From positions 12,252 to 76,251 of IMG/VR virus record IMGVR_UViG_3300011989_000011: a stretch of DNA of 64,000 nucleotides; one strand, given 5' to 3'. Source of the DNA: a virus. Its lineage: Duplodnaviria; Caudoviricetes. Positions 1 to 64,000 of this stretch are shown here, piece after piece. Each line of letters starts with the position of its first letter. Positions within the stretch are counted from its first letter, which is position 1. The position numbers were made by a program, and so were the translations under genes. The notes beneath the pieces were generated by a model. The model was not told the DNA's origin, searched no databases, and saw nothing but the letters and a program-made list of their open reading frames with translations.

Positions 1-1
1 G

Positions 2-151
2 AGAGAGGTTGAATCCGCTTTCAGACGCCGTTACACGAGAGACAACAAGCAGTATGGTGCTATCTTGAAGAACATGGGTTGGTACCAGTTCAGAGAGTAC
101 ACTGAGTTCGGTCACATTGATTGCGATGTCTTCATTTCTCGTAATTGGTAA
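2..151 (+). CDS. C-terminal part of a hypothetical protein entering from the left edge
   Basis: Open frame from base 2 to TAA at 149-151 (..EVESAFRRRYTRDNKQYGAILKNMGWYQFREY..). Confidence 0.5.
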   Translation, partial: REVESAFRRRYTRDNKQYGAILKNMGWYQFREYTEFGHIDCDVFISRNW

Positions 152-299
152 AATAAGCCCTACAACGAGCCAAAAGGGTCAAACCCTTACAACTATCCAC
201 CAAAGATGTTTTAAGCGAAATTTGACCCGTTCCTTGGCTCCTACGGGTAATCTAAGAGACTAATAGTAAACTTAAGTTTCATATTAAACACTAAGAGCA

Positions 300-1283
300 A
301 TGGTTATTCCAAATTTCGGCCAACAGCCAACAGTAGAGTTGCAGCCCCAAAGAGAGGTAGCAACGGTAACGGAGATTAAGAACGAGAAGCAGTTCTTGGA
401 CTTCGAGTCAGAGAAGGTACAATCCATCACTCTCGATCAGTTGGAGCGTACCAACAAAGAGAATCGTGGAGACGATAGAAGTTGTCCGCACGGCATCTAC
501 CACTACGCCATGATAGAGCGTATCCTTGATATGTGCTCCAAGTCAGGATACAACGCAGAGGTCTATGATCTGTTTGCCACCAACAACCGAGACAAGCAGA
601 CCCCCGGTGTCTCGCTCTATCCCGAGTTGGAAGCTCAGTACGGAGAGCGAGCTATTGAGGCCCACACGCTGAGACGTGTCTATTGCAACATCCGTCTGAC
701 TAACTTCGATGATGAGAGCCTTACCACAAACATGGCAATTTCCTACACGCAGAAGGGAATCCAAGTAGGGTTCGGAAGCATGGTGAAGGTGTGCCACAAT
801 CAGAACATGTTAGGTCATGGTATGTTTGTTTCCGATTACTCCACCCATAACAAGTATGCCGGAGGAGACCCCTACAAGACAGACCTTAAAGGTATCTTCG
901 AGACGGTAGGACGATGGCTTACGGATGCGGACCATGTTGTTATCAACGACAGAGAGACGATTGAGAAGATGAAGCAGTCAGTCTTCACCGCTCAGCAGTT
1001 GTTCATGATACTCGGAATACTGCACGCTACGAGAGTTCAGTGCGACACTCAGATTAAGGAGATACGCCCTAAAGGTATCAGCGTCTACCCCTTGAATCAG
1101 ATGCAACTGAATAAGTTCACTGAGAGTCTTCTGAAGACTCAGCACGACACCGACAAGGTGACAGTGTGGGATTTCTACAACGCTGCCACTGAGCTATACA
1201 AGGCTAAGACGTGCGAGCAGAACATGATTCTCGTGCAGAATTTGGCAATGGTTGATTTCATCAATCAGTATCAGTTGTACTAA
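300..1283 (+). CDS. DUF932-like phage/ICE protein
   Basis: 327 aa; GIYH..., IQVGFGSMVKVCHNQ and VTVWDFYNAATELYK resemble Bacteroidales DUF932-type proteins; TAAGAGCAATG start. Confidence 0.55.
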   Translation: MVIPNFGQQPTVELQPQREVATVTEIKNEKQFLDFESEKVQSITLDQLERTNKENRGDDRSCPHGIYHYAMIERILDMCSKSGYNAEVYDLFATNNRDKQTPGVSLYPELEAQYGERAIEAHTLRRVYCNIRLTNFDDESLTTNMAISYTQKGIQVGFGSMVKVCHNQNMLGHGMFVSDYSTHNKYAGGDPYKTDLKGIFETVGRWLTDADHVVINDRETIEKMKQSVFTAQQLFMILGILHATRVQCDTQIKEIRPKGISVYPLNQMQLNKFTESLLKTQHDTDKVTVWDFYNAATELYKAKTCEQNMILVQNLAMVDFINQYQLY

Positions 1284-1332
1284 AGTCTAACGGAGGTGTG
1301 GTAGAAATTCCACCCTCCATAATTCGAAAGCT

Positions 1333-1635
1333 ATGAAAGTCTATAGTAAGACAGAAGAAAAGTGGTTGGATGTGCAACCTGTCGTTGATGTCAACACCAA
1401 CAAGGTGATTGGCTTCAAGAAGGAAGGAGGTAACGAGATTCTTTCTCCCGATCTGTTCTATGTCAAAGAGCCGATTGATTGGGACCACGTATTAGTCGAG
1501 TGCTCGATTGCGATTCTGAAAACTCACTTGCTTCGACAAGGTGTTGATTTGGGTAATATGCCATACTACTCTGACAAAGTAGTGGAGGCTGCAAAGATAT
1601 TTGTCAATGAACTTAAAGACAAGATAAGCGAATGA
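1333..1635 (+). CDS. Hypothetical protein
   Basis: 100-aa ORF with ATGA overlap to the next gene. Confidence 0.6.
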   Translation: MKVYSKTEEKWLDVQPVVDVNTNKVIGFKKEGGNEILSPDLFYVKEPIDWDHVLVECSIAILKTHLLRQGVDLGNMPYYSDKVVEAAKIFVNELKDKISE

Positions 1636-2201
1636 AGATTTTTTTGTACGATTTAGAGACCACTGGCCTCGATCCGTTAAATTGTGCCACACATCAGTTG
1701 TCGGGCAAAATCATCATCAATGGCAAGGTGATGGAGGAGTTTGATTTCCACATTCAGCCTTTCAATGGTGCTGAGATTTCACAAGAGGCCCTTGACGTGA
1801 GTGGGGTGACACGTGAGCAGCTTGCCTCCTACCCTACCGAGGAAGAAGTGTTCCCCAAGGTATTGGCAATGTGTAGCAAGTACGTTAACCGCTATGATAG
1901 AACCGATAAGTTCTATCAGTTAGGTTTCAACGTTCAGCATTTCGACAATCAGTTCTTTCGGGAAATGTGGAGCCGGAACGGGCAGCGTTTCTTCGGAAGT
2001 TACTTCTTCAGTAATTGTCTCGATGCCATGTTGCTTGCTACCCCTAAGTTGTTAACGCAACGTCCTAACATGCCTAACTTCAAGCAGAGTACGGTAGCTG
2101 AGTATTTGGGTGTAAAGATAGACGAGTCAAAACTTCACAATGCCAATTATGACATTGAGTTGACGCAAGCTATCTATGATAAGGTTTGTGGAATATACTA
2201 A
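1632..2201 (+). CDS. DEDDh 3'-5' exonuclease (DnaQ-like)
   Basis: ExoI YDLETTG, ExoII GFNVQHFD, ExoIII HNANYDI. Confidence 0.88.
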   Translation: MKIFLYDLETTGLDPLNCATHQLSGKIIINGKVMEEFDFHIQPFNGAEISQEALDVSGVTREQLASYPTEEEVFPKVLAMCSKYVNRYDRTDKFYQLGFNVQHFDNQFFREMWSRNGQRFFGSYFFSNCLDAMLLATPKLLTQRPNMPNFKQSTVAEYLGVKIDESKLHNANYDIELTQAIYDKVCGIY

Positions 2202-2206
2202 GGGTT

Positions 2207-2593
2207 ATGGAGGATAGAGAAAAAGTCGTTTACGCCAAGTGCGCTGATTACCTTGACGATATAGCAAGGGTTGCCAAACGGATATACTTCGACAACTTCA
2301 AGCAGGCGAGCGAAATGCTTTTAGGTACGATAGAGACGGTAAAGCAATACCTTGCAACCGAAAGGATCAGCCAAGAGGATGTTGAAAGCGAGAAGTATTC
2401 AGATGCTGAAAACATCTTCAACGAGATAGGTGAGAGCGTCAGAACAATATCCTCCTACCCCAACAAAAGCAGAAGTTTAATACGCCAATTCGGAATCAAG
2501 CTGAATGGATATGCGAGAGAGAAAGCTACGGTAATGCGTGACGAAAAACTCGTTGACACTAAGGATGAAGACGATTGGTTTAGAATGTTCTGA
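2207..2593 (+). CDS. Hypothetical protein
   Basis: Tightly packed ORF; likely start MEDREK at 2207. Confidence 0.6.
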   Translation: MEDREKVVYAKCADYLDDIARVAKRIYFDNFKQASEMLLGTIETVKQYLATERISQEDVESEKYSDAENIFNEIGESVRTISSYPNKSRSLIRQFGIKLNGYAREKATVMRDEKLVDTKDEDDWFRMF

Positions 2594-2612
2594 ATAAGTA
2601 AAAATCATAACT

Positions 2613-2954
2613 ATGACAAGAAAATTTAGCGGAAACGTATGGACGCTTGATAATGACAACGGCACCCATACAACGATAGTTCACTCTATCAATGATAAGT
2701 GTTGGTGCGATATCGCTCTCAACTACAGAGGTCGCACGGACGAAACCCATCGCATTTGGTGGGATGATGCAGAATGGTGGGATGATGAGACTATGAAGAA
2801 GTTCAGAGCATCTACACAGAAAGAAGTATCAGAGTTGATAAACGAGCTAATGAATAGTTCAGAGAAGATCAGCAATCTTACTGTTATAAAGTTGCCTAAG
2901 AATTTCTTCATTGCTATTGAATTGATTGATGATGAAAAACAATTAGACTTCTGA
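2613..2954 (+). CDS. Hypothetical protein
   Basis: 113-aa ORF in operon orientation. Confidence 0.6.
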   Translation: MTRKFSGNVWTLDNDNGTHTTIVHSINDKCWCDIALNYRGRTDETHRIWWDDAEWWDDETMKKFRASTQKEVSELINELMNSSEKISNLTVIKLPKNFFIAIELIDDEKQLDF

Positions 2955-3057
2955 GCTATGACAGTATTAGAGTTTTTGAACTATCACTACACAAGTTTGT
3001 ATGTTCTTGCATTGTGCCTCTGTGTGGCTATTGCGAGTATAGGAAAGGAATAGAGCT

Positions 3058-3426
3058 ATGATAGATATATTATTAGCAGTTGCGATAGTTTGCTTCGTTC
3101 TGTGCATCAACATCATGGCAGACAGAAAGGCAGACAAAATGATGAAAGAAGAAAGAGATAATTGGTCGCTTCTTTTCAGTAAGTTAGACAATCTCAGCCG
3201 GAGTTTGGATAAGGTTGCCTATGCACAAGGAGGTGAGTACCTTGTAGTAAGACAATGGTATGACACTGGTCACTGCACTTCAACGTTGGTTAGTGCTCAT
3301 TCAAGAGAGGACGCTATTAACAAGGTTAATCATCCTCACGATCAGCCTAAAGCCGTATGGGAGTATAACGACAAGAATAGTTCCCTTGTCAATGTTGTTA
3401 AGATTTCAAATGAGTACGGATTATGA
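3058..3426 (+). CDS. Hypothetical protein with N-terminal hydrophobic helix
   Basis: MIDILLAVAIVCFVLCINIM transmembrane-like segment. Confidence 0.55.
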   Translation: MIDILLAVAIVCFVLCINIMADRKADKMMKEERDNWSLLFSKLDNLSRSLDKVAYAQGGEYLVVRQWYDTGHCTSTLVSAHSREDAINKVNHPHDQPKAVWEYNDKNSSLVNVVKISNEYGL

Positions 3427-3626
3427 ACTATAGAAAACTGAGAAAAGCGTATTGCAGACGTTTCGGTCACTACGCATCCTATTCCCTATACGACAAGGGA
3501 GGTAGGAAGATGATTAAGGCATCCAAGCGAGCCACTGCGGTAATGTTGAAGATGTCTCTCCATAATAACAAAAGCAGTATGCGACTAATCGCAGAAGAAA
3601 TCGAGATGCATGAAAACGAAGCATAA
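3423..3626 (+). CDS. Hypothetical basic protein
   Basis: 67-aa ORF with ATGA coupling. Confidence 0.5.
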   Translation: MNYRKLRKAYCRRFGHYASYSLYDKGGRKMIKASKRATAVMLKMSLHNNKSSMRLIAEEIEMHENEA

Positions 3627-4032
3627 TCCCCTGCACCTCGTTCTGAAAGGAAAGTGGTATGACATGATCGCCAACGGCTCCAAGAAAGAGGAGTACAGAG
3701 AGATAAAACCCTACTGGGTACGAAGACTGACTGCAATGAGAGCTTTGCGTTCTGCATATGATTATCAGTTAAAGGTCAAAGTGATAGATACTAAGAATGT
3801 AGAAATTATTCAGACCGAACAGTTCTACCACGAAGAAGCCCACGTGTTGGATAATTACTACGATACGGTAGTTTTCCAACGTGGATACACTGCCAAGAAG
3901 ATGGCTTTCAAGATTGAGAACATCATCATAGGCAAAGGCGACCCCAAGTTAGGTGCTCCTAATGGAGATTGTTTCATCATCAAGTTAGGAGAAGAAGTAA
4001 AAATGAGAACAGTTAAAATTTTAACATTATGA
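3610..4032 (+). CDS. ASCH/PUA-domain protein
   Basis: LHLVLKGKWYDMIANGSKKEEYREIKPYW and VVFQRGY motifs. Confidence 0.85.
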   Translation: MKTKHNPLHLVLKGKWYDMIANGSKKEEYREIKPYWVRRLTAMRALRSAYDYQLKVKVIDTKNVEIIQTEQFYHEEAHVLDNYYDTVVFQRGYTAKKMAFKIENIIIGKGDPKLGAPNGDCFIIKLGEEVKMRTVKILTL

Positions 4033-4220
4033 CAAAGAAAGAGTTAGAAGGTATCCTCTCTCAGATTGATGAGGATGCAAACATCGAGTTCGTGAACGAG
4101 GATAGCTACATCAGCCCCACATTGGAGTTTCAGAACGCCAAGGTAGAGACAACCATTGCTTCCGATGGTAGTAAGGCTACAAGTATCAAGCTGAACTTCA
4201 AAGGCGTTAAGAATGACTGA
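4029..4220 (+). CDS. Hypothetical protein
   Basis: 63-aa coupled ORF. Confidence 0.5.
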   Translation: MTKKELEGILSQIDEDANIEFVNEDSYISPTLEFQNAKVETTIASDGSKATSIKLNFKGVKND

Positions 4221-4339
4221 GGTCGGCTTCTACAACGGATTCGAGAAGTGGGTAAAAAAAGGAGGGCTTAACTCATGTGCCACGCAGTCAAGCCCTCCAC
4301 GCTTACAGAGCGTGGCTTAACATGAATTACGCAGAGTGA
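4213..4339 (+). pseudogene. Small gene apparently frameshifted at an A7 run
   Basis: Removing one A from 4254-4260 gives MTEVGFYNGFEKWVKKEGLTHVPRSQALHAYRAWLNMNYAE, ending 1 nt before the next ATG. Confidence 0.4.
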
Positions 4340-4340
4340 C

Positions 4341-4514
4341 ATGAAACCAAGAGAATTTTTCTGCCTCGTTAGGAATATGCGAGATAAGCAGAAGGAATAC
4401 TTTCGGACACGGGACCACAATGTGTTGGTTCAATCCAAGGCACTTGAAAAGAAAGTTGATGATGAAATCATCAGAGCCGAGGAGATAATGAGGCAGAGAG
4501 GAGAAACAATATGA
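4341..4514 (+). CDS. Hypothetical 57-aa protein (below the ORF-track cut-off)
   Basis: MKPREFFCLVRNMRDKQKEYFRTRD..., fills the gap in the operon. Confidence 0.55.
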   Translation: MKPREFFCLVRNMRDKQKEYFRTRDHNVLVQSKALEKKVDDEIIRAEEIMRQRGETI

Positions 4515-4599
4515 TGCATTTCGTAGTTGGATTCTTCGTAGGTTTAATCTTTGGAGTATTGGTATTATCCCTTTGCTCCATGAGCAAAAAGTGTGACAA

Positions 4600-4872
4600 A
4601 TGACAAAAGCAGAAATTATTGAGACCGTAATGAAAGGTACGGGCCTTCAGAAACACGAGGTGGTTGTAGCTTTCGATGCTATTGTTGACACCATGAAGAC
4701 TGCAATGAGCAGAGGCGAGAACATCTATCTGAGAGGATTCGGGACGTTCAACATCACTATGGCAGCAGCCAAGAAAGCACGTATCATCAACGAGAATAAG
4801 TTTGTAGTCGTTCCGGCTCATAAGGTTGTGAAGTTCAAACCCTCGCCGGAGTTAAACGAATTGGTGAAATGA
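4600..4872 (+). CDS. hup: HU/IHF-family DNA-binding protein
   Basis: MTKAEII..., IYLRGFGTF, ARIINENK..VPAHKVVKFKPS. Confidence 0.92.
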   Translation: MTKAEIIETVMKGTGLQKHEVVVAFDAIVDTMKTAMSRGENIYLRGFGTFNITMAAAKKARIINENKFVVVPAHKVVKFKPSPELNELVK

Positions 4873-5345
4873 CAGACGAGCAGAGACGTTTCATTGAAGA
4901 AAACTATCCATATATGTCGGGTCGGGAAGTAGGCGAAAAGGTTGGCATGGATCGTAATTGGATTAACACCTATGCGAGAAAGCACGGCCTTAAGCATACT
5001 CCCGATACCATAAAGCGCATTAAGGAGGGAAGATTACACAATCTCACTCATAGCAGGACGAAAGAGACCTACAAGAAGATTAGTGGTGCTTTCAAGAAGA
5101 CATATAAGATGGAAGTGTTTAGAGTGTTGTCCGGCTACAAGCAGAAGACCAAACTAAAGGTATGCGTTCTGCCTAAGAAGACAAGGCGGAGGATAACGAT
5201 GCTTTGCCACTCCTACAACTACTTCAAGTCAGACGATTTGAATAGCTCGACCGTTTATTACGATAGCGAGACGAAACGGAACGCCAAAGCAGAAGAATAT
5301 GCTAAAGAGAAGTATGGTATAAAATTCGAGGAAGCAAATGGATAG
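4869..5345 (+). CDS. Putative helix-turn-helix DNA-binding protein
   Basis: FIEENYPYMSGREVGEKVGMDRNWINTYARKHGLK resembles an HTH. Confidence 0.5.
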   Translation: MTDEQRRFIEENYPYMSGREVGEKVGMDRNWINTYARKHGLKHTPDTIKRIKEGRLHNLTHSRTKETYKKISGAFKKTYKMEVFRVLSGYKQKTKLKVCVLPKKTRRRITMLCHSYNYFKSDDLNSSTVYYDSETKRNAKAEEYAKEKYGIKFEEANG

Positions 5346-5901
5346 TAAAGGAAAGTTGACCGTTAAAGACATCCCCAACGACATGATGGAAGCAATGCGT
5401 CGGCAGTTTGATGCCGCGCCACAAGTAAGGCAGTTGCGCACCCAACAACAACTGCTAATGAGGAAAGGTAGTTATCAAGGAGCTCTTGAATTAGGCAAGA
5501 GGATTGATGAGCTTTACAATGCTTTCGTAGCTGAGTATATACGGCAGGCCAACGATGATGCCGAGAATGTAGATATTAGGGACATTGGGCTTACAGATGC
5601 TCAGCTTGCTACAGTCGATACAATCACGCTTGCGCTATTCATGTGCAGCGACATCATAGATTCCTGCATCCTTGACATCAACGATGTACTGGCTACCAAA
5701 GACAGCACATTGAGGTATGAGGCTTTTGATGAGATTAAAGACTTGTCGAGGATGGTGAAAGGCAAGCTGTCCATCCTTCGGGGAATGACTTCTTTTATGG
5801 AAGGAAACGTTTGGTCGGATATTGTTGACAACATGTACAAGATGATGTTCAACAAGGCAAAAGCCATCATCAGCAAGAAAGGTGAGAAACTTATAGATTA
5901 A
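5338..5901 (+). CDS. Hypothetical helical protein
   Basis: 187-aa ORF in operon. Confidence 0.6.
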   Translation: MDSKGKLTVKDIPNDMMEAMRRQFDAAPQVRQLRTQQQLLMRKGSYQGALELGKRIDELYNAFVAEYIRQANDDAENVDIRDIGLTDAQLATVDTITLALFMCSDIIDSCILDINDVLATKDSTLRYEAFDEIKDLSRMVKGKLSILRGMTSFMEGNVWSDIVDNMYKMMFNKAKAIISKKGEKLID

Positions 5902-5914
5902 ATAAACAATAGTC

Positions 5915-6259
5915 ATGGAGAAGAAAATGAAAGAAGTTAGTTTGAACGATTATCAGAAGATGGCAATGGAGACTGCCATCTATCCGCTGCCAATCATCTA
6001 TCCGGCACTTGGATTGGCAGGAGAGGCTGGCGAAGTAGCTGACAAAGTGAAGAAAGTTATTCGTGATAAGAACAGCGACTTCACGAATGTAGGTACAAAG
6101 CATGCCATCGCAGAAGAGATTGGTGATGTGTTGTGGTATTGCGCCACCCTGTCCCATGACCTCGGCTACTCTCTTGAAGAGATAGGTCAGATGAACCATG
6201 AGAAGCTGTTATCACGTCAGAAGCGTAACAAACTTCATGGCAGTGGTGACAACCGTTAA
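5915..6259 (+). CDS. MazG-like nucleotide pyrophosphohydrolase
   Basis: YPALGLAGEAGEVADKVKK ... EEIGDVLWY ... NHEKLLSR. Confidence 0.9.
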   Translation: MEKKMKEVSLNDYQKMAMETAIYPLPIIYPALGLAGEAGEVADKVKKVIRDKNSDFTNVGTKHAIAEEIGDVLWYCATLSHDLGYSLEEIGQMNHEKLLSRQKRNKLHGSGDNR

Positions 6260-6319
6260 GTCAGCATTCTTTACCACGTCTATAATAGGGCTACATGGCA
6301 TCCTTGCAGCCCTATTTAG

Positions 6320-6595
6320 ATTACCAAAAGTTCCATTGACATCATCCCCTACCATAAGACCGTCTCGGGTAAGATGCGTTTCAACTGCGATGTGTTGGTA
6401 GGAAAGATTGACCCCGGCTACAAAGGTAGCGTGAAAGTGATATTGAAGAATGATGATGTTCAGTTCACTATTCCCGAAGGTACGAAGATTGCACAAATGA
6501 CGTTCTACAGAACACTGCAACCGAAATTCATCCCAGTTGACGAGTTAACGGGTTATGATCGTGGCGGTGGATTAGGACATAGCGGAGCTAAGTGA
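6320..6595 (+). pseudogene. dut: N-terminally truncated trimeric dUTPase
   Basis: Motif 3 GKIDPGYKG, motif 4 KIAQM and motif 5 RGGGLGHSG present; in-frame TAG at 6317; motifs 1-2 not found in any upstream frame. Confidence 0.7.
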
Positions 6596-6596
6596 T

Positions 6597-6869
6597 ATGG
6601 TTATGAATAATGAAGATAGATTTCTCAATAGTTTTGAGAATGAAATGCGCAAGATAATGCAGCAGCGGTTAACGACTCTCAATTCAGATCAGCTTGAAAA
6701 GTTGAAAAATATTTGGAGAGGATATGAGTATGAGGTTAGTGCAAAGAATCTCAAAATCGAAAATGTCACTTTCAATGGAAAAACTGACGAATTGGAAAGC
6801 ATTAAGATAAGAGACGGTAAAAAGGTTACACTATTTACCAAGGATGGTTCAAAATCATGGACGGAGTAA
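6597..6869 (+). CDS. Hypothetical protein
   Basis: 90-aa ORF. Confidence 0.55.
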   Translation: MVMNNEDRFLNSFENEMRKIMQQRLTTLNSDQLEKLKNIWRGYEYEVSAKNLKIENVTFNGKTDELESIKIRDGKKVTLFTKDGSKSWTE

Positions 6870-7258
6870 TTAGCGAGTTCGACCCAGTTATTTGGCCGAG
6901 GAAACTATTTGTTGTGGTTGGAGGGGATATAGATTTCCTCCAATCCAACTTTTGTAAGAAGGATGGTACGGCTTATGCTATGGAGCAAGAAGACAAAGAT
7001 ACGAGCAATGCCGTTACCTTCCTTGAAGTGATGCGTTGTGATACGGGTGATTTCGGAGAATTGATATGGCTCCACACCATTGAGAAAGCCACGTTACCCA
7101 TCATAGCACATGAGTGTATGCACGCTTGTAATGCTATCCTTGCTGCATCGGATGTCAAGTTGGATTCTGACAACGATGAGACACAAGCCTACACCTATCA
7201 GTGGGTTTTCGAGCAGACCATTGTAGCTTTTGAGAAGTCAAAAGTTAGCCAAAGTTAA
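6857..7258 (+). CDS. Small HExxH (zincin-like) protein
   Basis: IIAHECMHA followed by DETQAY. Confidence 0.5.
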   Translation: MDGVISEFDPVIWPRKLFVVVGGDIDFLQSNFCKKDGTAYAMEQEDKDTSNAVTFLEVMRCDTGDFGELIWLHTIEKATLPIIAHECMHACNAILAASDVKLDSDNDETQAYTYQWVFEQTIVAFEKSKVSQS

Positions 7259-7362
7259 ACTTTTGATTATCAGCAAATTAAATGCGATTTTGTTTGTTTA
7301 TCTCAGAAAAAATGACTACCTTTACACTGTAATTAAGAAACATATAAACATTAAGAGCAATG
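7255..7362 (+). promoter_or_regulatory. Repeated promoter cassette, copy 1
   Basis: Palindrome 7255-7281; TTTG 7293, 20 nt, TACCTTTA 7317; 36-bp core 7307-7342; TAAGAGCAATG. Confidence 0.85.
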
Positions 7363-7596
7363 ACAGACGAAATCAAAAGACAAGTGATGATTGAAAGCCT
7401 TAGCGCTCTCAGTATCGAGGACTTCAAGAAGTATCTCGACTTCCACAATGAAATGTACGGATTTAAGACCTTCAAGGAGGTGCTTGACTACGACATGGTT
7501 TGCTACCAAGGTATCGGTGATGAACTCGATCCCTCTCAGTTCCGCAAGATGATGGACCATGACAACAAGGTATTAATCGAAGAATATTGTGATTAA
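7360..7596 (+). CDS. Hypothetical acidic protein
   Basis: First ORF after cassette 1. Confidence 0.65.
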   Translation: MTDEIKRQVMIESLSALSIEDFKKYLDFHNEMYGFKTFKEVLDYDMVCYQGIGDELDPSQFRKMMDHDNKVLIEEYCD

Positions 7597-7599
7597 GCT

Positions 7600-7836
7600 A
7601 TGGGAAAGCAAGAGAAGGTAAGAGCGATTATCAGCGTATTCATGGGAATGGATTATTCCACCCTTGACAAGTTCGAAGACTACTACGCTTCGGAGTATTT
7701 CTGCACAACACTGCAGGATATCGTGAACATCGAATACGAAAAGTTGGAAGGTGAGAGCTTGGATGATATGCCCTCTCAATACCACGATAGAGTTTTGGCA
7801 TATCACGATCAGATTCTTGAAGATTGGTTAGGCTAA
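7600..7836 (+). CDS. Hypothetical acidic protein
   Basis: 78-aa ORF. Confidence 0.6.
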   Translation: MGKQEKVRAIISVFMGMDYSTLDKFEDYYASEYFCTTLQDIVNIEYEKLEGESLDDMPSQYHDRVLAYHDQILEDWLG

Positions 7837-8126
7837 TGGAAGATTTGAACATCATCGAGAAGCAAGCCTACGATAAGGTGTACAACACCGCAATGGCTGA
7901 TATTGAGAAGGGTTTCTTTCTTAATATCAATGCTTGCAAGGCTAACGTGAGGAAGATTAATCAGAGCATGAGAGCTTTGGAAAACGGAGCAGTGTTCGCT
8001 TCAAGTCTGGAGGAGGTTAACAAGGTTAATACCCTCCTTGCTGAGAAGCGTGGCAGACTGAACGCTTACAAGGCACTCATTAAGTGGCACGATGAAAAAG
8101 TTAAGGCTTATGAGACTGACCGATAA
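7836..8126 (+). CDS. Hypothetical protein
   Basis: TAATG overlap places the start at 7836. Confidence 0.55.
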   Translation: MEDLNIIEKQAYDKVYNTAMADIEKGFFLNINACKANVRKINQSMRALENGAVFASSLEEVNKVNTLLAEKRGRLNAYKALIKWHDEKVKAYETDR

Positions 8127-8397
8127 AGACTACGAGACCCTTGCCTACCAAGTAGAGGAAGGTGAGGATTTCGCTACCCTCGAAAAGGATGGTGAGGAAT
8201 TGGAGATACGATACGAATGTGAGGAAGATTCCTATCAAGAGAATGATTATCTGAATGGCACCGGAGCATGGGTGACAACGGCAGTAAATCTACGGGTTCT
8301 GAATGTCAGTTGCACCAATGAGGATGGCGATGAAGTTGATAACGATTTCGATGAATGGAAGCTCTATCAAGAGGTAAGAGCGCAGAAGGTAGATTAA
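8110..8397 (+). CDS. Hypothetical acidic protein
   Basis: Very Asp/Glu-rich ORF starting MRLTDKDY. Confidence 0.6.
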   Translation: MRLTDKDYETLAYQVEEGEDFATLEKDGEELEIRYECEEDSYQENDYLNGTGAWVTTAVNLRVLNVSCTNEDGDEVDNDFDEWKLYQEVRAQKVD

Positions 8398-8409
8398 AAG
8401 TTAAGAGCA

Positions 8410-9069
8410 ATGGATATAGTACAAGAAGAAAGAGCAGATGTAAGAGCCGAAAGCAAAGGCTTCGAGAGTCTTACGACTGTAGAGTTGATTAGTCTCATCT
8501 TAGGTGGCAGTAGCTCCACTCTGATGGATCAGTCACGGCAGATTTTGAAGTTAGTGGATTGTAAGCTACCTAAACTCAGAAACGTCAGTGAGAAAGAACT
8601 AACTGCAATCAATGGTGTGGGTAGTTGCAAGGCAAAGGCACTCCTTGCAGCATTAGAGTTAGGCAAGCGTGTTTCATGTTCCAAGCATGAGACGGATAGC
8701 ATTGATTCATCGTCAGCAGTGTATAACTATCTCCACCCTCGTATGCAATTCTTAGACACGGAGGAGTTTTGGATATTGCTGATGAACAATAGCTTCAAGT
8801 TGCTGAAAGCCGAGCGCATAGGACAGGGCGGTCTGACTGATACCCCTGCTGATATTAGAATCATGATGCGTGAAGCGGTTCTGAATAACGCTACGGTAAT
8901 GGCAGTAGCCCACAATCATCCTTCGGGAACGCTCAGACCGAGCATGCAAGATGATAGGCTCACCAACCATATCAAGAAAGCGTGTGAGATAATGCGTGTA
9001 CATTTCTTGGACCACGTGATAGTAACAGACGGAGGATATTATTCATATAGAGACGAAGACAGACTATGA
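8410..9069 (+). CDS. radC: RadC family JAB/MPN-domain protein
   Basis: HhH GVGSCKA; TEEFWILL; AHNHPSGTLRPSMQD; LDHVIV. Confidence 0.93.
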   Translation: MDIVQEERADVRAESKGFESLTTVELISLILGGSSSTLMDQSRQILKLVDCKLPKLRNVSEKELTAINGVGSCKAKALLAALELGKRVSCSKHETDSIDSSSAVYNYLHPRMQFLDTEEFWILLMNNSFKLLKAERIGQGGLTDTPADIRIMMREAVLNNATVMAVAHNHPSGTLRPSMQDDRLTNHIKKACEIMRVHFLDHVIVTDGGYYSYRDEDRL

Positions 9070-9233
9070 AGTATTGCGTAACAATCACAGAGCATCTTAC
9101 TCGCAATGTCACGGTAGATGCTAACTCGGAGAAAGAGGCAAAGGAAGAAGTGGTAAAACGTTGGGCCGGATCAGAGGTTGTTCTTACGGCTGATGATTTC
9201 ACGGACGTTGAGTTTGCTATCAGCCATGAATAA
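9066..9233 (+). CDS. DpnD/PcfM-like small protein
   Basis: MKYCVTITEHLTRNVTVDANSEKEAKEEV..VVLTADDF. Confidence 0.65.
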   Translation: MKYCVTITEHLTRNVTVDANSEKEAKEEVVKRWAGSEVVLTADDFTDVEFAISHE

Positions 9234-9459
9234 GACAGAGCAGGTTATCCGTTATGTCCGGCAGAAACGATGGAAGGAAGCCTTGGCAATAGCTAAGGCT
9301 TTCCGAATGGGTTTCAAGGCAAGCGAGAAACGTTCCATTGAGATAGCAAGCGATTGCATGAATGGTTCGTCTGACTTTTATCGGCAGATAGGCATCAACC
9401 CTCACTTAGAGATTGAGAAAGCAAAAGCGATATTGACGGAAATGTATGGCAAAAGTTAA
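9226..9459 (+). CDS. Hypothetical protein
   Basis: MNKTEQVIRYVRQKRWKEALAIAKAFRMGF. Confidence 0.55.
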   Translation: MNKTEQVIRYVRQKRWKEALAIAKAFRMGFKASEKRSIEIASDCMNGSSDFYRQIGINPHLEIEKAKAILTEMYGKS

Positions 9460-9564
9460 TTAATTGGAAATCAAGAAATTAACGAGGTAAATATTTGGTC
9501 AATCCGTAAAAAATGACTACCTTTACAATGTAATTAAGAAACATATTAAACTTTAAGAGCAATG
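9456..9564 (+). promoter_or_regulatory. Repeated promoter cassette, copy 2
   Basis: Palindrome 9456-9482; TTTG 9494; core 9508-9543; TAAGAGCAATG 9554. Confidence 0.85.
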
Positions 9565-10002
9565 GAAAAGCGGACTGAAATTAAGACATTACAGAGCCTC
9601 AAAGGTGACACCTATTTCGCAGATACCTTTTCGGCATCCACAATCGACAAGATGTGCGAGAATATCAAGAACGATTTCCCGATTCTTCTGAACACCGAGT
9701 ATGAGTCTAAGCAGAACAAGAAGGTCGAAATGCTTGAAAAGCAGGTCCACGACCTCAAGCAGAAACTCGAAGATCAGAAAGCAGACTACGAAGGTCAGCT
9801 TGACCGAATGAACAGCACCGCCATTCAGCACATGAACGAGTTCGGCGAGAAGATAGTCTCTTTCATGGGCGATGTTAATGAACCCTTCTACGATGTAGTC
9901 GAGGAGGAGTTCGGAATCGCTTTCATAATCAAGGCGAAGCACAAGAACAACATCCTTCTCACAGAGGATGAGATCGACTACTTAGTCAAGAACTTGAAAT
10001 AA
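9562..10002 (+). CDS. Hypothetical coiled-coil protein
   Basis: 146 aa with heptad-like central region. Confidence 0.6.
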   Translation: MEKRTEIKTLQSLKGDTYFADTFSASTIDKMCENIKNDFPILLNTEYESKQNKKVEMLEKQVHDLKQKLEDQKADYEGQLDRMNSTAIQHMNEFGEKIVSFMGDVNEPFYDVVEEEFGIAFIIKAKHKNNILLTEDEIDYLVKNLK

Positions 10003-10046
10003 AGGTAACGGGCGAGCCAACCACTCGCCCACAAAGAATAAGTTTT

Positions 10047-10298
10047 ATGTGGAATACGAAAATGAGTGATGGAGTTCTGTACACACACGATGTTACAGAC
10101 GAGGTTGTAAAGAAGATTCACGAGCAGATGGATGTCAATAAGGTTGCTATCGTCTACAACACCCACGAGACGTTTTACGGGTGGGATTTCGAGAACGACC
10201 TTCACAGAGCACTCAAAGACGATGGCTACGACATCAAGTGCGTGGAGTTGGATTGCAAAGAGGGCTTCCCCAAGAAGTTCGTGATAACAAAGAAGTAA
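10047..10298 (+). CDS. Hypothetical protein
   Basis: 83-aa ORF between two stem-loops. Confidence 0.6.
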   Translation: MWNTKMSDGVLYTHDVTDEVVKKIHEQMDVNKVAIVYNTHETFYGWDFENDLHRALKDDGYDIKCVELDCKEGFPKKFVITKK

Positions 10299-10340
10299 AA
10301 GGTAACGGAGGGCTAACCACCCTCCCTAAAGATAAGAGCA

Positions 10341-11186
10341 ATGGAAAAGATAGATTTAGCATCAGTCGAGAAGAAGTCATTCGAATTGGCTACTGAGAAG
10401 ATCAGCAAGACGGAGGATATGACTATAGACAAAGCCAAGAGGCACATCGAGATTATGGAGTTATCAATGGGCGATAACGATGCCTACGATGCGGTTGCCA
10501 AGGGTAACATCAGAGCCTACCAGTTATTCATCACCGAGCAAGAGCCAAAGATAGAGCAGCAGAAAGAGGAGGCCCGTAAGAAGCAGCCGGTCTACTACAT
10601 CGCCAATGGTGGTGGCTGCGATTGCTTTGACTACTACGGGTGGGATACAGAGGTCAAAGAGCTTCGTACCGCTTTCGTTGATTGGGATAGCGGTAGAGGT
10701 GCAGAAATGATGCCGGATTGGGATAATAACGACATCTGCAATATGCCTAAGAGTTGCGAGAAAGACTTCAAGGAGTTCTGCGCCAAATATTTCTCAGAGA
10801 AGTACGGAGCCGTTGCAGGCTTCTTCGATGATTATAAAGGTAAGATGAAAGTTCCTTGCAGAGTAACCACTGGCCGTAAGTTCAAAGGAGAAGGCATCCT
10901 CACTCACTTCACTGAGAAGAAGTATAGAGATTATAGCGGTTATCTCCATATCTCCACTACTGCCCACATCGTAGACGACTACGGAGTAGAGCAGACTGCG
11001 GTAGCCACAAGGGTGGAGATTTCCCATGACGTTCAGCAGCGAGTTATCCGTAAGGGCATCATGAATATGTCACTTGCTGATCTGAAGGATTTGTTTTACG
11101 GAATCCTTTGGCACTTCGGGAGATACCAATCTGATACCTATCCCAAGATTATCAAGGCGGCATTCAAGGACTTAAATGAGGAATAA
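10341..11186 (+). CDS. Hypothetical protein
   Basis: 281-aa ORF with TAAGAGCAATG start. Confidence 0.65.
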   Translation: MEKIDLASVEKKSFELATEKISKTEDMTIDKAKRHIEIMELSMGDNDAYDAVAKGNIRAYQLFITEQEPKIEQQKEEARKKQPVYYIANGGGCDCFDYYGWDTEVKELRTAFVDWDSGRGAEMMPDWDNNDICNMPKSCEKDFKEFCAKYFSEKYGAVAGFFDDYKGKMKVPCRVTTGRKFKGEGILTHFTEKKYRDYSGYLHISTTAHIVDDYGVEQTAVATRVEISHDVQQRVIRKGIMNMSLADLKDLFYGILWHFGRYQSDTYPKIIKAAFKDLNEE

Positions 11187-11188
11187 GC

Positions 11189-11692
11189 ATGGAAAAAGTA
11201 TTCATCTACGGGAACAAGAATAACCCCGAAGGAGTAAAGAAAGCGTTGGAAAGGCATGGAGTTGATTGCTCCACCCCTTTCCAAGAGAGTTTCAGAAAAG
11301 CGTTGGCTGACCCTCACACTATTCTCTTTAATGGTACTGACGCTTACGGCAAGCCCGGCCACGTAGGTTGGTATAAGGATGATAACCTTGCTTGCGTACC
11401 TATGGTATACCATGAAGAAGGTTGGATTCAGATTTTCCCAAGCAAGAAAGAGAAGTTCGTTGACCTCAATAGAATGTGGCGGCCAATGGGTTCGGAGCCT
11501 ATCGACTTCACTGATGATAAGAAGATGGTGACGTTCATCCTTTGGGATGGCAATGAAGACTATCCGAAAGTGAGTGTGATGTATTGCAATAAGAGTGCGT
11601 TTCACCTGCTCTTTGTTCAAGGTCAATATCAGTATTGGGCTTATATGAAGGACTTCATTCCTCATAAGGCTGATTTAAGCAGTGGAATATGA
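11189..11692 (+). CDS. Hypothetical protein
   Basis: 167-aa ORF. Confidence 0.6.
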   Translation: MEKVFIYGNKNNPEGVKKALERHGVDCSTPFQESFRKALADPHTILFNGTDAYGKPGHVGWYKDDNLACVPMVYHEEGWIQIFPSKKEKFVDLNRMWRPMGSEPIDFTDDKKMVTFILWDGNEDYPKVSVMYCNKSAFHLLFVQGQYQYWAYMKDFIPHKADLSSGI

Positions 11693-11904
11693 GCGGATTT
11701 AGAACCTACCCTACTATCCTTACATTCGATAGTGGTGAATCATTAGAAGCCGAAATATCGGTACCTACAAAGGCTTACACGATGGATCAGTTGGAGAGGA
11801 CTATCATCAATAAGATAAATACTAATACCCCCCCCACGTGTTCAAAGATAACGAGAGTTAAAATTTTCAGAAACTACATCGAAGGTAGTTTGTTAAACAA
11901 GTAA
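11689..11904 (+). CDS. Hypothetical protein
   Basis: 71-aa coupled ORF. Confidence 0.5.
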   Translation: MSGFRTYPTILTFDSGESLEAEISVPTKAYTMDQLERTIINKINTNTPPTCSKITRVKIFRNYIEGSLLNK

Positions 11905-11909
11905 TAGCC

Positions 11910-12146
11910 ATGAAGAAAGAAATGATTGAGTACGCAAAGCAATGGATAGAGCAAGGCAAGCCATGTTGCTACAGATATGGTTGGGGTTGGAAAGGTGCAA
12001 GCGCACGCCAACTCAGCAAGGAAGAAGCATTGAAGAAGTTACCTTCATATAGCTTCGGAAAAGGTTTCTATAGCTTATCATTCATCAAGGTTAACGGAGT
12101 AGAGACCTTGGAGTTTAACGAGTTGTCGGAAAACGATATGTGGTAA
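11910..12146 (+). CDS. Hypothetical protein
   Basis: 78-aa ORF, last gene of the early block. Confidence 0.55.
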   Translation: MKKEMIEYAKQWIEQGKPCCYRYGWGWKGASARQLSKEEALKKLPSYSFGKGFYSLSFIKVNGVETLEFNELSENDMW

Positions 12147-12267
12147 CAGATTAAGAAATGGAATCGTAGAAGAATTACCGCCGTGAGGCGTTCATTGCTC
12201 AGAGGAGCAGTTTCTTAATTAGTTTGTGGGAAAAACATTCTGAGACGAAAAATATTTGTTAAAAGTG

Positions 12268-12298
12268 TTTGAGTTTCAAATGTTTTTCCCTATTTTTG
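12268..12298 (+). promoter_or_regulatory. Bacteroidales sigma70-type promoter for portal/MuF
   Basis: TTTG 12268, 19 nt, TATTTTTG 12291 (consensus TAnnTTTG). Confidence 0.75.
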
Positions 12299-12324
12299 TG
12301 GGCAGAAATTAGTGCGCACAATAT

Positions 12325-13776
12325 ATGAAAAAGTTAAGTGAGATATTAGACCGTACCCGTCCTGTCGGAGAGATTATCTCTGATTTGGAGCAGAAGTCTA
12401 CTAAGCCGTTTTCATGGAAGAAGTTCAAGAAGGATTATTATGCTGAGAACCACCGCATAGCAGGTGACGAGTGGGGCAAGATAGACCACATCCATGAAGA
12501 CGGTACGATAGACTTTGCAGCACGTCTTCCCTTACCTATTGAGCAGTTGCTTATCAATCACCTCAATGACTTCATGCACGCTAATCCCGTCAAGAGGGAA
12601 TACTATGGCGTGGATGGCAATGAGACAAGGCAGCAGATAGTAACTGCAATCGAGAGAATATACGAGGGTGCTGACATTGATATTGTCAACATGGAGCGTG
12701 GTTTGGCTTACTTCGCTTCGGGTGAAGTGCTTACCATTTGGTATGCAGTGAAGAAAGAGAATGACGATTATGGATTCCATTCTCAGTACAAGCTAAAGTG
12801 CAAGGTCTATTCTCCTATGGAGGATGATTGCGAGTTATACCCATTGATGGACGAGAACGGTGATCTGATAGCTTTGTCTTTCAAGTATAAGAAGCGTGTC
12901 AAGGATGCGGATGTCTACTACTTTGAGTGCTATACTGCCGACAAGCATTACAAGTGGCACCAAGGCGATGTATCTCAGTGGACCGATGATATTTTCTACA
13001 CCGATGGAGAGGGTAACACTACCTATGGCGATGATATCATCTTAGGTAAGATCCCCGGCATCTACGCTTACAAGAAAGACCCGTCTGTCGCTTATGGTAC
13101 GAGCGAGCTCAGAAACGATATTGAGTATAAGACAGCCGGAGAAGCTGATACGGTAGCCTACAACTTTGCTCCTATCCTCGAAGTCAAGGGTGGCATCAAA
13201 GGCGATGAGAAGAAAGGCGAGACACGAAGGGTCATGAAGGTATCTGAGAACGGAGGTATCAACTACGTGTCTTGGAATGGCTCTACCGATGCAGTCAAGA
13301 ACCACTACGCTATCACGAAGGAGTTGATATTCATGATTAACCAAATGCCGGATATCTCCTTTGATAACATGAAGTCGTTGGGCAACATAGGTTACGATGC
13401 GAGGGTTATGATGTTCACCGATACCATCCTCAGAGTTAAGCGTGAGAGCAAGCCGTTGCTTCAAGCCTACAGACGAGAGGGAAACGTTATCAAGGCTTTC
13501 CTCAAACTGATGAACGTTGATTGGGCCTCGGAGATTGACAAGATTTGGATTAAGCACTCAATAGACATCTACATCCCGAAGGATGAGAGCGCAGAGATTG
13601 ACAAGCGTATGAAAGCCAACGGAGGTAAGCCTATCGAAAGTCAGCTTGAATCCATCCAACGTTATGGTCGAAGCAAAGACCCACAAGCCACCCTCGATGC
13701 TATCAGAAAAGAACAAGAGGATTCGCTTGGAAACACGATTAACTCATTACTCAGCAAGAGTCAAGAAAAAGAATAG
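12325..13776 (+). CDS. Portal protein (SPP1-like)
   Basis: 483 aa, upstream of MuF; resembles Bacteroidales SPP1-type portals (KCKVYSPM, YNFAPILEVKG). Confidence 0.75.
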   Translation: MKKLSEILDRTRPVGEIISDLEQKSTKPFSWKKFKKDYYAENHRIAGDEWGKIDHIHEDGTIDFAARLPLPIEQLLINHLNDFMHANPVKREYYGVDGNETRQQIVTAIERIYEGADIDIVNMERGLAYFASGEVLTIWYAVKKENDDYGFHSQYKLKCKVYSPMEDDCELYPLMDENGDLIALSFKYKKRVKDADVYYFECYTADKHYKWHQGDVSQWTDDIFYTDGEGNTTYGDDIILGKIPGIYAYKKDPSVAYGTSELRNDIEYKTAGEADTVAYNFAPILEVKGGIKGDEKKGETRRVMKVSENGGINYVSWNGSTDAVKNHYAITKELIFMINQMPDISFDNMKSLGNIGYDARVMMFTDTILRVKRESKPLLQAYRREGNVIKAFLKLMNVDWASEIDKIWIKHSIDIYIPKDESAEIDKRMKANGGKPIESQLESIQRYGRSKDPQATLDAIRKEQEDSLGNTINSLLSKSQEKE

Positions 13777-13779
13777 CTT

Positions 13780-14160
13780 ATGAAAGAGAAAGTAGCACAC
13801 TGGCTTATCCGTTTAGCCGAATGGATCTGCCCCACTATCAACCCCGTTGCCGATGCGTGGGGCGTGCCTAAGAAATTAGGCTTATGCTACCATGTGGATA
13901 AGAAAGACATCAGAAAGTATCATAAGAAGCATCCCGAGTTCCATTCCTTTTCAGCAGCAAAGAGAGCGTTGATGAAGGAGTGTATGAGCAATATCGGTGC
14001 CACCATAGCAGGTACATTGGCTAACGAGCACCTCATCCATTACGAAACAAAGGTAGGCATGAACGATGCCACCATAAGCGGTTATATCGGTATCTATGTC
14101 AGCAAAAAGAAGGCTTCCAAAATCGACCAAAGGGCAGAAGCAGATAGGCAATCATATTGA
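13780..14160 (+). CDS. Hypothetical protein
   Basis: 126-aa ORF. Confidence 0.55.
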   Translation: MKEKVAHWLIRLAEWICPTINPVADAWGVPKKLGLCYHVDKKDIRKYHKKHPEFHSFSAAKRALMKECMSNIGATIAGTLANEHLIHYETKVGMNDATISGYIGIYVSKKKASKIDQRAEADRQSY

Positions 14161-14287
14161 TTGTAAGTATTCCTACGATCCGCACCACCCATCCCTACGT
14201 GGAGAGCCTACGCTTGTTAGGTGTAAGTTCAGAGAGTGGTGCGAGGTAGCGCACTCCCCCGGCTGCGAGAAATTCGAGTGGAAATGA
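14096..14287 (+). CDS. Small Cys-rich hypothetical protein
   Basis: 63 aa, four Cys; start uncertain. Confidence 0.4.
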   Translation: MSAKRRLPKSTKGQKQIGNHIDCKYSYDPHHPSLRGEPTLVRCKFREWCEVAHSPGCEKFEWK

Positions 14288-14517
14288 AGCATTATCACGA
14301 TAAGAGACCGAGACCCCATGCCTTGGCACCGAGAGAACATTATAGCAAGAAGAATGGTTCGTGGAAACCTAAGATGGCTTTCGAGAATGAGGCGAGCTGT
14401 CACAACTACATCGAACAACACTCATACTTCAAGAAGAATGGCTATGTAGGTTATCTGTGTTCGGTCTGCAATAAGTGGCACATAGGAAAGAAGATTGATC
14501 TGAATGGCAAGCCCTAA
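14284..14517 (+). CDS. Small putative Zn-binding protein
   Basis: YLCSVCNKWHIG motif; ATGA coupling at 14284. Confidence 0.55.
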   Translation: MKHYHDKRPRPHALAPREHYSKKNGSWKPKMAFENEASCHNYIEQHSYFKKNGYVGYLCSVCNKWHIGKKIDLNGKP

Positions 14518-17500
14518 GATTCCAAATCAGAAAAGTAAGTACGATGCGTTGAACATACGCTTGGCAAAGTATGTCGCTTTGATTCAGTCTGTCTACGATA
14601 CGCTGAATAACGAAGCGGCACAGATTGCCATGCGCACGGGTTATGATGGCGAGAAGGAGTTCAAGTTCTCTGACTATCCCCAAACCAAGGAATCCGTTTT
14701 GCAATTACAGAAAGACTACGCTCAGTCTCTTTCTTCAATCATCTATAGCGGTACGTCTGAGGAATGGAAGAATAGCAATCTCATCCAAGACTTGATAGCG
14801 AGGAACGCTATAAACTTCTACACCTCCACCCACAACGGGAAGAAGAATAAGGTCTACTACCAAGTAAATAGCGATGCGCTCAAAGCCTTTCAGCAAAGGG
14901 TAGACAAAGGCATGAACCTCTCTCAGAAAGTGTGGGATCAGTCGGGTAACTACAAGCAAGAGCTTGAATACGCTATCTCTACTGCCATTGAGAAAGGCAC
15001 GAGTGCAGTCACTCTCTCCAAGCAGATTAGTAAATATCTGAATGACTTTCCCAAACTCCAAAAGGATTATTCTGAGAAGTATGGAAAAGCAGTTGATTGC
15101 CACGATTGCGAGTATAGGAGTATGCGCCTTGCACGGAGTGAGATAAACATGGCTTACAGACGTGCGGAGGAGTTACGTTGGCAACAGATGGATTTCGTTA
15201 TCGGCAAGGAGATAAAGCTAAGCAAACGTCATGAGCCTCATTCTGACATCTGTGATGATTTGGCGGGTAAATATCCAAAGGATTTCGATTGGACAGGATG
15301 GCACCCGAATGATATGTGCTACGTCATTCCTATCCTCAAATCAGAGAAAGAGTTTTGGGCTGATGAGGATGCGCCGGACTTCGATCAGACCAAACCGATT
15401 AGCGAGTTCCCTAAAGGCTTCAATGAGTACGTTGGTAGGAATTTGGAAAAGTTCGCTTCCGCCAACGCAAGGGGTACGTTGAGCTATTGGCTCAAAGATA
15501 ACGATGATGTCCGTGGATGCGTCTTACTTATGGGAAAGGCTAAGAAGGTCGGTGATGCAGTCGAGAATATTGCTCAGACTATTGCCAACGAACGTGGCGC
15601 CAAGATGTCGGCTATCAGCTATAAGGACTTCAATACCCTCTACAGAAAGGTTACGAGTGTTGAGAATGGAGTGAAGATAGGCGTTGATGGTATCACAGAT
15701 AGCGTAAGTGCTACTATCTTTAGCGAGAAGGATTTGGATGCTATCATCAAAGACCTTGCTAAAGATTCCCATTGGCTCAGAACCAAGGTCCAAGTCGGAG
15801 AGAACTTCTACGGATATAGTGGCAACATCATCAATCTGAAAATGGATAACGGAGTGGTCGCTGAGATACAAGTGAACACTCCTAAGATGATTTATGCCAA
15901 AGAGACCGAACCCAACGCACGTAAGATTTTGGGTGATGAGCTATATGATAAGATTGCCAAAGAGACAGGGCTTGAAGGTGGATTAGGCGGTAAGCTATAC
16001 GAGCAGATCAGAACCCTCGACAAGATTAAGGATGTTGATAAGCTAAAGGAGCTGAGTCAGCAATCGTTGGATTATTATGCTCGTTTCCAACCAAAGGTAA
16101 AGAAAGTAAAGTCTTCCGTGCAAAAGGAGTCCATTCAGTACGCTTGGAACCTTAGAAAGTTGGATAAGACTGATAGGGAGCTTTTTGAACAGATTATGAA
16201 CTACGGAAAGCCTGCAGGCGTTGATCCGTGGTCTTTCTACGATGAGCTAAAAAGAAGTGACTTTGACAAGGTAAAAGAAGAATTTCTTGACAAGATGTAT
16301 CTCGATGCTTATGGCAAGATTGAGGATTATAGAAAGGAATATAAGAAGATATTCTCTGAAATCGGAGATAGGGTCTACAACTCTCCATTCTACCATACAG
16401 ACGAGTTTGAGCATCTTGTTTCGAGGTATCGTAGTTTGCCGAGTTATATTGACACTACAGACTATACGAATGTAGCTAACGAGCTATTGGACGATATTAA
16501 GAAGTTCGAGAAGGAACATTCAAAAACTCCATTAGTGCCAAAGGAAACGTGGAGATACTACAATACCCCCACCATCAATATGCAGAAACTTGCAACGGGA
16601 GACACCAACCTTGCAGTTCTGTATCGTAATAGAATGCAAGTTATTAAAGGCTCAAACGTAATGAAAATAGATAAGTTTGACCTTCAAAAGCATTGTGATG
16701 AACTCGGCAAGATATATGATACGGGCAAAGATAAAGATTTTGAAGCAGTTAGCTTTTGGAAATGGTATAATAGTGATGGCGGAGCTTATTGGGATATGGT
16801 GGACCACTATCACGAATTAGCCAATGCTAAAGATTTGAATAAAATTCCGAGACGTTGGAGAAGCGAGTATAATGCTTGCCTTATGCGTTTGGATGCTAAA
16901 AGCATTGCAATGGATGGTCTGTATCAGTACTATGAAGAAGTAGAGCATGCTTACAACATCTATAAGCTATCTACAATGCAAGAGTGTATTGATTTCGGAT
17001 TGGATAAATTGTCTTCTAAGACACCTTGGAATTTGTGCAAGATATATGTCGACAACAGAATACCACTGAAGGAATTACCGCTGAAGGGTTTCTTTGATAA
17101 GGAGAAGAATTTCTATCCTTTGTATGATAGGTTAGTGAAAGATGATTTCGATGTGTTCACTGATGCCTATTGCCATTACGGATATCATCATGTCTGTATT
17201 AATAAGAAGTATTTTGGAATCAACGGAAGGGCATACCAAAGTAGCTATGAGAGAAAGAATGTTATCTATCATGAATACGGGCACGCGATGGACTTCAGTC
17301 GAAGGACGCAAGCTATAGAGGAAACATTTGATAAGTTTGCCAAAGAATTAAACGATTCCAAGGAAGAGAAGATCAGACAAAAATTTTGGAAGGAGTTTGA
17401 TGATGCCACGCAGAAGGCTGAAACGAAAAGAGACGAGAAAGATGTTGAAGAACAAACAATCGCACTGTCTGATGTTATACAAGCTATGCTTGATACCCAC

Positions 17501-17674
17501 GAGAGGTGGTATGGTGGGCATAAAAATGGCTATTTCGATAGTAAAGAAGCTCAATACGATGAGTTTGTTGCCCATATAAGTGAGAACTATTGGTATAGTA
17601 ATCCTATATTCAAGAAAGTGTGGCCGGAGTTATATTCTGCCATGTATAAATGCGCATTACAATTCTTCAAATAA
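14504..17674 (+). CDS. MuF/SPP1-gp7-like minor head protein with RelA/SpoT-like synthetase and HExxH peptidase extensions (polymorphic toxin architecture)
   Basis: N-terminal RLARSEINMAY..ICDDLAGKYP..GWHPNDMC; middle KDFNTLYRK, TDSVSAT, GYSG, EIQVNT; C-terminal HEYGH..GH..YF..EFVAH. Confidence 0.82.
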   Translation: MASPKIPNQKSKYDALNIRLAKYVALIQSVYDTLNNEAAQIAMRTGYDGEKEFKFSDYPQTKESVLQLQKDYAQSLSSIIYSGTSEEWKNSNLIQDLIARNAINFYTSTHNGKKNKVYYQVNSDALKAFQQRVDKGMNLSQKVWDQSGNYKQELEYAISTAIEKGTSAVTLSKQISKYLNDFPKLQKDYSEKYGKAVDCHDCEYRSMRLARSEINMAYRRAEELRWQQMDFVIGKEIKLSKRHEPHSDICDDLAGKYPKDFDWTGWHPNDMCYVIPILKSEKEFWADEDAPDFDQTKPISEFPKGFNEYVGRNLEKFASANARGTLSYWLKDNDDVRGCVLLMGKAKKVGDAVENIAQTIANERGAKMSAISYKDFNTLYRKVTSVENGVKIGVDGITDSVSATIFSEKDLDAIIKDLAKDSHWLRTKVQVGENFYGYSGNIINLKMDNGVVAEIQVNTPKMIYAKETEPNARKILGDELYDKIAKETGLEGGLGGKLYEQIRTLDKIKDVDKLKELSQQSLDYYARFQPKVKKVKSSVQKESIQYAWNLRKLDKTDRELFEQIMNYGKPAGVDPWSFYDELKRSDFDKVKEEFLDKMYLDAYGKIEDYRKEYKKIFSEIGDRVYNSPFYHTDEFEHLVSRYRSLPSYIDTTDYTNVANELLDDIKKFEKEHSKTPLVPKETWRYYNTPTINMQKLATGDTNLAVLYRNRMQVIKGSNVMKIDKFDLQKHCDELGKIYDTGKDKDFEAVSFWKWYNSDGGAYWDMVDHYHELANAKDLNKIPRRWRSEYNACLMRLDAKSIAMDGLYQYYEEVEHAYNIYKLSTMQECIDFGLDKLSSKTPWNLCKIYVDNRIPLKELPLKGFFDKEKNFYPLYDRLVKDDFDVFTDAYCHYGYHHVCINKKYFGINGRAYQSSYERKNVIYHEYGHAMDFSRRTQAIEETFDKFAKELNDSKEEKIRQKFWKEFDDATQKAETKRDEKDVEEQTIALSDVIQAMLDTHERWYGGHKNGYFDSKEAQYDEFVAHISENYWYSNPIFKKVWPELYSAMYKCALQFFK

Positions 17675-17684
17675 GTTTGCAGTT

Positions 17685-17972
17685 ATGAAGTTAGAAAGCT
17701 ATCTAAAGATGTGCGGTGTAAGCACCGTAGACAAGTTATCAGACGAGCAGGTAATCAGTTACTTCACTAAGAACCTTGCTCCAAAACACTCAGCACAGAG
17801 TGTTGATCGTGCAGTTAATGGTGCATGGGATATTCCTCCCATGCGCAAGGAAGCTATGCCGTTACTCAGACAGGCGATGATTACGGGTCAGCGTTTCGTT
17901 TGCCATATCGTTGAATGTGGGGAGAATGGTGAAGGTACTACTCATTTCGAGTTAGGTCTGTCAGACTACTAA
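17685..17972 (+). CDS. Small protein directly after MuF; candidate immunity protein
   Basis: 95 aa starting 10 nt after the MuF stop; role inferred from position. Confidence 0.5.
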   Translation: MKLESYLKMCGVSTVDKLSDEQVISYFTKNLAPKHSAQSVDRAVNGAWDIPPMRKEAMPLLRQAMITGQRFVCHIVECGENGEGTTHFELGLSDY

Positions 17973-17985
17973 AAGTTAGTCAAAG

Positions 17986-18093
17986 TTAAATAATTGGTTA
18001 TCAGCAAATTAACGCTCGTAAAATTTGCATATCTCAGAAAAAATGACTACCTTTACATTGTAATTAAGAAACATATAAAATACGAGAACAATG
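17986..18093 (+). promoter_or_regulatory. Repeated promoter cassette, copy 3
   Basis: Palindrome 17986-18012; TTTG 18024; core 18038-18073. Confidence 0.85.
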
Positions 18094-18273
18094 AAAGCAG
18101 TCGTTACAACAGAAGAGTTAGCAAAGGTATTAGTTGCCTCCTATAAGTTAAACGCTGAAAAGCAGCATCAAGAAAGATGTAGTGCTTACAGAGTCCTCTT
18201 TGATGAGGACTTCTACAACGAAGCAGCAGATAAAGCCATAGATATTCTAATCAAGGAAAAGGGAAATAAGTAA
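18091..18273 (+). CDS. Hypothetical protein
   Basis: First ORF after cassette 3. Confidence 0.55.
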   Translation: MKAVVTTEELAKVLVASYKLNAEKQHQERCSAYRVLFDEDFYNEAADKAIDILIKEKGNK

Positions 18274-18314
18274 CTTTGTAATGTAATTAAGAAACAAACA
18301 AAGATTTAAGAGCA

Positions 18315-18533
18315 ATGAAAAAGATAAGTTATGATGATCTGCTGCAGGAAGCACGTATGCACTTCGGCATGGTACCTCAGTCAGTCAAAGACAAGATGCT
18401 GAATGAGGTCGAGAACGTCAACAAAGGTATGTGGGGTAACGACATTGAGTCGATTGTCACCAATCTGTACCTTGAAGCAGACGATACAGACGAGGAGGAA
18501 GTTTGCGAGACACAGAGTTTAATCAGACAGTAA
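18315..18533 (+). CDS. Hypothetical protein
   Basis: Preceded by a partial cassette TAACTTTG-TAATGTAATTAAGAAACA and TAAGAGCAATG. Confidence 0.6.
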   Translation: MKKISYDDLLQEARMHFGMVPQSVKDKMLNEVENVNKGMWGNDIESIVTNLYLEADDTDEEEVCETQSLIRQ

Positions 18534-18540
18534 GAAAGAT

Positions 18541-18774
18541 ATGGAACGTATGGAAATTCACGTCTACACTCGCAACGAGTTGGTAGACATTGCCAAGGGC
18601 AATCAGAAAGAGATTGACAAGTTAGAGAACGCTAAGCGCACTCCTTTCGGAGACTTCTGCTATCAAGAAGCCAAGAAGCGTTTGGCTCACTATCAGAGCC
18701 TCCTCGCAAAGTTCCCCGAAGATAAGGTGTTCTATCTTCACAAGGGTGAGATGGTAAAGATAACGGTACGATAA
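18541..18774 (+). CDS. Hypothetical protein
   Basis: 77-aa ORF. Confidence 0.55.
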   Translation: MERMEIHVYTRNELVDIAKGNQKEIDKLENAKRTPFGDFCYQEAKKRLAHYQSLLAKFPEDKVFYLHKGEMVKITVR

Positions 18775-18846
18775 GAACCGATGTAGGAAATGCTCGATTC
18801 TCATTTCTAAGTTGGAAATGAGTTTCGGGATTAAAGAAGAAAAGTC

Positions 18847-19197
18847 ATGAGATTCAATAGAAAAGAGATAGCAACGATATTGGAGATAGCTGCAACGGGT
18901 TCGCCTTGGATGCACATCAATGTATCCTACCTTGAAGAAGACAAGGTATCAGACCAAAGCCAAACGAGATATGAGAAGTTTGCGGAGGTCCTTACCAAAG
19001 GCGGTTGGTTGTTCTGCGATGATGATGAATCGAGCAAGCGATACATCTTCTACCTTACCGACTTGCAGAGAGGTTGGAAGAAGTTCAAAGAGGACTATCC
19101 AGAAGAAGCTGAGAGAATAGAAAACGAGGATGCTGATGCCAACGACTGCGACATCTACATGCAATACGTTTTGTTTGGAGAATACGTCTATGGATAA
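18847..19197 (+). CDS. Hypothetical acidic protein
   Basis: 116 aa ending CDIYMQYVLFGEYVYG. Confidence 0.6.
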   Translation: MRFNRKEIATILEIAATGSPWMHINVSYLEEDKVSDQSQTRYEKFAEVLTKGGWLFCDDDESSKRYIFYLTDLQRGWKKFKEDYPEEAERIENEDADANDCDIYMQYVLFGEYVYG

Positions 19198-19417
19198 GTT
19201 TGAGATTTTCGACAAGGTGTCTAAGGGTAAAGAAGTCTACCTTTTAGATCAGCAGGGAGAAGTAGCCATGAAGTGCTACGCTGACGGTGATAGGGTTGGT
19301 GCCATGCTTAAACCCAAGGGCAAGAGAGCCTACAAGGTTGATGTTCGGGCAACAGACATCTTCGACACCATGAATGAATCATCTGAAACAACGAAGGAGG
19401 TCTACGATGAGTATTGA
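19190..19417 (+). CDS. Small protein coupled to the HD hydrolase; candidate immunity partner
   Basis: 75 aa, MDKFEIFDKVSKGKEVYLLD..TKEVYDEY; overlaps both neighbours. Confidence 0.55.
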   Translation: MDKFEIFDKVSKGKEVYLLDQQGEVAMKCYADGDRVGAMLKPKGKRAYKVDVRATDIFDTMNESSETTKEVYDEY

Positions 19418-19883
19418 TAGCGCAACTGCAAAGAAGATAATCGAAGCATACTACAGAGGTAAGAAGGACTTGAATGGGCTTCCTCAGATACGGCATCCAT
19501 ACGTTGTTGCGAGGATGGTTCAGTTTGAATCTGATGATGAGATTGCTTGTGCCTTGCTCCATGACTTGGTACGAGATAGTCGGCATGTTGGAGATTTCCT
19601 TTGGGATTTTGGAGTGTTGGAGATTATCGGTGCAAGCAAGGAGCAGATCGCCACGTTGGAATTGCTCACTCATGACAAGACTGAGCCGTATATGGACTAT
19701 ATAAGCAGAATATCAGCCTCCAATAACGAATGGGCATACGATATTAAATGCGCAGATTTACTTGCGAATATCGCTCGAAATAGAGGGAAATATCCAAGGA
19801 TTTACGAGAGACACACACAAGCCTACCACTACCTTATGCAGCATCCGCCTAAAGTAAAGTTAGCCAAAGCGAGCAAAAGTTAA
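19407..19883 (+). CDS. Small alarmone hydrolase-like HD-domain protein (Mesh1-type), with altered motifs
   Basis: GLPQIRHP, ALLHDLVRDS, LLTHD..YMDYISRI, IKCADLLAN. Confidence 0.8.
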   Translation: MSIDSATAKKIIEAYYRGKKDLNGLPQIRHPYVVARMVQFESDDEIACALLHDLVRDSRHVGDFLWDFGVLEIIGASKEQIATLELLTHDKTEPYMDYISRISASNNEWAYDIKCADLLANIARNRGKYPRIYERHTQAYHYLMQHPPKVKLAKASKS

Positions 19884-19989
19884 ATTTCTGATTATCAGCA
19901 AAATAATGCGGAAAATGTTTGGTCAATCCGTAAAAAATGACTACCTTTACAATGTAATTAAGAAACACATATAAACATTAAGAGCAATG
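19880..19989 (+). promoter_or_regulatory. Repeated promoter cassette, copy 4
   Basis: Palindrome 19880-19906; TTTG 19918; core 19932-19967; TAAGAGCAATG 19979. Confidence 0.85.
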
Positions 19990-20724
19990 AAAAAGAACGA
20001 TGTTAAAGCTCAGATTAAGAGCAACTTTCAGACAATGAGTTTCGAATCAGCAGTTAAGGCTAACGAAGCCCTCCTTCCCGAGTACATCAACGAGTACGGC
20101 AAGAAAAGCTACGTCTCAATGCGCAGCTACTACGCCAAGCATCAGACAACCGAAGGTGTCGCAGCAGAGCCTACGGCAGATGTCGCTACACTCGAAGCAC
20201 CTGTCACAGAGACAGCCATAGAGGTTGAGCCTAAGGTGGCAGACGAGTTCGAGGATAACCTTGAAGCCGTTGAACCCGATCAGCCGGAGGAGTTGAAGCT
20301 AACAACGGATGTCTGCTTGGAGAAGCCTTTCTCATTCATCGGGTTCGAATTGAATGAGGAGAATGTTCGCAATCTGATAGATAGCGACAATAGCGTCCTC
20401 AAAGAGAAGTGCTTGGTTCGGGAAGTCTTCGAGGTGACTGGTGACTTTCAGTTCTCTCACATCTGCGAAATGAAGGTAGCCAACAACGGCAAGGGTTGGA
20501 ATACATGGGATGATACCAAGGACGGACAGAAGTCTGAGGATTGGGTTACTTCTCACAAGAACGGCAACATGAGAAAGAGTAACTTCTGCTTCCCTGTCGG
20601 AGAGAAGCATCAGCTCATCCACTACGAGTATATCAAGTACGCTTTGCAGCACTACTACCTTGATCGCCTTGCATCTGAGGATGGTGCCGGAATGATTCAG
20701 AAGATTATCATCAACGAGGATTAA
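19987..20724 (+). CDS. Hypothetical acidic protein
   Basis: 245 aa with an acidic low-complexity linker. Confidence 0.65.
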   Translation: MKKNDVKAQIKSNFQTMSFESAVKANEALLPEYINEYGKKSYVSMRSYYAKHQTTEGVAAEPTADVATLEAPVTETAIEVEPKVADEFEDNLEAVEPDQPEELKLTTDVCLEKPFSFIGFELNEENVRNLIDSDNSVLKEKCLVREVFEVTGDFQFSHICEMKVANNGKGWNTWDDTKDGQKSEDWVTSHKNGNMRKSNFCFPVGEKHQLIHYEYIKYALQHYYLDRLASEDGAGMIQKIIINED

Positions 20725-20771
20725 GAAACAGACGGGAGGGTTCTGTACCCTCCCCTTTAATACTAAGAGCA

Positions 20772-21119
20772 ATGAAGTTAGTTACATCAGCAATCAAGAA
20801 AGAGCTTGCGAAATATCCACTGGGTTCACAAGATGGCAAGAATGGCGATGCTAAGGCTATAGCACGCTTCTTCTTTCCTATGGGCTCATGGACGTGGTAC
20901 GTTACTGAAGCCAACCTACAGACGGGTGAGGCGTTCGGAGTAACGATAAATGGTTCGGGCGAGGGTGAGTATGGTTACTTCAATCTGAACGAACTGCAAT
21001 CTCTCAGAGTCAGAGGTTTGGGTGTTGAGCGAGACATCTGCTTCACTCCTACCAAGCTGAAAGACATCAAAGACGAGTATCTACAGAAGAAACTTAAAAG
21101 TATGGGTTATGTTGCTTAA
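20772..21119 (+). CDS. DUF2958-family protein
   Basis: YPLGSQDG..ARFFFPMGSWTWYVTEA..GEGEYGYFNLNEL..VERD. Confidence 0.8.
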   Translation: MKLVTSAIKKELAKYPLGSQDGKNGDAKAIARFFFPMGSWTWYVTEANLQTGEAFGVTINGSGEGEYGYFNLNELQSLRVRGLGVERDICFTPTKLKDIKDEYLQKKLKSMGYVA

Positions 21120-21447
21120 CAATAGAGATATGGTGAAGTTGCTCCAAGCAAACGAGTACATCATTAAGCAGAATGAAGGTGATGAGTATAAGAACTATGT
21201 AGTTGCAGACAAAGGCTCTATCAGTCTTCGATTCCAATGGAGCACGGAGCCGGGCCAGCAGTTCTCATCTATCAGCGTTAGTGCTGCAAGAAGAGGATTG
21301 AAGAATATGCTTACACTCCAATGTATTGGAACATTGAAGAATCTGACGGCATCCAATCAGTGGATATGCGACTACAAAGGTATCGTTAAACTTCTAAAAG
21401 CGGTAGACATCATGACTTCCGCTTATGACAAGTTAAGAACGCTATGA
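21109..21447 (+). CDS. Hypothetical protein
   Basis: 112-aa ORF. Confidence 0.5.
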   Translation: MLLNNRDMVKLLQANEYIIKQNEGDEYKNYVVADKGSISLRFQWSTEPGQQFSSISVSAARRGLKNMLTLQCIGTLKNLTASNQWICDYKGIVKLLKAVDIMTSAYDKLRTL

Positions 21448-21902
21448 ATAATGAAGAATACATAATGTTATGCGAGAAGTTGCAGCGAGGCTCTAAGAAC
21501 CACGCTTATTGGCAGAAAGTCGTCAGAAATCAGAAAGACGTTCCTATCAGAAGCGTGTGGCAAGCCTTGCCACTTCCCATGATGTCAAAGTTATTAGGTA
21601 ACATCAGACCAAAGAAGAAAGAGTGCTACAAGAACGCCCTTTTGGTCGCTCAATATCTCCACTGCGATTACGTTGAAGGGTATGTGAATATAGGTGGTCT
21701 ACCTATAGAGCACGCATTCAATAAGATGAACGGTAGCTATTTTGATGTCACGTTAGAATTGGCTTTAGGAGATAAGGTTGATAAATACGAGTACACATCA
21801 ATAATGGAGCTTGATAGGGAGCGTGTCTTGGATATTGCAAGCGAGTTAGAGCTATACGGCCCGTATGCAAGTTATGTATATTCTAAACACATAAAGCTAT
21901 GA
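21444..21902 (+). CDS. Conserved phage protein with CYxNA..YVEG..HA motif (papain/transglutaminase-like fold possible)
   Basis: KECYKNA, YVEGYV, IEHAFN. Confidence 0.45.
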   Translation: MNNEEYIMLCEKLQRGSKNHAYWQKVVRNQKDVPIRSVWQALPLPMMSKLLGNIRPKKKECYKNALLVAQYLHCDYVEGYVNIGGLPIEHAFNKMNGSYFDVTLELALGDKVDKYEYTSIMELDRERVLDIASELELYGPYASYVYSKHIKL

Positions 21903-22324
21903 ATGGATCAGAAGCATTTGAAGCTACGATTGGCGAGTATCTGAAAGTCAGAGCCAACACAGACGAGAAGTTTGCAGAGGAAATGAAAAAGGAAGGCAAG
22001 TCCGTTCATGAGTGCTGCAACTATATCCTCAACATGGTTAAGAAGTCCGGCTGCTGCGGATTCGATGATGATGAGATTTTCAGCTTGGCAGTTCACTACT
22101 ACGATGAGGACATCACTGATAAAGCCTTGCTGAAAGAAATCAGAGGTTCGGTAGTCGTCAATCACAAGGTGGAGCTAAAGGAAGAAGATAAGGAGTCTAT
22201 CGAGGAGCAAGCCAAGAAAGACTATTATCAAGAGTGCATGAGAAAACAACGTGAAGCTAACCATCCTAAACCTAAGAAGAAGGTAGAGGTGCAGACGCCG
22301 GACTTATTTGGAGGATTGTCATGA
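21899..22324 (+). CDS. PcfK-like protein (family includes AcrIIA9)
   Basis: FEATIGEYL..KSVHECCNYI..GFDDDEIFSLAVHYYDE; adjacent to a PcfJ-like gene. Confidence 0.85.
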   Translation: MNGSEAFEATIGEYLKVRANTDEKFAEEMKKEGKSVHECCNYILNMVKKSGCCGFDDDEIFSLAVHYYDEDITDKALLKEIRGSVVVNHKVELKEEDKESIEEQAKKDYYQECMRKQREANHPKPKKKVEVQTPDLFGGLS

Positions 22325-23625
22325 AAGCAAGAACAAAGGTAGAAAAGGAGGTGATGGAGCTAAGCTCCACCCTCCCTAATCTGAGAAAGGATTCAACGAG
22401 ATATTCCAAGAAGTCGTTCTATAGGATGAAGTTTACCACTGGCCGTAAGTCATGGTGTTCTGAATGTGGGCATGAGTTCGAGGATAAAGGTCAGAGTTCA
22501 TGCCCTCACTGCCATTGCCATTTCGATCAGACGGAGCAGACAAGAAAGAAGACTGACCTCCACAATAGAGCCTACTTTGTTATCCTTGACACAAGGAATG
22601 AATGGCAGGTAATGCGCTATTTCAGAGTAGACAAGGAAAGTACAGCCGGAAAGCGAGCCAAGTTCTATAACTGGGAGGTTATGCAGCTATGGTTCACCAA
22701 AGGTCATTATGAAGTGATAGCGAGAAAGAGAAGTTTGGGGTTCTACATTGATACATTCTCCTATTGGTCTGATATGGAAATCAGAATCCCACGTATCAGC
22801 AGCAACGGCCCGCTTACGATTGAGGATATCCCATACGCATACGTTGAGAAGAAAAGCGTGCTGCCACAACTGCAAAGGTTTGAGGAAGACATCGAGCAAG
22901 AGAAATGCAAAGGATTCTATCGGAATGAGTTCTACAAGGTCTTGCTCGCACACCCAATGGCTGAGACATTGTTGAAGCAAGGTCACGAAGGTCTTCTGAG
23001 ACAGATGTTAGATTACGGTATGATGAGGAAGGAATACTTTGATGCGGTGAAGATCGCCCTAAGAAACCACTACGATATATTCAGCCAAGACACCACCATG
23101 TGGCTTGATATGGTCGAAGCCCTAATCTATCTAAGGAAGGATGTTCACAACGCATTTTATGTATGTCCTAAGGATCTACAGAAGTCTCATGACAGATGGA
23201 TTAAACTCGCTGAAAGAAAACGCAAGGAAGCCTATGATAAGGCTGCTGAGAAACGTAAGCTGAACATCCTCAAACGAGACAAGAAGATAGCTGAGAACTA
23301 CGAGAAGTCGCACATGAAGTTTCTTGGCTTCAAGTTGGATGATGGTACCGTTGTTATCAAGGTTCTGCCTACGGTTGAAGCCTTCAAGGAAGAAGCCGAT
23401 GAAATGCACCACTGCGTTTTTGCTAATGGCTATTACAAGAAGCCGAATAGCCTTATCATGTCGGCAAGGGTCGAGGGTAAACGCCAAGAGACTGTAGAGG
23501 TCAATCTGAGAGACTTCACATTGGTACAGTCGAGAGGTCACTGCAACCAACCCTCACCTTACCATGACGAGATAGTTAAGTTGGTTGAATCACACATGAA
23601 AGAAATCAAGAAGGTGGCATTATAG
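22321..23625 (+). CDS. PcfJ-like protein
   Basis: Zn ribbon CSECGH..CPHC; C-terminal EEADEMHHCVFANGYY..ETVEVNL..QSRGHCN. Confidence 0.88.
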   Translation: MKARTKVEKEVMELSSTLPNLRKDSTRYSKKSFYRMKFTTGRKSWCSECGHEFEDKGQSSCPHCHCHFDQTEQTRKKTDLHNRAYFVILDTRNEWQVMRYFRVDKESTAGKRAKFYNWEVMQLWFTKGHYEVIARKRSLGFYIDTFSYWSDMEIRIPRISSNGPLTIEDIPYAYVEKKSVLPQLQRFEEDIEQEKCKGFYRNEFYKVLLAHPMAETLLKQGHEGLLRQMLDYGMMRKEYFDAVKIALRNHYDIFSQDTTMWLDMVEALIYLRKDVHNAFYVCPKDLQKSHDRWIKLAERKRKEAYDKAAEKRKLNILKRDKKIAENYEKSHMKFLGFKLDDGTVVIKVLPTVEAFKEEADEMHHCVFANGYYKKPNSLIMSARVEGKRQETVEVNLRDFTLVQSRGHCNQPSPYHDEIVKLVESHMKEIKKVAL

Positions 23626-23688
23626 TTAAATATTGTGAAGAATAGGCACTTTTAGGAATAAAAGTGCTTGTTTTTCAAATATTATTGC

Positions 23689-23704
23689 TACCTTTACATT
23701 GTTA
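23689..23704 (+). promoter_or_regulatory. Variant -7 element upstream of the modification cluster
   Basis: TACCTTTACATTGTTA matches the cassette -7 region; palindrome imperfect. Confidence 0.45.
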
Positions 23705-23717
23705 AAAGGGCAATATA

Positions 23718-24119
23718 ATGAAAGTTTACACAAGTTATTTCGCAAACGGCAAGAAGTTGCATGAAGCCGGAATCATGATGATCGGCATTGCACTTTTCCC
23801 ACCGAAATGGTTTTATGGGGTGTCGTTGCAGCAAGTAGCTCCTACCAATTCAATCCTTCACGAGGATACGGAAGAAAGGTACGTTGAGCGGTTTAAGAAT
23901 GAGGTCTTGGCAAAGGTTGACCCCAAAGAGTTCATTGAAAACGTGATGACATTCAGCAAGGGCAAAGATGTTGCTCTATGCTGCTTTGAAAAGCCGGGTG
24001 ATTTCTGCCATAGGCATTTGGTTGCCGATTGGCTGAATGAAAAGTTAGGCTTGGGGGTCGAGGAATTTGGTGTTAAGGTTTCGAAGAATCCTCATTACAC
24101 CGAAGGAAGCCTATTTTAA
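23718..24119 (+). CDS. DUF488-family protein
   Basis: MKVYTSYF, LAPT-like VAPT, ALCCFEKPGDFCHRHLVADWL. Confidence 0.75.
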   Translation: MKVYTSYFANGKKLHEAGIMMIGIALFPPKWFYGVSLQQVAPTNSILHEDTEERYVERFKNEVLAKVDPKEFIENVMTFSKGKDVALCCFEKPGDFCHRHLVADWLNEKLGLGVEEFGVKVSKNPHYTEGSLF

Positions 24120-24186
24120 GCTTATTACGATTCCACATAAATGGCAAAGCGGAAAGACGCTTGACAGAAGGACAGACTTCTTCAAT

Positions 24187-24258
24187 GCGTGTGTGGTCTA
24201 TCGGTTAGGACGCTGCACTTCTAGTACGGAAAGATAGGTTCGACTCCTTTCACACGCT
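24187..24258 (+). tRNA. Atypical tRNA: Glu-type body with UCU anticodon
   Basis: Acceptor GCGTGTG/CACACGC; D arm GTCT-ATCGGTTA-GGAC; loop CTTCTAG; 4-nt variable region; T loop TTCGACT; one mismatch each in the anticodon and T stems; no CCA. Confidence 0.7.
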
Positions 24259-24265
24259 CTAATTT

Positions 24266-24338
24266 GCGTGGATAGCTCAGTTAGTAGAGCGGTGTTCCTC
24301 CAGAACGCAGGTCGTTGGTGCGGGTCCAACTCCACGCT
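24266..24338 (+). tRNA. Atypical tRNA-Gly(UCC)
   Basis: Acceptor GCGTGGA/TCCACGC with U73; D stem GCTC/GAGC; loop CCTCCAG; T stem GTTGG/CCAAC; T loop TGCGGGT is non-canonical. Confidence 0.75.
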
Positions 24339-24431
24339 CATGAGCTCAATATGATACGATTAAAAGATTAGAACGGGTTATCTGAAAGACGTTTGAGAGG
24401 CGTGTAATGTAAGAGACCTGTTCTTTATTAT

Positions 24432-24550
24432 CTCCGAGTTAGTTCAAAGCGCTATGCTCGCAATCGGTAACACGAGGGTCGGTAGCAGAGGTGTGGTAGA
24501 ATAACCCCAACACGTGAGGGGCGATGGTGGTTCGAATCCCCATTCGGAGG
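24432..24550 (+). ncRNA. tRNA-like element with a ~47-nt insertion in the D loop
   Basis: CTCCGAG/TTCGGAG stem; GTTC..GGTA-GAAT D arm split by a hairpin; GG-TTCGAAT-CC T loop; irregular anticodon arm. Confidence 0.4.
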
Positions 24551-24560
24551 CTATTAAGGA

Positions 24561-25286
24561 ATGTTGCCAATGATAGATGTTTTTAGTCCCGATTGCTTGT
24601 TTCCGACAGACAACAATTTGGAGATACCCGAATTGAGGTCGGATATGCAAGCTGAGTTCTGCGAGATACCTTTTGTGTGTTTCGGAGAAACGGCAAGGAC
24701 ATATCAGATGAAAGGCACGGGAACACTCCATTTCTACACTGATGATTATAGGTTCAATAGTCTGTACGACCATCCCGATAAGATATTGCGGATGGACCCG
24801 TCAAACATCGTTGAGCCTAATTACAGCGTTTTCACTGACACACCTATCGCATTTGGCTTGCAAGCTATCTACAGAAAACGTTGGATAGCGAGGATGATGC
24901 AAGAACATGGTATAAGAGTCTTCGTTGATCTGAATGTCGCTCCTAAGTATTACCAAGTCAATCTGTACGGAGTGCCACAAGGTTGGCGCAGTTTCTGCAC
25001 GAGAGGTTCTGAAGACAGAATGAGCCAACTTGACAACGAGTTCAACCTTGCAAAAATGCGTAGGGGCGGTGATGATATCTTATTCGTTTGCTATGGTGGT
25101 GGCGAGAAATGTCGGGAATGGTGCCAAGTTCATCATGCCGTATATGTCAATCCTCTCATCAACTACAAGAATAGTATTAAGCAGAAGAAAGAACTCTATA
25201 GGCAAGGTGTTTTCTTCTTTCAAGATGATATACCCGTAAAGACTGTAGAAAAGAAACAAGTTTACGACTATGCAGACCGACTTTGA
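24561..25286 (+). CDS. DUF4417-family protein
   Basis: HFYTDDYRF, VEPNYSVFTD, RWIARMMQEHGIRVFVDL. Confidence 0.7.
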   Translation: MLPMIDVFSPDCLFPTDNNLEIPELRSDMQAEFCEIPFVCFGETARTYQMKGTGTLHFYTDDYRFNSLYDHPDKILRMDPSNIVEPNYSVFTDTPIAFGLQAIYRKRWIARMMQEHGIRVFVDLNVAPKYYQVNLYGVPQGWRSFCTRGSEDRMSQLDNEFNLAKMRRGGDDILFVCYGGGEKCREWCQVHHAVYVNPLINYKNSIKQKKELYRQGVFFFQDDIPVKTVEKKQVYDYADRL

Positions 25287-27339
25287 ACGTACTTTTGGAA
25301 TTGAGATAGAAATGTGCAATGTAGACAGAGGGAAGATTTCTCTGCCTAATGGCTATTCGTGGTCTAAAGACGAAAGTATATTCAATACGGATGGCAAATC
25401 AAGCAAACATTTTGGTGGAGAGATAAATACTCCTCCACTCCACTTATGTCAGAGAGATAGGAAAGACTTGCGTGACATCTATTCAGACTTGAAAGACAAC
25501 GGAGGAAAAATAAAATGGAGCATTGATACCCATGTTCACATCTATGCAGGTGACCTTACGTTGGATCAGTTGAAGAATATCTTCTATCTTCTTTATTGGG
25601 ATTACAAATTTGTCAAGAGGTATTGCCATATTGCCGATTGGGATGAAATGGTCTTTAACGCTCAGCCACTTCCAACGGAAAACAAATATGATTTGGTAAA
25701 GAGAGCTGCTTCGTTATTTGATTTGGAGCATGCTTTTACCAATCAATCCAAGAAGAGTTATCTCAGATTAGCAATCAATATAGCTTCTTATTTTGTAAGG
25801 AAGACTATAGAGTTCAGATGCTTCCATGCTACAGATAATTTTGAACTTGTTGAGAATTGTGTAATAGCTTCATATAGAATGTTCAACTTTGCAGTTACTC
25901 ATACCGAAGACGAAATTAAATCCATATCTTCTTATGATGAATTTTGCGCAAAGTTAAAGCTACATAGAGAAACGCCTCCAACTCTCACTCCGTTGATTTA
26001 TCAAGGCAACCCATATAGTAGCATAGAGACGTTTATGACGAACTCTCTTCCCTACAACTCTAAGCAAGCATCATTGCTATACGAAGCTATCCAAAAGAAT
26101 AAGCATACGGATATATGCGTTGTCAATGGTTTCATGTATTATTACGAGCTATTCCTATTGGATAAGATAAATGTGTCTATCTATTGCCAAGACGCTTATT
26201 GTTATCTGCTCTATCTGATAGCCAACGGAAAAGTTTGCCTTACATACAAGGATCGCCTTGAATGGTTGGAGGATTACAATGATAAATCGGTTAAGAGCCA
26301 GCTTGCCCTTGCTCTGTATGCTTCAAGCCTACAGAAGTTTCTTATGAGCAAGAGTTCTCGAAACGATGCAATCATAGAATCGCTTAAAATCAAGGCAAAA
26401 GAGTCTATTGAGAAGATAAAGATATCGAATGATAGACTTCTTCGATTGCTCACCACATGCGAGTTTAAGGTTGGGACCTTGCAAGATGCTATCAAAGACA
26501 AGCAGGTCATATTTTTCAACTACGGAGAAGATAAGAAGCAGAAGCGCACATTCAAACTCATCCAAGAGTGCAGTGATTTGGATTTGAACTTTGACCTAAA
26601 GCGTAATGATTATTACGACTTAGTAGAGAGCCTTCCGCAATCATCTTACTTCTACTATTTCAGCAATAGTCCGTTTCTGAGCAATATGCACAAGCTCGCT
26701 ATGATAAAATCATCGAATGGCGATAGGCGTTCTGCAGGCCGTTTCCTCTATTGCAATAAGCCCACACCCGTCAATGATGTCTGCACATCATACAAGGAGT
26801 CGTTTGTCGATGTCAACGAGATAGTTCCGCCGGATGATTTGGTTATTGACGACCCTAAAAAATTGAAGATTGCCAAATGCAATTCAAGCTATCTCTATTG
26901 CTTGCAGAAGAAGTATATCAAGAAAGTTGATATGGTAAGCAGGTGCACCTATGCTTTCGTTGTCATGTATGACAAGTACACACTCGGAGGTTTTGGATTC
27001 ACCCTACCTCAGCATAAAGGCTATGATCTGTTTCAGTTGACAGATTTCTGCACCAACAATGAGATACCACGTCTGAGTAAACTGATATTGGTTTGCATCC
27101 AATCGGTAAGGGTTCAGATGGAGTTAAGCAGACGTATGCACAAACTATGTGAGAAGGTTATTTCATGTGCCTATACCCATAAGCCTGTAAGCATGAAGTA
27201 CAGAGGTATCTACAAGAAAGTGAAGGAACACTGCACATCATCTTACCTTGCCTACGAAGGTGTTCTTGGGCAGTATGCAGATAACAAGGCTATCATTGCT
27301 AAATATCAAAATCTTTGTAAGAATGGGAACAGAAGATAG
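25270..27339 (+). CDS. Fusion protein: amidoligase (COOH-NH2 ligase), degenerate methyltransferase-like region, Mom-like GNAT
   Basis: N-terminal RTFGIEIEM, GEINTPPL, THVH, TIEFRCFHAT (Amidoligase_2 pattern); C-terminal YAFVVMYD..LGGFGF..LTDF..PRLSKL..AYTHKPVSMKYRG. Confidence 0.65.
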   Translation: MQTDFERTFGIEIEMCNVDRGKISLPNGYSWSKDESIFNTDGKSSKHFGGEINTPPLHLCQRDRKDLRDIYSDLKDNGGKIKWSIDTHVHIYAGDLTLDQLKNIFYLLYWDYKFVKRYCHIADWDEMVFNAQPLPTENKYDLVKRAASLFDLEHAFTNQSKKSYLRLAINIASYFVRKTIEFRCFHATDNFELVENCVIASYRMFNFAVTHTEDEIKSISSYDEFCAKLKLHRETPPTLTPLIYQGNPYSSIETFMTNSLPYNSKQASLLYEAIQKNKHTDICVVNGFMYYYELFLLDKINVSIYCQDAYCYLLYLIANGKVCLTYKDRLEWLEDYNDKSVKSQLALALYASSLQKFLMSKSSRNDAIIESLKIKAKESIEKIKISNDRLLRLLTTCEFKVGTLQDAIKDKQVIFFNYGEDKKQKRTFKLIQECSDLDLNFDLKRNDYYDLVESLPQSSYFYYFSNSPFLSNMHKLAMIKSSNGDRRSAGRFLYCNKPTPVNDVCTSYKESFVDVNEIVPPDDLVIDDPKKLKIAKCNSSYLYCLQKKYIKKVDMVSRCTYAFVVMYDKYTLGGFGFTLPQHKGYDLFQLTDFCTNNEIPRLSKLILVCIQSVRVQMELSRRMHKLCEKVISCAYTHKPVSMKYRGIYKKVKEHCTSSYLAYEGVLGQYADNKAIIAKYQNLCKNGNRR

Positions 27340-28051
27340 ATGGAAATATGCCAAGGTCGATATTAATCTTATCGACAATGCAGAGTTGAACGCCAACGAA
27401 ATGACTGATGAAGATTACGCTCAGTTGCGTGACAACATCAGTAAGTCCGGCCTTAGCAGTGTGCCTGCTTGCTATAAGAAAGCTAATGGTCGCTATGTGA
27501 TGATTAGCGGTCACCATAGGTTGGCAGCGTGCAAGGAACTCCACTACAAGACTATTGGCATTTTGTGGTGTTGGGAGAGTGAAATGACCCAAGACGAGAT
27601 TATCGCTACGCAGCTATCCCATAACTCGCTTCACGGCCATGACAATCAGAGCATCTTGAAGAAGTTGTTTGAGCAAATCCATTCAGTAGACTACAAGCAG
27701 TTTGCCCACGTAAACATGGATGAGATAAAACCTGTCAGCACGGATGGTATTAGTGTCTTCGCCATGAAAGAGAATTTCGTCTTCACGGTTATCCTCTACC
27801 CCGATTCATTCGAGAGTTTGGATGAGTTGTTTGGAGACATCAGAGAGCAAGCAAAGAAAAGCGATGCCCTTATCCTTGCAAGTGAGGAGGACAATGAAAA
27901 GAACCTCCTTAAACTGCAAACGGAGATAGGCAAGGAGTATGATATCAAATCTCCAAGCATCACATTCGCCAAGTTGTTGGAGTTGGCAAAGGAACGTTTA
28001 ATCGAATTAAGAGACAAGAAAGATGATTTGGATAATAATGACAAAAAGTGA
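27323..28051 (+). CDS. ParB/Srx-like domain protein
   Basis: NAELNANEM..LRDNISKSG..YVMISGHHRLAACKELH. Confidence 0.85.
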   Translation: MGTEDRWKYAKVDINLIDNAELNANEMTDEDYAQLRDNISKSGLSSVPACYKKANGRYVMISGHHRLAACKELHYKTIGILWCWESEMTQDEIIATQLSHNSLHGHDNQSILKKLFEQIHSVDYKQFAHVNMDEIKPVSTDGISVFAMKENFVFTVILYPDSFESLDELFGDIREQAKKSDALILASEEDNEKNLLKLQTEIGKEYDIKSPSITFAKLLELAKERLIELRDKKDDLDNNDKK

Positions 28052-28901
28052 TAAGGAGACTTACATCCTCCCTCACAAAGCAATACAGATAACAGAAGCT
28101 CTTGGGAAGAATAATCTGAAAGTCGTTTCAGTAAATAATGGTAACGAGGTTTATATGCTCGGTATCAAGAAAGATGATATTGTTATCTCAGAGACACGTA
28201 ACGAAGGGGTCAATTTTGCTATTACTGAGATTTGCCGAGCTAACACTGTAGAAAGTAAAGAGACTATTCGCTTAACTAAGGATAAAGAGGCTGTTAAGCC
28301 TCTGCTTGCTGATGCTAACATACCTTATCCAAAATCTTATAGATACGATGAAGCAGAGGAAGGACATTGTTATTTCGTCAAGCCGAAGTTTGGTGAAGAT
28401 AGCAATATGATAGATGAAAGTTCGATCTGCCATAATGCTCGAGAAGTCCGCATAAAGTATCGTAAGTTAGTATCAGCAGGATGTAAGCCTATAATAGAAG
28501 ACTACATTTACGGAGACGATTATACTGTAGCAGTAGCCAAATGCAATGATTTGTTATGCTTTCCTATCAAGGTAAATCTTCTGCATAGCTCCATAATGAC
28601 ACATAAGGCCAAGTGGGATGAAGATGAGTTCTGCGAAGTTCCAGATTGTGGCGAGTTCGAAGAATTGAAACGATTAACTGCAAAGGCTTTCGATGCCGTT
28701 GGATGTAAACATTACATGAGGATAGATTTTCGCAAGGGTAATGATGGTAAGTTCTATCTGATAGACCTCAATCTGTTCCCCGGTCTTGGTCCAACAGACC
28801 ATTTTGCAAAGTGTTTAGCTCTCAATGGCGATTTGAGCTACAAGCAGATATTGAATACTATTATATACACTACGGGAGGAAATCTATATGGGTTGCGTTA
28901 A
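28038..28901 (+). CDS. ATP-grasp ligase (D-Ala-D-Ala ligase/RimK-like)
   Basis: TKDKEAVK..IPYP, FVKPKFGEDS, IIEDYI.G.DYTV, RIDFR, LIDLNLFPGL. Confidence 0.88.
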   Translation: MTKSDKETYILPHKAIQITEALGKNNLKVVSVNNGNEVYMLGIKKDDIVISETRNEGVNFAITEICRANTVESKETIRLTKDKEAVKPLLADANIPYPKSYRYDEAEEGHCYFVKPKFGEDSNMIDESSICHNAREVRIKYRKLVSAGCKPIIEDYIYGDDYTVAVAKCNDLLCFPIKVNLLHSSIMTHKAKWDEDEFCEVPDCGEFEELKRLTAKAFDAVGCKHYMRIDFRKGNDGKFYLIDLNLFPGLGPTDHFAKCLALNGDLSYKQILNTIIYTTGGNLYGLR

Positions 28902-29247
28902 CAGAACAAAGAAAATCACCAACGAGGAGATTGCCACAATGTACGAGAAGAAAGGTGGCAATGTCTCAGCTACGTGTACTGCCTTGGGAATGGATCGCAA
29001 AACATTCTATAACCGCAAGGAGAAGAATAAAGCACTCAGAGACAAGATTAACGAGACGGATGAGAGCCTTATCGACTTTGCGGAGTCAAAGCTGATGGAA
29101 CACATCAATGATGGCGATGTAACATCACTGATATTCTTCCTAAAGACCAAAGGTAAGAAACGTGGATATGTTGAAAGGGTCGAGAACGAGATTAGTGGAA
29201 ACGCTTTCGAGAACCTTATGAAAGAGGTTACGGGTGAGGATAGTTAA
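28888..29247 (+). CDS. terS: Terminase small subunit (HTH)
   Basis: GNVSATCTALGMDRKTFY..DFAESKL..IFFLKTKGKKRGY, directly before TerL. Confidence 0.8.
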   Translation: MGCVNRTKKITNEEIATMYEKKGGNVSATCTALGMDRKTFYNRKEKNKALRDKINETDESLIDFAESKLMEHINDGDVTSLIFFLKTKGKKRGYVERVENEISGNAFENLMKEVTGEDS

Positions 29248-29270
29248 TCCTCAACTTCTACAATTATAAA

Positions 29271-30785
29271 ATGTCGAGCGTAGCAGTAAAGAACAAAATG
29301 CGTGAATGGCGTAATGATTGGAATCTGTTTATCAAGGAGGTCCTAAAGGCTGACCTTGACAAGGAGCAGAAAGCTATTGTTGATGCCGTTCAGCATAATA
29401 AGATGGTAGCAGTAGCTTCGGGAACCGCACGGGGAAAAGACTTCGTAGCGGCTTGCTGTGCTATGTGCTTTCTCTATCTCACTCCTACATTCGACAAGGA
29501 AGGTAATTTGGTAGGCAATACCAAGGTTGCCATGACAGCCCCAACAGATCGACAGGTGGGTAACATCATGGTGCCGGAGATTCGAAGACTTTTCAAGCAC
29601 GCAAAGGTACTGCCCGGCCGTTTCGTTGCTCATGACATAAGAACTGATTACGAAGAATGGTTCTTGACGGGTTTCAAGGCAGGTGATGATAACACTGAGG
29701 CATGGTCGGGTTTCCATGCAGTGAACACCATGTTCGTAGTAACGGAGGCATCGGGTATCAGTGAGACGGTGTACAATGCTATCGAAGGTAACTTGCAAGG
29801 TAACTCACGAATATTGTTAGTATTCAACCCTAACATCAATATGGGTTACGCTGCAAGGGCAATGACACAAGCACGTTTCAAGCATTTCAGACTTAACTCC
29901 CTCGATGCGGAGAATGTCGTGGAGAAGCGTATCGTGCACCCCGGCCAAGTAGACTATGACTGGGTGAAAGATAAGGTTGAGAACTGGTGTGAGCCTATCC
30001 AACAATCAGACTTCGATGAAGGGTTGGGAGATTTTACTTGGGAGGGTAAGACCTATCGCCCTAATGATCTGTTTCGTGTCAAGGTGTTGGGATTGTTCCC
30101 GAAGGTCAGCGAAGACGTACTCATCCCCTACGAATGGATCGAGCGTGCCAACCTACGATGGAAGCAAAAGGTCGAAAGCGGTTACAAGCCAAGGACACAA
30201 GCACTCGTTGGTATGGATGTGGCAGGTATGGGTAGAGATTCATCAGTTCTCTGTCCACGCTATCGTAACTTTGTTTCCAAGTTCGATGTTCATCAGTCGG
30301 GAGGTAAGGCAGACCACATGCACGTAGCCGGAATGGGTGCCAACTATCTCCGTGCTCACAAGAAGACGTTGTTGTTCATTGATACCATAGGCGAGGGTGC
30401 AGGTGTCTACTCACGATTGGAAGAGTTAGGATTCGATGAAAGAATATACTCAGCCAAGAATAGTGAGAGTGCTAAGGGTCTTCACGATGTCACGGGAGAA
30501 TACACCTTTGCTAACATGAGGGCTTATCTGATGTGGTGTGTTAGGGATTGGCTCAACCCTAAGAACGGCTTCAACGCTTGCCTCCCACCATGCGATCAGT
30601 TTGCAGAGGAAGCCACATCTACCAAGTGGAAGTTCCTCAGTAGTGGTAGTATCATCATAGAGCCAAAGGAAGATATTAAGGCAAAGATAGGTCGCTCGCC
30701 GGACTATATGGATGCGTTGGCTTACACGTTCTATCCTAACTACAATAATTTGGATGCGAAAGCCATTTTGAATAAAGTGTTATAG
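29271..30785 (+). CDS. terL: Terminase large subunit
   Basis: Walker A-like VASGTARGKD; Walker B-like FVVTEASG; nuclease GMDVAGMGRD..RSPDYMDAL. Confidence 0.93.
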   Translation: MSSVAVKNKMREWRNDWNLFIKEVLKADLDKEQKAIVDAVQHNKMVAVASGTARGKDFVAACCAMCFLYLTPTFDKEGNLVGNTKVAMTAPTDRQVGNIMVPEIRRLFKHAKVLPGRFVAHDIRTDYEEWFLTGFKAGDDNTEAWSGFHAVNTMFVVTEASGISETVYNAIEGNLQGNSRILLVFNPNINMGYAARAMTQARFKHFRLNSLDAENVVEKRIVHPGQVDYDWVKDKVENWCEPIQQSDFDEGLGDFTWEGKTYRPNDLFRVKVLGLFPKVSEDVLIPYEWIERANLRWKQKVESGYKPRTQALVGMDVAGMGRDSSVLCPRYRNFVSKFDVHQSGGKADHMHVAGMGANYLRAHKKTLLFIDTIGEGAGVYSRLEELGFDERIYSAKNSESAKGLHDVTGEYTFANMRAYLMWCVRDWLNPKNGFNACLPPCDQFAEEATSTKWKFLSSGSIIIEPKEDIKAKIGRSPDYMDALAYTFYPNYNNLDAKAILNKVL

Positions 30786-30815
30786 TTAATTAGGTTAAGA
30801 AAGTTAGTAAAACGT

Positions 30816-30845
30816 TTGTAATTTGAAAGATTTTGATTATCTTTG
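30816..30845 (+). promoter_or_regulatory. Canonical Bacteroidales promoter with no protein-sized ORF downstream
   Basis: TTTG 30816 and TATCTTTG 30838-30845. Confidence 0.7.
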
Positions 30846-30849
30846 CAAC

Positions 30850-30986
30850 GTTTCTTAATTACAAGGCCGATGGCACTCATTGCTCGCCAAGGCTGAGTAA
30901 TTCTCTTTGTGCGTTCGCCCGTGACGGGTAGACGCACATTTTGTTTATGGGTAAAATAAAAGCCCAACCGATTGGTTGAGCCTTTT
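30850..30986 (+). ncRNA. Candidate antisense sRNA (~135 nt)
   Basis: Own promoter; 5' GTTTCTTAATTACA and internal CATTGCTC complement early-gene leaders; hairpin 30908-30938; terminator-like stem 30957-30986. Confidence 0.55.
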
Positions 30987-30987
30987 C

Positions 30988-31464
30988 TTATTGTAGTGCT
31001 TCTGATTTCCTTTGTTCGTAGAGAACCTTTGCAGAATACTTGCCTACGTTCTCGAAGCTATCGTAATACTCCCCATTCTTCTTGAATAGTATGTTGAAGA
31101 AATGCTCCTTATTGTTTGGGAAGGTAAACTCCACTACGGTAGCATTGCAGTTGGCATCATCGGTGCCGAACCCCTCCACCAACACATCAAAGGCATTGAC
31201 GGAGTTGATCGCATCAGTTATCTTTCTCAGTGAAGTGCTTGCCCACGCTATGACATTCTGACTATTGGTGTCAAGCATCGGGTTATACGCTTTGATGTTC
31301 TTTGTCTTCACGATGGTGATGGTCGGGACCTTGCTTCCTCTGTCTATCTGCTGCTGAAAATACACATGGTTAAGATACTCCACAACCTTTGCGTTATCAT
31401 TGCCACACGAGGCGAATAACAACACCACAAGCGAATAAAAAGCGAAAGCCAATAACTTCTTCAT
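30988..31464 (-). CDS. Lipoprotein moron on the opposite strand
   Basis: MKKLLAFAFYSLVVLLFASC lipobox. Confidence 0.75.
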   Translation of the reverse strand: MKKLLAFAFYSLVVLLFASCGNDNAKVVEYLNHVYFQQQIDRGSKVPTITIVKTKNIKAYNPMLDTNSQNVIAWASTSLRKITDAINSVNAFDVLVEGFGTDDANCNATVVEFTFPNNKEHFFNILFKKNGEYYDSFENVGKYSAKVLYEQRKSEALQ

Positions 31465-31550
31465 AGGAATAATTTTAGCGCAAATATAAGCAATTCTACG
31501 GCTCCTAAAGATTTCTATTCGTTAAACAATATTAAAAGTGAAATTAGGTG

Positions 31551-31581
31551 TTTGTTACTCAAACATTTTTAAGTAAATTTG
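31551..31581 (+). promoter_or_regulatory. Promoter of the late head/tail operon
   Basis: TTTG 31551, 19 nt, TAAATTTG 31574. Confidence 0.75.
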
Positions 31582-31589
31582 CGCAAGAA

Positions 31590-31741
31590 AGCGTGTGAAG
31601 ATGCACGCAACAGAACTAATCGTAAACTTCATTGCTCTTAACATGAGAAGTGGTTCTACTCGATGATGGTCTGCTTGCGTCATGTACGCTCGCAGACCAT
31701 TTTATTTATTGTTTTATTAATCTAAAGCTAAGAGTAATGAA
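31590..31741 (+). promoter_or_regulatory. Structured 5' leader able to sequester the scaffold start codon
   Basis: TTCATTGCTCTTA 31628-31640 pairs with TAAGAGTAATGAA 31729-31741; hairpins 31591-31608 and 31666-31700. Confidence 0.6.
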
Positions 31742-32537
31742 CAAGTATCTTACAAAGGTCTTGAATGCTCTGAAACCGAAGGTGAAGGCATACGGGTTCA
31801 GACGTAAGGAGTTAGAGAGTGCCGCCGCTACCATTGCCGACAATCTCGATCTCGCAGATGATGCCTCAGAGGAAGACGTGGCGAGTGCCATTGATGAAGC
31901 TATTGATGCGGCAATCCCATTCTTCAAACTTGCTCAGAAATCAGCCAATCGTTCAATCAAGAAGTTCAAAGACGAGTGGAAGGCCAACCACGAGGATGAG
32001 GACGAGGACGAAGACGATGAGGATGATGAGGATGATGACGATGAGAATGACGAGGACGATGAGCCCGCTCAGAAGCCCAACAGACAGTCTCGCAAATCAT
32101 CCAAGGCGAACAAAAAGAGCAAGAGTTCCAAATCAAACGATGATGGCGATTCAGAACTGAAATCACTGCTGAAGTCTCTCAACGACAAGTTGGATTCCCA
32201 AGCAAGTGAGATTAAGGCATTGAAAGCAGGTAAGACTGCTGACAAACGTCTCGCCAAGATCAGCAAGCTCGTTGAAAACACGGGTAGTTTTGGTAAGCGC
32301 ACCCTCCGTGCATTCAAGAAAATGCAATTTGAAGATGATGATGATTTCCAAGACTATCTCGATGAGGTCAAAGAGGATTTGGATGAGCTGAACCAAGAGC
32401 GTGCAAACGCAGGATTGGAGAAGCTCGGAACACCGCCTGCAGCACCAAAGACCAACAAAAAGGGCGATGGTGATGAAGACGACAAAGAGAACGTCATGAG
32501 TGATGAGGAAATCGAAAAGTTCGCAGAAGACTTCTAA
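31737..32537 (+). CDS. Capsid scaffolding-like protein with a long Asp/Glu tract
   Basis: Start MNKYL at 31737; acidic tract ~31995-32060; lies before the decoration and capsid genes. Confidence 0.7.
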   Translation: MNKYLTKVLNALKPKVKAYGFRRKELESAAATIADNLDLADDASEEDVASAIDEAIDAAIPFFKLAQKSANRSIKKFKDEWKANHEDEDEDEDDEDDEDDDDENDEDDEPAQKPNRQSRKSSKANKKSKSSKSNDDGDSELKSLLKSLNDKLDSQASEIKALKAGKTADKRLAKISKLVENTGSFGKRTLRAFKKMQFEDDDDFQDYLDEVKEDLDELNQERANAGLEKLGTPPAAPKTNKKGDGDEDDKENVMSDEEIEKFAEDF

Positions 32538-32564
32538 CCGCTCCAAATCAAAAATCACTAACAA

Positions 32565-32975
32565 ATGAGTAAGATTGATATTACCGCAATCGAGAACTTC
32601 GGTTTTGAGAATGACCCTATAGTCATTCGTCAGCAAGGCCGTGGCATCATCGGTGGTCGTCTGCTTGACCTTGACAACTACTCCCCCGAGTATGTTCGTG
32701 TAGGTCAAGTTATCATCCGTGATGAGGAAAACGAGGTGTCAAAGCCTTGGCCCGTCAAGGTGGCTACAGACGGTACGCTGTCTTATGATGCACTGCCCGA
32801 GGGTTACAAGGTAGAGGGTGTAAGCCTCCGTACTATCCTTGTCTCAGACCCCGAAATGGTAGGTGTCATGTACGAGGGCGAGGTCAACGATGTTGCCTCT
32901 CCTATCCCTTTGACTGACACAGTATTAACTGCGATTAAGGCTTCATGCCCTAATCTTACTTTCAAACACGACTAA
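32565..32975 (+). CDS. Head decoration/stabilising protein
   Basis: 136 aa, GIIGGRLLD..VGQVII; between scaffold and capsid. Confidence 0.65.
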   Translation: MSKIDITAIENFGFENDPIVIRQQGRGIIGGRLLDLDNYSPEYVRVGQVIIRDEENEVSKPWPVKVATDGTLSYDALPEGYKVEGVSLRTILVSDPEMVGVMYEGEVNDVASPIPLTDTVLTAIKASCPNLTFKHD

Positions 32976-32989
32976 AGGAGGAGTAAGTT

Positions 32990-34306
32990 ATGGCAGACAA
33001 AAGAAAATCATTATTTCAGAAGTACGTTCAACGTTTCTTCCCGAAGCTCCAAACGCTGATCGAGAAGATTAACGGCAAGCGTACCAATCCGCTGACCTAT
33101 CTGTATAAGGATACATCCATTCTTAACAAGGTCTATGCGCAGGATAACAAGTGGGAAGCAACATCAGTCAACACGACCTACGTTGCAGCAGACTTCGTGG
33201 CTCTTGATTCCAAGCTGCCTATCAAGTCTCGCCCGACACTCTCTACGGGCAATGGTAAGTTGCCTAAGTCCGGTTCCAGCCGTGTGCTTCGTGAGAGTGA
33301 GATTACCACCCTCCAAGTCATGGAGGCACAAGGTGGCAATTCAGAGCGTATCGCCAAGCGTCTTGCTGACGATGCCGTTGCTTGCGATGTCGGTCTTGAC
33401 GAGTTGATGGAGTATGCTTTCCTCAGTGGCTTCTCCAATGGTTACGTGGCACTGCCCGATAGCGACCATGAGAATCAGATGCTCCGTTTGAACTACGGCT
33501 ATTTTGATTCCCACACCTACGCTTTGAAGGACAACGAGCAGATTACCACTGCCGACCTCGTTCGTGTCATTGAGAACGCCAACGATGAGCAGGATACCGT
33601 TCAGACGATTTGGATTTCCAAGTCTAAGTTCAATGAGCTTCGCAAGGCCCGTGACTCACGAGAGTTGGTTGCATCTGCAAAGTCTATGACTTACACCGCA
33701 GATACAGAGTTGCCTATTCCTAACTCAAAGGCTTATCAAGAGGCTTTCACTGACGAGTACAACGCCAACTTCAAGATTATAGACCGTACAGTTGTCTTCG
33801 AGCACAACGGCTCAAAGAAGAAGGTCAAGCCTTGGAACGACAATCGTGTTATCTTCGCTTGCAATACGCAGGTGGGTAGCTTTGTCTACGGTCAGCTTGC
33901 CGAGAATACCAACCGAGTTAATGGTGTCGACTATAAGTTGATTGACGACTTCAAACTCATTTCTAAGTATTCAACAACCGATCCGTTGACGGAGAAGACT
34001 TCGGGTCAGTGTATCGCTGCTCCTATCATCGAGGACGTAGATCAGCTTTATATCCTTGACTGCTCGCTCACATCCGCAAAGGTTGATGAGACCGCAGAGG
34101 CAAAGGATACCACTGACGTGAAGATTACCTACAACGGCAAGACCTATGACAAGGCTAAGTTCGTAGCTGCCCTTAACTCCATCACGGGTGGTAAGCAGAC
34201 GGTGAAGACTACCGATGCCAAGGTTCTTGACAAGGTTAACGAACTGAGCGAGGAGCAAGTGGCAGACCTTGAAACCGCAATCGCAAGTGCCGTTGTAACG
34301 GCTTAA
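32990..34306 (+). CDS. Major capsid protein
   Basis: 438 aa; VAADFVALDSKLPIKSR..GKLPKSG; FLSGFSNG; position. Confidence 0.8.
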   Translation: MADKRKSLFQKYVQRFFPKLQTLIEKINGKRTNPLTYLYKDTSILNKVYAQDNKWEATSVNTTYVAADFVALDSKLPIKSRPTLSTGNGKLPKSGSSRVLRESEITTLQVMEAQGGNSERIAKRLADDAVACDVGLDELMEYAFLSGFSNGYVALPDSDHENQMLRLNYGYFDSHTYALKDNEQITTADLVRVIENANDEQDTVQTIWISKSKFNELRKARDSRELVASAKSMTYTADTELPIPNSKAYQEAFTDEYNANFKIIDRTVVFEHNGSKKKVKPWNDNRVIFACNTQVGSFVYGQLAENTNRVNGVDYKLIDDFKLISKYSTTDPLTEKTSGQCIAAPIIEDVDQLYILDCSLTSAKVDETAEAKDTTDVKITYNGKTYDKAKFVAALNSITGGKQTVKTTDAKVLDKVNELSEEQVADLETAIASAVVTA

Positions 34307-34317
34307 TTTGAAGTGTT

Positions 34318-34680
34318 ATGAAGACAGTCAAGCAAGCAATCATAGACGAAATCTACTACCCCATTAGCGAGGGGTTGGTTGATAACAAGCTGATAGAGCG
34401 AGGACTTAATGGCGATGAGGAATACACCTTAGATGTCTTCAAGTCTGCGAGCTATAAGGGTTGCTTGGCTGACTGCCTTTACTCTCTCATTCAAGCTATC
34501 AACGTTTCAGAATCTGATAAGAGCATAGGTACATTATCAGACGAGCAACGAAAGCTGATACTACGCAGAGCCAATGCCCTCTACAAATCCATTGGTGAAG
34601 ACGAGAAGGACGATGGCGAGCCAACAGTTGAAATAGTTTCTCTAAAACGCATTCGCAGACCATGGCGACCATTACGCTAA
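34318..34680 (+). CDS. Head-tail connector (DUF6706-like)
   Basis: CLADCLYSL..NVSESDKSI..ANALYKSIGE. Confidence 0.65.
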   Translation: MKTVKQAIIDEIYYPISEGLVDNKLIERGLNGDEEYTLDVFKSASYKGCLADCLYSLIQAINVSESDKSIGTLSDEQRKLILRRANALYKSIGEDEKDDGEPTVEIVSLKRIRRPWRPLR

Positions 34681-34946
34681 ATCCACACTACCTACTCATT
34701 CAGAAGAAGGGTACTGCACCCTACGAGGATGAGAATGGTGATTATGTCCCCGGCACAAGTGCTGGAGGCACAAAGCCAAAGAACACTGCAAACTTCGTGA
34801 TTTACGAGACAACAAAAATTGATGACGGCATCGTACTGGTAGCCCTCATCATGCAGGCTTATGAGATTCACGAGTCAAAGCTTGTTCTCCCGTTCTCGGA
34901 TGCAGACAAGGCGGCTCTCACCTCCCGTTTCCAGTTCGAAGATTAA
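34662..34946 (+). pseudogene. Chimeric ORF: head-closure N-terminus fused to a decoration-protein C-terminus
   Basis: PHYL..YEDENGDYVPG resembles the 35169 gene; PKNTANFVIY..SRFQFED resembles a decoration protein. Confidence 0.5.
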
Positions 34947-34969
34947 TCAACCCCTAAAAAGAAAGAATC

Positions 34970-35165
34970 ATGTTACTTACAATTCAGACATTATTCAATG
35001 ACCCCGACATAGTCTCCGCTACTATCGACCGGGTACTCTGTTTCCGAGGGCGGCATGTCCATCTCCAAGGCTGACAAGGACGATTTGTTGTATCTTGCGA
35101 ATCAGCTCTACCGGGAAATCGGAGAAGAGCCGATAAGCGAGAGACCCGTCATCAAGTTTTATTAA
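34970..35165 (+). pseudogene. Deletion scar: capsid N-terminus joined out of frame to a connector C-terminus
   Basis: MLLTIQTLFNDPDIVSATIDRV (34970-35035), then in another frame SVSEGGMSIS..ANQLYREIGE..KFY* (35037-35165). Confidence 0.55.
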
Positions 35166-35168
35166 TCC

Positions 35169-35498
35169 ATGTTGAATTTCAGACCACATAGAATCCAGCT
35201 TATTACAACCGTCCAAAGCGGAGGTACTGATGAGGACGGCGTGCCAATCCCTGACACAGAGAGTGTCGAGGAAATGCACTGTAACATCATACCTAACGGC
35301 AGAGGAGAGGTTGTGTATCTTGACGGCATCGCCATGAACTACTCCTATCACATCTACTTAGACCGGGACTGCCCCGATTTCAAGAAGGGTGATAAGGTAA
35401 GATTGTTTGGGGCGGACGGAAAAGAGATAAAAAGCGATAAGGGCTATACGGTCAAGCAATTCTTCAGATACCAGCTAAACGCACAAGTATGGGTATGA
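35169..35498 (+). CDS. Head closure/adaptor protein
   Basis: FRPHRIQL..DEDGVPI..HCNIIPN; position. Confidence 0.6.
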   Translation: MLNFRPHRIQLITTVQSGGTDEDGVPIPDTESVEEMHCNIIPNGRGEVVYLDGIAMNYSYHIYLDRDCPDFKKGDKVRLFGADGKEIKSDKGYTVKQFFRYQLNAQVWV

Positions 35499-35962
35499 AC
35501 TTGGATGGTGTCATGGAAACGCTCGCACGCTTGGACAATGCGCAGGAGGCCGTCGAGAATGCGATGGCCGAAGCCTTTGCCTATGCCGGTGAGTATGCCG
35601 TGGCAGGAATCAGGACGGGAAACATGAGCCAATGGAATGACCAGACGGGCAACCTCCGTTCATCTGTTGGCTATTCCGTGGTCAGAAAGGGACAGGTAGT
35701 AATAGAATCGGGATTTGACACCGTTATGAGAGGTTCGGATGGCTCTGAGACTGGCAAGCTTTTGTGCGAGCAGCTCGCAAGAGAATACGCCTCTCATCCC
35801 TATGCGCTCATCATCGTGGCAGGAATGGATTACGCCGTGTATGTCGAAGCCATAGAAAATAAAGTTGTCCTCGCTGGAGGGCAATTATGGTTAGAGGGCA
35901 ACATCGGCAAAATCCTGCAATCAAAAGTGGACGCGACAATCAGAAAGTTCAATAAAGCATGA
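35489..35962 (+). CDS. HK97 gp10-like neck protein
   Basis: WNDQTGNLRSSVGY, IIVAGMDYAVYVEA. Confidence 0.75.
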   Translation: MGMNLDGVMETLARLDNAQEAVENAMAEAFAYAGEYAVAGIRTGNMSQWNDQTGNLRSSVGYSVVRKGQVVIESGFDTVMRGSDGSETGKLLCEQLAREYASHPYALIIVAGMDYAVYVEAIENKVVLAGGQLWLEGNIGKILQSKVDATIRKFNKA

Positions 35963-46400: not shown

Positions 46401-49212
46401 CCTTTACTATGACACCGACATCGCCCCTGCCTCGGATGGCGGCCGTGCGTGGCGTTGGGTCAGCGAGAGCACCACGGGGACGGACGGTTCCACTACCAAG
46501 ACTTATTACTGGGAGATGGTGACAGACCAAGACACCATATCAGCCTTGGAGAAGGCAAGAGACTTGCAGAACCAAGTGGACGACATCGTGAGCGACGGAG
46601 TCATCAGCAAGGGGAGCGAGAAGAGCGACTTACTGATAGAGTGGCACAAGGCGGCATCCAACTACGAGAAATATAGGGAGCAGGCAGACGACTACTCGCT
46701 GCTTAATGACGACGTATGGAAGAAATACCACGACGCGTTCTTTACCGTTGCGACGATGCTCAATAACGGCACGACTTACATAGAGAAGAACCGCACGGAC
46801 GGTGTCACTCCTGCCTGGCTCGACGTGACCGTTGACACCGTGCTGGCAGACACGCCAACGAAAAACGCTGCCACCTACAGGGATACGTGGAACGACTACT
46901 ATACGACCTTCGCCGCAGTGCTGAAGCTCATATCGGGCAAGGCCAAGGAACTTGCTGACAACGCACAGAAGAGCGCGGACGAGGCGAACGGAGCCATAGA
47001 CGACATTGTGTCTGACGGAAGGCTGGACCCGAGCGAGAAGATAACCATCAAGCGTGACTTCCTTGCCTTCTACCATGAACTGACGGACGACAATGGCCTT
47101 AAGGATAAGGGGCAGGACGAGAACGACAAGTTCTACACCGACGGCATAGAGACGGCCTATGACAAGGTCATTGGTTGCTTCAATGAGGTAGGCACCCTGC
47201 TCAACGGCTCCGTCTCATGGGCATTGGGAGCTGTCTTGGACGAGGACACCCTGCCCGTGTGGTTGCGGAACCCACCCACCGTTTTGACCTCTACGGACAA
47301 AAACGAGTACATCACCGTGACGAGCACCATCAACGCAGACGACTTCCGCAGCAAGTGGTCAGCGATGTATGCGGCAAAGTCGGCCTACATCGCCCTGCTG
47401 TCGGAATACGCCAAGGGCCTTGCTGACAACGCACAGAAGAGCGCGGACGAGAAGGTGCAGACGTTTGTCACGGAGAAGGTGCCGGACCCACCGTATAAGA
47501 CGGGCGATTTTTGGATTCAGACGGGAAACGGAAACAATATGATGATATGCACCACCGGCAGGGAGAGCGGGAATGGTGAACTTTCAGACTGGACCGACCT
47601 TGCCGATCTCGCCAATAAGAACAATGCGCGCATCCAGCTGGCCATGCTCGGTGACAAGATATACGAACTGTCGGGAGGGTACATCCGGAATAATGGCAAA
47701 ATATCCATCGTGTTCTCAGCCAACCAGCCTGCGTCGGCCACGGACGGAGACCTGTGGTTTGATGGTGAGAAGCTGAAAAGATATGTGTCCTCATGGGAAG
47801 AGATCAAGACGGACAGCTATGTGAGGGCGTTCAAGACGGTGTTTGACATCGTTGGCCAACGGACGCTTACCTGCTATAATGCCGTTCAGACACAGAACAT
47901 GAAGCTCTACGACCTTGTGCTGCGGAATACCGAGTGGCACGACCCGTTCAAGGATGAGACTGTGTACGGAAACGTAGAGGTGCTGATGTACAACGGCAAG
48001 AGTTGGGAGACGCTGAAAGAATGCACGCGAGCCATCATCGACAACCTCGGTGATGAGCTGAGGCTTGTAGTATTCGGCTCTGACGGCACTGGCGCGCAGG
48101 ACTCCTCCGGCCTTATCACGACGAAGATGTTTAATAAGCTGTTCACGGAGCATGTGTCGGATGATGGTTTGGTTACCAGGGCTTCAGTAGAGACCGTGAT
48201 AGAGTTTGATGACGATGGGAATGCGACCGGCATTGTGAGCATTGATGCTGATAAAATCAACTTCATCGGTAAGACTATTATCAATGGTAACTTTGTTGTT
48301 GACACAGATGGTAATCTCACGCTGAATCATCTTACGGCAGATAATGCGGATATAACTGGCAAGGTAACAGCTAACACTGGTACTATTGGAGGTTTCACTA
48401 TCGGATATGATGGCTTGTATTCAGGTTCATGGGACACCTCCAAAGCAACGACCATTTCTGACGCGTGGTTTGATACGGATAACAAGGAGAGTATCTGTTA
48501 CCTCAGTCCATCAGCGTTGTGGTTGGAGCAGCAAGTTGGATATTTCAAAGATGGAGACGTAGCTTATTTGCAAGTGGGTTTAGGGCGTGGTTCTGACCCT
48601 ACATCGAAAGGCAGCGAGGCTGGGTATTGTGCGTCTGCTATGTATATCAAGAGGCAGATGAACTCCAACCCAACTGAGGCAAGTTATTACTATCCTGCGG
48701 CTCAGATTATCTCCGACAACGTGATCAACCGCAACGTTGCCCTAAGGCTCGTCGGCGGCTTGCAGGTGCATGGCGGAATCATGGAGAAGGGCTATTCGCT
48801 CAGCTATACCAAATCCGACGACACAAATATTCTTGACCTGTCGTTTGGAACAACTTTCTTGCTTCATACCTCGGTGGCTCCAAAAAAATCGGGTAATACA
48901 GAAATTTATGCATCTTTCTACTTCCCGACGTTGACAGCATTAAGAAATCAACTGGGTATAACAAGTACGAGTGAGTCTTTCGCTGTCAGGGTTATCATTA
49001 TATCTCGAAAAGACACCGAAGTTTATATGATATGTACGCAGAAAAACAACAGCAGCGTGTCTGCATCAGAGGCTGGCACCTTGGTAGATAACAATGGTAA
49101 TGAATGGAATGAATCTCATACCATCATGAGAGCTGGCGACTGTTCTATTTACTGCTTGTGCTATACGCCAACTACAGGGTATTATGCACAAAAGGTTACT
49201 GACTTTTACTAA
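43420..49212 (+). CDS. Tail hub/spike (Tal-like) protein with fibre extension
   Basis: 1930 aa; FGSTRNIP..QKRLMLP, LDDIYPR; SRVVGYEYKLDIPY; internal duplicated domain. Confidence 0.75.
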   Translation: MATTANIISINGGSHTVVLESSSVRHLELMSKDYVRLVFSTDKKININVGDSVGLDEYGTFYITEPQKGTYNKNTGGYDYDLQFNASYFLWKNKIYKFDPGKEGKNETTWSLTGTLEEHMAVFLENLKEYGYNCEVEDSIYKDESSHRVVYIQFDKTNLFDALTQIAEKFSYEWAVDGGLIYFGNIIEDDLTPAVSLTMGDNVEDMSAQDSNNDAINRYYVFGSTRNIPQGYRQKDTGIVMNGVVQKRLMLPKGVPYIDTRIGMKPNEVVEGVLVLDDIYPRTKSKVATVTAVEKNMETTEAAAQQASDAAAQQQPTEPSGTSTTTGSTDTNAAVNGSAQNGSAHNGTGAATGTTETTSGTTTDGKKTEKVNVYRFTTKDFTFSKDYILSGQTLQVQFQSGKLNGMTFDVAFNPEGESEQVAKKDENGKEVAGETEANPAAQVFELVRNDTYGIMLPNDTIHPEVDDTFVLLGWDANKMSTWKELITKAEKELEDRARTYLSSKEEDPLTYTCTMMSDWMYGLNGEGKQDASFTKVGTFYLGLRVNLSNEAFFGSGGRQSRVVGYEYKLDIPYDGAKIYCGESAFYSKNKATQSAINEVKESVLNHQGGGENGGGNGGGNIRLIRSSDRVTPASDTTAYSSLRSDMDFAHKRKDDNISALWTFENGYGARRGLQTYEYRNKANEDNLFGSGFELTERTTSNGGKRSRLEVDELLVRVKAFFAELEIRKISYVGGNYLFSAAGSKIYYVEWLDAKGAVLDKSSHQASEAYTFRCYLYSDNGTTATMNYFAADDQVICKTFNIDEGVHKNVSNKYWWRRATGTGKGSIAALSDKTEYQYVDISMNDCDEKSDYPEENDTIVQLGNWSNSARQGAIYLMVEGESAPAIMEYSDLGANGKHFMLTKPTLQLSPKGNIIYGEFHSVNDTTTNPDGKSIDEMIEALMKQIAEIQAQADKKFDIYFEGSAPHPLKGEDFSTANYPAKEWTTDALKELHVQDLYYDTDIAPASDGGRAWRWVSESTTGTDGSTTKTYYWEMVTDQDTISALEKARDLQNQVDDIVSDGVISKGSEKSDLLIEWHKAASNYEKYREQADDYSLLNDDVWKKYHDAFFTVATMLNNGTTYIEKNRTDGVTPAWLDVTVDTVLADTPTKNAATYRDTWNDYYTTFAAVLKLISGKAKELADNAQKSADEANGAIDDIVSDGRLDPSEKITIKRDFLAFYHELTDDNGLKDKGQDENDKFYTDGIETAYDKVIGCFNEVGTLLNGSVSWALGAVLDEDTLPVWLRNPPTVLTSTDKNEYITVTSTINADDFRSKWSAMYAAKSAYIALLSEYAKGLADNAQKSADEKVQTFVTEKVPDPPYKTGDFWIQTGNGNNMMICTTGRESGNGELSDWTDLADLANKNNARIQLAMLGDKIYELSGGYIRNNGKISIVFSANQPASATDGDLWFDGEKLKRYVSSWEEIKTDSYVRAFKTVFDIVGQRTLTCYNAVQTQNMKLYDLVLRNTEWHDPFKDETVYGNVEVLMYNGKSWETLKECTRAIIDNLGDELRLVVFGSDGTGAQDSSGLITTKMFNKLFTEHVSDDGLVTRASVETVIEFDDDGNATGIVSIDADKINFIGKTIINGNFVVDTDGNLTLNHLTADNADITGKVTANTGTIGGFTIGYDGLYSGSWDTSKATTISDAWFDTDNKESICYLSPSALWLEQQVGYFKDGDVAYLQVGLGRGSDPTSKGSEAGYCASAMYIKRQMNSNPTEASYYYPAAQIISDNVINRNVALRLVGGLQVHGGIMEKGYSLSYTKSDDTNILDLSFGTTFLLHTSVAPKKSGNTEIYASFYFPTLTALRNQLGITSTSESFAVRVIIISRKDTEVYMICTQKNNSSVSASEAGTLVDNNGNEWNESHTIMRAGDCSIYCLCYTPTTGYYAQKVTDFY

Positions 49213-49223
49213 TTCGTACAACC

Positions 49224-49553
49224 ATGAAGATTATAGAGAACAACATTCTGCCCCCTCGTGGCTACAAGGCTATAACCATCCTCAACATGATATTCGTGAG
49301 GCATGGCGTGAAGCTGTCTGATACAGACATCCGGCATGAGAGCATCCACTTCGAGCAGGAGAAGGAGCTGGCCTTTGTCGGCTTCTATCTGCTGTACGCT
49401 TTGGAGTTCCTAATCCGGCTTCTCATTATACGCAACTGGCATAAGGCATACCGCTCCATCTCCTTTGAGCGTGAGGCCTACGCCAATCAGGGCGCATGGT
49501 TCTATCTCGATGTGCGGAAGCATTACTCATGGGTTCACTTCTTAAAATTCTAA
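49224..49553 (+). CDS. Conserved hypothetical protein
   Basis: RHESIH..YRSISFEREAY. Confidence 0.6.
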   Translation: MKIIENNILPPRGYKAITILNMIFVRHGVKLSDTDIRHESIHFEQEKELAFVGFYLLYALEFLIRLLIIRNWHKAYRSISFEREAYANQGAWFYLDVRKHYSWVHFLKF

Positions 49554-49556
49554 GAT

Positions 49557-49841
49557 ATGGCTAAGATTAATTTTTCAAAGTTCAAGGTTCCGGTTTCGTT
49601 TAACGGAAGCGAGAAGGTATTCAGCATTGGTAAGGTGCTGGGCAACGCAATGAAGTACACCGGACCAATAGTTGGCGACATCGGTTTTGACAAGCTGGCC
49701 GAGACCATCTATTTTTCAGACGGTCCGGTGGAGATCCCTGCCGAGTACATCCGCCCGATGATGCAGGTAATCAACGACGGTCCTTTCATGGCCACAATCA
49801 AGAGGGAGCTGATAAAGCAGCTCGATGGCAATGGCGAGTAA
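49557..49841 (+). CDS. Hypothetical tail-region protein
   Basis: 94-aa ORF. Confidence 0.6.
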   Translation: MAKINFSKFKVPVSFNGSEKVFSIGKVLGNAMKYTGPIVGDIGFDKLAETIYFSDGPVEIPAEYIRPMMQVINDGPFMATIKRELIKQLDGNGE

Positions 49842-50109
49842 GGAGAAGATAGGGTTCATCGTAGACCGCAAGGATGTGACTGACGGGCACGTTCGTCTCA
49901 CCATAAGGATGCTCAACAGCAGCAAAGCAATGGTGAAGACGAACGAGATGCCTATCATCCTCAACTCCATCAAGGCAAGCGGCATGATAGACCCAAAGAT
50001 ACAACGAGGTTTCACTTATGCGTTCCCGTTCGAGCTGTCGCAGGGTCACGGATTCCCGTACATGCTTGACATGAACCTCGAAGACCACGGGATGCTAAAA
50101 CTGGTATGA
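49825..50109 (+). CDS. Hypothetical tail-region protein
   Basis: 94 aa ending FTYAFPFELS. Confidence 0.5.
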   Translation: MAMASKEKIGFIVDRKDVTDGHVRLTIRMLNSSKAMVKTNEMPIILNSIKASGMIDPKIQRGFTYAFPFELSQGHGFPYMLDMNLEDHGMLKLV

Positions 50110-50110
50110 C

Positions 50111-50410
50111 ATGGCACTGGATATAGTAACGAAGAGGGATGGCGACCTGCTTACGGCCACGGAGTTCAACGCTGTGGTGCAGGCCATCAAGGACAACGAG
50201 AGGTCGGTAGACACGCTCGGCACGAACTACACCAACATGGGTAAGACCGTGGAGGGTGTGCAGAAGGCGCAGAACCTGCAAGGGCAGGACATCAAGACGC
50301 TCAATGCCAACATGGTGAAGATGGTCTCGCTGACACAAGAGGCCTACGACGCGCTTGTAGCAGCAGGGACGGTGGACGCGGATACTTACTATAACATACT
50401 CGAAGAATGA
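50111..50410 (+). CDS. Small tail-fibre-associated coiled-coil protein
   Basis: KRDGDLLTATEFN..LTQEAYDALVAAGTVDADTYYNI. Confidence 0.6.
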   Translation: MALDIVTKRDGDLLTATEFNAVVQAIKDNERSVDTLGTNYTNMGKTVEGVQKAQNLQGQDIKTLNANMVKMVSLTQEAYDALVAAGTVDADTYYNILEE

Positions 50411-50577
50411 TTATCAAAAACTCCATAACCATGCAGGCCCGGTATTACGGGACGAAGACCATATCAGCAGTCTATTATGGTGCAAAGCTGGTATGGGAGG
50501 CTATCACGAGCTGCTTTGGAAGTGGTATGTGGCTGAACTTGCGTGCGTGGAAGAATACTGACGGTTGGAAAAATTAA
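50407..50577 (+). CDS. 56-aa protein upstream of the DGR target
   Basis: ISAVYYGAKLVWEAITSCFGSGMWLN..WKN. Confidence 0.6.
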   Translation: MIIKNSITMQARYYGTKTISAVYYGAKLVWEAITSCFGSGMWLNLRAWKNTDGWKN

Positions 50578-50589
50578 AACGACAATACT

Positions 50590-53500
50590 ATGGCTAAGAA
50601 AATAAGTGAGAACGCGATCCCAGACATCAACGCGGACTGGGGCAAGGATGCAAGCAACGGACTGCCTTATTCGGGACAGGCGGTACAGACGTTCATCAAG
50701 GACACGATGAAGTCTCTTGACAGTAGCATCAAGAAGAAAGTCGGTTGGTGGTGCTGGTCAACGAACATCGACGCAAGCAATTTTTATCATCTCTGGGGCT
50801 TCGCGTCCGAGGACGACTGTACGAAATACAAGTCAGACCCGGAGGCCAACGCGTCGTTGTTGTTGGTCAACGAGGCACTGCCTATCTCCACCGTACAGGG
50901 CGACAGCTATTCTGCCTTTCTGTTCGCCGACGTGAGCAAGACGGCGGACTTGGTGGTAAGCGGGAATGAGCTGACTGCAAAGGTGAGATTTTGTGCTGTC
51001 AAGAATAGCAATGGCGAGCGGTTGAATGATGGTTCGATGGGCACGCTTATCATCGAGCGCAGCGTTGACGGATCAACGTGGAATGCTGTAGAGACACGAA
51101 AGGGAGTCTTGGTTAGCGACGATTATTCTGGAAGTTCGTTTCAAATATTCAACATTGCTTCGGCCCTGTCTTCCGGCAAGCAACATATCCGCTTACGTGC
51201 GTCTTTCCCTTATGACGACGGCAGCGGTAAGATGATGACCGCATACTCAAGCTATGTGCAGGTTGGCGCAAGTATAAACTTCACGGCAATCGGCATTGCG
51301 CTTGGTGAGCTGCATCCTTATACGCCTATACGTGTAGACAGCCTTGGGGCAGAAGGGGCACGCAAATTTCCCTTGTCTTATATCTGCACCGGCAGCGTGC
51401 CAAAGACGCTCCATTATGTTATCTACGATGAAGATGGCACGCAGATTTTCCCCACGACAGGCTTTGGTGAGATTGCCGGTATAAACGCGAATGGTACCGT
51501 CGTGAATCAGTCTGTGGGTAACGAGTCGGACGCTCCGTCGCTGTTCACGCACGGCGTAAAGACAGTCGTGGCATGGCTGACCGTTGACGATGGTGCTGGC
51601 GGAACAATATACAGCAACTGTCTTGTCAACAGGTTCATGGTTATTAACGAATCTGATGCTATCAAGAAGGGAACGGACACAAAGTCTTATTTCCTGCTGC
51701 AACAAGAGGTGCCTGCGGAAAAGATGGCAACGCTCGACATGGATGCCCGTATGATTTATTTTGGCACTGTTACGAACTATACGCAGAGTCAAATATTCAG
51801 CTATGCTCTGTTTGTTCCGACTAAAAACAGCGACGGCAATATTGTCCTTGATACCGAGAACCCAATAGACGTTACGTTCTATTTGTCGAACTATCTCAAA
51901 GGGACTTGGACCCCACAGGCAGACGGTGTTACTTTATACCTCGAAGATGAAGAAAGAATCGTTGCGTCATCGTCTGAGCTTTACCAGTTTACTCCATCCG
52001 TCGAGATAGACAGCACACAGAAGTCGCTCTATGCCTATCTGCATATTTGGATTAACGAGAATGGTACCAAAGCCGACTTGCTCGGTCGTTCGTCCGGTAC
52101 GTCATCGTACGCAATCAGCGTGGACAATAGCGAGAGCTATGCTCCTATATCAGGCACAACATTCCTGCTTAATCCAAAGACCCGAAACAACGGAGAGAGC
52201 AATCCAATGCGCATCCTTAACGCGGCAAAGAACAACGTAGAAGTAGAGTCAGAGTTTAGCGGGTTTGACTTTCAGACAGATGGGTGGATTGCAGACGGGA
52301 ACCAGCGTCTCCTGCGCATACCGTCGGGCAGGAAGTTGAACATCAAGCTCAACCCGCTGGCTCAGTTGCGTACAGATCCGACTTCTTCTTTGGTTGTCGA
52401 ACTTGATTACAAGGTGAGCAACGTCACCAATGAGGATGACGCTATTTTCCAAATAGGCGAGACGGTAGGAAGTTTCTTCCGTGGCATAAGGATGTATCCT
52501 CTTTACGGAGAGGTAATGCCTGCAAGCTACGAGACGCATGCCGAAAGCGGCCACGTTGATGACATCGACTTTGGCTGGCTCGAAAACAAGAAGGTGCATA
52601 TCACTTTCGTATTCAACGGGCAGGTGAATCCGGTAAAGCACGGCATGAAGTATGGCACCCCTGACGTGCATATACCAAGCGTATCGTCTACCGATTACTA
52701 CAAAGACCCTCAAACGACAACCATTGCTATAGCAAAAGTGTTTGTTGACGGTAACAAATACCGGGAGATCCATTACAGTACCGCCAATGCTGATGAGTTC
52801 TGTACGGGAGCGATGAGTAATGGCGGAATCAATATTGGCGTTAACGGGGCGGATATAGATGTTTACTCTTTGCGTGTCTACGCTTACAAGCAGTTCTCTG
52901 ACGACGATGCGCTGTCAAACTATGTTGCTTCACTGTCTACTACAGAGGAGAAACAAAAAGTGGCATCCGATAATGATATTCTCGACACCGGTGCCACGGG
53001 AGAACGTGTGATCAGTATTGACAAAGTACACGAAAAGGGAAAGAACACGCTTCTTTGGCACGGGCAAGAGACATGGTTCTTGAATCAGTCGAGTGCTCTT
53101 AACGGATGGTATGAGATAAAGAAGTACGATATTAACGGCAACTACCTTCCGAAGCACTCCGGATCGCTCTGCCGAAAGACTGGTATTGAGGTCCTTTCCG
53201 GTAATATTTCTGACTGGAATAAGAAAATAAAAACAAATAATTTCCCATTCGTGAAGGGGCAGGGATCTTCGGCAAAGACATATTGGGACTGGAATCAGCA
53301 GTTTGATATGTCGAAGTTTAAGAGCGTGATACGTATCCCCCGCTCCGCTTTTGACAGCAGTATCGTTATAAGCGATGTTATCACTAAAGACGACGGTTCG
53401 ACGGTTGTCAACATCTACGGAGGATGCCTCGGAGCGGACTTCCCATTGGGTAACACGCCGAAAGAATATCCTATTGATACAACAACGGGGCTTATCCAAG

Positions 53501-56500
53501 TTCCGGACGGATGGATTGACGGCAATGGTATTCTCATCGGTGAGACTGGTACTGTATGGCATTCAAATGGAGATGAAGAGACCGTAGAGGGAGATGGGTA
53601 TTACCGTGGTCCTTGCTATCAGGTCGCTGACGGAACACCTCTCGCTCAGAAGCTCGTTCCTAAAATCAACTATGCTTCATGCGAGCAGACACATCTTATG
53701 GGTGTGAACAATCTTTACAACGACCTGCATACTGCAATCGTTGGAGAGAACGACTTGCAGAAAGCTGCCACCGCCAATGGCCAGCATTGCCGCGTTTCTA
53801 AATATACCGAGCCGTTCTTCTACTTTATCAAGAATGACGATAGCTCGGATATTACCTTCCGTGGCGGCTGTTCGTTCGGTGCCGGCAAGATGGATAAATC
53901 GACTTGGGGATATGCAAAGAAGTTCAAGGGTCTGTCAGACATCAAGAAATTCGCTATGTTTGAGGGCTCTAACAACTCGCTCACCGGTACCGACTTCCGT
54001 GTCCCATTTATATGGCGGCCAAATGGCGAATGTCCTGACGAAATGACGTATAGTGTAGACGGAGAAGGATTTGGAGTTACGGAGGGAACCGGGACAAACA
54101 GAGTGTTTCAGCAATGCTGGGACTTCGACGGCGGTGCTACATACAGCGCGGAGGACGAAGTGGCCGATCCTACGCATAAGGCCGACTATCCAAAAGAAGA
54201 GGTTATTAAACCCTTTGTGGACTTTGCCAATTTCGTCTATCTTCACTCGGTTAATATCAAACCTTACACCGGTGGGGATGGAACGTTTGACAGCTTCAAA
54301 ACTTCTGCCGAATCCAAGGATTACTACACGAAATATTGGATGACGCAGGGTGATGACAAGTACCGATTAGTCCGTTACTCCTTCGGTGCAGGCGAGTGGG
54401 TTGACGCAGGTTTGTGGGTACAGCTTAGTGATGGAACGTATGGCTGGAATCCTGTTTATGTCAACTCTTCCGAGCCGTATGCCTATACTGCAAAACGCTT
54501 TGCTGCAAAATACTCAGGCGACTATGACAAATACAACGAGGAGCTAATCAAGGGCGTAGCGGCTGACTTTAAGGCTCGTCTCCCCTTGTATGCGGACCCA
54601 AAGTCAATACAGCTCAACTATTGTTACAACATCGCTTTCTTCTGTGGTACGGATAACTGCGGAAAGAATATCTATTTCGTGTTGAGTCAGTACAATAGGG
54701 ACGTTACGATTACTTTACCCGACGGGACTACTGAGACACATACGGGAGTATGCAGATACGAGATGCACACTGATGATGTCGATACGACAGTGAAGAAGGA
54801 TAACAACGGCCGGCTTCGGCATAAGTATGACGCAGACCGTATGCACCCTTACCCGAACGATGATAAGACGCAGGAGCCGCAGTATTCGGGTATGAACAAC
54901 TGCCTCTTCAACCTCGTGGAGGCAGCGTGGGAATCAGACACTGACAACACATTGCAAACCATGACAGCGACGATGTTCAGTGTGATGACCACACTTGCAA
55001 CATCACGTGACAACATCCTTGGCTTCCCTTACGACAAGACGCAGCAGTCTACCGTTCTCGGTTGTCTGTGGAAGTATCTCTTCTTCGCTACGTTCTATTT
55101 TCCTGCACGAGCCTATAACGAGCAGGGCCGTATCCGTTATGAATACCCGGAGACGCTTGGCTTCGTTACCGCCCGACAGGTAAAACCAATTTGGCAGAGC
55201 CAGGGCAGCAGTTACCAAGACGAGCTTGAATTTATGATCCGACGCATCGTTTACTTCGTATCGTATGCCGCATGGGGGCCGGCTGGAGGCGGGTCCGGCA
55301 CTGGTATTCCCGATGCCGACGCAGGTGGTTTCCAGATGCAGGGTACGCGTAATCCGGATAACACCTCACGCGTCAGCATATCCATTACCGTCACGGCTCA
55401 TCAGACGATTTGGCCTACCGGCAACGTAGGTGGTGCTGCCAACGGAACACAGGACCCTCATGTGCGTCTGCGTCCGGGTCAACGTTATACCATCTCTCTC
55501 GGAGACAACACATTCGAGAACGATACATACTTTTATGTGTATCTAAGAAACTATTACCGCAGTTTCGGAAACCTTGCTACGCTCCCGGTAAAAACGCAGG
55601 TTACGGTGAGTGGCGTGCGTTTGGAAGAGTTTGTCCTTGATCCAGATAGCGTTGACACAGTTGATGCTAATGGCAATGTTGTCAAATCCGATGTAGGAAA
55701 ATTCACGGACGCTTCTTCCGGAAAGAGCGTCCCCGCTTTCCGTCCTTCGGGTATCGTCATAGGCTCTGCCACAAATATACGGAAAATAGACGTACACGGT
55801 TTCAGTAGTATAAGTGGTGCGCTCGACGTGCGCAACCTTCCACGATTGGAGAGCGTTGATGCCCGTCAGACGTCCATTACGACATGTCCGCTTCCTGCAA
55901 CTCATTCTCTTACTTCCGTACAACTGCCTGCATCCGTACTTGAAATGGAAGTTAAGAATCAACCCATGTTGAAAGAACTGTCGTTAGAAGGCTACTCCAA
56001 TTTGCAGAAGTTTATCCTTCGGGATAACAATCTCCTGGACAGCTACACCTATGCTGTTGGAATCTACGCCGCCAAGCCGTCGGGATTGAAGTCTGTGGAG
56101 TTTGATCATGTGCAGTGGGACACAGACTCGAAGCGATGCAGCATGGATATGCTGATGTATTTTGCCGACATCAAAGCCGCGTTGATAGGTGTCATCTACA
56201 TGATGGCGGCATCCTCTGACCGCGCTCTTACACTTACAGATAAATTGAGACTGTGCAGTCTATACGAGAATATAGACGACAAGAGCAACTCGCTGTATAT
56301 TCAGTATGAGATAAAGGCCATAACAAAACTCTCTATCACGGGTCAGTCTTATCTGAGCGAGGTGGGCAAGGACTATGCCTACAGCATCGCCACCCGTCCA
56401 TCCACGGGAAATAACATTGCCGTGAAGGACGGGAAGTTGCAGCTGAAATGGGCGTTGGCTGCTTCGGCAAGTCAGTATGCAACACTGAAAGACGACAAGA

Positions 56501-57642
56501 CAGGCATTGTGCACGTCAATACCCTTTCGGACGCGAGACTCGAACTGAAACACGAGCTGTCACTGGAGGCTACCACGATAGATAACGAGACATTGACAGC
56601 CTCGAAGATGATCGGATTCTATACGCACATCCCCAAAGTAGGCGACTTTGCCTATGCGGACGGTACGTTTGATGCTGATTGGGATGATACTCGCGAGTGT
56701 GTCGGCATCGTGTTTATGCGTCAGCCGGTATATGACGCTGACGGGAAAACCGTAACGGCATACGATGTGCATATCTGTGGCCGTGAAGACCTGTTCATGG
56801 AGTCAACGTCGAAGCAGTTGTCAAACTCCACTCACCGTTGGGGGCTGTACCCGGACAATAATCGCGGATTCGCCTCCAGTGAGAGTGCTATCAAGGCCGC
56901 CACGGGGCTAACCAGCGTGTTCGACATACCCACAATACCTAATATAGGTACACGGTGGAACGGTACGCATGCTGTAGACGGTGGTACAAGCAACGGTATT
57001 AATTACGACCGAATCAACGCGGATAACTATCTCGACGCTAATCAGGAGGATGGCTACAAGGTAATCAAGTCGGGTGCCGCACTGTCAGACTATGACGGCA
57101 ATGGTAAAACAGAGAAGATTGTTGAGCATTCGCAGCTCATCATCACCCAATATCTCGACAGACCTCTGCCAAAAACGCTAAAGGAACTGGCAGACGCTAT
57201 GCAGTCGTTAAAAGACGAGAACGCATCGGCAACGAACAATTGGCGGTACGAAGAGTTCTATTATCCCGCTGCTTACGGATGCCATCTTTACGAACCGAGC
57301 GTGAAAGGGGTGTTGGCAGACCAGTATAAGAGCGGAAAGTGGTATTGTCCCGCATGTGGAGAGCTTGAAAGGCTATACAACTTCAAACGCCTGGGACTGG
57401 CTGTTAATAATGCCAACGATAATCCTGCAAGCGAAGCTGTTACTCCTATTTTTGCCAACGCTAACAAGAAGGCGGGCGGAACGATATTCTCGTTTGTAAA
57501 TAACTGGTATTGGAGTGTGAGCGAGGTCGATGCGTACAGCAGTTGGTTCGTGTACTTCAATGACGGCTACGTCTACTACAACTACAGTAAGTCCTCCGAC
57601 GGCTACGTTCGTCCTTGCACGGCATTTACCTTTCACCTTTAA
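50590..57642 (+). CDS. DGR target: large receptor-binding/adhesin protein with C-terminal CLec-type variable domain
   Basis: 2350 aa; ends WYCPACGEL..YWSVSE..WFVYF..YVRPCTAF; its 3' end matches TR. Confidence 0.9.
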   Translation: MAKKISENAIPDINADWGKDASNGLPYSGQAVQTFIKDTMKSLDSSIKKKVGWWCWSTNIDASNFYHLWGFASEDDCTKYKSDPEANASLLLVNEALPISTVQGDSYSAFLFADVSKTADLVVSGNELTAKVRFCAVKNSNGERLNDGSMGTLIIERSVDGSTWNAVETRKGVLVSDDYSGSSFQIFNIASALSSGKQHIRLRASFPYDDGSGKMMTAYSSYVQVGASINFTAIGIALGELHPYTPIRVDSLGAEGARKFPLSYICTGSVPKTLHYVIYDEDGTQIFPTTGFGEIAGINANGTVVNQSVGNESDAPSLFTHGVKTVVAWLTVDDGAGGTIYSNCLVNRFMVINESDAIKKGTDTKSYFLLQQEVPAEKMATLDMDARMIYFGTVTNYTQSQIFSYALFVPTKNSDGNIVLDTENPIDVTFYLSNYLKGTWTPQADGVTLYLEDEERIVASSSELYQFTPSVEIDSTQKSLYAYLHIWINENGTKADLLGRSSGTSSYAISVDNSESYAPISGTTFLLNPKTRNNGESNPMRILNAAKNNVEVESEFSGFDFQTDGWIADGNQRLLRIPSGRKLNIKLNPLAQLRTDPTSSLVVELDYKVSNVTNEDDAIFQIGETVGSFFRGIRMYPLYGEVMPASYETHAESGHVDDIDFGWLENKKVHITFVFNGQVNPVKHGMKYGTPDVHIPSVSSTDYYKDPQTTTIAIAKVFVDGNKYREIHYSTANADEFCTGAMSNGGINIGVNGADIDVYSLRVYAYKQFSDDDALSNYVASLSTTEEKQKVASDNDILDTGATGERVISIDKVHEKGKNTLLWHGQETWFLNQSSALNGWYEIKKYDINGNYLPKHSGSLCRKTGIEVLSGNISDWNKKIKTNNFPFVKGQGSSAKTYWDWNQQFDMSKFKSVIRIPRSAFDSSIVISDVITKDDGSTVVNIYGGCLGADFPLGNTPKEYPIDTTTGLIQVPDGWIDGNGILIGETGTVWHSNGDEETVEGDGYYRGPCYQVADGTPLAQKLVPKINYASCEQTHLMGVNNLYNDLHTAIVGENDLQKAATANGQHCRVSKYTEPFFYFIKNDDSSDITFRGGCSFGAGKMDKSTWGYAKKFKGLSDIKKFAMFEGSNNSLTGTDFRVPFIWRPNGECPDEMTYSVDGEGFGVTEGTGTNRVFQQCWDFDGGATYSAEDEVADPTHKADYPKEEVIKPFVDFANFVYLHSVNIKPYTGGDGTFDSFKTSAESKDYYTKYWMTQGDDKYRLVRYSFGAGEWVDAGLWVQLSDGTYGWNPVYVNSSEPYAYTAKRFAAKYSGDYDKYNEELIKGVAADFKARLPLYADPKSIQLNYCYNIAFFCGTDNCGKNIYFVLSQYNRDVTITLPDGTTETHTGVCRYEMHTDDVDTTVKKDNNGRLRHKYDADRMHPYPNDDKTQEPQYSGMNNCLFNLVEAAWESDTDNTLQTMTATMFSVMTTLATSRDNILGFPYDKTQQSTVLGCLWKYLFFATFYFPARAYNEQGRIRYEYPETLGFVTARQVKPIWQSQGSSYQDELEFMIRRIVYFVSYAAWGPAGGGSGTGIPDADAGGFQMQGTRNPDNTSRVSISITVTAHQTIWPTGNVGGAANGTQDPHVRLRPGQRYTISLGDNTFENDTYFYVYLRNYYRSFGNLATLPVKTQVTVSGVRLEEFVLDPDSVDTVDANGNVVKSDVGKFTDASSGKSVPAFRPSGIVIGSATNIRKIDVHGFSSISGALDVRNLPRLESVDARQTSITTCPLPATHSLTSVQLPASVLEMEVKNQPMLKELSLEGYSNLQKFILRDNNLLDSYTYAVGIYAAKPSGLKSVEFDHVQWDTDSKRCSMDMLMYFADIKAALIGVIYMMAASSDRALTLTDKLRLCSLYENIDDKSNSLYIQYEIKAITKLSITGQSYLSEVGKDYAYSIATRPSTGNNIAVKDGKLQLKWALAASASQYATLKDDKTGIVHVNTLSDARLELKHELSLEATTIDNETLTASKMIGFYTHIPKVGDFAYADGTFDADWDDTRECVGIVFMRQPVYDADGKTVTAYDVHICGREDLFMESTSKQLSNSTHRWGLYPDNNRGFASSESAIKAATGLTSVFDIPTIPNIGTRWNGTHAVDGGTSNGINYDRINADNYLDANQEDGYKVIKSGAALSDYDGNGKTEKIVEHSQLIITQYLDRPLPKTLKELADAMQSLKDENASATNNWRYEEFYYPAAYGCHLYEPSVKGVLADQYKSGKWYCPACGELERLYNFKRLGLAVNNANDNPASEAVTPIFANANKKAGGTIFSFVNNWYWSVSEVDAYSSWFVYFNDGYVYYNYSKSSDGYVRPCTAFTFHL
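57519..57624 (+). repeat. DGR variable repeat (VR) including the IMH end
   Basis: 106-bp match to 58299-58404; 16 mismatches, 15 opposite a TR adenine. Confidence 0.95.
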
Positions 57643-57652
57643 CCTTTGATAA

Positions 57653-57734
57653 GGCGGCCATTTCAAGGCCGCCGTCGCAGGGTGGTGATAACAAACATAT
57701 ATCTTTCCGGACGGGCGACAAGCCCGTCCGGGAA
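57653..57734 (+). promoter_or_regulatory. Two GC-rich hairpins downstream of VR (DGR target-recognition elements)
   Basis: GGCGGCC-7nt-GGCCGCC (57653-57673); CCGGACGGGC-GACAA-GCCCGTCCGG (57707-57731). Confidence 0.75.
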
Positions 57735-57766
57735 ACAACAAAAAGAAACAACAAAATAAAGTAATC

Positions 57767-58213
57767 ATGAACAAGTTGACGGAAGATATTCTGAAGGGCG
57801 CGGAAGTCAACAAGTCACAGCAGAAAAAGAAGCGTACCACGGCACAGCTTCCTATCTACCGTGACGCATCTAATCTTCTGTATATCATCATGCGCGTGAT
57901 GTACCATGCTCCGCGTAAGATGACTAAGGCTTTGGACGAGGCGATTGTGTGCGGTACAGAGTTGTGTCGGTCACTCGCCTTGGCGAACGAGGTGAGAGGC
58001 ATGGAGCGTGCGGCGGCATTGAATATAGCACTGGCTAACGCCTATACGCTTTCCACTATCATCGGCTCGCTTGCTTACTTGGATGTCATATCCAAGTCGG
58101 TATCGAAAGACCTTAGAAAGAAGATTAACAAGATCGTTGCACAAGGCATCGGATGGCGGGAATCCGCAACACAACAGGGTCAGAATGTGCTTCCGAAAGG
58201 AGGTGCACGATGA
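57767..58213 (+). CDS. avd: Accessory variability determinant (four-helix bundle)
   Basis: 148 aa, basic; QLPIYRDA..; C-terminal QGIGW; between VR and TR. Confidence 0.85.
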   Translation: MNKLTEDILKGAEVNKSQQKKKRTTAQLPIYRDASNLLYIIMRVMYHAPRKMTKALDEAIVCGTELCRSLALANEVRGMERAAALNIALANAYTLSTIIGSLAYLDVISKSVSKDLRKKINKIVAQGIGWRESATQQGQNVLPKGGAR

Positions 58214-59601
58214 GAGTTTGTGGGATTTCCATAAATGGGGGGCTTACTGGGTATGGCGTGACAACCATGCCGAGTTACGAAGTTGCAAAGCCCTATAGGA
58301 GCGAGATCAATGCGAACAACAGTTGGAACGTGAACTTCAATGACGGCAACGTCAACAACAACAACAATAAGTCCAACGACTACTACGTTCGTCCTTGCAC
58401 GGCAAATGTGGAATATCAAATCATCCTTCAGACTATCTACGAGGCTTATGAGGACTGCCTAAAAGGGAAAAGAAGCAGCCCGCAGGCATTGGAGTATATG
58501 CCTACGGCGGCAGAGGACTTACCTCTGCTGGCCTGGGAGGTGTACACAATGACCTATAAGCCTTCCGTTTCAACTTGTTTCATGGTTACTTTCCCAAAAC
58601 TCAGGGAAGTATTTGCCGCTGCCTTTCGTGACAGAATCATCCATCACTGGATATGTTTGCGTATGCTGCCGTTGTTTGAGGAACGGTGCCATGAACTTGG
58701 TGATGTCTCTCATGCCTGCCGGAAAGGGTATGGCACGAAAACGGCCATCGCGCAAGTACAAGAAGGCATGATAAGAGTGTCCGACCATCTACAAAAAGAG
58801 GCCTGGATATACAAGGGAGATATAGTCGGGTTCTTTATGAACATCAGCAAAACGATTCTTTGGGATATGCTCGAAGACCTCATTAAGAGGAAATACGTCG
58901 GTGAGGATATGGACACCCTGCTTTATCTGGTAAAAGTAACCGTTTTTCATCATCCCGAAAAGTGCTGTACAATACAATCTCCTATAGAGATGTGGCAGTA
59001 CATAAGTAAGGACAAGTCTTTGTTCTACATAGATGACGACCTCGGGATGCCTATCGGAAACCTTACCACGCAACTTTTCGCTGGGTATTACAACAGCTTT
59101 CTTGATGAGTTTGTCGAGGAACTATTTAGAGGAAAGAACTACAGCTATACAAGAAGCGTAGATGACTTCGTGATTATCTGCGACGACCGTATATTCCTCA
59201 GACACGCCATCCGTCAGATAGCTGATTTCACGTCCGCTCAACTCGGACTGGAATGTCATAAGGACAAAATCTATTTTCAGCCAGTGAGCCACGGAGTAAA
59301 GTTCCTTGGTATGTATGTCTATGCTTATCGGAAGTACACAATTAATCGCACGATTGGAAGATTTATAGACAGGATAAATCTCTGTATTTCTGAATGCGAG
59401 GCAGGGATGACGGAGATAAGGGCGGAATATTGGTCGCACGTATTCAACTCTTATTTTGGTTTTCTCGTGCAAGGGAACGAATACCGGAAACGAACCGAAA
59501 TATTCAAGATGCTACCTCATGCGTGGTATATCTATTTCGGCATAACAAACAGAAGAAAAGTAACAATTAAAAGAAGATACAGATATGACAAATGTAATTA
59601 A
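58210..59601 (+). CDS. DGR reverse transcriptase (start 58210, or GTG 58408)
   Basis: KLREVFAAAFRDRIIHH, ACRKGYG, KGDIVGFF, GMPIGNLTTQ, RSVDDF, FLG. Confidence 0.93.
   Translation: MRVCGISINGGLTGYGVTTMPSYEVAKPYRSEINANNSWNVNFNDGNVNNNNNKSNDYYVRPCTANVEYQIILQTIYEAYEDCLKGKRSSPQALEYMPTAAEDLPLLAWEVYTMTYKPSVSTCFMVTFPKLREVFAAAFRDRIIHHWICLRMLPLFEERCHELGDVSHACRKGYGTKTAIAQVQEGMIRVSDHLQKEAWIYKGDIVGFFMNISKTILWDMLEDLIKRKYVGEDMDTLLYLVKVTVFHHPEKCCTIQSPIEMWQYISKDKSLFYIDDDLGMPIGNLTTQLFAGYYNSFLDEFVEELFRGKNYSYTRSVDDFVIICDDRIFLRHAIRQIADFTSAQLGLECHKDKIYFQPVSHGVKFLGMYVYAYRKYTINRTIGRFIDRINLCISECEAGMTEIRAEYWSHVFNSYFGFLVQGNEYRKRTEIFKMLPHAWYIYFGITNRRKVTIKRRYRYDKCN
58299..58404 (+). repeat. DGR template repeat (TR)
   Basis: 13 AAY codons in the VR frame; A where VR has T, G or C. 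Confidence 0.95.
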
Positions 59602-60208
59602 GAGCCGTATCTACGGCAAGCAGCCGCACGACATCTATACGGTATTGTTCAATACGGACAAAGAGCAGGCTGACAGTGTGAACCTCACAGTACCGACGCT
59701 GGATGACCTCTCGGTGGCATTGGATGATAGTTTCATTCCTCAGTCCGAGCTCGTACAAACGCTTGCGGACTTTGAGCAAGAGGGTTCTGTTAGTTTCTCA
59801 GATGAAGCAAAATTCATTTTTGCCAAGGAACAGGTGAAGAAGGCTATCAACGCATACGACACAGCCGAAGGTGTCGGTTGCGTGAACAACTTTTACTTTG
59901 AGTATGAAGGACAAAAGTTCCCGTACTGGTTCAATGCCTACGAGCGCACGGCCTTGACATCCGAGGCTACTCAGTGGGCAAAAAAGTATGGGAAGTATCG
60001 CATAGACGCACGGAAGTACGGCATAAGCTTCGAGGTAAGCTGTGAGACATTGCTTGATTGGCTTGGACAGTTAAAAGACTATGCAATTAAGTGCTACAAC
60101 AAGACCACCGATCATCTGATAGCGGTGGATAAATGCGTGTCAATGGAAGATTTGATAGCCTACGACTATAAGACTGGTTATCCGGACAACTTAATATTTT
60201 CGGTATGA
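59585..60208 (+). CDS. DUF4376-like tail fibre assembly protein
   Basis: KAINAYD..VNNF..WFNAYER..CYNKTTDH..YDYKTGYP. Confidence 0.65.
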   Translation: MTNVIKSRIYGKQPHDIYTVLFNTDKEQADSVNLTVPTLDDLSVALDDSFIPQSELVQTLADFEQEGSVSFSDEAKFIFAKEQVKKAINAYDTAEGVGCVNNFYFEYEGQKFPYWFNAYERTALTSEATQWAKKYGKYRIDARKYGISFEVSCETLLDWLGQLKDYAIKCYNKTTDHLIAVDKCVSMEDLIAYDYKTGYPDNLIFSV

Positions 60209-60492
60209 GATTAAGAGGTTGTTTTTGGCACAAGGGTAGCAATGGCCTCGGTGTTGGTCCCATGTGGCTACGCCGGTGGCTCCCCTACCGCAAGACATTT
60301 GACGCGGCGGCTCGAAAGCACGATGAGTGGTACGATACGAAAGGCGACGGATGGGCGAGAGAACTCGATGATCTGCTGTTTCTCTGTGAGTGCCTGAGGG
60401 TGGCCAAGACTTCTATGCAGCGGCTGTTCGCTTACCTGTATTTCATGCTTGTTCGCATGTTCGGTTGGGCGTTCTACAGATACGACAGATAG
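60205..60492 (+). CDS. Conserved small phage protein
   Basis: AARKHDEWY..D..FL..YFMLVRMFG. Confidence 0.55.
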   Translation: MRLRGCFWHKGSNGLGVGPMWLRRWLPYRKTFDAAARKHDEWYDTKGDGWARELDDLLFLCECLRVAKTSMQRLFAYLYFMLVRMFGWAFYRYDR

Positions 60493-60579
60493 GCTTTAAT
60501 GATAAGCAATTCTTGACAGTTCTGTTCGGCGAGTTACAACTCGTCGTTAAAAATAAGTTTCACTTAAAACGTTTAGATT

Positions 60580-60879
60580 ATGAAAAAGATTCTTAGTGTT
60601 TATGACCGTGTCGCTGAGTGGCTTTGCAGCTTCGACAGCGACAAGTATGTTCATTTGCTTTTGGGCTTGCTGATCAGTTTCGCGGTGTCATGGGCATTTA
60701 TGCTCACCACCATGGGAGCAACCAAGCCCGTGTGCGCCGTATGCGGTATGATTGCGGCGATGTTCGTCGGCTTCATTAAGGAGGTCGTTGACTTCTTCCG
60801 TGACAAGCCTTTCGACGCAAAGGACTGGCTGTTCACCGTTATTGGTGGAGTGATTGGAGTTATCTTATATGTTATCTGA
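60580..60879 (+). CDS. Small membrane protein (holin/VanZ-like)
   Basis: DKYVH, three hydrophobic helices, KEVVD..DWLFT. Confidence 0.6.
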   Translation: MKKILSVYDRVAEWLCSFDSDKYVHLLLGLLISFAVSWAFMLTTMGATKPVCAVCGMIAAMFVGFIKEVVDFFRDKPFDAKDWLFTVIGGVIGVILYVI

Positions 60880-60881
60880 GA

Positions 60882-61373
60882 ATGAATAAATCTGATTTGA
60901 TAAAGAGCACGAACCTTACAATAGGAGGTCTGTTCGGGTGGTTTGTCGGTACTTTCAAACCCTCATTCCCACTCATGATTATAGCAGTGATATTCATTCT
61001 ATACGATGCATGGACAGCCTACAGACTTTACAAGCGAGCACACAAGAAATATCCCGATAGAACGAAAAGGCATCAAGCCAAGTTCACATCTTTTGCTTTC
61101 GGCAAAGTAGTGAAGGTAACGATACCCGAGCGTTTATGGCTGATATTCCTTGCTTACCTTGTAGAGAAGTGGGTCTGTAAAGACGTACAGATTCCTCTCA
61201 GCTATATCGTGACGGGTGTAGTTTGCTTTGAGCAGTTTTGGTCTATCTGTGAGAACCAAAGTTCTTGCAGAGACGACAATGATAGTAAAATATGGAGATT
61301 CCTTCAGCGTTTCATGATAGACAAGACAGAACGTCATTTGGATGAGACGTTGGATGAGTTCAAAAGTAATTAG
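60882..61373 (+). CDS. Holin
   Basis: Transmembrane helices; EQFWSICEN; directly before endolysin. Confidence 0.7.
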   Translation: MNKSDLIKSTNLTIGGLFGWFVGTFKPSFPLMIIAVIFILYDAWTAYRLYKRAHKKYPDRTKRHQAKFTSFAFGKVVKVTIPERLWLIFLAYLVEKWVCKDVQIPLSYIVTGVVCFEQFWSICENQSSCRDDNDSKIWRFLQRFMIDKTERHLDETLDEFKSN

Positions 61374-61375
61374 TT

Positions 61376-61930
61376 ATGGCAAAGATTGATATTTTGGCTC
61401 CATTCATCTTAAGTTTTGAGGGTGGTTATGTCAACGACCCTCATGACAAAGGAGGAGCGACAAACAAAGGTGTCACTATTGCCGTATGGAGAAAATACGG
61501 CTACGATAAGAATGGTGATGGTAAGATTAACGAGAAAGACGTGATGCGTATCTCAGATGCAGACGCAATCAAGATTATGAAGAAAATCTTTTGGGACGCA
61601 TGGAAAGCTGATGAGATAAAGGATCAGTCTGTAGCCAACATTCTTGTCGATTGGCTTTGGGCGAGCGGTTCATACGCCATCACGTGGACTCAGCGAGCGT
61701 TGGGATTGAAGGTAGATGGTAAGGTCGGGCCGGTAACTGTAGCGGCTATCAACAAACAACCCTCCAAGGAATTGTTTGTGAAGTTGCACAAGCTACGCCT
61801 CGACTATATAGACTACATCTGCAAGAAGAATGCCAACAATCTCAGATACAAGAAAGGATGGGTGAGACGTATCAACGCTATCGGCTATGGTTCCCTCACC
61901 TATGCTAATGGTAAGACTTCAAAGTTCTGA
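61376..61930 (+). CDS. Endolysin, glycoside hydrolase family 108 with peptidoglycan-binding domain
   Basis: EGGYVNDPHDKGGATNKGVT; YKKGWVRRI. Confidence 0.92.
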   Translation: MAKIDILAPFILSFEGGYVNDPHDKGGATNKGVTIAVWRKYGYDKNGDGKINEKDVMRISDADAIKIMKKIFWDAWKADEIKDQSVANILVDWLWASGSYAITWTQRALGLKVDGKVGPVTVAAINKQPSKELFVKLHKLRLDYIDYICKKNANNLRYKKGWVRRINAIGYGSLTYANGKTSKF

Positions 61931-61933
61931 GTT

Positions 61934-62482
61934 ATGGATGATAAGGTTAAGAGTAAGTTATGCTTTTGGTTGGTAATAGCTTTCTACGTGCTTATAGCAG
62001 GTGGCATCTTCTACGGAGGTTACCTAACGGGTATAAAGCATTGCAAGAAAGGTATGCCGGATATTAGCACTACGAGCAAAGTAGACACATCGAAATCGGT
62101 TGCGCCTACCCCAATAGCAACCACTCCACAAGGATATATTAAGGTGAGAGTTGTTCACGATCAGCCTTTGAATAATGTTGAGAGGAATGTTCTCATCATA
62201 GGTCCTTCTGAAAAGGTGTCGGATTCGACAAGTTTGGACTCAGCCTATATCCCCATTACTCAGAAAGAGTACAGAGATAGTAACTACACTGCGTGGATAA
62301 GCGGATACGAACCAAGGTTGGATAGTATCTATGTCATGTCAAGAACCACCACCATTACCAAGACTGCAAGGAGATTCAGACGTTGGAACATTGGTATCAG
62401 TGGAGGTTATGGCTATGGCATCTTATCCAAGCGGTTTGAACCTTATATTGGATTCGGGATAACATTTAGTGTATTCAAGTAG
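61934..62482 (+). CDS. Membrane-anchored lysis accessory protein (spanin-like)
   Basis: N-terminal TM helix; YTAWISGYEPRLDSI; C-terminal GISGGYGY..PYIGFG. Confidence 0.6.
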   Translation: MDDKVKSKLCFWLVIAFYVLIAGGIFYGGYLTGIKHCKKGMPDISTTSKVDTSKSVAPTPIATTPQGYIKVRVVHDQPLNNVERNVLIIGPSEKVSDSTSLDSAYIPITQKEYRDSNYTAWISGYEPRLDSIYVMSRTTTITKTARRFRRWNIGISGGYGYGILSKRFEPYIGFGITFSVFK

Positions 62483-62534
62483 GTTTTAAGACGTTAATTT
62501 ATTTGTTGTTTTTTAGGTTTTTAGTTTCTTGTTT

Positions 62535-62567
62535 ATCGGCATTGGCTGTGAAGTCAGTGCCGATTTT
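62535..62567 (+). terminator. Hairpin terminator between the convergent lysis and integrase genes
   Basis: ATCGGCATTGGC-TGTGAA-GTCAGTGCCGAT followed by TTT. Confidence 0.6.
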
Positions 62568-63792
62568 CTATATAGTCGATAACCTTTCTGTTGGCTTCAT
62601 CCACCTTCTTCATGTCGAATTTGATATAGGTGTCAGTAACTGAATACCCTCCATGCCCTAATGCAGCAGCGATTGTCTCTTTTGGGATATCCAACTCAGC
62701 AGCCGTTGTTGCCCATGAATGTCTTGCCCAATATAGAGATATGTTAGGAAACAAGCCGATACGTTTGGTTATCAGTTTATGCTTCTTGCTATTTGGTTTC
62801 CACTTCGGGTTAGGAATCATCTGAACGGGCCCGATACGTTTCAGTTGTCGGTCAATCTTCATCGTTAGGCTCTTGTAAGACGAAAATCCCTCCCCAAAGG
62901 ATAGGAGTAAGTCTTTTCCTCTGTACTTATCTATGAGTTCCAATGCTTCGGGTTCAACCTTGATATCATACAAGCGGCCAGTCTTGGCACGGTTGTACAT
63001 GATCCGTCCGTTTTGAATCTCAGTTAGAGCGCATAGGTCAACGAGGTTGATACCTATCAGATAGAAGGTAAGTTTGAAGATATCCACATACCTTTGCTGC
63101 CATTTCTCGCAAGGATAGGAGAAAAGGGTTCTAATGTCTTCGACTGACATAGAACGCTTCGGTGTCGCTTCGGGTCTGATTTTGAACTGCCGGAAAGGGT
63201 AGAACTGAGTGATATTGTTGTCGATGGCATCATTAAAGACAGCACGAATATTTCTGAAATGAATGTTGCGCCCGTTTACGGAATGGTTGTACTTGGTAAG
63301 GAACAACTCGAAATCAGTCAGCCAATCCTTTGTAATGTCTTCGAACTTCAATAGATTTGCGTTTGGCGCAAACTCCTTTATCCGTTTCAGCGTTATAGCA
63401 TACTTCTCGACAGTGCTTGACGCTTTGAGTCTTTTCATATACTCATCATACCTATAAAGAAAGAGAGATTTATCTATATGAACGGGAGAAAGCATATCAG
63501 ATATACGATTCTTTATCTGAGTAGCGTTCATTAGTGCGAGATCGCCTTTTTCGGTAAGCTCCATAAGGATGTTGTCAAACTGACTTTTGCGAGTTTGGAT
63601 AAAGTTGTTAAGTTTGGCTTTGTTAGGATTGTCCTTCACACGCTCCTTCACAGAATCCCATTGCGAGGGTTGCAGTTTCAGTCCAATAGGATATTGCGCT
63701 GACTTGCCATGCTTCGTGATGGTTATCTTCAACGGACACTCACCTTTGGCGTTCTTTGAGCGAGTATCTAAGTAAAGTTTCGTAGTTGTCAT
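62554..63792 (-). CDS. int: Tyrosine integrase with arm-binding and SAM-like domains
   Basis: YNRAKTG, YWARHSWAT, ALGH, TDTYI; N-terminal KLYLDTR. Confidence 0.95.
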   Translation of the reverse strand: MTTTKLYLDTRSKNAKGECPLKITITKHGKSAQYPIGLKLQPSQWDSVKERVKDNPNKAKLNNFIQTRKSQFDNILMELTEKGDLALMNATQIKNRISDMLSPVHIDKSLFLYRYDEYMKRLKASSTVEKYAITLKRIKEFAPNANLLKFEDITKDWLTDFELFLTKYNHSVNGRNIHFRNIRAVFNDAIDNNITQFYPFRQFKIRPEATPKRSMSVEDIRTLFSYPCEKWQQRYVDIFKLTFYLIGINLVDLCALTEIQNGRIMYNRAKTGRLYDIKVEPEALELIDKYRGKDLLLSFGEGFSSYKSLTMKIDRQLKRIGPVQMIPNPKWKPNSKKHKLITKRIGLFPNISLYWARHSWATTAAELDIPKETIAAALGHGGYSVTDTYIKFDMKKVDEANRKVIDYIENRH

Positions 63793-63803
63793 TGCTCCAA
63801 GAT

Positions 63804-63878
63804 TTGCAAGTTATTTGCAAGTTTTTCTGAGCAAACTTGCAAGTAATTGCTAAGTTTTGCCCAAGAAAATTGCAGAAG
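63804..63878. repeat. Phased TTGC(AAGT) repeats; candidate att arm-type sites
   Basis: TTGCAAGT at 63804, 63815, 63837; TTGC variants at 63847, 63857, 63870. Confidence 0.55.
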
Positions 63879-63925
63879 TTGTTTCTTAATTACGTTCCAA
63901 ATGCCTTGATTTCAAGGTCTTTTAG

Positions 63926-64000
63926 CGGAAAGACGGGGATTCGAACCCCGGATACCCTTTGGAGGTATACACGCTTTCCAGGCGTGCCTCTTAAGCCACT
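63926..64000 (-). tRNA. tRNA-Ser(GGA), 5' end beyond the window; likely integration site
   Basis: Reverse complement gives CACGC-CTGGAAA-GCGTG, a long variable arm, CGGGG-TTCGAAT-CCCCG and TCTTTCC-G. Confidence 0.92.

Follow-up and report, generated by a model that had tools for sequence, protein, structure and literature searches.

In Bacteroides, the small RNA (sRNA) FopS-14 is derived from a 3' UTR, as sRNAs of this type do together with the terminator of the parent mRNA, GibS is an sRNA with two seeds (R1 and R2), and such sRNAs block initiation by pairing near the start codon, with no Shine-Dalgarno sequence involved (PMC11697453). Pairing between the 5' and the 3' UTR of one and the same mRNA has been described for icaR in Staphylococcus aureus (PMC3868564) and for hbs in Bacillus subtilis (PMC5737220), the icaR mRNA being monocistronic and relying on one anti-Shine-Dalgarno motif, UCCCCUG (PMC3868564). 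Phages P1 and P7 encode the c4 antisense RNA within the immI operon, as outlined in the part of PMC8198154 that cites Citron and Schuster (1990).

Here we analyse a 64,000-nt stretch of phage DNA (hereafter the window, whose coordinates are used throughout), which comprises bases 12252-76251 of a 76,251-bp IMG/VR virus record. From its sequence and from folding models we propose, with moderate confidence, that an element at 12175-12221 is the core of an antisense module on the + strand, situated in the 3' UTR of an operon driven by a cassette and ending at 12146, and that this module would mask a leader shared by several genes together with the AUG that follows it. The proposed module resembles FopS and GibS in lying on the coding strand of a 3' UTR, in presenting a single-stranded seed to the initiation region, in using two blocks and in belonging to the same phylum. 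Unlike FopS and GibS, it is encoded by a phage and would target the phage's own genes through a shared leader tag rather than through individually evolved sites; it has no sequence or Rfam kinship with either sRNA, and one of its blocks would pair with the 5' end of the mRNA (in the window clade). As in icaR and hbs, a motif in the 3' UTR complements the ribosome-loading region of the same transcript, with a predicted block of initiation and a duplex that RNase III could cleave, but in contrast to icaR there are two blocks (12 bp plus 9-13 bp), the leader is common to several operons, the mRNA spans several cistrons, and it is the AUG, not a Shine-Dalgarno sequence, that would be covered. The likeness to c4 is that of a putative phage regulatory RNA residing in the operon of its target and carrying short blocks complementary to the ribosome-binding region. 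The c4 RNA likewise acts through two blocks. The module differs from c4 in that c4 lies upstream of its target, is cut from the 5' part of the transcript and controls the icd/ant pair for immunity, and the two share no sequence similarity.

An Rfam 15 scan of 12000-12450 with E values up to 10 returned noise only, with no C4 family and no GibS or FopS match, a scan of the whole window at gathering thresholds found only a tRNA, and our search of the literature found no description of this system. Three features of processed 3'-UTR-derived sRNAs are seen in silico: the unit follows a stop codon on the coding strand with no promoter of its own, it ends in a predicted terminator, and it has a conserved seed that is accessible in folding models.

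Results

The locus and its relatives

The phage, a gut-type Bacteroidota phage, has promoters on the Bacteroidota pattern (TTTG and, about 20 nt on, TAnnTTTG). Because the integrase gene adjoins a tRNA fragment at the right end of the window, the phage is probably temperate. The element is placed between a 78-aa ORF of unassigned function (11910-12146) and the portal gene (12325-13776), the latter with matches to PF05133 and phrog_64. The temporal class 'early' of the upstream operon and the cassettes is putative. Megablast searches against GenBank phages gave no match, and the GTDB genomes contained no match to the portal and none to the element pattern. Relatives were defined by their portal homologues: L010, L012 and L013 at 71-74% identity, L014 and L030-L032 at 56-57%, L020, L021, L022 and L033-L036 at 51-53%, as well as more distant ones. 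All of them are metagenomic contigs, and they represent few independent lineages.

A leader motif and a start motif shared by genes of the first 33 kb

The leader at 7330-7364 on the + strand, which serves as the example target, has the form TAATTAAGAAAC-N13-GAGCAATGAC. Other target leaders on the + strand start at 9531, 18061 (with the start motif GAACAATG), 18284 and 19955, and a further target is the intercistronic leader starting at 20721, also on the + strand. The 12-mer TAATTAAGAAAC, the predicted 5' end of the cassette mRNAs, has eight exact copies in the window and nine in the 76-kb record. Five of the copies in the window are on the + strand, each inside a promoter-plus-leader cassette of about 100 bp (a sixth + strand copy, about 100 bp before the window, was left out of the alignment), and three are on the minus strand, in the leader of the integrase (a minus-strand gene), in the element and in a unit at 30850. 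The truly antisense copies number two, one in the element and one at the 5' end of the sRNA-like unit at 30850.

These motifs are over-represented, with nine copies of GTTTCTTAAT against 0.2 expected and 20 copies of GAGCAATGAA with at most one mismatch against 7.3 expected. The motif GAGCAATG has 14 forward copies, all in the first 33 kb, and four reverse copies; as a start motif it is restricted to the first 33 kb and the integrase gene, a distribution that, judged by sequence, is as expected of a regulon. Within the phage's first 33 kb, at least eight gene leaders are distinguished by having both the leader motif and the start motif. Across the whole record the two-motif combination is found in eight sense leaders and, on the + strand in antisense and in pairing order, once, in this element. 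Chance occurrence of the element was ruled out by the copy statistics together with its conservation.

Intercistronic regions hold weaker copies of the leader, and the gene before such a copy often has its stop codon in the TAA of TTAAGAAAC. This is so at the junctions at window 20718-20776, L010 6757 and L012 986, where AGAGCAATG follows TTAAGAAAC after 3-40 nt, and in the window a GC hairpin, GGGAGGGTTCTGTACCCTCCC (20730-20755), sits between leader and start motifs. More generally, a large fraction of the genes in this phage group have (A)AGAGCAATG(A/G) as their start-codon context, as seen over the whole L020 locus (about 13 genes), in L023 and in bases 1-33000 of the phage (14 forward copies); it persists in relatives devoid of TTAAGAAAC and looks like an initiation signal specific to this phage group. 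The integrase leader (minus strand, window 63788-63960) begins with the 12-mer (63892-63881) and ends in GAGCAATGAC at the start codon, and the integrase may thus belong to the leader-tagged set as well. This leader adjoins the 3' part of a tRNA gene cut by the end of the window, which is the likely attachment site.

Anatomy of the element

The element contains TTCATTGCTC (12191-12200), the reverse complement of the start-codon motif GAGCAATGA, followed by the 9-nt spacer AGAGGAGCA (12201-12209) and by GTTTCTTAATTA (12210-12221), the reverse complement of the 12-mer TAATTAAGAAAC. Reading the sequence showed that the coordinates originally given for the motifs, the spacer, the hairpins and a mini-ORF were all right, and the two-block complementarity to a cassette leader that had been predicted was found, the blocks matching the 7330-7364 leader over 12/12 and 9-10 bp.

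Read as RNA on the + strand, the TAA stop codon of the 78-aa ORF (12144-12146) is followed by a proximal 3' UTR (12147-12178) that holds the leader-like AUUAAGAAAU, and then by hairpin 1 (CGCC-GUGA-GGCG, 12179-12190), which has a 4-bp GC stem and a GNRA-type loop. The anti-start block UUCAUUGCUC (12191-12200) complements GAGCAAUGAA, the start codon and flanks of the cassette-driven genes, and doubles as the 5' arm of hairpin 2 (AUUGCUC-AGAG-GAGCAGU, 12194-12211; core TGCTC-AGAG-GAGCA, 12196-12209). The anti-leader block GUUUCUUAAUUA (12210-12221), the exact complement of the 12-mer, falls in a single-stranded linker, beyond which MFE folds and RNAalifold place a long terminator hairpin, GGGAAAAACAUU ... 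AAUGUUUUUCCC, and then UAUUUUUG (12228-12299, the hairpin itself spanning 12228-12290). The original prediction of a 3'-UTR-derived RNA on the + strand is partly supported, conservation, co-variation and the + strand terminator all favouring the + strand; the unit, however, is larger than 12175-12221 and reaches from the stop codon (12146) as far as the U tract of the terminator, at about 12299. Judged by sequence, it has the anatomy of a 3'-UTR RNA, with the seeds first and the terminator after. No TAnnTTTG box was found by sequence read on the + strand within 11900-12175, and in every lineage the element starts 0-205 nt past the last stop codon, on the coding strand.

In the unprocessed RNA, the leader-like AUUAAGAAAU at 12150-12159 is able to pair with the anti-leader: 12147-12221 folds with an MFE of -20.7 kcal/mol and a stem 12150-12159/12210-12219, and the anti-leader of the window has an unpaired probability of 0.07 in the long RNA, as against 0.78 when the RNA is short. 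We treat the stem as specific to the window, the relatives showing weak purine-rich matches only. We rejected it as a general feature; it is real in the window and not clearly conserved elsewhere.

Conservation in relatives

The element is found just upstream of the portal promoter in ten lineages with portal identities of 51-72%, despite differences in the upstream gene, and the order of its parts is kept: GC hairpin, anti-start, second hairpin, anti-leader, and terminator hairpin with U tract. Hairpin 1 (CCGCCGTGAGGCG) is identical in seven lineages, and in L035 it reads GCGUC-AGUA-GACGC, with one compensatory change from C-G to U-A, and across the lineages every cell of the stem alignment is paired; the linker that leads to the anti-start is TT or TTT. 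The anti-start C(A/G)TTGC is kept in nine of the ten lineages (CATTGA in L034), and in its L035 form, CGUUGCUC / CGTTGCTC, a G.U wobble preserves the match to GAGCAAUG on the + strand. Hairpin 2 is retained in six of the seven distinct variants with hairpin 1 (7/8 aligned loci) by means of five different stem sequences, and exceeds shuffles of its own interior in stability, at p values of 0.001-0.08 depending on the lineage; L010 is without it. The anti-leader GTTTCTT(A/T)A is kept in 10/10 lineages. The clade of L020, L033 and L034 is without hairpin 1, and the anti-start of L020 and L034 is weak. Conservation of motifs and spacing had been set beforehand as the point on which the original prediction could be refuted: motifs, order and position are kept, whereas the gap between the two blocks is not fixed and varies from 4 to 15 nt across lineages.

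An ordinary terminator consisting of a hairpin and a T run takes the place of the element in L013 (74% portal identity), L023, L040 and L041. L013 seems to keep the start motif, and its contig starts inside a leader, which makes this case ambiguous. L022 has no element at the portal site and carries both anti-motifs in pairing order elsewhere, in a leader bounded by a promoter and a terminator (13180-13340). A scan of JGI metagenomes yielded one near-identical partial copy of the L021 type (L027), repeats of known variants and a chance match (L025), and a scan for further G.U-variant copies returned the L035 lineage and chance matches only.

L010 has two direct repeats of about 45 nt (CTTAATCGAACCTTT.TGGAATTGAAAGA...) between the last gene and the element (9700-9830), which are absent from the window. 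The three phages of the L014 clade share a conserved tract of about 90 nt upstream of the element (CGTAGTT.GCGTGTAG...CCTACCCCACTA...CCGCTATGCGAG), at 5366-5455 in L014 and at the equivalent places in L031 and L030, which may represent a further structured RNA within that 3' UTR.

Predicted pairing with the leaders

The leaders are themselves nearly unstructured (0 to -3 kcal/mol). Duplexfold energies of the elements with their own leaders range from -20 to -33 kcal/mol in the eight lineages with hairpin 1 and from -15 to -20 kcal/mol in L020 and L034, against shuffle means of about -5 to -14 kcal/mol for ordinary leaders, and most own-leader pairs have z scores of -4 to -10. Weaker z scores, from +0.4 to -3.3, were obtained for four structured or atypical leaders, among them the hairpin-containing leader at 20716 of the window. 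In the window (the 18061 leader was left out of the duplex-energy set), the four promoter-cassette leaders give -22 to -26 kcal/mol versus shuffle means of about -9 (z -5 to -6.6), and the intercistronic 20716 leader has a z score of -1.7. Cofolding yields a ddG of -13 to -22 kcal/mol in five lineages and of about -8 in L020 (unstructured leaders); the cofolds with leaders keep hairpin 1, melt hairpin 2 and lengthen the anti-start pairing to 9-13 bp. In nine of ten short RNAs (hairpin 1 to terminator, 89-125 nt) the anti-leader has an unpaired probability of 0.54-0.86 and, being open in these models, would fit the role of a toehold.

Within the window, the strongest partner is predicted to be the leader of the operon itself (9529/9531-9566), with -25.4 kcal/mol and a ddG of -16.4, and this speaks for a strictly cis-acting version of the same RNA, in which the 3' end of the ~2.8-kb operon mRNA from the 9531 cassette would pair with its own 5' leader to form a panhandle that closes the first start codon and shields the ends from nucleases. 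Every relative has a leader-bearing cassette on the same strand 1.3-4.3 kb upstream, the blocks stand in the colinear antiparallel order needed for an intramolecular stem, and precedents exist (PMC3868564; PMC5737220). A restriction to cis nonetheless appears unlikely to us: the cassette leaders are nearly identical, so that pairing in trans is equally possible, the leader motif of the L014 clade is not at the 5' end of the mRNA, stable pairing is uncertain with ribosomes translating the mRNA and 2-4 kb to bridge, and separate candidate RNAs have the same anti-motifs, pointing to action in trans.

Co-variation and co-occurrence with the leaders

Just upstream of AAGAAAC, the leaders of the window, L010 and L012 read GTAATT, those of the L014 clade AACATT, those of L021 and L035 GCAATT, and those of L020 and L034 CGTA or TAATA. 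The anti-leader tracks the leader variant of each clade (TAATT-, ACATT-, GCAATT- and ATA-AAGAAAC). The longest AAGAAAC-anchored match to the leaders of the same clade amounts to 12-13 nt in the window, L021, L031 and L035, to 11 nt in L010 and L012, to 10-11 nt in L020 and L034, to 9 nt in L014 and to 7 nt in L030, and when the L020 and L034 elements are compared with the leaders of the TTAAGAAAC clades the match falls to 7 nt. The exceptions are L014 and L030, whose anti-leaders have a 1-nt insertion with unchanged leaders, which would give a bulge. In a set of 26 portal-linked loci, whose counts are not phylogenetically independent, all 11 loci with sense two-motif leaders carry exactly one + strand antisense module, and 14 of the 15 loci that lack such leaders have no module, the exception being a truncated contig.

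Co-variation of this kind would also be expected from a protein that reads the DNA motif in either orientation, or from gene conversion between repeats. We weighed the idea that the motifs are read as DNA, by a regulator of the phage that would occupy both the TTAAGAAAC-type sites where the cassettes start and the inverted copy, which lies about 75-85 bp ahead of the portal promoter, and would in this way couple the transcription of cassettes and portal gene. Sites recognized by a co-evolving DNA-binding protein should co-vary, and the distance to the portal -7 box is roughly constant (76-83 bp) in the window and L014 clades. We consider a DNA operator quite improbable all the same, given that promoterless sense copies exist between cistrons, always on the coding strand and often over the preceding TAA stop, and that the start motif is anchored on the start codons of many genes inside operons, a feature of the RNA level. 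Moreover, the 1-nt insertions in L030 and L014 and the A-to-G wobble in L035 are tolerable in RNA pairing and disruptive to a DNA site, and in L021 and L035 a terminator lies between element and promoter.

Terminator and functional strand

Eight lineages share a long hairpin downstream of the anti-leader, and the last base of this hairpin directly adjoins the portal -7 box (arms 12228-12239 and 12279-12290 and -7 box TATTTTTG at 12291-12298 in the window). RNAalifold on these eight lineages supports 18 pairs in this hairpin, nine of them with compensatory changes; its G.U pairs are valid on the + strand only, and several become C.A mismatches on the minus strand. A U-rich tract follows the hairpin (UAUUUUUG in the window, U7 in the L014 clade), and in silico the two together have the features of an intrinsic terminator and are predicted to act as a Rho-independent one. 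In L021 and L035, a separate strong terminator on the + strand comes right after the anti-leader. A consensus scan also flagged hairpin 2, with its T-rich tail, as terminator-like on the + strand; hairpin 2 as the sole terminator of the operon was downgraded in view of the longer co-varying hairpin downstream and of the separate terminators in L021 and L035. At 12228-12298 of the window, the portal -33 TTTG/CAAA palindrome lies in the terminator loop and the U tract is the -7 box itself: terminator and portal promoter overlap base for base, an arrangement that may couple read-through to portal expression.

The terminator-like score of hairpin 2 and its T-rich tail, the plain terminators found at this site in L013, L023, L040 and L041, and the repeated and mobile nature of the cassettes would all suit a terminator region joined to a non-functional relic of an inverted cassette that occasional gene conversion keeps leader-like. 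The original prediction had likewise entertained a decayed inverted cassette, which misfits the co-variation and the compensatory changes in the hairpins. Two short motifs alone are conserved, and not the spacer, the flanks or the promoter half of the cassette, and this conservation extends to portal identities as low as 51%, at which neutral intergenic DNA can no longer be aligned; hairpin 2 would be dispensable for termination, since a separate terminator, and a stronger one, comes after it; and hairpin 1 is invariant in spite of having no role in termination. These observations render a relic distinctly unlikely.

The U.G pairs of hairpin 2 in the window and in L012 are valid solely on the + strand, the GNRA-type loop of hairpin 1 forms on the + strand only, and the A-to-G change in L035 keeps a G.U pair with the AUG on the + strand and turns ATG into ACG on the minus strand. 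Because the G.U pairs, the terminators, the hairpin 1 loop and the L035 change fit the + strand only, the sequence data favour the + strand as the functional one. That the minus strand is functional, be it as a mini-leader for the peptide MNASRR* put forward in the original prediction (ATG AAC GCC TCA CGG CGG TAA, 12195-12175) or as an antisense or decoy RNA soaking up the anti-leader sRNA, is scarcely credible: the order of 12-mer, spacer and GAGCAATGAA is that of a real leader and such an RNA would complement the sRNA candidate at 30850-30986, but the peptide is not conserved (frameshift in L014, other lengths or stops in L010 and L012, ACG in L035), no conserved TTTG/TAnnTTTG promoter was found upstream in the sequences read, the G.U pairs turn to C.A mismatches, the L021 and L035 terminators are specific to the + strand, and no minus-strand gene follows. 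The DNA operator, the terminator relic and the minus-strand function each explain less than the antisense module.

Related antisense units in the window and in L022

An sRNA candidate at 30838-30986 on the + strand has its own promoter, is bounded by a terminator, and contains the anti-start CATTGCTC, an anti-leader and a GC hairpin with a GUGA-containing loop. Its anti-leader comes first and its anti-start second, an order that is not colinear for a single duplex, whereas the element has the blocks in pairing order and is the promoterless tail of an mRNA. The leader of the head operon (31583-31741, + strand) has kept the anti-start CATTGCTC and lost the anti-leader block, which its L022 homologue keeps: the L022 head-operon leader (13180-13340) reads CATTGCT-N20-GTTTCTTAATTAC, in pairing order, between promoter and terminator, and all that remains in the head leader of the window (31583-31705) is TTCATTGCTCTTAA, which over 14 nt is exactly complementary to the start region of the cassettes. 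On the strength of these sequences, the element would make a third, differently built member of one antisense network with the 30838-30986 unit and the head leader.

Discussion

Support in silico for the antisense module comes from its sequences, their conservation and co-variation with the leaders, the + strand structures, the terminator and the pairing energetics. Accumulation of the RNA, its processing, pairing in vivo and an effect on translation are predictions of this reading. In the mechanism that we propose, the exposed anti-leader block would nucleate pairing with UAAUUAAGAAAC at or near the 5' end of the shared leaders. Hairpin 2, which half-buries the anti-start, would open next, and the anti-start would then cover the AUG, giving a duplex of 12 bp plus 9-13 bp that would block the loading of ribosomes and might be a substrate of RNase III. 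The Rho-independent terminator predicted at 12228-12299 would stop transcription at the portal promoter. The module could work while still attached to the end of the complete mRNA, or after its release as a 3' fragment of about 125 nt, and the outcome would be negative feedback on, or shut-off of, the leader-tagged set with its at least eight leaders in the first 33 kb.

A broader version of this proposal, which we put forward tentatively and as a possibility only, is that the phage tags a set of genes with an RNA 'address' composed of leader motif and start context and silences the set by several complementary RNAs, one of them in the 3' end of a tagged operon itself, so as to obtain a self-limiting timer that needs no protein. 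A tagged mRNA would in that case be both lock and key: it could fold back on itself as a 5'-3' panhandle, or, on accumulating, it could silence its sister operons. The proposed antisense control lends itself to a direct test, its motifs being short, exact and co-varying.

Translation in gut Bacteroidota proceeds without Shine-Dalgarno pairing, and to our knowledge gene regulation in the phages of gut Bacteroidota is almost unknown. If the proposed antisense module is real, these phages would mark a class of genes by a shared RNA leader and control it by complementary RNAs, in a simple antisense circuit for feedback or shut-off with one of the RNAs in the 3' UTR of a marked operon. It would also be a rare bacterial instance of pairing between a 3' UTR and a 5' leader, here across a polycistronic phage mRNA, and the pair of leader and anti-leader might serve as a portable translational switch in Bacteroides or Prevotella genetics.

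Follow-up and report, generated by a model that had tools for sequence, protein, structure and literature searches.

A candidate Mom-like module for tRNA-dependent DNA hypermodification, with glycine-type tRNAs of its own, upstream of the terminase genes of a gut phage

To our knowledge, tRNA-dependent modification of DNA has one characterised example, the Mom protein of phage Mu, which relies on a host tRNA. Mom moves glycine from Gly-tRNAGly to the N6 of adenine in double-stranded DNA, giving N6-carbamoylmethyl-dA (PMC13219725); the use of glycyl-tRNA, mentioned in an earlier note on the DNA described here, is indeed in the published record (PMC13219725; bioRxiv 10.1101/2023.03.24.534169). 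The staphylococcal tRNAGly species that serve FemXAB/FmhB (PMC4574755, PMC7826273) bypass the ribosome and go to an aminoacyl transferase of the GNAT fold, and the non-proteinogenic tRNAGly of S. aureus used by the Fem transferases lacks G18/G19 and U55/C56 (PMC4574755). A phage DNA-modifying enzyme can be activated on double-stranded DNA by cognate ParB homologs (PMC13229309), as in the T-dioxygenase pair 5mYOX176/ParB176, whose ParB is required on that substrate.

The locus analysed here lies in a window (the whole stretch of DNA that was analysed, 64,000 nucleotides) from a gut phage, and resembles each of these systems in part. Like Mom, it has a GNAT fold and the position of a late phage function adjoining packaging or late genes; the involvement of a glycine-specific tRNA is suggested by linked tRNA-Gly-like genes, and adenine is the likely target, given a Dam-like domain. 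Unlike Mom, with which it shares no sequence homology, its GNAT lacks an HTH-like insertion and is instead fused in cis to the Dam-like domain; the system co-occurs with, or needs, ParB and DUF488 proteins; the phage brings donor-like tRNAs of its own where Mu uses the host's; and an additional amidoligase and ATP-grasp ligase imply a larger adduct. The likeness to staphylococcal tRNAGly, drawn from sequence, is that GlyRS identity is retained and the elbow deviates. In that system, however, chromosomal tRNAs deliver glycine to a peptidoglycan precursor, whereas here they are virus-encoded and the presumed acceptor is DNA; and the RNAs linked to such modules, unlike the staphylococcal ones, often lack U33, or have A34 or truncated D-arms. 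With 5mYOX176/ParB176 the locus appears, to judge from its genes, to share the plan of a post-replicative phage DNA modifier with a cognate ParB-like partner, although that enzyme has a different fold and oxidises thymine by Fe/2OG chemistry. (Genes of a 5-hmdU-type thymidine pathway were sought among ten large upstream ORFs, and there were none.)

The window's proteins are clear members of the Pfam families DAM-like-phage1/2, GNAT-phage-like and DUF488-N3a, for which we know of no experimentally established function. In the literature searched, we found no report that connects these families with Mom's mechanism or with genes for tRNA-Gly-like RNAs.

The gene run and its conserved core

Every element of the run was confirmed with Pfam, PHROG, ARAGORN and Rfam, on the + strand and upstream of the packaging genes (Table 1), and the earlier note's gene list, with its unbroken overlap from DUF4417 onward, stands as to content and position. 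Successive overlaps from DUF4417 to terS are 17, 17, 29 and 14 nt. The modification module is transcriptionally coupled to the packaging genes and is predicted to be expressed late. Cultured phages yielded no megablast match and only weak, partial tblastn matches; stretches matching the enzyme family number more than 500 in IMG/VR, and 264 in bacterial and archaeal genomes sampled at one genome per species.

Table 1. Features of the modification module and the adjoining terminase genes (positions in the window)
Feature	Position	Strand	Evidence
DUF488-N3a protein, 133 aa	23718..24119	+	Pfam PF22751 2.7e-11
First tRNA: Gly scaffold, anticodon UCU	24187..24259	+	ARAGORN; Rfam RF00005 46.4 bits; CM R1 65 bits
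Second tRNA: atypical tRNA-Gly(UCC), "type A"	24266..24339	+	ARAGORN; Rfam RF00005 (both tRNAs 46-47 bits)
DUF4417 protein, 241 aa	24561..25286	+	Pfam 8.7e-33; phrog_940 "nuclease"
Amidoligase_2/Dam-like/GNAT fusion protein, whole	25270..27339	+	Pfam, three domains
Fusion, N-terminal Amidoligase_2 domain, residues 1-236	25270..25977	+	PF12224 5.6e-11
Fusion, Dam-like domain (DAM-like-phage2), residues ~237-520	25978..26829	+	PF22556 3.2e-89
Fusion, GNAT-phage-like domain, residues ~521-689	26830..27339	+	PF22559 7.9e-40
ParB-like protein, 242 aa, true start 27323	27323..28051	+	phrog_7405 1.4e-72
Ddl-like ATP-grasp ligase, 292 aa	28023..28901	+	Dala_Dala_lig_C 7.8e-14; PDB Ddl 8evy_B 5.1e-9
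Small terminase subunit terS	28888..29247	+	phrog_309 1.6e-9
Large terminase subunit terL	29271..30785	+	phrog_2 3.5e-31

For comparison, some 250 related loci were taken from three samples; the 80 sister loci belong to a single phage family, many of them coming from one metagenome, and counts among them are therefore not independent. What is conserved across loci is a core of DUF488, the joined Dam-like and GNAT-phage-like domains, and ParB, and the order DUF488-enzyme-ParB beside the terminase persists down to 23% identity. DUF488-N3a, with an invariant C88 and FCHRHL motif, stands upstream in 77/80 sisters and in every distant fusion locus with enough flanking sequence; the ParB-like gene is present in all 80 sisters, next to the enzyme gene, its product carrying an invariant ISG[NH]HR and an N-terminal homology to ParB (phrogs at 1e-10 to 1e-72; ParB_N Pfam matches in homologs). 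We propose this protein, by analogy, as a candidate activator or DNA-loading subunit. In the short family, in which DAM-like-phage1 is joined to GNAT, ParB follows immediately downstream in 79/80 loci and DUF488 is found in 53/80; several ORFs neighbouring these loci have no Pfam match. The widespread minimal form is Dam-like+GNAT, ParB and DUF488, free of ligases.

The remaining partners (amidoligase, ATP-grasp, opine dehydrogenase, DUF4417) are lineage-specific. The ATP-grasp ligase is present in 80/80 sisters and in the distant loci L087 and L088, and missing from L082, L085 and L086; an opine dehydrogenase is found in 64/80 sister loci. Opine dehydrogenases act on free amino groups, and an amino-acid adduct would fit them for that reason. 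DUF4417, which had been counted as a component of the system, is not part of the core: it occurs in 53/80 sisters, mostly between terS and terL, and is probably an accessory, mobile nuclease-like gene in a variable slot.

The fusion protein and its resemblance to Mom

The three domains of the fusion protein score above Pfam's curated cutoffs (GNAT-phage-like 136.8, DAM-like-phage2 297.9 and Amidoligase_2 43.2 bits, against 27, 27 and 22). In the N-terminal domain E12, E14, H90, R166, E181 and R183 are invariant in the homolog alignment, and the fold matches 1tt4/1r8g (VIA Z 11.1-11.5); judged by this catalytic set and fold, it is an ATP-dependent carboxylate-amine ligase of the GS/GCL/YbdK-like type. 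The middle domain aligns with E. coli Dam (2g1p/4rtj; VIA Z 10.4, rmsd 4.8, 188 aa), and across 24 homologs its residues 237-520 hold no conserved FxGxG (motif I), no DPPY (motif IV) and no invariant residue. This Rossmann-fold domain is apparently dead as a methyltransferase, and is proposed as a candidate DNA-binding or adenine-presenting module.

The GNAT domain, modelled as a compact 150-aa unit (pLDDT 96.8), has invariant residues G573, D592, S641-M-K-Y-R-G646 and Y662 among 55 sequences of both architectures. Mom (8bv8) is its first-ranking structural match by Foldseek and VIA-align (Z 10.9, rmsd 2.9, 134 aa), and came out on top again in a second search of 48,161 chains (Z 10.6, rmsd 3.2, 137 aa). 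Mom leads generic GNATs by less than 1 Z unit; this best match, which agrees with the earlier note's appeal to Mom-family GNATs, is a virtual tie. At beta4-alpha3 the Q/RxxGxG/A CoA-pyrophosphate motif is missing, and the sequence there is DFCTNNEIPRLSKL.

Homology to Mom was not detected at the level of sequence: a 24-sequence profile aligned to Mu Mom gave an hhalign probability of 0.1% (E 0.58), phmmer and profile searches of the PDB produced no Mom match (the profile search of PDB sequences returned only spurious polyubiquitin), and the PHROG matches, 2443/7858, are other than the Mom phrog. The HTH-like insertion essential in Mom (residues ~175-209) has no counterpart in the GNAT-only model. 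Mom's catalytic set is R111, S124 and R151; the invariant residues here include D592, S641, K643, Y644, R645 and Y662. By analogy, the domain is proposed as a candidate aminoacyl (glycyl) transferase.

Must the product of such a module be a DNA base? It might instead be a peptide or metabolite made in a tRNA-dependent way, or a packaging-linked modification of a protein or of DNA ends. Enzymes of the DUF488 clade are reportedly predicted to process nucleic-acid ends, which counts in favour of this alternative, as does the membership of Amidoligase_2, ATP-grasp and GNAT in families of known peptide and amide ligases; peptidoglycan precursors and natural products, moreover, are among the substrates of tRNA-dependent GNAT-fold enzymes (PMC13219725). 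The widespread minimal form, however, has no ligases, the Dam fold and ParB both point to duplex DNA, and the short family has an FPPTY motif where Dam has the DPPY of its adenine pocket. We regard a product other than a DNA base as unlikely.

The tRNA-Gly-like RNAs

The two tRNAs of Table 1 are the only ones in the entire 76-kb phage genome. A Gly- plus a Glu-type pair had been expected; neither is of Glu type, the anticodons reading Arg(UCU) and Gly(UCC) on scaffolds that are both those of tRNA-Gly. Elongator tRNAs keep U33 for decoding and G18-G19 and T54-Psi55-C56 at the elbow. The second tRNA, with C33 for U33, A18 for G18 and a T-loop of UGCGGGU (G55, G58), departs from these invariants and is as atypical as it had been called; its type A scaffold recurs in 71/80 sister loci. 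The first has G1-C72, C2-G71 and G3-C70 (a GCG:CGC acceptor), U73 and a canonical elbow, and its UCU anticodon is UCC in a 99% twin phage. Set against the bacterial Gly identity set (G1-C72, C2-G71, U73, C35 and C36; PMC9976931), both cloverleaves fit, with the single exception of U36 instead of C36 in the first, which should, on its sequence, hamper charging by GlyRS; the second has the set intact and does not encode CCA. A third tRNA-like stretch (24440-24555) was discarded: the covariance model matches an 11-nt T-loop alone and the fold z-score is 0.19.

Among the 80 sisters, tRNAs occupy the same spot in every locus and are Gly-type in 76. Genes for tRNA-Gly-like RNAs adjoin the GNAT gene in most members of the clade to which the window belongs, and two unrelated samples show the same in roughly 20-30% of their loci: by covariance model, Gly-like elements lie immediately upstream of that gene in ~18/80 environmental viral loci (more within 1 kb) and in 16/80 loci of prophages spanning many phyla, and they occur as well in the distant fusion loci L086, L088 and L089. 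Generic tRNAs of the same loci (Met, Arg, Gln) are non-adjacent and do not follow the Gly-like pattern. The co-occurrence that the earlier note asked to have checked is accordingly found in three samples, as a frequent and not a universal association. A degenerate acceptor-stem regex was too noisy for counting (34% of upstream windows matched, against 16-25% of control windows); it also exposed clear extra elements in L105-L107.

The RNAs linked to the module fold as genuine tRNAs: 95% of cells are paired, and covariation is 0.73 against 0.20 in shuffled alignments, a value that 0/500 shuffles equalled. Acceptor pairs 1-3 are frozen as GCG:CGC in 33/34 elements while pairs 4-7 covary; C35 is invariant, C36 and U73 are each conserved in at least 90%, and U73-CCA is encoded in 21/29. 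What has been given up lies elsewhere. Elbows (A18/G55) or D-arms are degenerate, with D-arms truncated in some; N34 among the 73 unique elements is U in 33, A in 25, C in 14 and G in 1; and some elements, reduced to ~67 nt with G33/A34, still have the GlyRS identity elements and CCA. With the GlyRS identity set retained and decoding features lost, the sequences suggest charging without decoding.

One could nonetheless take these RNAs for ordinary translation tRNAs or relics of tRNA islands, linked to the module by shared ancestry, with the GNAT using acyl-CoA or some other donor. Unrelated tRNAs (fMet, Asn, Lys, Ser, Arg) occupy this position in rumen sisters, which makes it a general site of tRNA insertion as well; phage tRNA is absent from L081, L082, L085, L087, L002, L003, L018 and L043, which have the same enzymes, and from about two in every three loci of the short family, and must for that reason be dispensable; AGA is the phage's commonest Arg codon (29%); and CoA-using generic GNATs nearly equal Mom's score. 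Against this, unrelated phages and prophages from many phyla repeatedly show the adjacency, with an RNA that is almost always Gly-type; U33 is present in 31 of the 73 unique elements (42%) and absent from 58%; the ACC anticodon is common and GCC nearly absent; D-arms are truncated while CCA is encoded; a Gly codon bias was looked for in the phage genome and not seen; and there is the missing CoA-pyrophosphate motif. On balance we think ordinary tRNAs an improbable explanation. An origin as attP or integration remnants was rejected: the tRNAs are full-length, covarying, mid-operon and recurrent beside the GNAT gene. (The phage's integrase-like gene lies far from the pair.)

Alternatively, the RNA might be target or regulator and not donor: a substrate of TacT-like acylation of Gly-tRNAGly, a decoy, an RNase P/Z signal or a charging sensor. 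TacT recognises Gly-tRNAGly through U73 and G71, the same positions that are frozen here (PMC9976931), and the elements form part of the operon transcript, lying after DUF488 and before the enzyme gene. In the loci compared, however, the GNAT is always fused to the Dam-like fold, paired with ParB and beside the terminase, and the conservation of C35/C36 together with an encoded CCA argues for charging; a mere processing signal is disfavoured, since these are needed for charging and not for processing. The odds on a target or regulator seem to us poor.

A proposed mechanism, and what it would mean

We favour, at a probability of roughly 55%, a late phage module that hypermodifies DNA in a Mom-like, tRNA-dependent way and has donor tRNAs dedicated to it. 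Its observed basis is gene content, folds, conservation of catalytic residues, the recurrent linkage of Gly-type tRNAs and the features of the RNAs; which donor is used, which base is targeted, how the steps follow one another, what product results and what DUF488 contributes are what we infer. 1) The two adjacent tRNA genes would supply dedicated donors, charged by the host GlyRS; that the two glycine tRNAs look unfit for translation suggests a phage supplying its own tRNA for glycine attachment, and since such tRNAs would be charged by GlyRS and yet be ill-suited to the ribosome, glycine would be channelled to DNA modification. 2) As Mom does in Mu, the GNAT domain would take glycine off glycyl-tRNA and transfer it to a base in DNA, most likely to N6 of an adenine that the apparently dead Dam-like domain presents, with ParB aiding the enzyme on double-stranded DNA; DNA, and adenine in it, are put forward as the target on domain analogy and gene position. 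3) The amidoligase domain of the fusion, together with the Ddl-like ATP-grasp ligase, would then extend the glycyl adduct through ATP-dependent amide bonds, and the product would be a peptide-like base larger than Mu's.

A broader generalisation is offered more tentatively, at somewhat less than even odds: that phages of many bacterial phyla use dedicated, non-decoding tRNA-Gly-like RNAs as private glycine carriers, that Dam-like/GNAT enzymes, unrelated to Mom in sequence, aminoacylate DNA, and that in the present phage the ligases build a peptide-like chain.

If true, this would place chemistry related to Mom's in a far larger and taxonomically broader enzyme family, and would provide phages with private tRNA-like cofactors that have kept their synthetase identity and shed their ribosomal function: the first virus-encoded non-ribosomal tRNA cofactor, together with a new class of hypermodified base. 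Such cofactors would amount to a natural experiment on the minimal substrate of GlyRS and of the transferase. From the added ligases and opine dehydrogenases one would predict new DNA bases that carry peptides or opines, and bases so decorated would bear on evasion of restriction and CRISPR, on sequencing artefacts in the gut virome, and on tools for site-specific derivatisation of DNA.

The module beside the terminase

The phage genome containing the window is a single contig of 76,251 bp; the annotation given to its relatives is Bacteroidales or Caudoviricetes. The gene run that the earlier note read upstream of the terminase is present with all its elements, and starting at DUF4417 neighbouring genes overlap by 14-29 nt; that observation is therefore confirmed.

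Features of the window and their occurrence in sister loci (80 loci from this phage family in IMG/VR, with fusion proteins 60-99% and terL 63-71% identical; counts inside this clade are phylogenetically redundant)
Feature	Position	Strand	Sister loci
RNase T-like exonuclease	1632-2201		
RadC-like JAB gene	8410-9069		
SPP1-type portal	12325-13776		
PcfJ-like	22321-23625	+	
DUF488-N3a	23718-24119	+	77/80
tRNA, type B	24187-24259	+	
tRNA, type A	24266-24339	+	
DUF4417	24561-25286	+	53/80 (absent 27/80)
Fusion, 689 aa	25270-27339	+	80/80
ParB-like	27323-28051	+	80/80
ATP-grasp, D-Ala-D-Ala-ligase type	28023-28901	+	80/80
terS	28888-29247	+	79/80
terL	29271-30785	+	

The portal gene lies ~16 kb upstream of terL, an unusual separation; the ORF after it encodes 1056 aa and matches no Pfam family. 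PcfJ-like proteins are also found 5' of DUF488 in sisters L001, L016, L030, L034 and L051 and in a 35%-identity lineage (L088:992-2278); perhaps they, too, belong to the system, if only loosely linked to it.

DUF4417 is a mobile accessory because its usual site is between terS and terL, where most sisters carry it; in the window its place is after the tRNAs and before the fusion. Its behaviour is that of a mobile or homing gene of the nuclease type. (In some sisters it is split into two ORFs, as at L010:9973-10750.) The slot before the fusion that DUF4417 fills in the window is occupied in 64/80 sisters by an opine (octopine/nopaline) dehydrogenase-like gene (L010:4920-5987; also L087:5896-6984, in a 50%-identity lineage), which the window is missing. 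Its presence or absence suggests different final adducts among close phage relatives.

A search of 1.8 billion representatives yielded ~30 full-length fusions at 23-50% identity. Even at 23-30%, DUF488-N3a, fusion and ParB_N adjoin the terminase, with ATP-grasp present or not. There is also a shorter architecture of ~440 aa, DAM-like-phage1 plus GNAT-phage-like with no amidoligase (the short family), which shares an invariant SMKYRG motif with the fusion and has FPPTY at the place of Dam's DPPY. IMG/VR holds 543 stretches that match it, and prokaryotic genomes sampled at one per species hold 264; its hosts range over Streptomyces, Planctomycetota, Chloroflexota, Syntrophia, Bacillota, Gammaproteobacteria and one Methanobacterium MAG. 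A homologous ParB lies directly downstream in 79/80 short-family loci, and DUF488 upstream in 53/80. Thus the core system is DUF488 + [Dam-like + GNAT] + ParB, and the window is an extended variant of it. (The short protein with ParB also occurs on contigs of an archaeal Methanobacterium MAG, L182, and of a CPR bacterium, the Paceibacterota MAG L209; binning errors are possible.)

The fusion protein and Mom

An AlphaFold model of the fusion from 24 homologs (pLDDT 87.9), followed by fold searches, resolves three domains: 1) Residues 1-236 are a YbdK/GCL/glutamine-synthetase-like carboxylate-amine ligase (Z 11.1-11.5) with invariant catalytic residues E12, E14, H90, R166, E181 and R183. 2) Residues ~259-498 have the fold of E. 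coli Dam (Z 10.4, rmsd 4.8, 188 aa); across the 24 homologs this domain has no conserved SAM motif, no DPPY and no invariant residue, and it is therefore probably a dead methyltransferase retained for DNA handling. 3) Residues ~526-668 are a GNAT. (One distant homolog, the 873-aa P0147, has two GNAT domains in a single protein, with a canonical acetyltransferase, Acetyltransf_1/3, N-terminal to its amidoligase and GNAT-phage-like domains.)

Modelled separately from 55 sequences (pLDDT 96.8), the GNAT domain has Mom of phage Mu as its top match among 48,161 PDB representatives (chain 8bv8_B, with Z 10.6, rmsd 3.2 and 137 aa aligned). Generic GNATs come next at Z 10.2 and 9.9, a gap that the search tool counts as a tie. 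The customary CoA-pyrophosphate motif is missing from the domain's beta4-alpha3 segment. Since profile-to-sequence comparison detects no similarity to Mom and the domain lacks Mom's essential HTH-like insertion, it falls by sequence outside the Mom family, in the separate GNAT family PF22559. PF22559 GNATs may work like Mom. Mom transfers glycine from Gly-tRNAGly to adenine N6 in dsDNA, with subsequent on-base rearrangement (PMC13219725; bioRxiv 10.1101/2023.03.24.534169), which confirms the earlier note's tentative statement that Mu Mom uses glycyl-tRNA. The Mom paper (PMC13219725) makes no mention of phage-encoded donor tRNAs, and a literature search found no paper tying DUF488, DUF4417 or the module's Pfam families to tRNA genes.

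Candidate donor RNAs

The two tRNAs of the module are the only ones in the whole phage genome, whose use of glycine codons shows nothing unusual. Sister loci have tRNAs at this position in 80/80 cases, Gly-type in 76/80, on two scaffolds: type A (acceptor GCGGAGA/UCUCCGC, U73, D-loop AGUUAGnA with A18, T-loop UGCnnnU with G55) and type B, with a canonical elbow. Since the window's type B anticodon is UCU and that of its 99% twin L070 is UCC, this RNA is a Gly scaffold in which C36 has become U, neither a Glu nor a true Arg tRNA. The earlier note's interpretation is thus supported in part: for the proposed Gly-type donor, but not for the Glu-type one. The 220 nt 3' of the tRNAs (24340-24560) contain a perfect T-loop-like GGUUCGAAUCC at 24529-24539; ARAGORN, Rfam and a custom model find no tRNA there, and the fold is not significant (z 0.19). 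The stretch may be a decayed tRNA.

In rumen relatives unrelated tRNAs also occupy this site. A third scaffold (5' UAGCAGU...ACUGCG 3'; L003:2736-2808, L007:4587-4662, L042:4714-4785, L043:4500-4572, L044:4737-4811) keeps a similar body while its anticodon varies by phage (GUU, GAU, GCU, CCU); these sisters also encode an initiator-like tRNA-Met with a C1-A72 mismatch.

Because the 80 sister loci are one family, 34 sequences were used to build a covariance model, which was applied to independent samples. Of 80 diverse environmental viral short-family loci, 18 have a Gly-like element no more than ~100 nt upstream of the GNAT gene (7 more within 1 kb), and of 80 prophage loci from many phyla, 16 have one within 250 nt upstream, so that the co-occurrence across phages proposed as a check is borne out. 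Distant fusion loci L086, L088 and L089 have the element; L081, L082, L085 and L087 do not. Met, Arg and Gln tRNAs in the independent samples are non-adjacent and without the Gly-like pattern.

In the 34 sequences of the model the cloverleaf is 95% paired, with covariation of 0.73 versus 0.20 for shuffled sequences (0/500 shuffles as high); acceptor pairs 1-3 are frozen and pairs 4-7 covary. U73-CCA is encoded in 21/29 elements. The GCC anticodon is the major one for Gly in bacteria, which hardly use ACC. Among 73 unique elements N33 is U 31, G 20, C 14, A 8 and N34 is U 33, G 1, C 14, A 25; GCC is therefore nearly absent and ACC common. Many D-arms are truncated. An A18/G55 elbow turns up again in L137, L142, L145 and L199, all unrelated loci. 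The features needed by the ribosome are relaxed; those common to the elements are the set read by GlyRS (G1-C72, C2-G71, U73, C35, C36; PMC9976931). The non-proteinogenic tRNAGly of S. aureus that supply the GNAT-fold Fem transferases lack G18/G19 and U55/C56 (PMC4574755), elbow positions at which module elements with A18/G55 likewise deviate.

A proposed pathway

How might the parts work together? Host GlyRS would charge the phage RNAs, and the GNAT domain would move their glycine onto a DNA base; given the Dam-like domain, N6 of adenine is the favoured candidate. ParB would assist on duplex DNA: a phage ParB homolog has been shown to activate, on dsDNA, the DNA-modifying enzyme with which it is paired (PMC13229309). 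Further amide bonds on the adduct would come from the amidoligase and the Ddl-like ligase, and in sister phages an opine dehydrogenase would alkylate a free amine. Of the partners DUF488 is the most constant, with an invariant C...FCHRHL motif. According to a reported prediction, enzymes of its clade work on the sugar or phosphate groups at RNA or DNA ends; action on the tRNA 3' end, a speculation, would be compatible with this.

Many lineages can dispense with a phage-encoded tRNA; there the host's tRNAGly could be the donor, as for Mom. Comparison of the loci argues strongly for a widespread tRNA-dependent modification system, Mom-like yet distinct, with dedicated donor RNAs.

Follow-up and report, generated by a model that had tools for sequence, protein, structure and literature searches.

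A phage tRNA-Gly(UCC) with altered anticodon and T loops, encoded upstream of a putative DNA-modifying GNAT gene, as a probable dedicated glycine donor

To our knowledge, the dedicated non-proteogenic tRNAs described so far belong essentially to staphylococcal cell-wall synthesis, and tRNA-dependent DNA modification was first shown in 2026, for Mom with host tRNA only; we know of no documented aminoacyl donor for a DNA-modifying GNAT other than Mom's glycyl-tRNA. The staphylococcal non-proteogenic tRNAGly(UCC) species have UGC or UGU in place of UUC in the T loop, form 6 bp anticodon stems with 5 nt loops, bind neither EF-Tu nor the ribosome and are reserved for Fem transferases (PMC7826273). 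Mom is a GNAT that moves glycine from Gly-tRNAGly to adenine N6 in dsDNA; it uses all E. coli tRNAGly isoacceptors, with no private tRNA needed (PMC13219725). We found no paper in the literature on a phage-encoded tRNAGly dedicated to DNA modification. The gene described here, a tRNA-Gly(UCC) of a gut Prevotella-type phage, is a candidate for that role: comparison with its relatives makes it probable that it is non-proteogenic and serves as a dedicated glycine donor for the phage's own DNA-modification GNAT.

The tRNA gene and its operon

The DNA derives from a 76,251-base IMG/VR virus record (IMGVR_UViG_3300011989_000011) estimated to be 98 % complete, of which the window, i.e. the whole stretch analysed (64,000 nt), forms the greater part. 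The phage is a Bacteroidales phage, and near-identical phage DNA was present in sequencing runs from bovine gut, pig gut and wastewater. Only two tRNA genes were found in the whole 76 kb phage, side by side, and all genes around them, from DUF488-N3a through ATP-grasp, lie on the + strand. The features of the locus, in window coordinates, are as follows.

23718–24119, + strand: DUF488-N3a gene, directly upstream of the tRNA pair, a position conserved in relatives
24187–24258, + strand: paralogous tRNA, called as tRNA-Arg(UCU) (ARAGORN/Rfam and comparison with relatives)
24266–24338, + strand: focal non-canonical tRNA-Gly(UCC), 73 nt (ARAGORN, Rfam, manual parse and family conservation)
24561–25286, + strand: DUF4417 gene (PHROG 940, 'nuclease'), between the tRNAs and the fusion gene
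25270–27339, + strand: Amidoligase_2/DAM-like-phage2/GNAT-phage-like fusion gene, 689 aa
Domains of the fusion protein: Amidoligase_2, aa 33–194; DAM-like-phage2, aa 237–415; GNAT-phage-like, aa 530–681 (nt 26857–27312)
28023–28901, + strand: ATP-grasp (D-Ala-D-Ala-ligase-like) gene, same operon

ARAGORN called the focal gene as tRNA-Gly(tcc) at 24266–24339, and the Rfam tRNA model (RF00005) matched it with 47.4 bits (E 1.3e-8; gathering score 29). This score came from a short-stretch search; the gene was absent from a whole-window Rfam run at the gathering threshold with default filters, and tRNAs with a UGC T loop can be lost to such filters. Manual parsing resolved an acceptor stem GCGUGGA/UCCACGC, a D arm with stem GCUC/GAGC and loop AGUUAGUA (A18 G19), an anticodon stem GUGUU/AACGC with one U-G pair, an anticodon loop CCUCCAG (C32 C33 U34 C35 C36 A37 G38), a T stem GUUGG/CCAAC (G49-C65, U50-A64, U51-A63) and a T loop UGCGGGU (U54 G55 C56 G57 G58), ending in U73 with CCA not encoded. 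The first-pass annotation, made from the letters alone, had stated that all four stems pair, that G1-C72, C2-G71, U73 and C35/C36 are kept, and that A18, G55, G58, C33 and U51-A63 depart from the canonical tRNA. The stems were confirmed by the parse and by the Rfam match, which contained no non-standard pair, and every named position reads as it had claimed. G3-C70, the Watson–Crick-capable C32-G38 and U50-A64 are further features that it did not list.

Bacterial tRNA-Gly is recognized by GlyRS through G1-C72, C2-G71, G3-C70, U73, C35 and C36, and the focal tRNA has the complete set. A decoding-competent elongator has U33 and a 7 nt loop with a non-Watson–Crick 32-38 combination; the focal tRNA has C33, and its C32-G38 could shrink the loop to 5 nt. 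A58, required for the U54-A58 reverse-Hoogsteen pair of the T loop, is missing and replaced by G58. The elbow carries A18/G55 instead of G18/U55, with G19 and C56 retained, and the 18-55 contact is probably preserved in another form.

In the neighbouring tRNA called as Arg(UCU), the acceptor is of Gly type (G1-C72, C2-G71, G3-C70, U73), the T loop is canonical and the T stem is weak (A49-U65, U50.U64, A51-U63); the counterparts of this tRNA in most relatives have an A51.C63 mismatch. Its only difference from the corresponding tRNA of the 99 %-identical relative (L072) is C36>U at 24222, and this position reads C in two other strains (runs X9 and X7, i.e. the strain of a bovine-gut RNA-library contig and a DNA run). 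Because these strains and L072 all have C at 24222, the 'tRNA-Arg(UCU)' is, to judge from its sequence, a tRNA-Gly(UCC) paralogue with a strain-specific one-base change in the anticodon. The focal tRNA sequence was identical in other strains with differing flanks. Glycine codon usage of the phage was unremarkable (GGU 34 %, GGC 31 %, GGA 25 %, GGG 10 %).

An 851 nt contig from a bovine-gut RNA (metatranscriptome) library spans 23719–24569, covering the DUF488 gene, both tRNAs and the spacer behind them, and ends just beyond the DUF4417 start codon (24561). The contig is compatible with a common transcript, and DNA carry-over is possible; contigs of this kind cannot reveal RNA ends, CCA addition or charging. 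The DUF4417 gene is optional, being missing in L010-type loci and encoding 241 aa here versus 355 aa in L012-type loci. Within the spacer, a 120 nt stretch (24433–24553) with a T-loop-like motif (GGTTCGAATCC) and complementary acceptor-like ends was considered as a further tRNA and rejected, given that neither ARAGORN nor Rfam called it; its fold was no better than that of shuffles (z −0.24). Since DUF4417 is shorter here than in L012-type relatives, this stretch may be the remnant of a longer 5′ part of that gene.

Conservation in viral relatives and linkage in bacterial genomes

Scanning viral contigs with the fusion protein identified 80 loci with homologues 60–68 % identical, one of them 99 %, to which the window was added to give 81. 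A homologous tRNA-Gly with the UGC T loop was located 30–1250 nt upstream of the fusion gene on the same strand in 72 of the 81 loci, and at least one tRNA-Gly of any kind (one or two) was called upstream on that strand by ARAGORN in 77 of 81, the window counted. The homologues from the 72 loci comprised 24–25 distinct sequences. An alignment of homologous phage tRNAs had been proposed in the first-pass annotation, which read the changes as selection rather than random decay, and the alignment supports that reading. Across 24 distinct homologues, 97.8 % of the cells of the cloverleaf were paired and nine pairs had changed on both sides; none of 500 shuffles matched this pairing and no slid register came near it. 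Because the paired cells and compensatory changes exceed what shuffles give, the structure is under selection and not a product of chance or decay.

The identity set was held within the family and loop positions 33 and 34 drifted. G1-C2-G3, U73, C35, A37 and U54-G55-C56 were invariant, and C36 was present in 22 of 23 members. Position 34 was A (17) or U (6), the anticodons alternating between ACC and UCC; position 33 was U, A, G or C, and ARAGORN read the anticodon loops of two members as 6 nt. Positions 32 and 38 formed a Watson–Crick combination in 21/23 members versus approximately 23 % of control tRNAs, and G58 was present in 19 of 25 family sequences versus 1/435 control phage tRNAs. G-C at 51-63 was carried by 26/27 ordinary phage tRNA-Gly versus 4/60 GNAT-linked ones (Fisher 7e-17, a value that, like the other Fisher value given below, overstates independence as the compared sequences are phylogenetically related). 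These four were 1/42 tRNA-Gly from viral loci and 3/18 from genome loci, and the remaining GNAT-linked tRNAs had A-U, G-U or a mismatch in this place. The 51-63 pair is reported to set EF-Tu affinity and specificity (Sanderson & Uhlenbeck 2007, as cited in PMC7826273). By these comparisons, the family is set apart by G58, by its degenerate anticodon loop (C33, a 32-38 pair, no constraint on position 34) and by a 51-63 pair other than G-C. Synthetase determinants are kept while decoding geometry drifts.

The elbow does not belong among these features. The first-pass annotation had taken A18 and G55 as a rewiring that helps the tRNA to avoid translation, a claim that failed on wider comparison. 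A pattern requiring A18 and G55 had matches in at least 118 viral contigs (L084–L201), approximately 70 of which, many from large phages, carried unrelated tRNAs (Phe, Thr, Met, Lys, Ile and others); these tRNAs had normal anticodon loops and encoded CCA, and in large phages they made up whole decoder sets. Counting, for all identities, only those tRNAs of these loci that had not been selected by the pattern, a GG D loop occurred with a UUC T loop in 270 cases and AG with UGC in 66, with nine mixed (Fisher 1.5e-59, with the same caveat on relatedness). On these counts, A18/G55 apparently stands in for G18/U55 as a compensated pair and does so in many ordinary phage decoders, and because 18 and 55 covary there, A18/G55 alone is no sign of a non-ribosomal role. 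We found no description of this covariation in the literature. In six further cases from these viral contigs A19 (D loop ..GA..) was accompanied by U56 (T loop UUU), and in 11 a GG D loop was combined with a UCC T loop. A search of four host-type genomes for A18/G55-type tRNAs returned only chance-level non-tRNA matches, a result of little weight given that the pattern misses the 9 nt D loops of the prophage tRNAs themselves.

Four of the viral loci (L004, L005, L020 and L045) carried Asn, Lys, Met, Ser or Arg tRNAs without any tRNA-Gly, and the site is for this reason also a general tRNA island. In the sublineage comprising L004, L005, L009, L020 and L044–L046 (about 2300–2900), tRNA-Asn, -Lys, -Ile, -Ser and -Arg occupied the site together with an initiator-like tRNA-Met (C1.A72), a Rossmann-type gene (MKVAVIGTGNVG...) replaced DUF4417, and isolated T-arm-like fragments were seen. 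Close homologues also occur in cultured hosts, namely Prevotella vespertina A2879 (L203) and Prevotella sp. KH2C16 (L202).

A profile scan for the GNAT domain across bacterial genomes, limited to one genome per species, yielded a further 80 loci, whose hosts included Prevotella, Alistipes, Muribaculaceae, Capnocytophaga, Dysgonomonas and Bacillaceae as well as Chloroflexota, Planctomycetota, Acidobacteriota and Proteobacteria. All 19 tRNAs that ARAGORN called within 5 kb of the GNAT were tRNA-Gly and lay on the GNAT strand, against a background of 6.2 % Gly among 439 control phage tRNAs; no tRNA of another identity occurred within 5 kb in the 80 loci. Many of these tRNAs lacked U33 or had odd loops (UAACCAU, CAUCCAG, GGUCCAC and the 6 nt AAACCA). 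A covariance model built from the family recovered 12 more degenerate relatives in the genome loci, and a strict structural scan (GCG..., 7 bp acceptor, 5 bp T stem with 7 nt loop, ...CGC-U) found 25 matches, all of them on the strand of the GNAT, compared with three in shuffled sequence. In total, 33 of the 80 loci had a tRNA or tRNA-like gene of Gly type within 5 kb, in every case on the strand of the GNAT, and no tRNA-like gene was found within that distance in the other 47. The GlyRS identity set, including C35/C36, was retained in the distant GNAT-linked tRNA-like genes.

The distant carriers encode DAM-like-phage1 plus GNAT-phage-like proteins of approximately 440–460 aa without an amidoligase, which points to the GNAT module as the constant partner of the tRNAs. 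Mini tRNA-Gly-like genes of 62–71 nt adjoin DAM-like-phage1+GNAT genes in Alphaproteobacteria/Acetobacteraceae (L241, L242, L249, L258) and Planctomycetota (L231, L237, L252); the alphaproteobacterial forms are 62–64 nt long and have no D arm. The mini forms retain the GCG(G/C)...CGC-U acceptor, their T loop reads GGUGCAGUUCC or is otherwise non-canonical, and several have anticodon loops of 3–5 nt that still contain CC(A). Two distant homologues (P0040 and P0021) used as queries had no match in viral contigs. We also considered the linked tRNAs as prophage attachment sites and rejected this; they lie within operons, midway along complete viral genomes, they immediately precede the GNAT gene on its own strand, and their loops are unlike those of any host decoder.

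The GNAT enzyme and the proposed donor role

The C-terminal domain of the fusion protein matched PF22559 (GNAT-phage-like) with 136.8–140.4 bits at a cut-off of 27, and all 30 aligned relatives matched the same family. The first-pass annotation had called this GNAT Mom-like, which does not hold by sequence. The Mom profile PF25680 matched Mu Mom and had no match to the domain here, E values from BLASTP of the domain against Mu Mom were no better than 6, and the hhalign probability was 0.2 %; neither the fusion protein nor the GNAT profile matched PDB sequences. The AlphaFold model of the enzyme (pLDDT 91.5) has a clear predicted GNAT fold, for which VIA-align placed Mom (8bv8_A) first (Z 10.9, rmsd 3.1 Å over 135 residues), followed by CoA-using and generic GNATs at Z 10.2–9.5, and Foldseek ranked Mom 11th. 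With no detectable sequence relation and a structural top place tied with generic GNATs, membership of the Mom family is not supported; going by the model, the enzyme plausibly works like Mom. No tRNA was found near Mu-like Mom in 43 of 44 loci, the exception being one four-tRNA cluster, in a narrow sample whose members are all 85–99 % identical to Mu.

The proposal that the focal tRNA is a dedicated glycyl donor for the adjoining GNAT gains strong comparative support from the linkage and conservation described above, and probably stands even though two parts of the first-pass reasoning, the elbow and the Mom family, fell away. Under this proposal, the focal tRNA would be transcribed together with the DUF488 gene and its paralogue and then matured, with CCA added by the host because none is encoded, and would be charged by host GlyRS via G1-C72, C2-G71, G3-C70, U73, C35 and C36. 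The absence of U33 and an anticodon loop able to close to 5 nt via C32-G38 would exclude it from translation, T-stem A-U pairs where EF-Tu reads 51-63 would let it avoid EF-Tu, and G58 would abolish the U54-A58 pair of the T loop. The free Gly-tRNA would then be used by the GNAT-phage-like domain of the fusion protein, which would place glycine onto phage DNA, probably on adenine as with Mom, and the two ATP-dependent ligases (amidoligase and ATP-grasp) may extend the DNA-borne glycine. Gly-tRNA that escapes EF-Tu is open to attack by D-aminoacyl-tRNA deacylase (DTD) (PMC4880308), although U73 lessens this risk (PMC6097841). Against the donor reading, the donor could instead be an acyl-CoA, which is conceivable because the enzyme has no detectable sequence relation to Mom and its structural match to Mom is tied with those to CoA-dependent GNATs. 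Also counting against it are the ability of Mom to work without a private tRNA, the four related loci that lack tRNA-Gly, the 47 genome loci with no tRNA-like gene nearby and the expected exposure to DTD.

With less assurance, and only a little beyond even chances, we favour the broader view that the focal gene is one member of a broad class of non-decoding glycyl-carrier RNAs of viruses and prophages, which would supply a private Gly-tRNA pool to DNA-modifying enzymes. The proposed class would span full cloverleaves through to 62–64 nt forms without a D arm, and would have travelled with DAM-like-GNAT enzymes across Bacteroidota, Bacillota, Chloroflexota, Planctomycetota, Acidobacteriota and Proteobacteria. 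At lower odds, a Met, Asn, Ser or Lys tRNA at the site may mark sublineages that install amino acids other than glycine.

Alternative readings and comparison with known systems

One alternative, which we consider unlikely, casts the tRNA as a countermeasure to host defences aimed at tRNAGly, such as Gly-tRNAGly-acetylating GNAT toxins or toxSAS FaRel2; it would act as a decoy that soaks up the attack or as a resistant replacement for the damaged host tRNA. Defences of this type exist and read the acceptor end, toxSAS FaRel2 reading the tRNAGly acceptor stem (PMC11559606, PMC9177977, PMC7470980), phage-borne tRNAs are known countermeasures (PMC12409363), and the acceptor stem and U73 are the strictly conserved part of the focal tRNA. 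A non-decoding tRNA, however, could not replace host tRNAGly in translation, while a pure acceptor-stem sponge would have no need of C35, C36 and A37, which are nevertheless conserved. Nor does this alternative predict same-strand linkage to DAM-like+GNAT genes in many phyla.

It is also improbable that the gene is an ordinary decoder that boosts the host tRNA-Gly pool for GGA/GGG and adjoins the GNAT gene only as part of a general tRNA island. tRNAs are common in phages, entire sets of phage decoders that look normal have the A18/G55 elbow, GGA makes up a quarter of the phage's glycine codons as given above, and in a few relatives the site does contain Asn, Lys, Met, Ser or Arg tRNAs. Such a decoder would nonetheless have C33 for the near-universal U33 and a loop that C32-G38 can close, a G58 that is all but unique against the controls, and would have lost the G51-C63 of ordinary phage tRNA-Gly. 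Its homologues vary between ACC and UCC, at position 33 and in loop length while C35, C36 and A37 stay, its distant GNAT-linked relatives include forms without a D arm or with 3–5 nt anticodon loops, and Gly is the only identity among the tRNAs of the 80 genome loci.

We give a similarly small probability to roles other than that of a donor, in which the tRNA-like RNA would serve the GNAT protein or operon as substrate, scaffold or regulator. For example, the GNAT might acylate it, the DAM-like domain might use it as guide or cofactor, or it might direct processing of the operon transcript. Linkage alone is silent on the direction of the chemistry, some GNATs act on tRNA (TmcA and GNAT toxins; PMC13219725), and the minimal D-arm-less forms resemble structured cofactor RNAs. 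Set against this is the full GlyRS set, including C35/C36 in an otherwise free loop, which is held across phyla and is most simply explained by a need for glycylation. A decaying, functionless pseudogene is hardly credible: universally conserved positions are altered (U33, A58, G18, U55), yet the stems are intact with nine compensated pairs in the 24 distinct homologues, U54, G55, C56, C35 and A37 do not vary, other strains with different flanks carry an identical sequence, and in distant phyla, too, tRNAs of this kind adjoin the same domain.

Should the donor reading be correct, the phage glycine-carrier tRNA would connect non-proteogenic tRNAs with tRNA-dependent DNA modification, and phages would partition aminoacyl-tRNA between protein synthesis and genome protection. 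A private pool kept apart from EF-Tu and the ribosome would mark tRNA-dependent DNA aminoacylation well beyond Mom, and a Gly-type tRNA-like gene with a PF22559 neighbour would become a genomic marker of tRNA-dependent DNA hypermodification in many phyla. Comparison along the series from cloverleaf to mini-tRNA would reveal which parts are needed by GlyRS and by the transferase, and the idea is directly testable in the two cultured Prevotella hosts with close homologues.

Among the systems to which this locus can be compared, ordinary phage decoder tRNAs share with the focal tRNA a phage-borne cloverleaf, the A18/G55 pair and the D-arm type. They keep U33 (about 90 % or more), A58 (434/435) and a mostly non-Watson–Crick 32-38, and ordinary phage tRNA-Gly keeps G51-C63 (26/27), whereas the focal tRNA and its family do not. 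Mu Mom (PF25680, PDB 8bv8) is likewise a phage GNAT-fold enzyme in a DNA-modification context, and differs in being a single domain that uses host tRNAs, whereas the GNAT of this phage forms part of a fusion with DAM-like and amidoligase domains and is accompanied by the phage's own tRNAs.

The tRNA itself is most like S. aureus NP1–3 and S. epidermidis tRNAGly Ia and Ib, the donors for FmhB/FemA/FemB (PMC7826273), which are also Gly paralogues with a UCC anticodon. The likeness extends to UGC for UUC in the T loop (no pseudouridine 55), a possible 6 bp anticodon stem with 5 nt loop, and a T stem that is weak at the EF-Tu contact, with an A-U type 51-63 pair (U51-A63 and U50-A64 in the focal tRNA). 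The staphylococcal tRNAs serve a tRNA-dependent aminoacyl transferase off the ribosome, a role that we infer for the focal tRNA together with exclusion from EF-Tu and the ribosome. In contrast to them, the focal tRNA is virus-encoded, lies within the operon of its presumed transferase and has A18 G19 where the staphylococcal tRNAs have pyrimidines, as well as C33 and G58; the presumed acceptor is DNA instead of peptidoglycan, and the presumed transferase is a single GNAT domain fused to a DAM-like domain instead of a Fem-type enzyme. As host (here a Bacteroidales phage) and context differ, we assume that the likeness between the phage tRNA and the staphylococcal non-proteogenic tRNAGly arose by convergence.

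Follow-up and report, generated by a model that had tools for sequence, protein, structure and literature searches.

A predicted small RNA of a gut Bacteroidales prophage with complementarity to the starts of many phage genes

Comparison with described small RNAs

The small RNA FopS-10 of Bacteroides has been demonstrated to bind beside a start codon and to block translation initiation (PMC11697453). FopS and GibS seeds pair beside the start codons of several mRNAs, in a clade that lacks Shine-Dalgarno sites (PMC11697453, PMC7366714). Here we compare these and other described regulators with sRNA-A, a locus in a 64,000-nt stretch of phage DNA (positions 12,252 to 76,251 of IMG/VR record IMGVR_UViG_3300011989_000011; hereafter, the window). 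Like FopS and GibS of Bacteroides thetaiotaomicron, sRNA-A has a sigma-ABfr -33/-7 promoter and belongs to the same host clade, and it is likewise a short RNA with a single-stranded seed and an intrinsic terminator. However, FopS and GibS are chromosomal and target polysaccharide-utilization mRNAs, whereas sRNA-A is phage-borne and matches a phage-specific motif on 4-14 phage genes. The sequence and seed of sRNA-A are also unrelated to those of FopS/GibS, with no covariance-model match, and some of its lineages add a second seed at the 5' end.

The C4 RNAs of phages P1 and P7 and the CI RNA of P4 are cut from the transcript that carries their targets and fold in a cloverleaf-like manner; they keep lytic or antirepressor functions silent, CI through premature termination. 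sRNA-A resembles them in being a phage small RNA with several sites per RNA and with repeated complementary sites in the transcripts of its own phage. It differs in that it has a promoter and a terminator of its own, folds into two hairpins, and has putative targets scattered across at least 30 kb. A reading of this DNA made from the sequence alone (the sequence-only reading) had named P1 C4 and P4 CI as analogs. The functional analogy holds, but membership in that family does not: sRNA-A has no Rfam match, and its targets lie 11-43 kb away, which is not the arrangement expected of an RNA processed from its target transcript.

Two further comparisons concern terminated leaders. The lambda 6S RNA (PR'-tR') combines a constitutive-looking promoter, a short structured RNA, and a strong terminator before structural genes, and this description fits especially sRNA-B, a second RNA of this phage that is introduced below. 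Listeria SreA provides a parallel, being a terminated leader that also acts in trans. In contrast to lambda 6S, an antiterminator protein or qut-like site was not identified here, and sRNA-A in the window has no downstream operon; a downstream gene dependent on read-through is thus absent from sRNA-A in the window, whereas sRNA-B has that layout. T4 RegA, a translational repressor of many early mRNAs, is similar in that a single phage factor recognizes the initiation regions of numerous messages and silences them jointly, but RegA is a protein, whereas we propose RNA-RNA pairing through an exact complement of 9-22 nt.

Several properties of generic trans-acting small RNAs were found at the locus: a consensus promoter, a terminator, no conserved open reading frame (ORF), a conserved seed predicted to be accessible, and complementarity to several putative targets. 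By analogy, sRNA-A would resemble the phage immunity antisense RNAs and FopS/GibS in its working, yet it lies outside those families. Our literature search found no report of small RNAs of Bacteroides, Prevotella, or other Bacteroidota phages.

The sRNA-A gene and its relatives

The record is a provirus, with a 58-bp direct repeat at its ends (G000 198-255 and window 63924-63981) that resembles the 3' part of a tRNA gene. It is a prophage of gut Bacteroidales, and the evidence below makes it very probable that the stretch from 30850 to 30946 is a genuine small non-coding RNA gene, here named sRNA-A, with a predicted size of about 97 nt. The features of the locus are as follows.

30815 to 30818, plus strand: sRNA-A promoter, -33 element (TTTG), separated by 19 nt from the -7 box that follows; read from the sequence
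30838 to 30845, plus strand: -7 box TATCTTTG (consensus TAnnTTTG) of the sRNA-A promoter, read from the sequence
30850 to 30863, plus strand: 5' seed GTTTCTTAATTACA, the exact complement of the leader 14-mer; nt 1-7 are unpaired in the predicted fold
30857 to 30902, plus strand: hairpin 1, with the start-site seed in its 11-nt apical loop (ViennaRNA; the equivalent hairpin covaries in relatives)
30877 to 30885, plus strand: seed UCAUUGCUC against the start site, complementary to GAGCAAUGA; all 19 distinct homologs share TCATTG-TC
30901 to 30914, plus strand: linker and 5' terminator arm, a 14-nt complement of G000 524-537 in the attL-adjacent operon leader
30908 to 30946, plus strand: intrinsic terminator of sRNA-A, a GUGA-loop hairpin followed by UUUUGUUU (fold and family covariation)
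30961 to 30988, no strand assigned: second hairpin with T-runs on either side, outside the conserved RNA and probably the terminator of a convergent lipoprotein gene

The coordinates given in the sequence-only reading all proved correct. That reading had placed a canonical promoter before the RNA, and TATCTTTG is indeed found at 30838-30845. Taken by itself, this box is not significant (nine copies versus 2.95 expected, with one of 100 shuffles reaching nine). The TTTG found 19 nt upstream completes a Bacteroidetes -33/-7 promoter, at a spacing that agrees with the sigma-ABfr consensus quoted in PMC7366714, and makes the promoter call, which is a consensus match read from the sequence, stronger than had been claimed. 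A sigma-70-type promoter scan is uninformative for the Bacteroidetes clade, and the simple terminator rule of that scan missed the bulged hairpin at 30908-38.

That reading had also described a hairpin and a terminator-like stem and had extended the RNA to 30986. Both structures are present, but the RNA would end at the first of them, at about 30946, and not at the second. The first is a GC-rich hairpin (30908-30938) followed by TTTTGTTT up to 30946. The relative L008 is 98.7% identical to the window only up to 30938, diverges beyond that point, and is missing the second hairpin (stem 30961-30982), which suggests that the first hairpin is the terminator of sRNA-A itself. The second hairpin, having T-runs on both sides, also fits the terminator of the minus-strand lipoprotein gene 31464..30988; this convergent gene is the next one beyond sRNA-A in the window, and none lies downstream on the strand of sRNA-A. 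The claim that no protein-sized ORF is present was borne out. Relatives do not conserve the short ORFs of either strand, and a small-protein reading of either strand was therefore rejected.

sRNA-A folds better than its shuffles (z = -3.25; ViennaRNA, minimum-energy and centroid folds). The predicted fold leaves two segments unpaired: the first 7 nt of the RNA and the 11-nt apical loop that contains UCAUUGCUC. The first segment belongs to GTTTCTTAATTACA, which begins four bases past the -7 box, and the loop includes CATTGCTC (30878-30885). Judged by conservation of sequence, the defining, family-wide candidate seed of sRNA-A is UCAUUGCUC, and the 14-mer is an additional putative seed particular to one lineage.

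Relatives were collected through the neighboring large terminase gene (terL), a search of IMG/VR for which yielded 258 relatives; 80 loci were kept and 78 analyzed. A TAnnTTTG box no more than 70 nt past the terL stop, followed by CATTG[CT]TC, was present in 70 of these 78 loci, and the terL identity of the analyzed relatives was 68-73%, with one at 100%. Seven further homologs of sRNA-A, with other hairpin-1 sequences, are encoded in records of Prevotella, Bacteroidaceae, and other bacterial genomes. A loose pattern scan of genome contigs returned 101 stretches, seven of which had a -7 box and the full architecture; the others came from unrelated taxa, had no -7 box, and were set aside as chance matches.

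Across the 19 distinct aligned homologs, positions T1, A2, T5, T6, T7, and G8 of the -7 box are invariant, the GUGA loop of the terminator is nearly so, and the seed is unpaired in all 19 predicted folds. The homolog L028, with seed CAUUGUUC, carries a C to T change at one variable seed base that would keep a G-U pair. Compensatory changes were found at seven of nine terminator stem pairs in the family alignment and at 7 of 21 pairs in the subfamily with the 5' seed, counts that derive from related sequences and from structures partly specified by the analyst. When a two-hairpin model was evaluated on the alignment A2 (14 sequences), 94% of cells were paired, versus 43-52% with the partners slid; the terminator helix was 100% paired, and none of 500 shuffles matched the observed pairing or covariation score.

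Searches with sequence and covariance models place the family at a distance from known RNAs and phages. The covariance model R1, which is narrow and represents the main group only, gives the window copy 19 bits (E = 0.5), and among 151 genomes of the host family, with 30 candidates scored per genome, it recovered the seed genome alone. At the gathering threshold, Rfam 15 reported only a tRNA in the whole window, and a permissive scan of 30700-31100 (E up to 10) gave two chance snoRNA-like matches only. A blastn search of 30500-31600 against GenBank phage DNA returned no match, and the terL protein is at most 31% identical to that of any GenBank phage.

Start-site motif, predicted targets, and companion RNAs

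The complement of the seed is AAGAGCAAUG, in which AUG is the start codon, and the seed spans this codon and the seven preceding bases. The motif is present on 4-14 genes per phage; in this phage, RadC-like, DUF2958, AAA_24, and helicase genes are among those that bear it. In each phage, perfect complementarity between particular gene starts and the sRNA-A seed region reaches 12-22 nt; in the window copy, the start-site seed amounts to only 9 nt, which counts against the pairing model. The core GAGCAATG occurs 13 times in the window versus 2.75 expected. Eight copies coincide with plus-strand gene starts and a ninth with that of the integrase, in agreement with what the sequence-only reading had stated for the complement of CATTGCTC; another, at 7003, is off any listed ORF start, and three are antisense (12193, 30878, and 31630). 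For the 10-mer AAGAGCAATG, eight exact plus-strand copies were found in the window, every one of them at a gene start, and 13 sense copies in the record. The phages G001-G005 have 4-13 sense copies of the 10-mer each versus about 0.15 by chance, both with and without a promoter cassette upstream. Phages without sRNA-A keep two to five exact copies, which suggests that the motif may have a function independent of these RNAs.

In four host genomes, 20 of 25, 10 of 12, 11 of 26, and 14 of 26 copies of the motif were located in a prophage of about 40 kb, and a homolog of sRNA-A sits within the prophage motif cluster in one of them. In the rest of these genomes (2-3 Mb), the motif was near the level of the reversed-pattern control. 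This concentration in prophage stretches argues that the motif is phage-specific and not a host start-site consensus, and a reading of the motif as a general host consensus, with the RNA as a tool for host shut-off, was rejected accordingly. The initiation context of Bacteroidetes is adenine-rich (PMC7366714); the motif has a G at -3 and is thus not simply this context. Pairing with 16S rRNA, or mimicry of it, was also rejected, as neither the start motif nor the leader core shared a stretch of at least 6 nt, in either sense, with the 16S rRNA of two host genomes.

A second element, UGUAAUUAAGAAAC, lies at the predicted 5' end of cassette-promoter mRNAs in this phage. The 14-mer TGTAATTAAGAAAC has five exact plus-strand copies in the window (7328, 9529, 18059, 18282, and 19953), each beginning 3 nt past a TAnnTTT[AG] -7 box, and an inverted copy at 30850. 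The inverted copy had been described as the exact reverse complement of a sequence at the predicted +1 of four cassettes; the complementarity stands, but the window holds five such copies. With up to two mismatches allowed, there are 10 sites versus 0.65 expected (0 of 100 shuffles reach 10), and across the full 76-kb record there are six copies in forward and one in reverse orientation, with none for the reversed control. The observation holds and does not stem from chance.

Candidate targets were sought by scanning for exact complements, supplemented by cofolding of selected leaders. Within its own genome, sRNA-A is perfectly complementary over 12 nt or more to 10 non-self sites, versus 0.68 for shuffled RNAs (maximum of 5 in 1000), and its predicted pairing energies are -10 to -14 kcal/mol versus about -5 +/- 2 for shuffled targets. 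Two of the predicted target leaders are described here.

7328 to 7362, plus strand: example target leader, with the 14-mer at 7328-41 and AAGAGCAATG at 7353-62 (sequence match)
63790 to 63894, minus strand: integrase leader, which matches the leader motif at 13 of 14 positions (63881-94) and has GAGCAATGA (63789-97) at its start codon (sequence match)

The layout of the first leader recurs at 9529/9555, 18282/18308, and 19953/19980, and the leader at 18059 has a variant of the start motif. The order of the two sRNA-A seeds does not permit colinear pairing with one such cassette leader, which counts against the pairing model. In cofolds of cassette leaders with sRNA-A, the predicted gain is -11.8 to -12.9 kcal/mol and the 5' seed alone is used.

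The strongest partner of sRNA-A that the modeling predicts in this phage is the leader of an excisionase-like operon. The products of this operon, the first after attL, are a membrane-type protein of 67 aa and an excisionase-like HTH_17 protein of 65 aa; beyond the operon are a CI-like/Cro-like pair and then a LuxR/sigma-r4-type protein. Its leader is complementary to sRNA-A over 14 nt (RNA nt 52-65), 10 nt (nt 1-10), and 9 nt (nt 28-36). In the mRNA, 3 nt separate the 14- and 10-nt blocks, whose counterparts in sRNA-A lie on either side of hairpin 1, and the predicted cofold is a three-way junction with a pairing gain of -14.3 kcal/mol versus -5.0 +/- 2.3 for shuffled leaders. Since the integrase and excisionase-like leaders are both matched, the predicted regulon includes recombination genes beside replication and early-type genes, and since a portal gene is situated between the cassette regions, calling the targets 'early' oversimplifies. 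The earlier proposal of a multi-target RNA that silences early genes is thus upheld as to its many complementary leaders, but not as to the targets being simply early.

Two other loci in the window contain the antisense motif.

31551 to 31581, plus strand: sRNA-B promoter, with TTTG at 31551-54 and TAAATTTG at 31574-81 (consensus match)
31587 to 31710, plus strand: sRNA-B, three stems with the seed UUCAUUGCUCUUAA (31628-41) in a large loop (fold and homologs)
12175 to 12221, plus strand: third copy, with both antisense motifs in colinear order, past the stop of gene 11910-12146

sRNA-B follows sRNA-A at a distance of about 640 nt. Its start-site seed is longer than that of sRNA-A, and it ends in a strong terminator (31663-31700) followed by a T-run. 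The third locus comprises a GUGA-loop hairpin, UUCAUUGCUC, 9 nt, and GUUUCUUAAUUA. Homologs of sRNA-B were identified in G002, G003, L008, and a Prevotella genome, as well as in L220, L221, and L223, and a consensus fold of four homologs has 24 pairs, five of them with compensatory changes. Five terL relatives without sRNA-A have seven to eight sense copies of GAGCAATG and one to two antisense copies, and in all three such relatives that were inspected the antisense copy is a homolog of sRNA-B. Each inspected motif-bearing phage record therefore has at least one anti-motif RNA.

Cassette leaders are predicted to pair with sRNA-B at -14.5 to -16.1 kcal/mol, through the start-site seed. Because two RNAs can share one cassette leader, the order of the seeds in sRNA-A, which the sequence-only reading had itself raised as a caveat, is less of a difficulty. 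The caveat holds for a single cassette leader but is eased by sRNA-B and by the colinear pairing with the excisionase-like leader.

Proposed mode of action and alternative explanations

We consider it reasonably likely that sRNA-A is a trans-acting repressor that pairs with many leaders of the mRNAs of its own phage. A consensus promoter of the host type would transcribe sRNA-A, an intrinsic terminator would end it, and the RNA would then act in trans, base-pairing to the short leader regions of phage mRNAs. The seed UCAUUGCUC, which a loop exposes here and a single-stranded linker in relatives, would cover the start codon and upstream bases and thereby block ribosome entry. The second seed of this lineage, at the 5' end, would pair with the leader element UGUAAUUAAGAAAC, and sRNA-A and sRNA-B could jointly cover an entire leader of about 35 nt. 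We infer transcription, pairing in vivo, the repressive effect, and its timing alike from the sequence. As to timing, silencing in the lysogen would fit the consensus promoters and the integrase and excisionase-like targets, and late shut-off would fit the location of sRNA-B before the head genes.

Another interpretation concerns the 5' seed. The inverted 14-mer could instead be a DNA operator, at which a phage protein co-regulates the cassette and sRNA-A promoters and complementarity arises as a by-product; sRNA-A could even then act through its start-site seed. All seven exact copies begin 3-4 nt past a -7 box and overlap the predicted start, as an operator might. In relatives of the L024 type, moreover, the sole inverted exact copy of the leader motif (13 nt, unique in the 61-kb G002) is in the spacer between the sRNA-A promoter elements, before the -7 box; it would stay untranscribed from that promoter and, being outside the RNA, is better explained by a DNA site. 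In a subfamily of ten sequences that includes the window copy, an invariant single-stranded GUUUCUUA is found exactly 4 nt past the -7 box. Pairs of 5' seed and leader differ among four lineages (UAAUUACA/UGUAAUUA in the window, UAUAA/UUAUA, UAUAU/AUAUA, and UAAAU/AUUUA), with matches of 10-14 nt to leaders of the same genome across lineages. Such co-variation is predicted alike by an RNA seed and by duplicated operators, the copies of which would likewise co-vary. In L011, L067, L086, and the Prevotella members, a second seed complementary to the leader was looked for and none was found. Several observations nevertheless weaken the operator interpretation. Copies of the leader element are also found in leaders at a distance from any -7 box: the copy at window 20720 overlaps a stop codon in an intercistronic leader, those in G004 (41546 and 48778) and G005 (17146) are also in intercistronic leaders, and that at G000 541 is at least 58 nt into a leader of about 100 nt. 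The 5' end of the RNA is predicted to stay single-stranded wherever it carries this seed, and the attL-adjacent leader is complementary to another 14-nt block of sRNA-A too, one remote from any promoter. No candidate binding protein was identified. On balance, we regard a DNA operator as an unlikely source of the inverted 14-mer.

An explanation confined to cis would make sRNA-A and sRNA-B terminated leaders of late operons, i.e., attenuators on the pattern of the lambda 6S RNA, with the antisense segment serving as an antitermination or self-masking switch. sRNA-B is indeed always 25-40 nt upstream of the start of the head operon, which leaves no room for another promoter, and in the window its seed could mask the downstream start AAGAGUAAUG by pairing. 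sRNA-B may also serve as a terminated leader. Masking of that start in cis is possible only in the window, however, as the gene after sRNA-B has no motif in L220, L223, and G002, and is thus not conserved. sRNA-A itself faces a convergent gene in the window, with no gene downstream on its strand, and is followed by a complete cassette promoter in relatives. A role in cis would also leave the exact complement of the motif on a dozen distant genes unexplained, and attenuation as the only role of these RNAs therefore seems to us improbable. A non-functional relic, a chance inverted duplication of leader pieces, or a set of DNA-inversion sites is less plausible by far. Three loci in the window hold inverted leader fragments (12175-12221, 30850-30885, and 31628-41), and Bacteroidales are rich in invertible DNA. 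Yet the seed, the promoter, and the covarying hairpins have been kept across about 70% terL identity and across host genera, the repeats are merely 8-14 bp and are 11-23 kb from their partners, and a Pfam search of 25 predicted proteins of the record detected no recombinase besides the tyrosine integrase.

If sRNA-A is a trans-acting repressor, its conservation bears on relations between phages. Each phage would have one or two of these RNAs under constitutive promoters. Because motif and seed are conserved family-wide, a resident prophage would silence related superinfecting phages too, such that start-codon RNAs confer cross-immunity by silencing the lytic and recombination genes of both the prophage and its superinfecting relatives, with lineage-specific second seeds setting a narrower specificity. 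We offer this extension tentatively and think it rather doubtful as it stands.

The seed and motif would offer a compact, testable means for engineered gene control in Bacteroides and Prevotella. The RNA belongs to a phage lineage that has no close cultured relative (terL identity of 31% or less in GenBank), yet the family is common in gut and rumen viromes, as indicated by its 258 terL relatives in IMG/VR. If the proposed mode of action is correct, one short RNA family governs the translation of a dozen phage genes in a clade without Shine-Dalgarno sites. This would show a way in which temperate gut phages stabilize lysogeny or time their gene expression, and it would suggest an RNA route to immunity between related prophages.

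Complementarity of sRNA-A to start regions in the phage and its relatives

In the main group, one specific gene near the end of the record has a start region that was a perfect complement of sRNA-A, the predicted RNA downstream of terL, over 20-22 nt. These regions were located as follows in three related phage records (coordinates oriented with terL as plus):

G002 358-377, sRNA-A-complementary start region
G003 680-701, sRNA-A-complementary start region
G001 39-58, sRNA-A-complementary start region

The product of this gene is a 59-aa protein of unknown function in G002 and G003 and a 96-aa protein in G001. This gene may be a primary target of sRNA-A.

Within the complete record of the phage studied here (G000), a 16-mer, GCACAAAGAGAAACTA, was identified in two copies:

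G000 526-541, first copy
G000 4942-4957, second copy

Both copies closely precede a leader-motif core and a start motif, and the linker plus terminator arm of sRNA-A is complementary to each of them. In the homologous locus of a further relative (L075:4506-4595), the terminator hairpin of sRNA-A carries an inversion of its inner part, such that TTTCAC replaces GTGAAA in the same stem context. The loop is thereby flipped and the stem is mostly retained with fewer pairs, and the predicted fold is weaker.

Provirus ends, lysogeny module, and portal gene

The features that delimit the provirus, together with its control and portal genes, comprised:

Window 63924-63981 and G000 198-255, 58-bp direct repeat at the provirus boundaries
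G000 567-2615, lysogeny/control module at the left end
Window 12325-13776, SPP1-type portal gene

The 58-bp repeat resembles the 3' portion of a minus-strand tRNA gene; no intact tRNA was called at the repeat by ARAGORN. The leader motif of the integrase begins 30 nt inside attR. The module encodes a membrane-type protein of 67 aa, an excisionase-like HTH_17 protein, a CI-like HTH_3 protein from the minus strand, a Cro-like protein, and a LuxR/GerE protein similar to sigma-70 region 4. This last protein is a candidate for activating the cassette promoters that depart from the consensus (TACCTTTA). The portal gene sits between the promoter cassettes with terS/terL 17 kb downstream, an unusual gene order for a head module.

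A third antisense copy, sRNA-B, and the intervening gene

Three additional features were identified in the window:

12175-12221, antisense motif pair, 3' of the stop of gene 11910-12146
30988-31464, minus strand, predicted 158-aa lipoprotein whose signal peptide ends with a Cys lipobox
31551-31710, sRNA-B, with a consensus promoter, three covarying stems, and a strong terminator

The first consists of a GUGA-loop hairpin followed by UUCAUUGCUC, 9 nt, and GUUUCUUAAUUA. The two antisense motifs stand in the order needed to pair colinearly with the leader of a cassette, suggesting an antisense element of 3' UTR origin. No obvious U-run terminator was found at 12175-12221.

The lipoprotein gene lies between sRNA-A and sRNA-B on the opposite strand, has its own terminator, and its product had no match in Pfam or PHROG. 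Because this interval varies in size and content among L008 (a relative's terL locus), G002, and G003, it appears to be a hot spot at which accessory genes (morons) are inserted.

The start-site seed of sRNA-B is a longer form of that in sRNA-A, and a scaffold-like gene follows immediately 3' (start AAGAGTAATG at window 31730-39). sRNA-B may function at once as the leader of a late operon and as a trans-acting RNA.

Follow-up and report, generated by a model that had tools for sequence, protein, structure and literature searches.

A putative attenuator leader with an anti-start module preceding the head operon in a temperate phage of the Prevotella type

We report that the scaffold-capsid (head) operon in this temperate phage of the Prevotella type appears to be preceded by a control element without earlier description, a new, conserved attenuator leader carrying an anti-start module. 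It lies in a 64,000-nt stretch of DNA, here called the window, namely bases 12252-76251 of a virus record 76,251 bp long and, by the CheckV estimate, 98% complete. In the reading that we prefer, and to which we give about an even chance, RNA polymerase would start near 31589, transcribe a 5' hairpin (P1) and a central domain, and then run into a strong intrinsic terminator located 25 nt upstream of the first head gene; the head genes would be made only when this terminator is read through. In the read-through RNA, an anti-start element is predicted to form 13 bp with the scaffold start and would restrain translation initiation, providing a second gate in cis. Pairing in trans with mRNAs of the replication arm would also be possible, a role likelier to belong to a stand-alone small RNA. 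The leader matches no Rfam family, C4 included, at either the gathering threshold or E <= 10; its region of the window has no match in the GenBank phage collection, and our literature search turned up nothing on these motifs and nothing on how Bacteroidota phages control their late genes.

Architecture and conservation of the head-operon leader

Almost all genes of the phage are carried by the + strand. A tyrosine integrase gene (62554-63792, minus strand; Pfam Arm-DNA-bind_5 and Phage_int_SAM_5) adjoins a tRNA-like end, which indicates a temperate phage. Relatives of the element are found in prophages of Prevotella vespertina A2879, Prevotella sp. KH2C16 and an uncultured Prevotella MAG; the prophages of the two cultured strains (host contigs G005:C17, 174-213 kb, and G006:C11) correspond to IMG/VR proviruses L057 and L088. 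The first head gene belongs to a protein family with no assigned function and is called scaffold-like here for its position in front of a 438-aa capsid-like gene; its N-terminus and ATG are kept in relatives. Between the portal-like gene and the head operon lie a bidirectional terminator (30955-30985) and a 158-aa minus-strand gene (30988-31464) encoding a lipoprotein-like product, with a signal peptide and Cys, and together these two look like a moron. Outside the window, at genome 2062-2616 (locus L170), the phage also encodes a 184-aa protein, possibly a phage ECF-type sigma factor, that has a Sigma70_r4_2 domain (26.4 bits).

The features of the leader and of the gene start behind it are as follows.

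31551-31581, + strand: Bacteroidota-type promoter of the head operon, TTTG-N19-TAAATTTG (consensus match)
31591-31608, + strand: P1, hairpin at the 5' end of the leader, 6-bp stem including one U-G pair, GAAGNN loop, then AAC (predicted folds)
31612-31617, + strand: AGAACU, 5' strand of helix P2 (RNAalifold consensus)
31619-31622, + strand: AUCG, 5' strand of helix P2' (minimum-energy fold)
31628-31640, + strand: anti-start element UUCAUUGCUCUUA, antisense to a translation initiation region (TIR) (exact complement of the early motif)
31652-31657, + strand: GGUUCU, 3' strand of P2 (RNAalifold consensus)
31661-31664, + strand: CGAU, 3' strand of P2' (minimum-energy fold)
31666-31712, + strand: intrinsic terminator, stem-loop 31666-31700 and U-rich tract (-21.8 kcal/mol)
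31729-31741, + strand: scaffold-like gene start, TAAGAGTAATGAA, with which the anti-start element can pair in cis (ATG at 31737)
31737-32537, + strand: first head-operon gene, 266 aa with an acidic run (PHROG 5824)

We searched for promoters with the Bacteroidota consensus TTTG-N19-TAnnTTTG. The pattern TTTG-N17-21-TANNTTTG has eight matches in the window where 1.07 are expected, including 31551-31581 and 30815-30845. Because the upstream neighbour of the promoter at 31551-31581 is the convergent minus-strand gene behind the bidirectional terminator, this promoter must feed the head operon; no second promoter of the consensus type was found between 31581 and the ATG at 31737, and head-operon transcription probably starts near 31588-31590. 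All relatives have a promoter of the same type 9-10 nt from P1. The segment 31551-31712 thus reads most plausibly as a promoter followed by a structured leader of ~120 nt, made up of P1, the central domain and the intrinsic terminator. The -33 TTTG of the promoters at 31551-31563 and 12268-12280 sits in a TTTG-N5-CAAA palindrome that recurs in the relatives' leader promoters; as a signal this palindrome was discarded, being unenriched in the window (3 versus 1.5).

To describe conservation we used an alignment of 22 distinct leader sequences from Prevotella phages and prophages, gathered from the list of P1 matches and a metagenome scan. The order promoter, P1, central domain, terminator and ATG is kept in all 22, down to 58% capsid identity, the most distant leaders accompanying the capsid homologues of L002 and L003 (58-59%). 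On the given structure 96.6% of alignment cells pair, as against 27-44% when partners are slid, and double changes occur at three pairs, a count that none of 500 shuffles reaches; because the leader sequences are so alike, the covariation support is modest. All six pairs of P1 are invariant and P2 is 97.7% paired. P2', a short competing helix, occurs as GUCG/CGAC, UUCG/CGAA or AUCG/CGAU, three Watson-Crick types at one position, and as G-U variants; the consensus order is P1, P2 (AGAACU/AGUUCU), terminator.

P1 also has a life outside this leader. Its 21-nt pattern (31591-31611) turns up on 91 IMG/VR contigs, each time in a structural-gene region; the contexts number at least four and are unrelated to one another. 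Class A comprises 13 entries of this P1-derived list, the window and a 99% twin included, that have the full leader before a scaffold-like gene; the remaining contigs carry P1 without the rest of the leader. There it lies between terminase-like and portal-like genes (class B), downstream of small ORFs and upstream of a terminator (class C) or in front of a 543-aa gene (class D). Class B loci have a second hairpin after P1, before the portal-like gene, and the sole match of a class B region in the GenBank phage collection was an unannotated fecal phage. Some factor may act on P1. A terminator-based pattern searched in IMG/VR returned, beyond the known leaders, only unrelated coding matches.

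The first-pass annotation had described 31666-31700 as a 9-bp hairpin looped out by the masking helix. The hairpin is there, but it is an intrinsic terminator, which the annotation did not state, with a stem of 10 bp plus an inner 4 bp, finishing 25 nt upstream of the scaffold ATG and found with its T-run in 22/22 relatives. Since what is looped out is a conserved intrinsic terminator, the first level of control would be transcription attenuation, and most transcripts may never reach the start codon. Across the 13 class A entries, which were found through P1, the terminator's 5' arm shows no change, whereas G-U changes occur in its variable 3' arm. AGAACU (31612-31617) together with the 3' arm of P1 can alternatively pair with the terminator's 5' arm in predicted folds: transcripts truncated at 31680-31686 are predicted to form an antiterminator-like helix, 31604-31616 with 31668-31680, the strands of which are invariant and hence carry no covariation signal. 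An invariant 5' arm, a variable 3' arm and an alternative partner make up a pattern typical of a switch. No antiterminator gene was identified; the phage record gave no NusG-like gene, only the ECF-type sigma domain.

Masking of the scaffold start in cis

Prevotella and Bacteroides hosts start translation without a Shine-Dalgarno interaction, which makes the accessibility of the start region decisive. As the first-pass annotation had seen, TTCATTGCTCTTA at 31628-31640, when reverse-complemented, differs from the scaffold start region (31729-31741) at a single position, and this difference yields a G-U pair within a 13-bp helix. The helix belongs to the minimum-energy fold of the read-through RNA 31589-31760 (-51.3 kcal/mol, z = -4.0; ViennaRNA), where the scaffold AUG is predicted to be paired with a probability of 1.00, and the terminated RNA has as its minimum-energy state the local CUUCA..GAAG fold that the annotation had offered as the alternative. 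Opening the scaffold start is predicted to cost 9.5 kcal/mol, as compared with 1.2-3.5 for four early starts in their own leaders, and this cost falls to 3.6 kcal/mol when the central domain is shuffled.

The relatives are less uniform. Pairing between AUG and loop has a probability of 0.84-1.0 in 11/15 of them and of 0.27-0.75 in the seed variants L003, L035, L059, L134 and L137, while opening the start is predicted to cost between 1.1 and 10.4 kcal/mol, the background being 2-5. The full 13-bp helix is specific to the window's lineage, most relatives retaining 7-9 bp, and none of them compensates in the loop for changes at position -3 of the scaffold start. Masking is thus predicted to be strong in the window's phage and is not uniformly conserved, with no covariation backing. 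The proposal of a leader that masks its own start codon therefore stands in part: the leader is promoter-driven, antisense to its own start and thermodynamically predicted to mask it, but it does so in a lineage-specific way and unevenly among relatives.

An early start motif and RNAs antisense to it

The 11-nt core of the anti-start element is the exact complement of TAAGAGCAATG, a motif found at the starts of early genes, as had been noted before. The window holds eight exact + strand copies of this motif, every one of them at, and ending in, an ATG start codon.

292-302, + strand: early start motif of a 327-aa gene
7352-7362, + strand: early start motif of the first gene of a promoter cassette
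8402-8412, + strand: early start motif of a 219-aa DNA-repair-like gene
9554-9564, + strand: early start motif of the first gene of a promoter cassette
10333-10343, + strand: early start motif of a 281-aa gene
18307-18317, + strand: early start motif of the first gene of a promoter cassette
19979-19989, + strand: early start motif of the first gene of a promoter cassette
20764-20774, + strand: early start motif of a 115-aa gene, with the top predicted leader-loop duplex (-24.1 kcal/mol)

With one mismatch allowed, the motif has 12 matches where 1.67 are expected, and none of 100 shuffles reaches 12. Genome-wide, AGAGCAATG stands at 13 ATGs, all within genome 567-33023, the replication arm. The genes bearing the motif include those of a Sak4-like ATPase and a helicase and the first genes of the repeated promoter cassettes; PHROG and Pfam assigned no function to most of them. 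The cassette promoters end in TACCTTTAC, not in TAnnTTTG. Fuller related records contain 10-13 coding-strand copies each. Three host genomes of ~3 Mb hold 14/26, 11/26 and 5/9 of their copies in the prophage, and the motif is rare in the host chromosome; a host-wide start signal was rejected on account of this concentration, and the motif is not complementary to the 16S 3' end examined. Neither the motif nor an antisense copy of it occurs in 764 kb of P1-carrying loci of classes B-D, and it appears from the sequences compared that the two co-occur only in this phage group. By our estimate an 11-mer antisense match within a 150-nt leader is expected ~3e-5 times; given this expectation and the retention of the element in relatives, the match exceeds chance.

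Since the element is perfectly antisense to the start motif of the replication arm, as is the seed of a separate small RNA described below, pairing in trans is possible as well. A tentative alternative to the cis gate, possible though hardly probable, is accordingly that the terminated leader (~115-120 nt) is a trans-acting sRNA that shuts off mRNAs with a AGAGCAAUG start late, its self-pairing being incidental. With its own promoter and terminator, the leader is predicted in silico to yield a discrete short RNA, and it matches the eight window starts, and 13 genome-wide, perfectly over 11-14 nt. Predicted loop duplexes with motif-bearing starts range from -15.9 to -24.1 kcal/mol, as compared with mostly -4 to -15 for other genes and one at -18.9. 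Within the central domain the conserved block is UUCAUUGCUC, complementary to GAGCAAUGAA and followed by variable bases, and the loop variants CGUUGCUC and CAUUGUUC still pair through G-U. Among the 19 relatives with a start region, the loop of 18 pairs more favourably with the early consensus (-7.9 to -20.2 kcal/mol) than with the start of their own gene (-5.7 to -16.3). This difference arises because most scaffold starts lack GAG, the loop's conserved CUC being partnerless in most relatives' own start regions, and the better fit of UUCAUUGCUC to the early consensus favours a partner in trans.

The same seed recurs in a sister unit that shares TCATTGCTC, a hairpin and CATTTT with the leader (its 30850-30942 portion), as the first-pass annotation had pointed out.

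30815-30945, + strand: sister unit, sRNA-1, with promoter, ~95-nt RNA and terminator, and CUCAUUGCUC exposed in the apical loop

The predicted fold places CUCAUUGCUC in an 11-nt apical loop, where the seed is unpaired with a probability of 0.74-1.0. Homologues of sRNA-1 occur in nine phages, downstream of the portal-like gene, with CATTGCTC invariant and with the first hairpin and the terminator diverged through compensating changes. In four phages the sRNA matches the start regions of the Sak4-like ATPase and helicase genes over 17-20 nt. The window phage also has a degenerate copy, AAUUCUCUUUG (~30898-30908), at the position homologous to the relatives' seed.

A further complementarity involves the 5' ends. 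GTAATTAAGAAAC follows the -7 box of five cassette promoters (7329, 9530, 18060, 18283 and 19954, + strand) and is also found upstream of the integrase gene (63881, minus strand), and its exact reverse complement follows the sRNA promoter at 30850. The 5' end of the sRNA is thus perfectly complementary over 13 nt to early mRNA 5' ends in the window phage; the L002 phage carries the same single change in both versions (GTAATAAAGAAAC and GTTTCTTTATTAC), a compensating pair, and the complementarity is weak or absent in four other phages. It could reflect RNA-RNA pairing or, equally, a shared DNA operator, and for this reason we did not use it as evidence of pairing. Elsewhere, the 3' UTR after a 78-aa gene (12192-12222) contains TTCATTGCTC and GTTTCTTAATTA with 9 nt between them, which together amount to a nearly full early mRNA leader in antisense, comprising both the 5' end and the start motif; on the minus strand this copy opens merely a 6-codon frame.

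What tells against a trans role of the leader itself is that its seed is half buried in the terminated RNA (unpaired probability 0.07-0.9, as against the open loop of the sister) and that common clades carry mutations in it: the pairing is broken by CAGUGCUC, found in a widely sampled clade and mismatched at the A of AUG, by CAUUGAUU and by the deletion of one base, and the clades with CAGUGCUC and CAUUGAUU retain the sister sRNA. Moreover, a cross-matrix of seed flanks and start regions gave no genome-specific co-evolution, correspondence being seen only at the level of the group. From these predicted accessibilities and alignments, the stand-alone sRNA is probably the better candidate for a trans-regulator, and the leader loop seems a weaker copy, redundant in part.

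A broader idea, about which we are rather doubtful, joins the two RNAs into a phage-wide regulon in which the group-specific start motif AGAGCAAUG marks the replication-arm genes and is read by two RNAs with the same seed, the stand-alone sRNA and the head-operon leader. If this were true, translation of replication genes and expression of head genes would be coupled through competition for one seed, and the phage would combine an RNA counterpart of T4 RegA, a lambda-like late attenuator and a widespread factor-recruiting 5' hairpin.

The leader could also be an attenuator and nothing else, with the anti-start sequence a structural element or the relic of an inverted start cassette, devoid of any pairing function. 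CAUUG does pair locally with a downstream CAAUG or CGGUG in many relatives, seed variants are tolerated, and the inverted whole early leader at 12192-12222 shows that such inversions happen. An inverted-cassette relic is a possible origin, but it leaves the retention of the seed unexplained: homology to the early cassette is limited to 14 nt, the seed persists in divergent leaders as well as, independently, in the sister sRNA with fully diverged flanks, and it strictly co-occurs with the start motif. We therefore hold an attenuator without pairing function to be unlikely.

The titration switch suggested by the first-pass annotation is less probable still. Abundant early mRNAs would bind the anti-start element and unmask the scaffold start, coupling heads to prior early expression. 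It would fit the single G-U of the cis helix, where the trans duplex with early starts is fully Watson-Crick, the retention of the U of that G-U in three phages of the window's lineage, and the high cost of opening the scaffold start. The intramolecular helix, however, is strongly favoured by local concentration, many relatives are predicted to mask weakly or not at all, and nothing that we observed requires titration; the notion of early mRNAs releasing capsid translation found no direct support.

Yet more improbable is a nut- or rrn-like antitermination site, with P1 as boxB and UGCUCUUAACA as a boxA binding NusB/NusE. The succession of promoter, hairpin, boxA-like sequence and terminator resembles rrn leaders, and there is a resemblance to E. 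coli rrn boxA and lambda boxA as well. The host rrn leader of Prevotella sp. KH2C16 (L163:1896-2152, minus strand) has the order promoter (TACCTTTG), GC hairpin, boxA-like sequence (AGUUCUUUGAAAG). Yet AGUUCUUUGAAAG is a poor match, the part equivalent to UCUUUA is variable while the conserved UUCAU upstream of it is irrelevant for boxA, and the same seed occurs in a stand-alone sRNA with nothing downstream to antiterminate. Finally, we dismiss a small minus-strand gene (ATG at 31632, 25 codons) of which the antisense motif would be the start: the minus strand does read TAAGAGCAATG and then an open frame (ORF 31555-31683), but its ATG is lost in the common variants CAGTG and CGTTG, its peptide is unconserved, conservation tracks the + strand RNA helices, including the U-G pair and the T-run, and a consensus search found no minus-strand promoter.

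Relation to known systems and significance

Read as an attenuator leader with a cis anti-start module, the element recalls several systems without coinciding with any. The lambda late leader comprises the pR' promoter, the 6S RNA, the tR' terminator and antitermination by Q; here too, a promoter right before late/structural genes yields a short leader with a strong intrinsic terminator and, presumably, read-through dependence. Unlike in lambda, no Q-like gene or Q-binding promoter element was identified in the phage, the promoters are of the Bacteroidota type in keeping with the host, and the leader differs from 6S RNA by its conserved 5' hairpin and anti-start element. Listeria SreA and SreB are terminated riboswitch leaders that act in trans, and a prematurely terminated 5' leader could likewise double as a trans-acting small RNA in the phage, although ours has no evident ligand-binding aptamer and no Rfam match. 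Fold-back inhibition of hok mRNA and the long-range start masking of RNA phages involve a distant segment of the same RNA that pairs with the start region and blocks the ribosome, as predicted here; in our case the mask lies upstream, across a terminator hairpin, and is also antisense to the starts of other genes. T4 RegA is a translational repressor protein recognising a short AUG-containing sequence of many early mRNAs, a scheme of one regulator and one AUG-containing motif that the phage would share, with an RNA as the candidate regulator in place of a protein.

The C4 antisense RNA of the immI operon of phages P1 and P7 controls the expression of Ant and Icd (PMC8201110). Like C4, the leader is a phage RNA upstream of its target and in the same transcription unit, predicted to pair at the target's translation start, and C4-type pairing can act in cis and in trans. 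Unlike C4, the complementary motif is common to 10-13 genes, the RNA ends at a terminator instead of being processed, the target operon is structural and not that of an antirepressor, and the leader does not match the Rfam C4 model.

To our knowledge, almost nothing is known on gene timing in temperate phages of Prevotella and Bacteroides. The locus described here provides a conserved control element of a late operon, made of promoter, hairpin and terminator, together with a group-specific start motif and matching antisense RNAs, and it can be tested in the cultured lysogens Prevotella vespertina A2879 and Prevotella sp. KH2C16. Should the pairing prove functional, it would amount to a compact RNA solution to multi-gene translational control in a phage, and P1 would serve as a marker of late operons in many gut phages.
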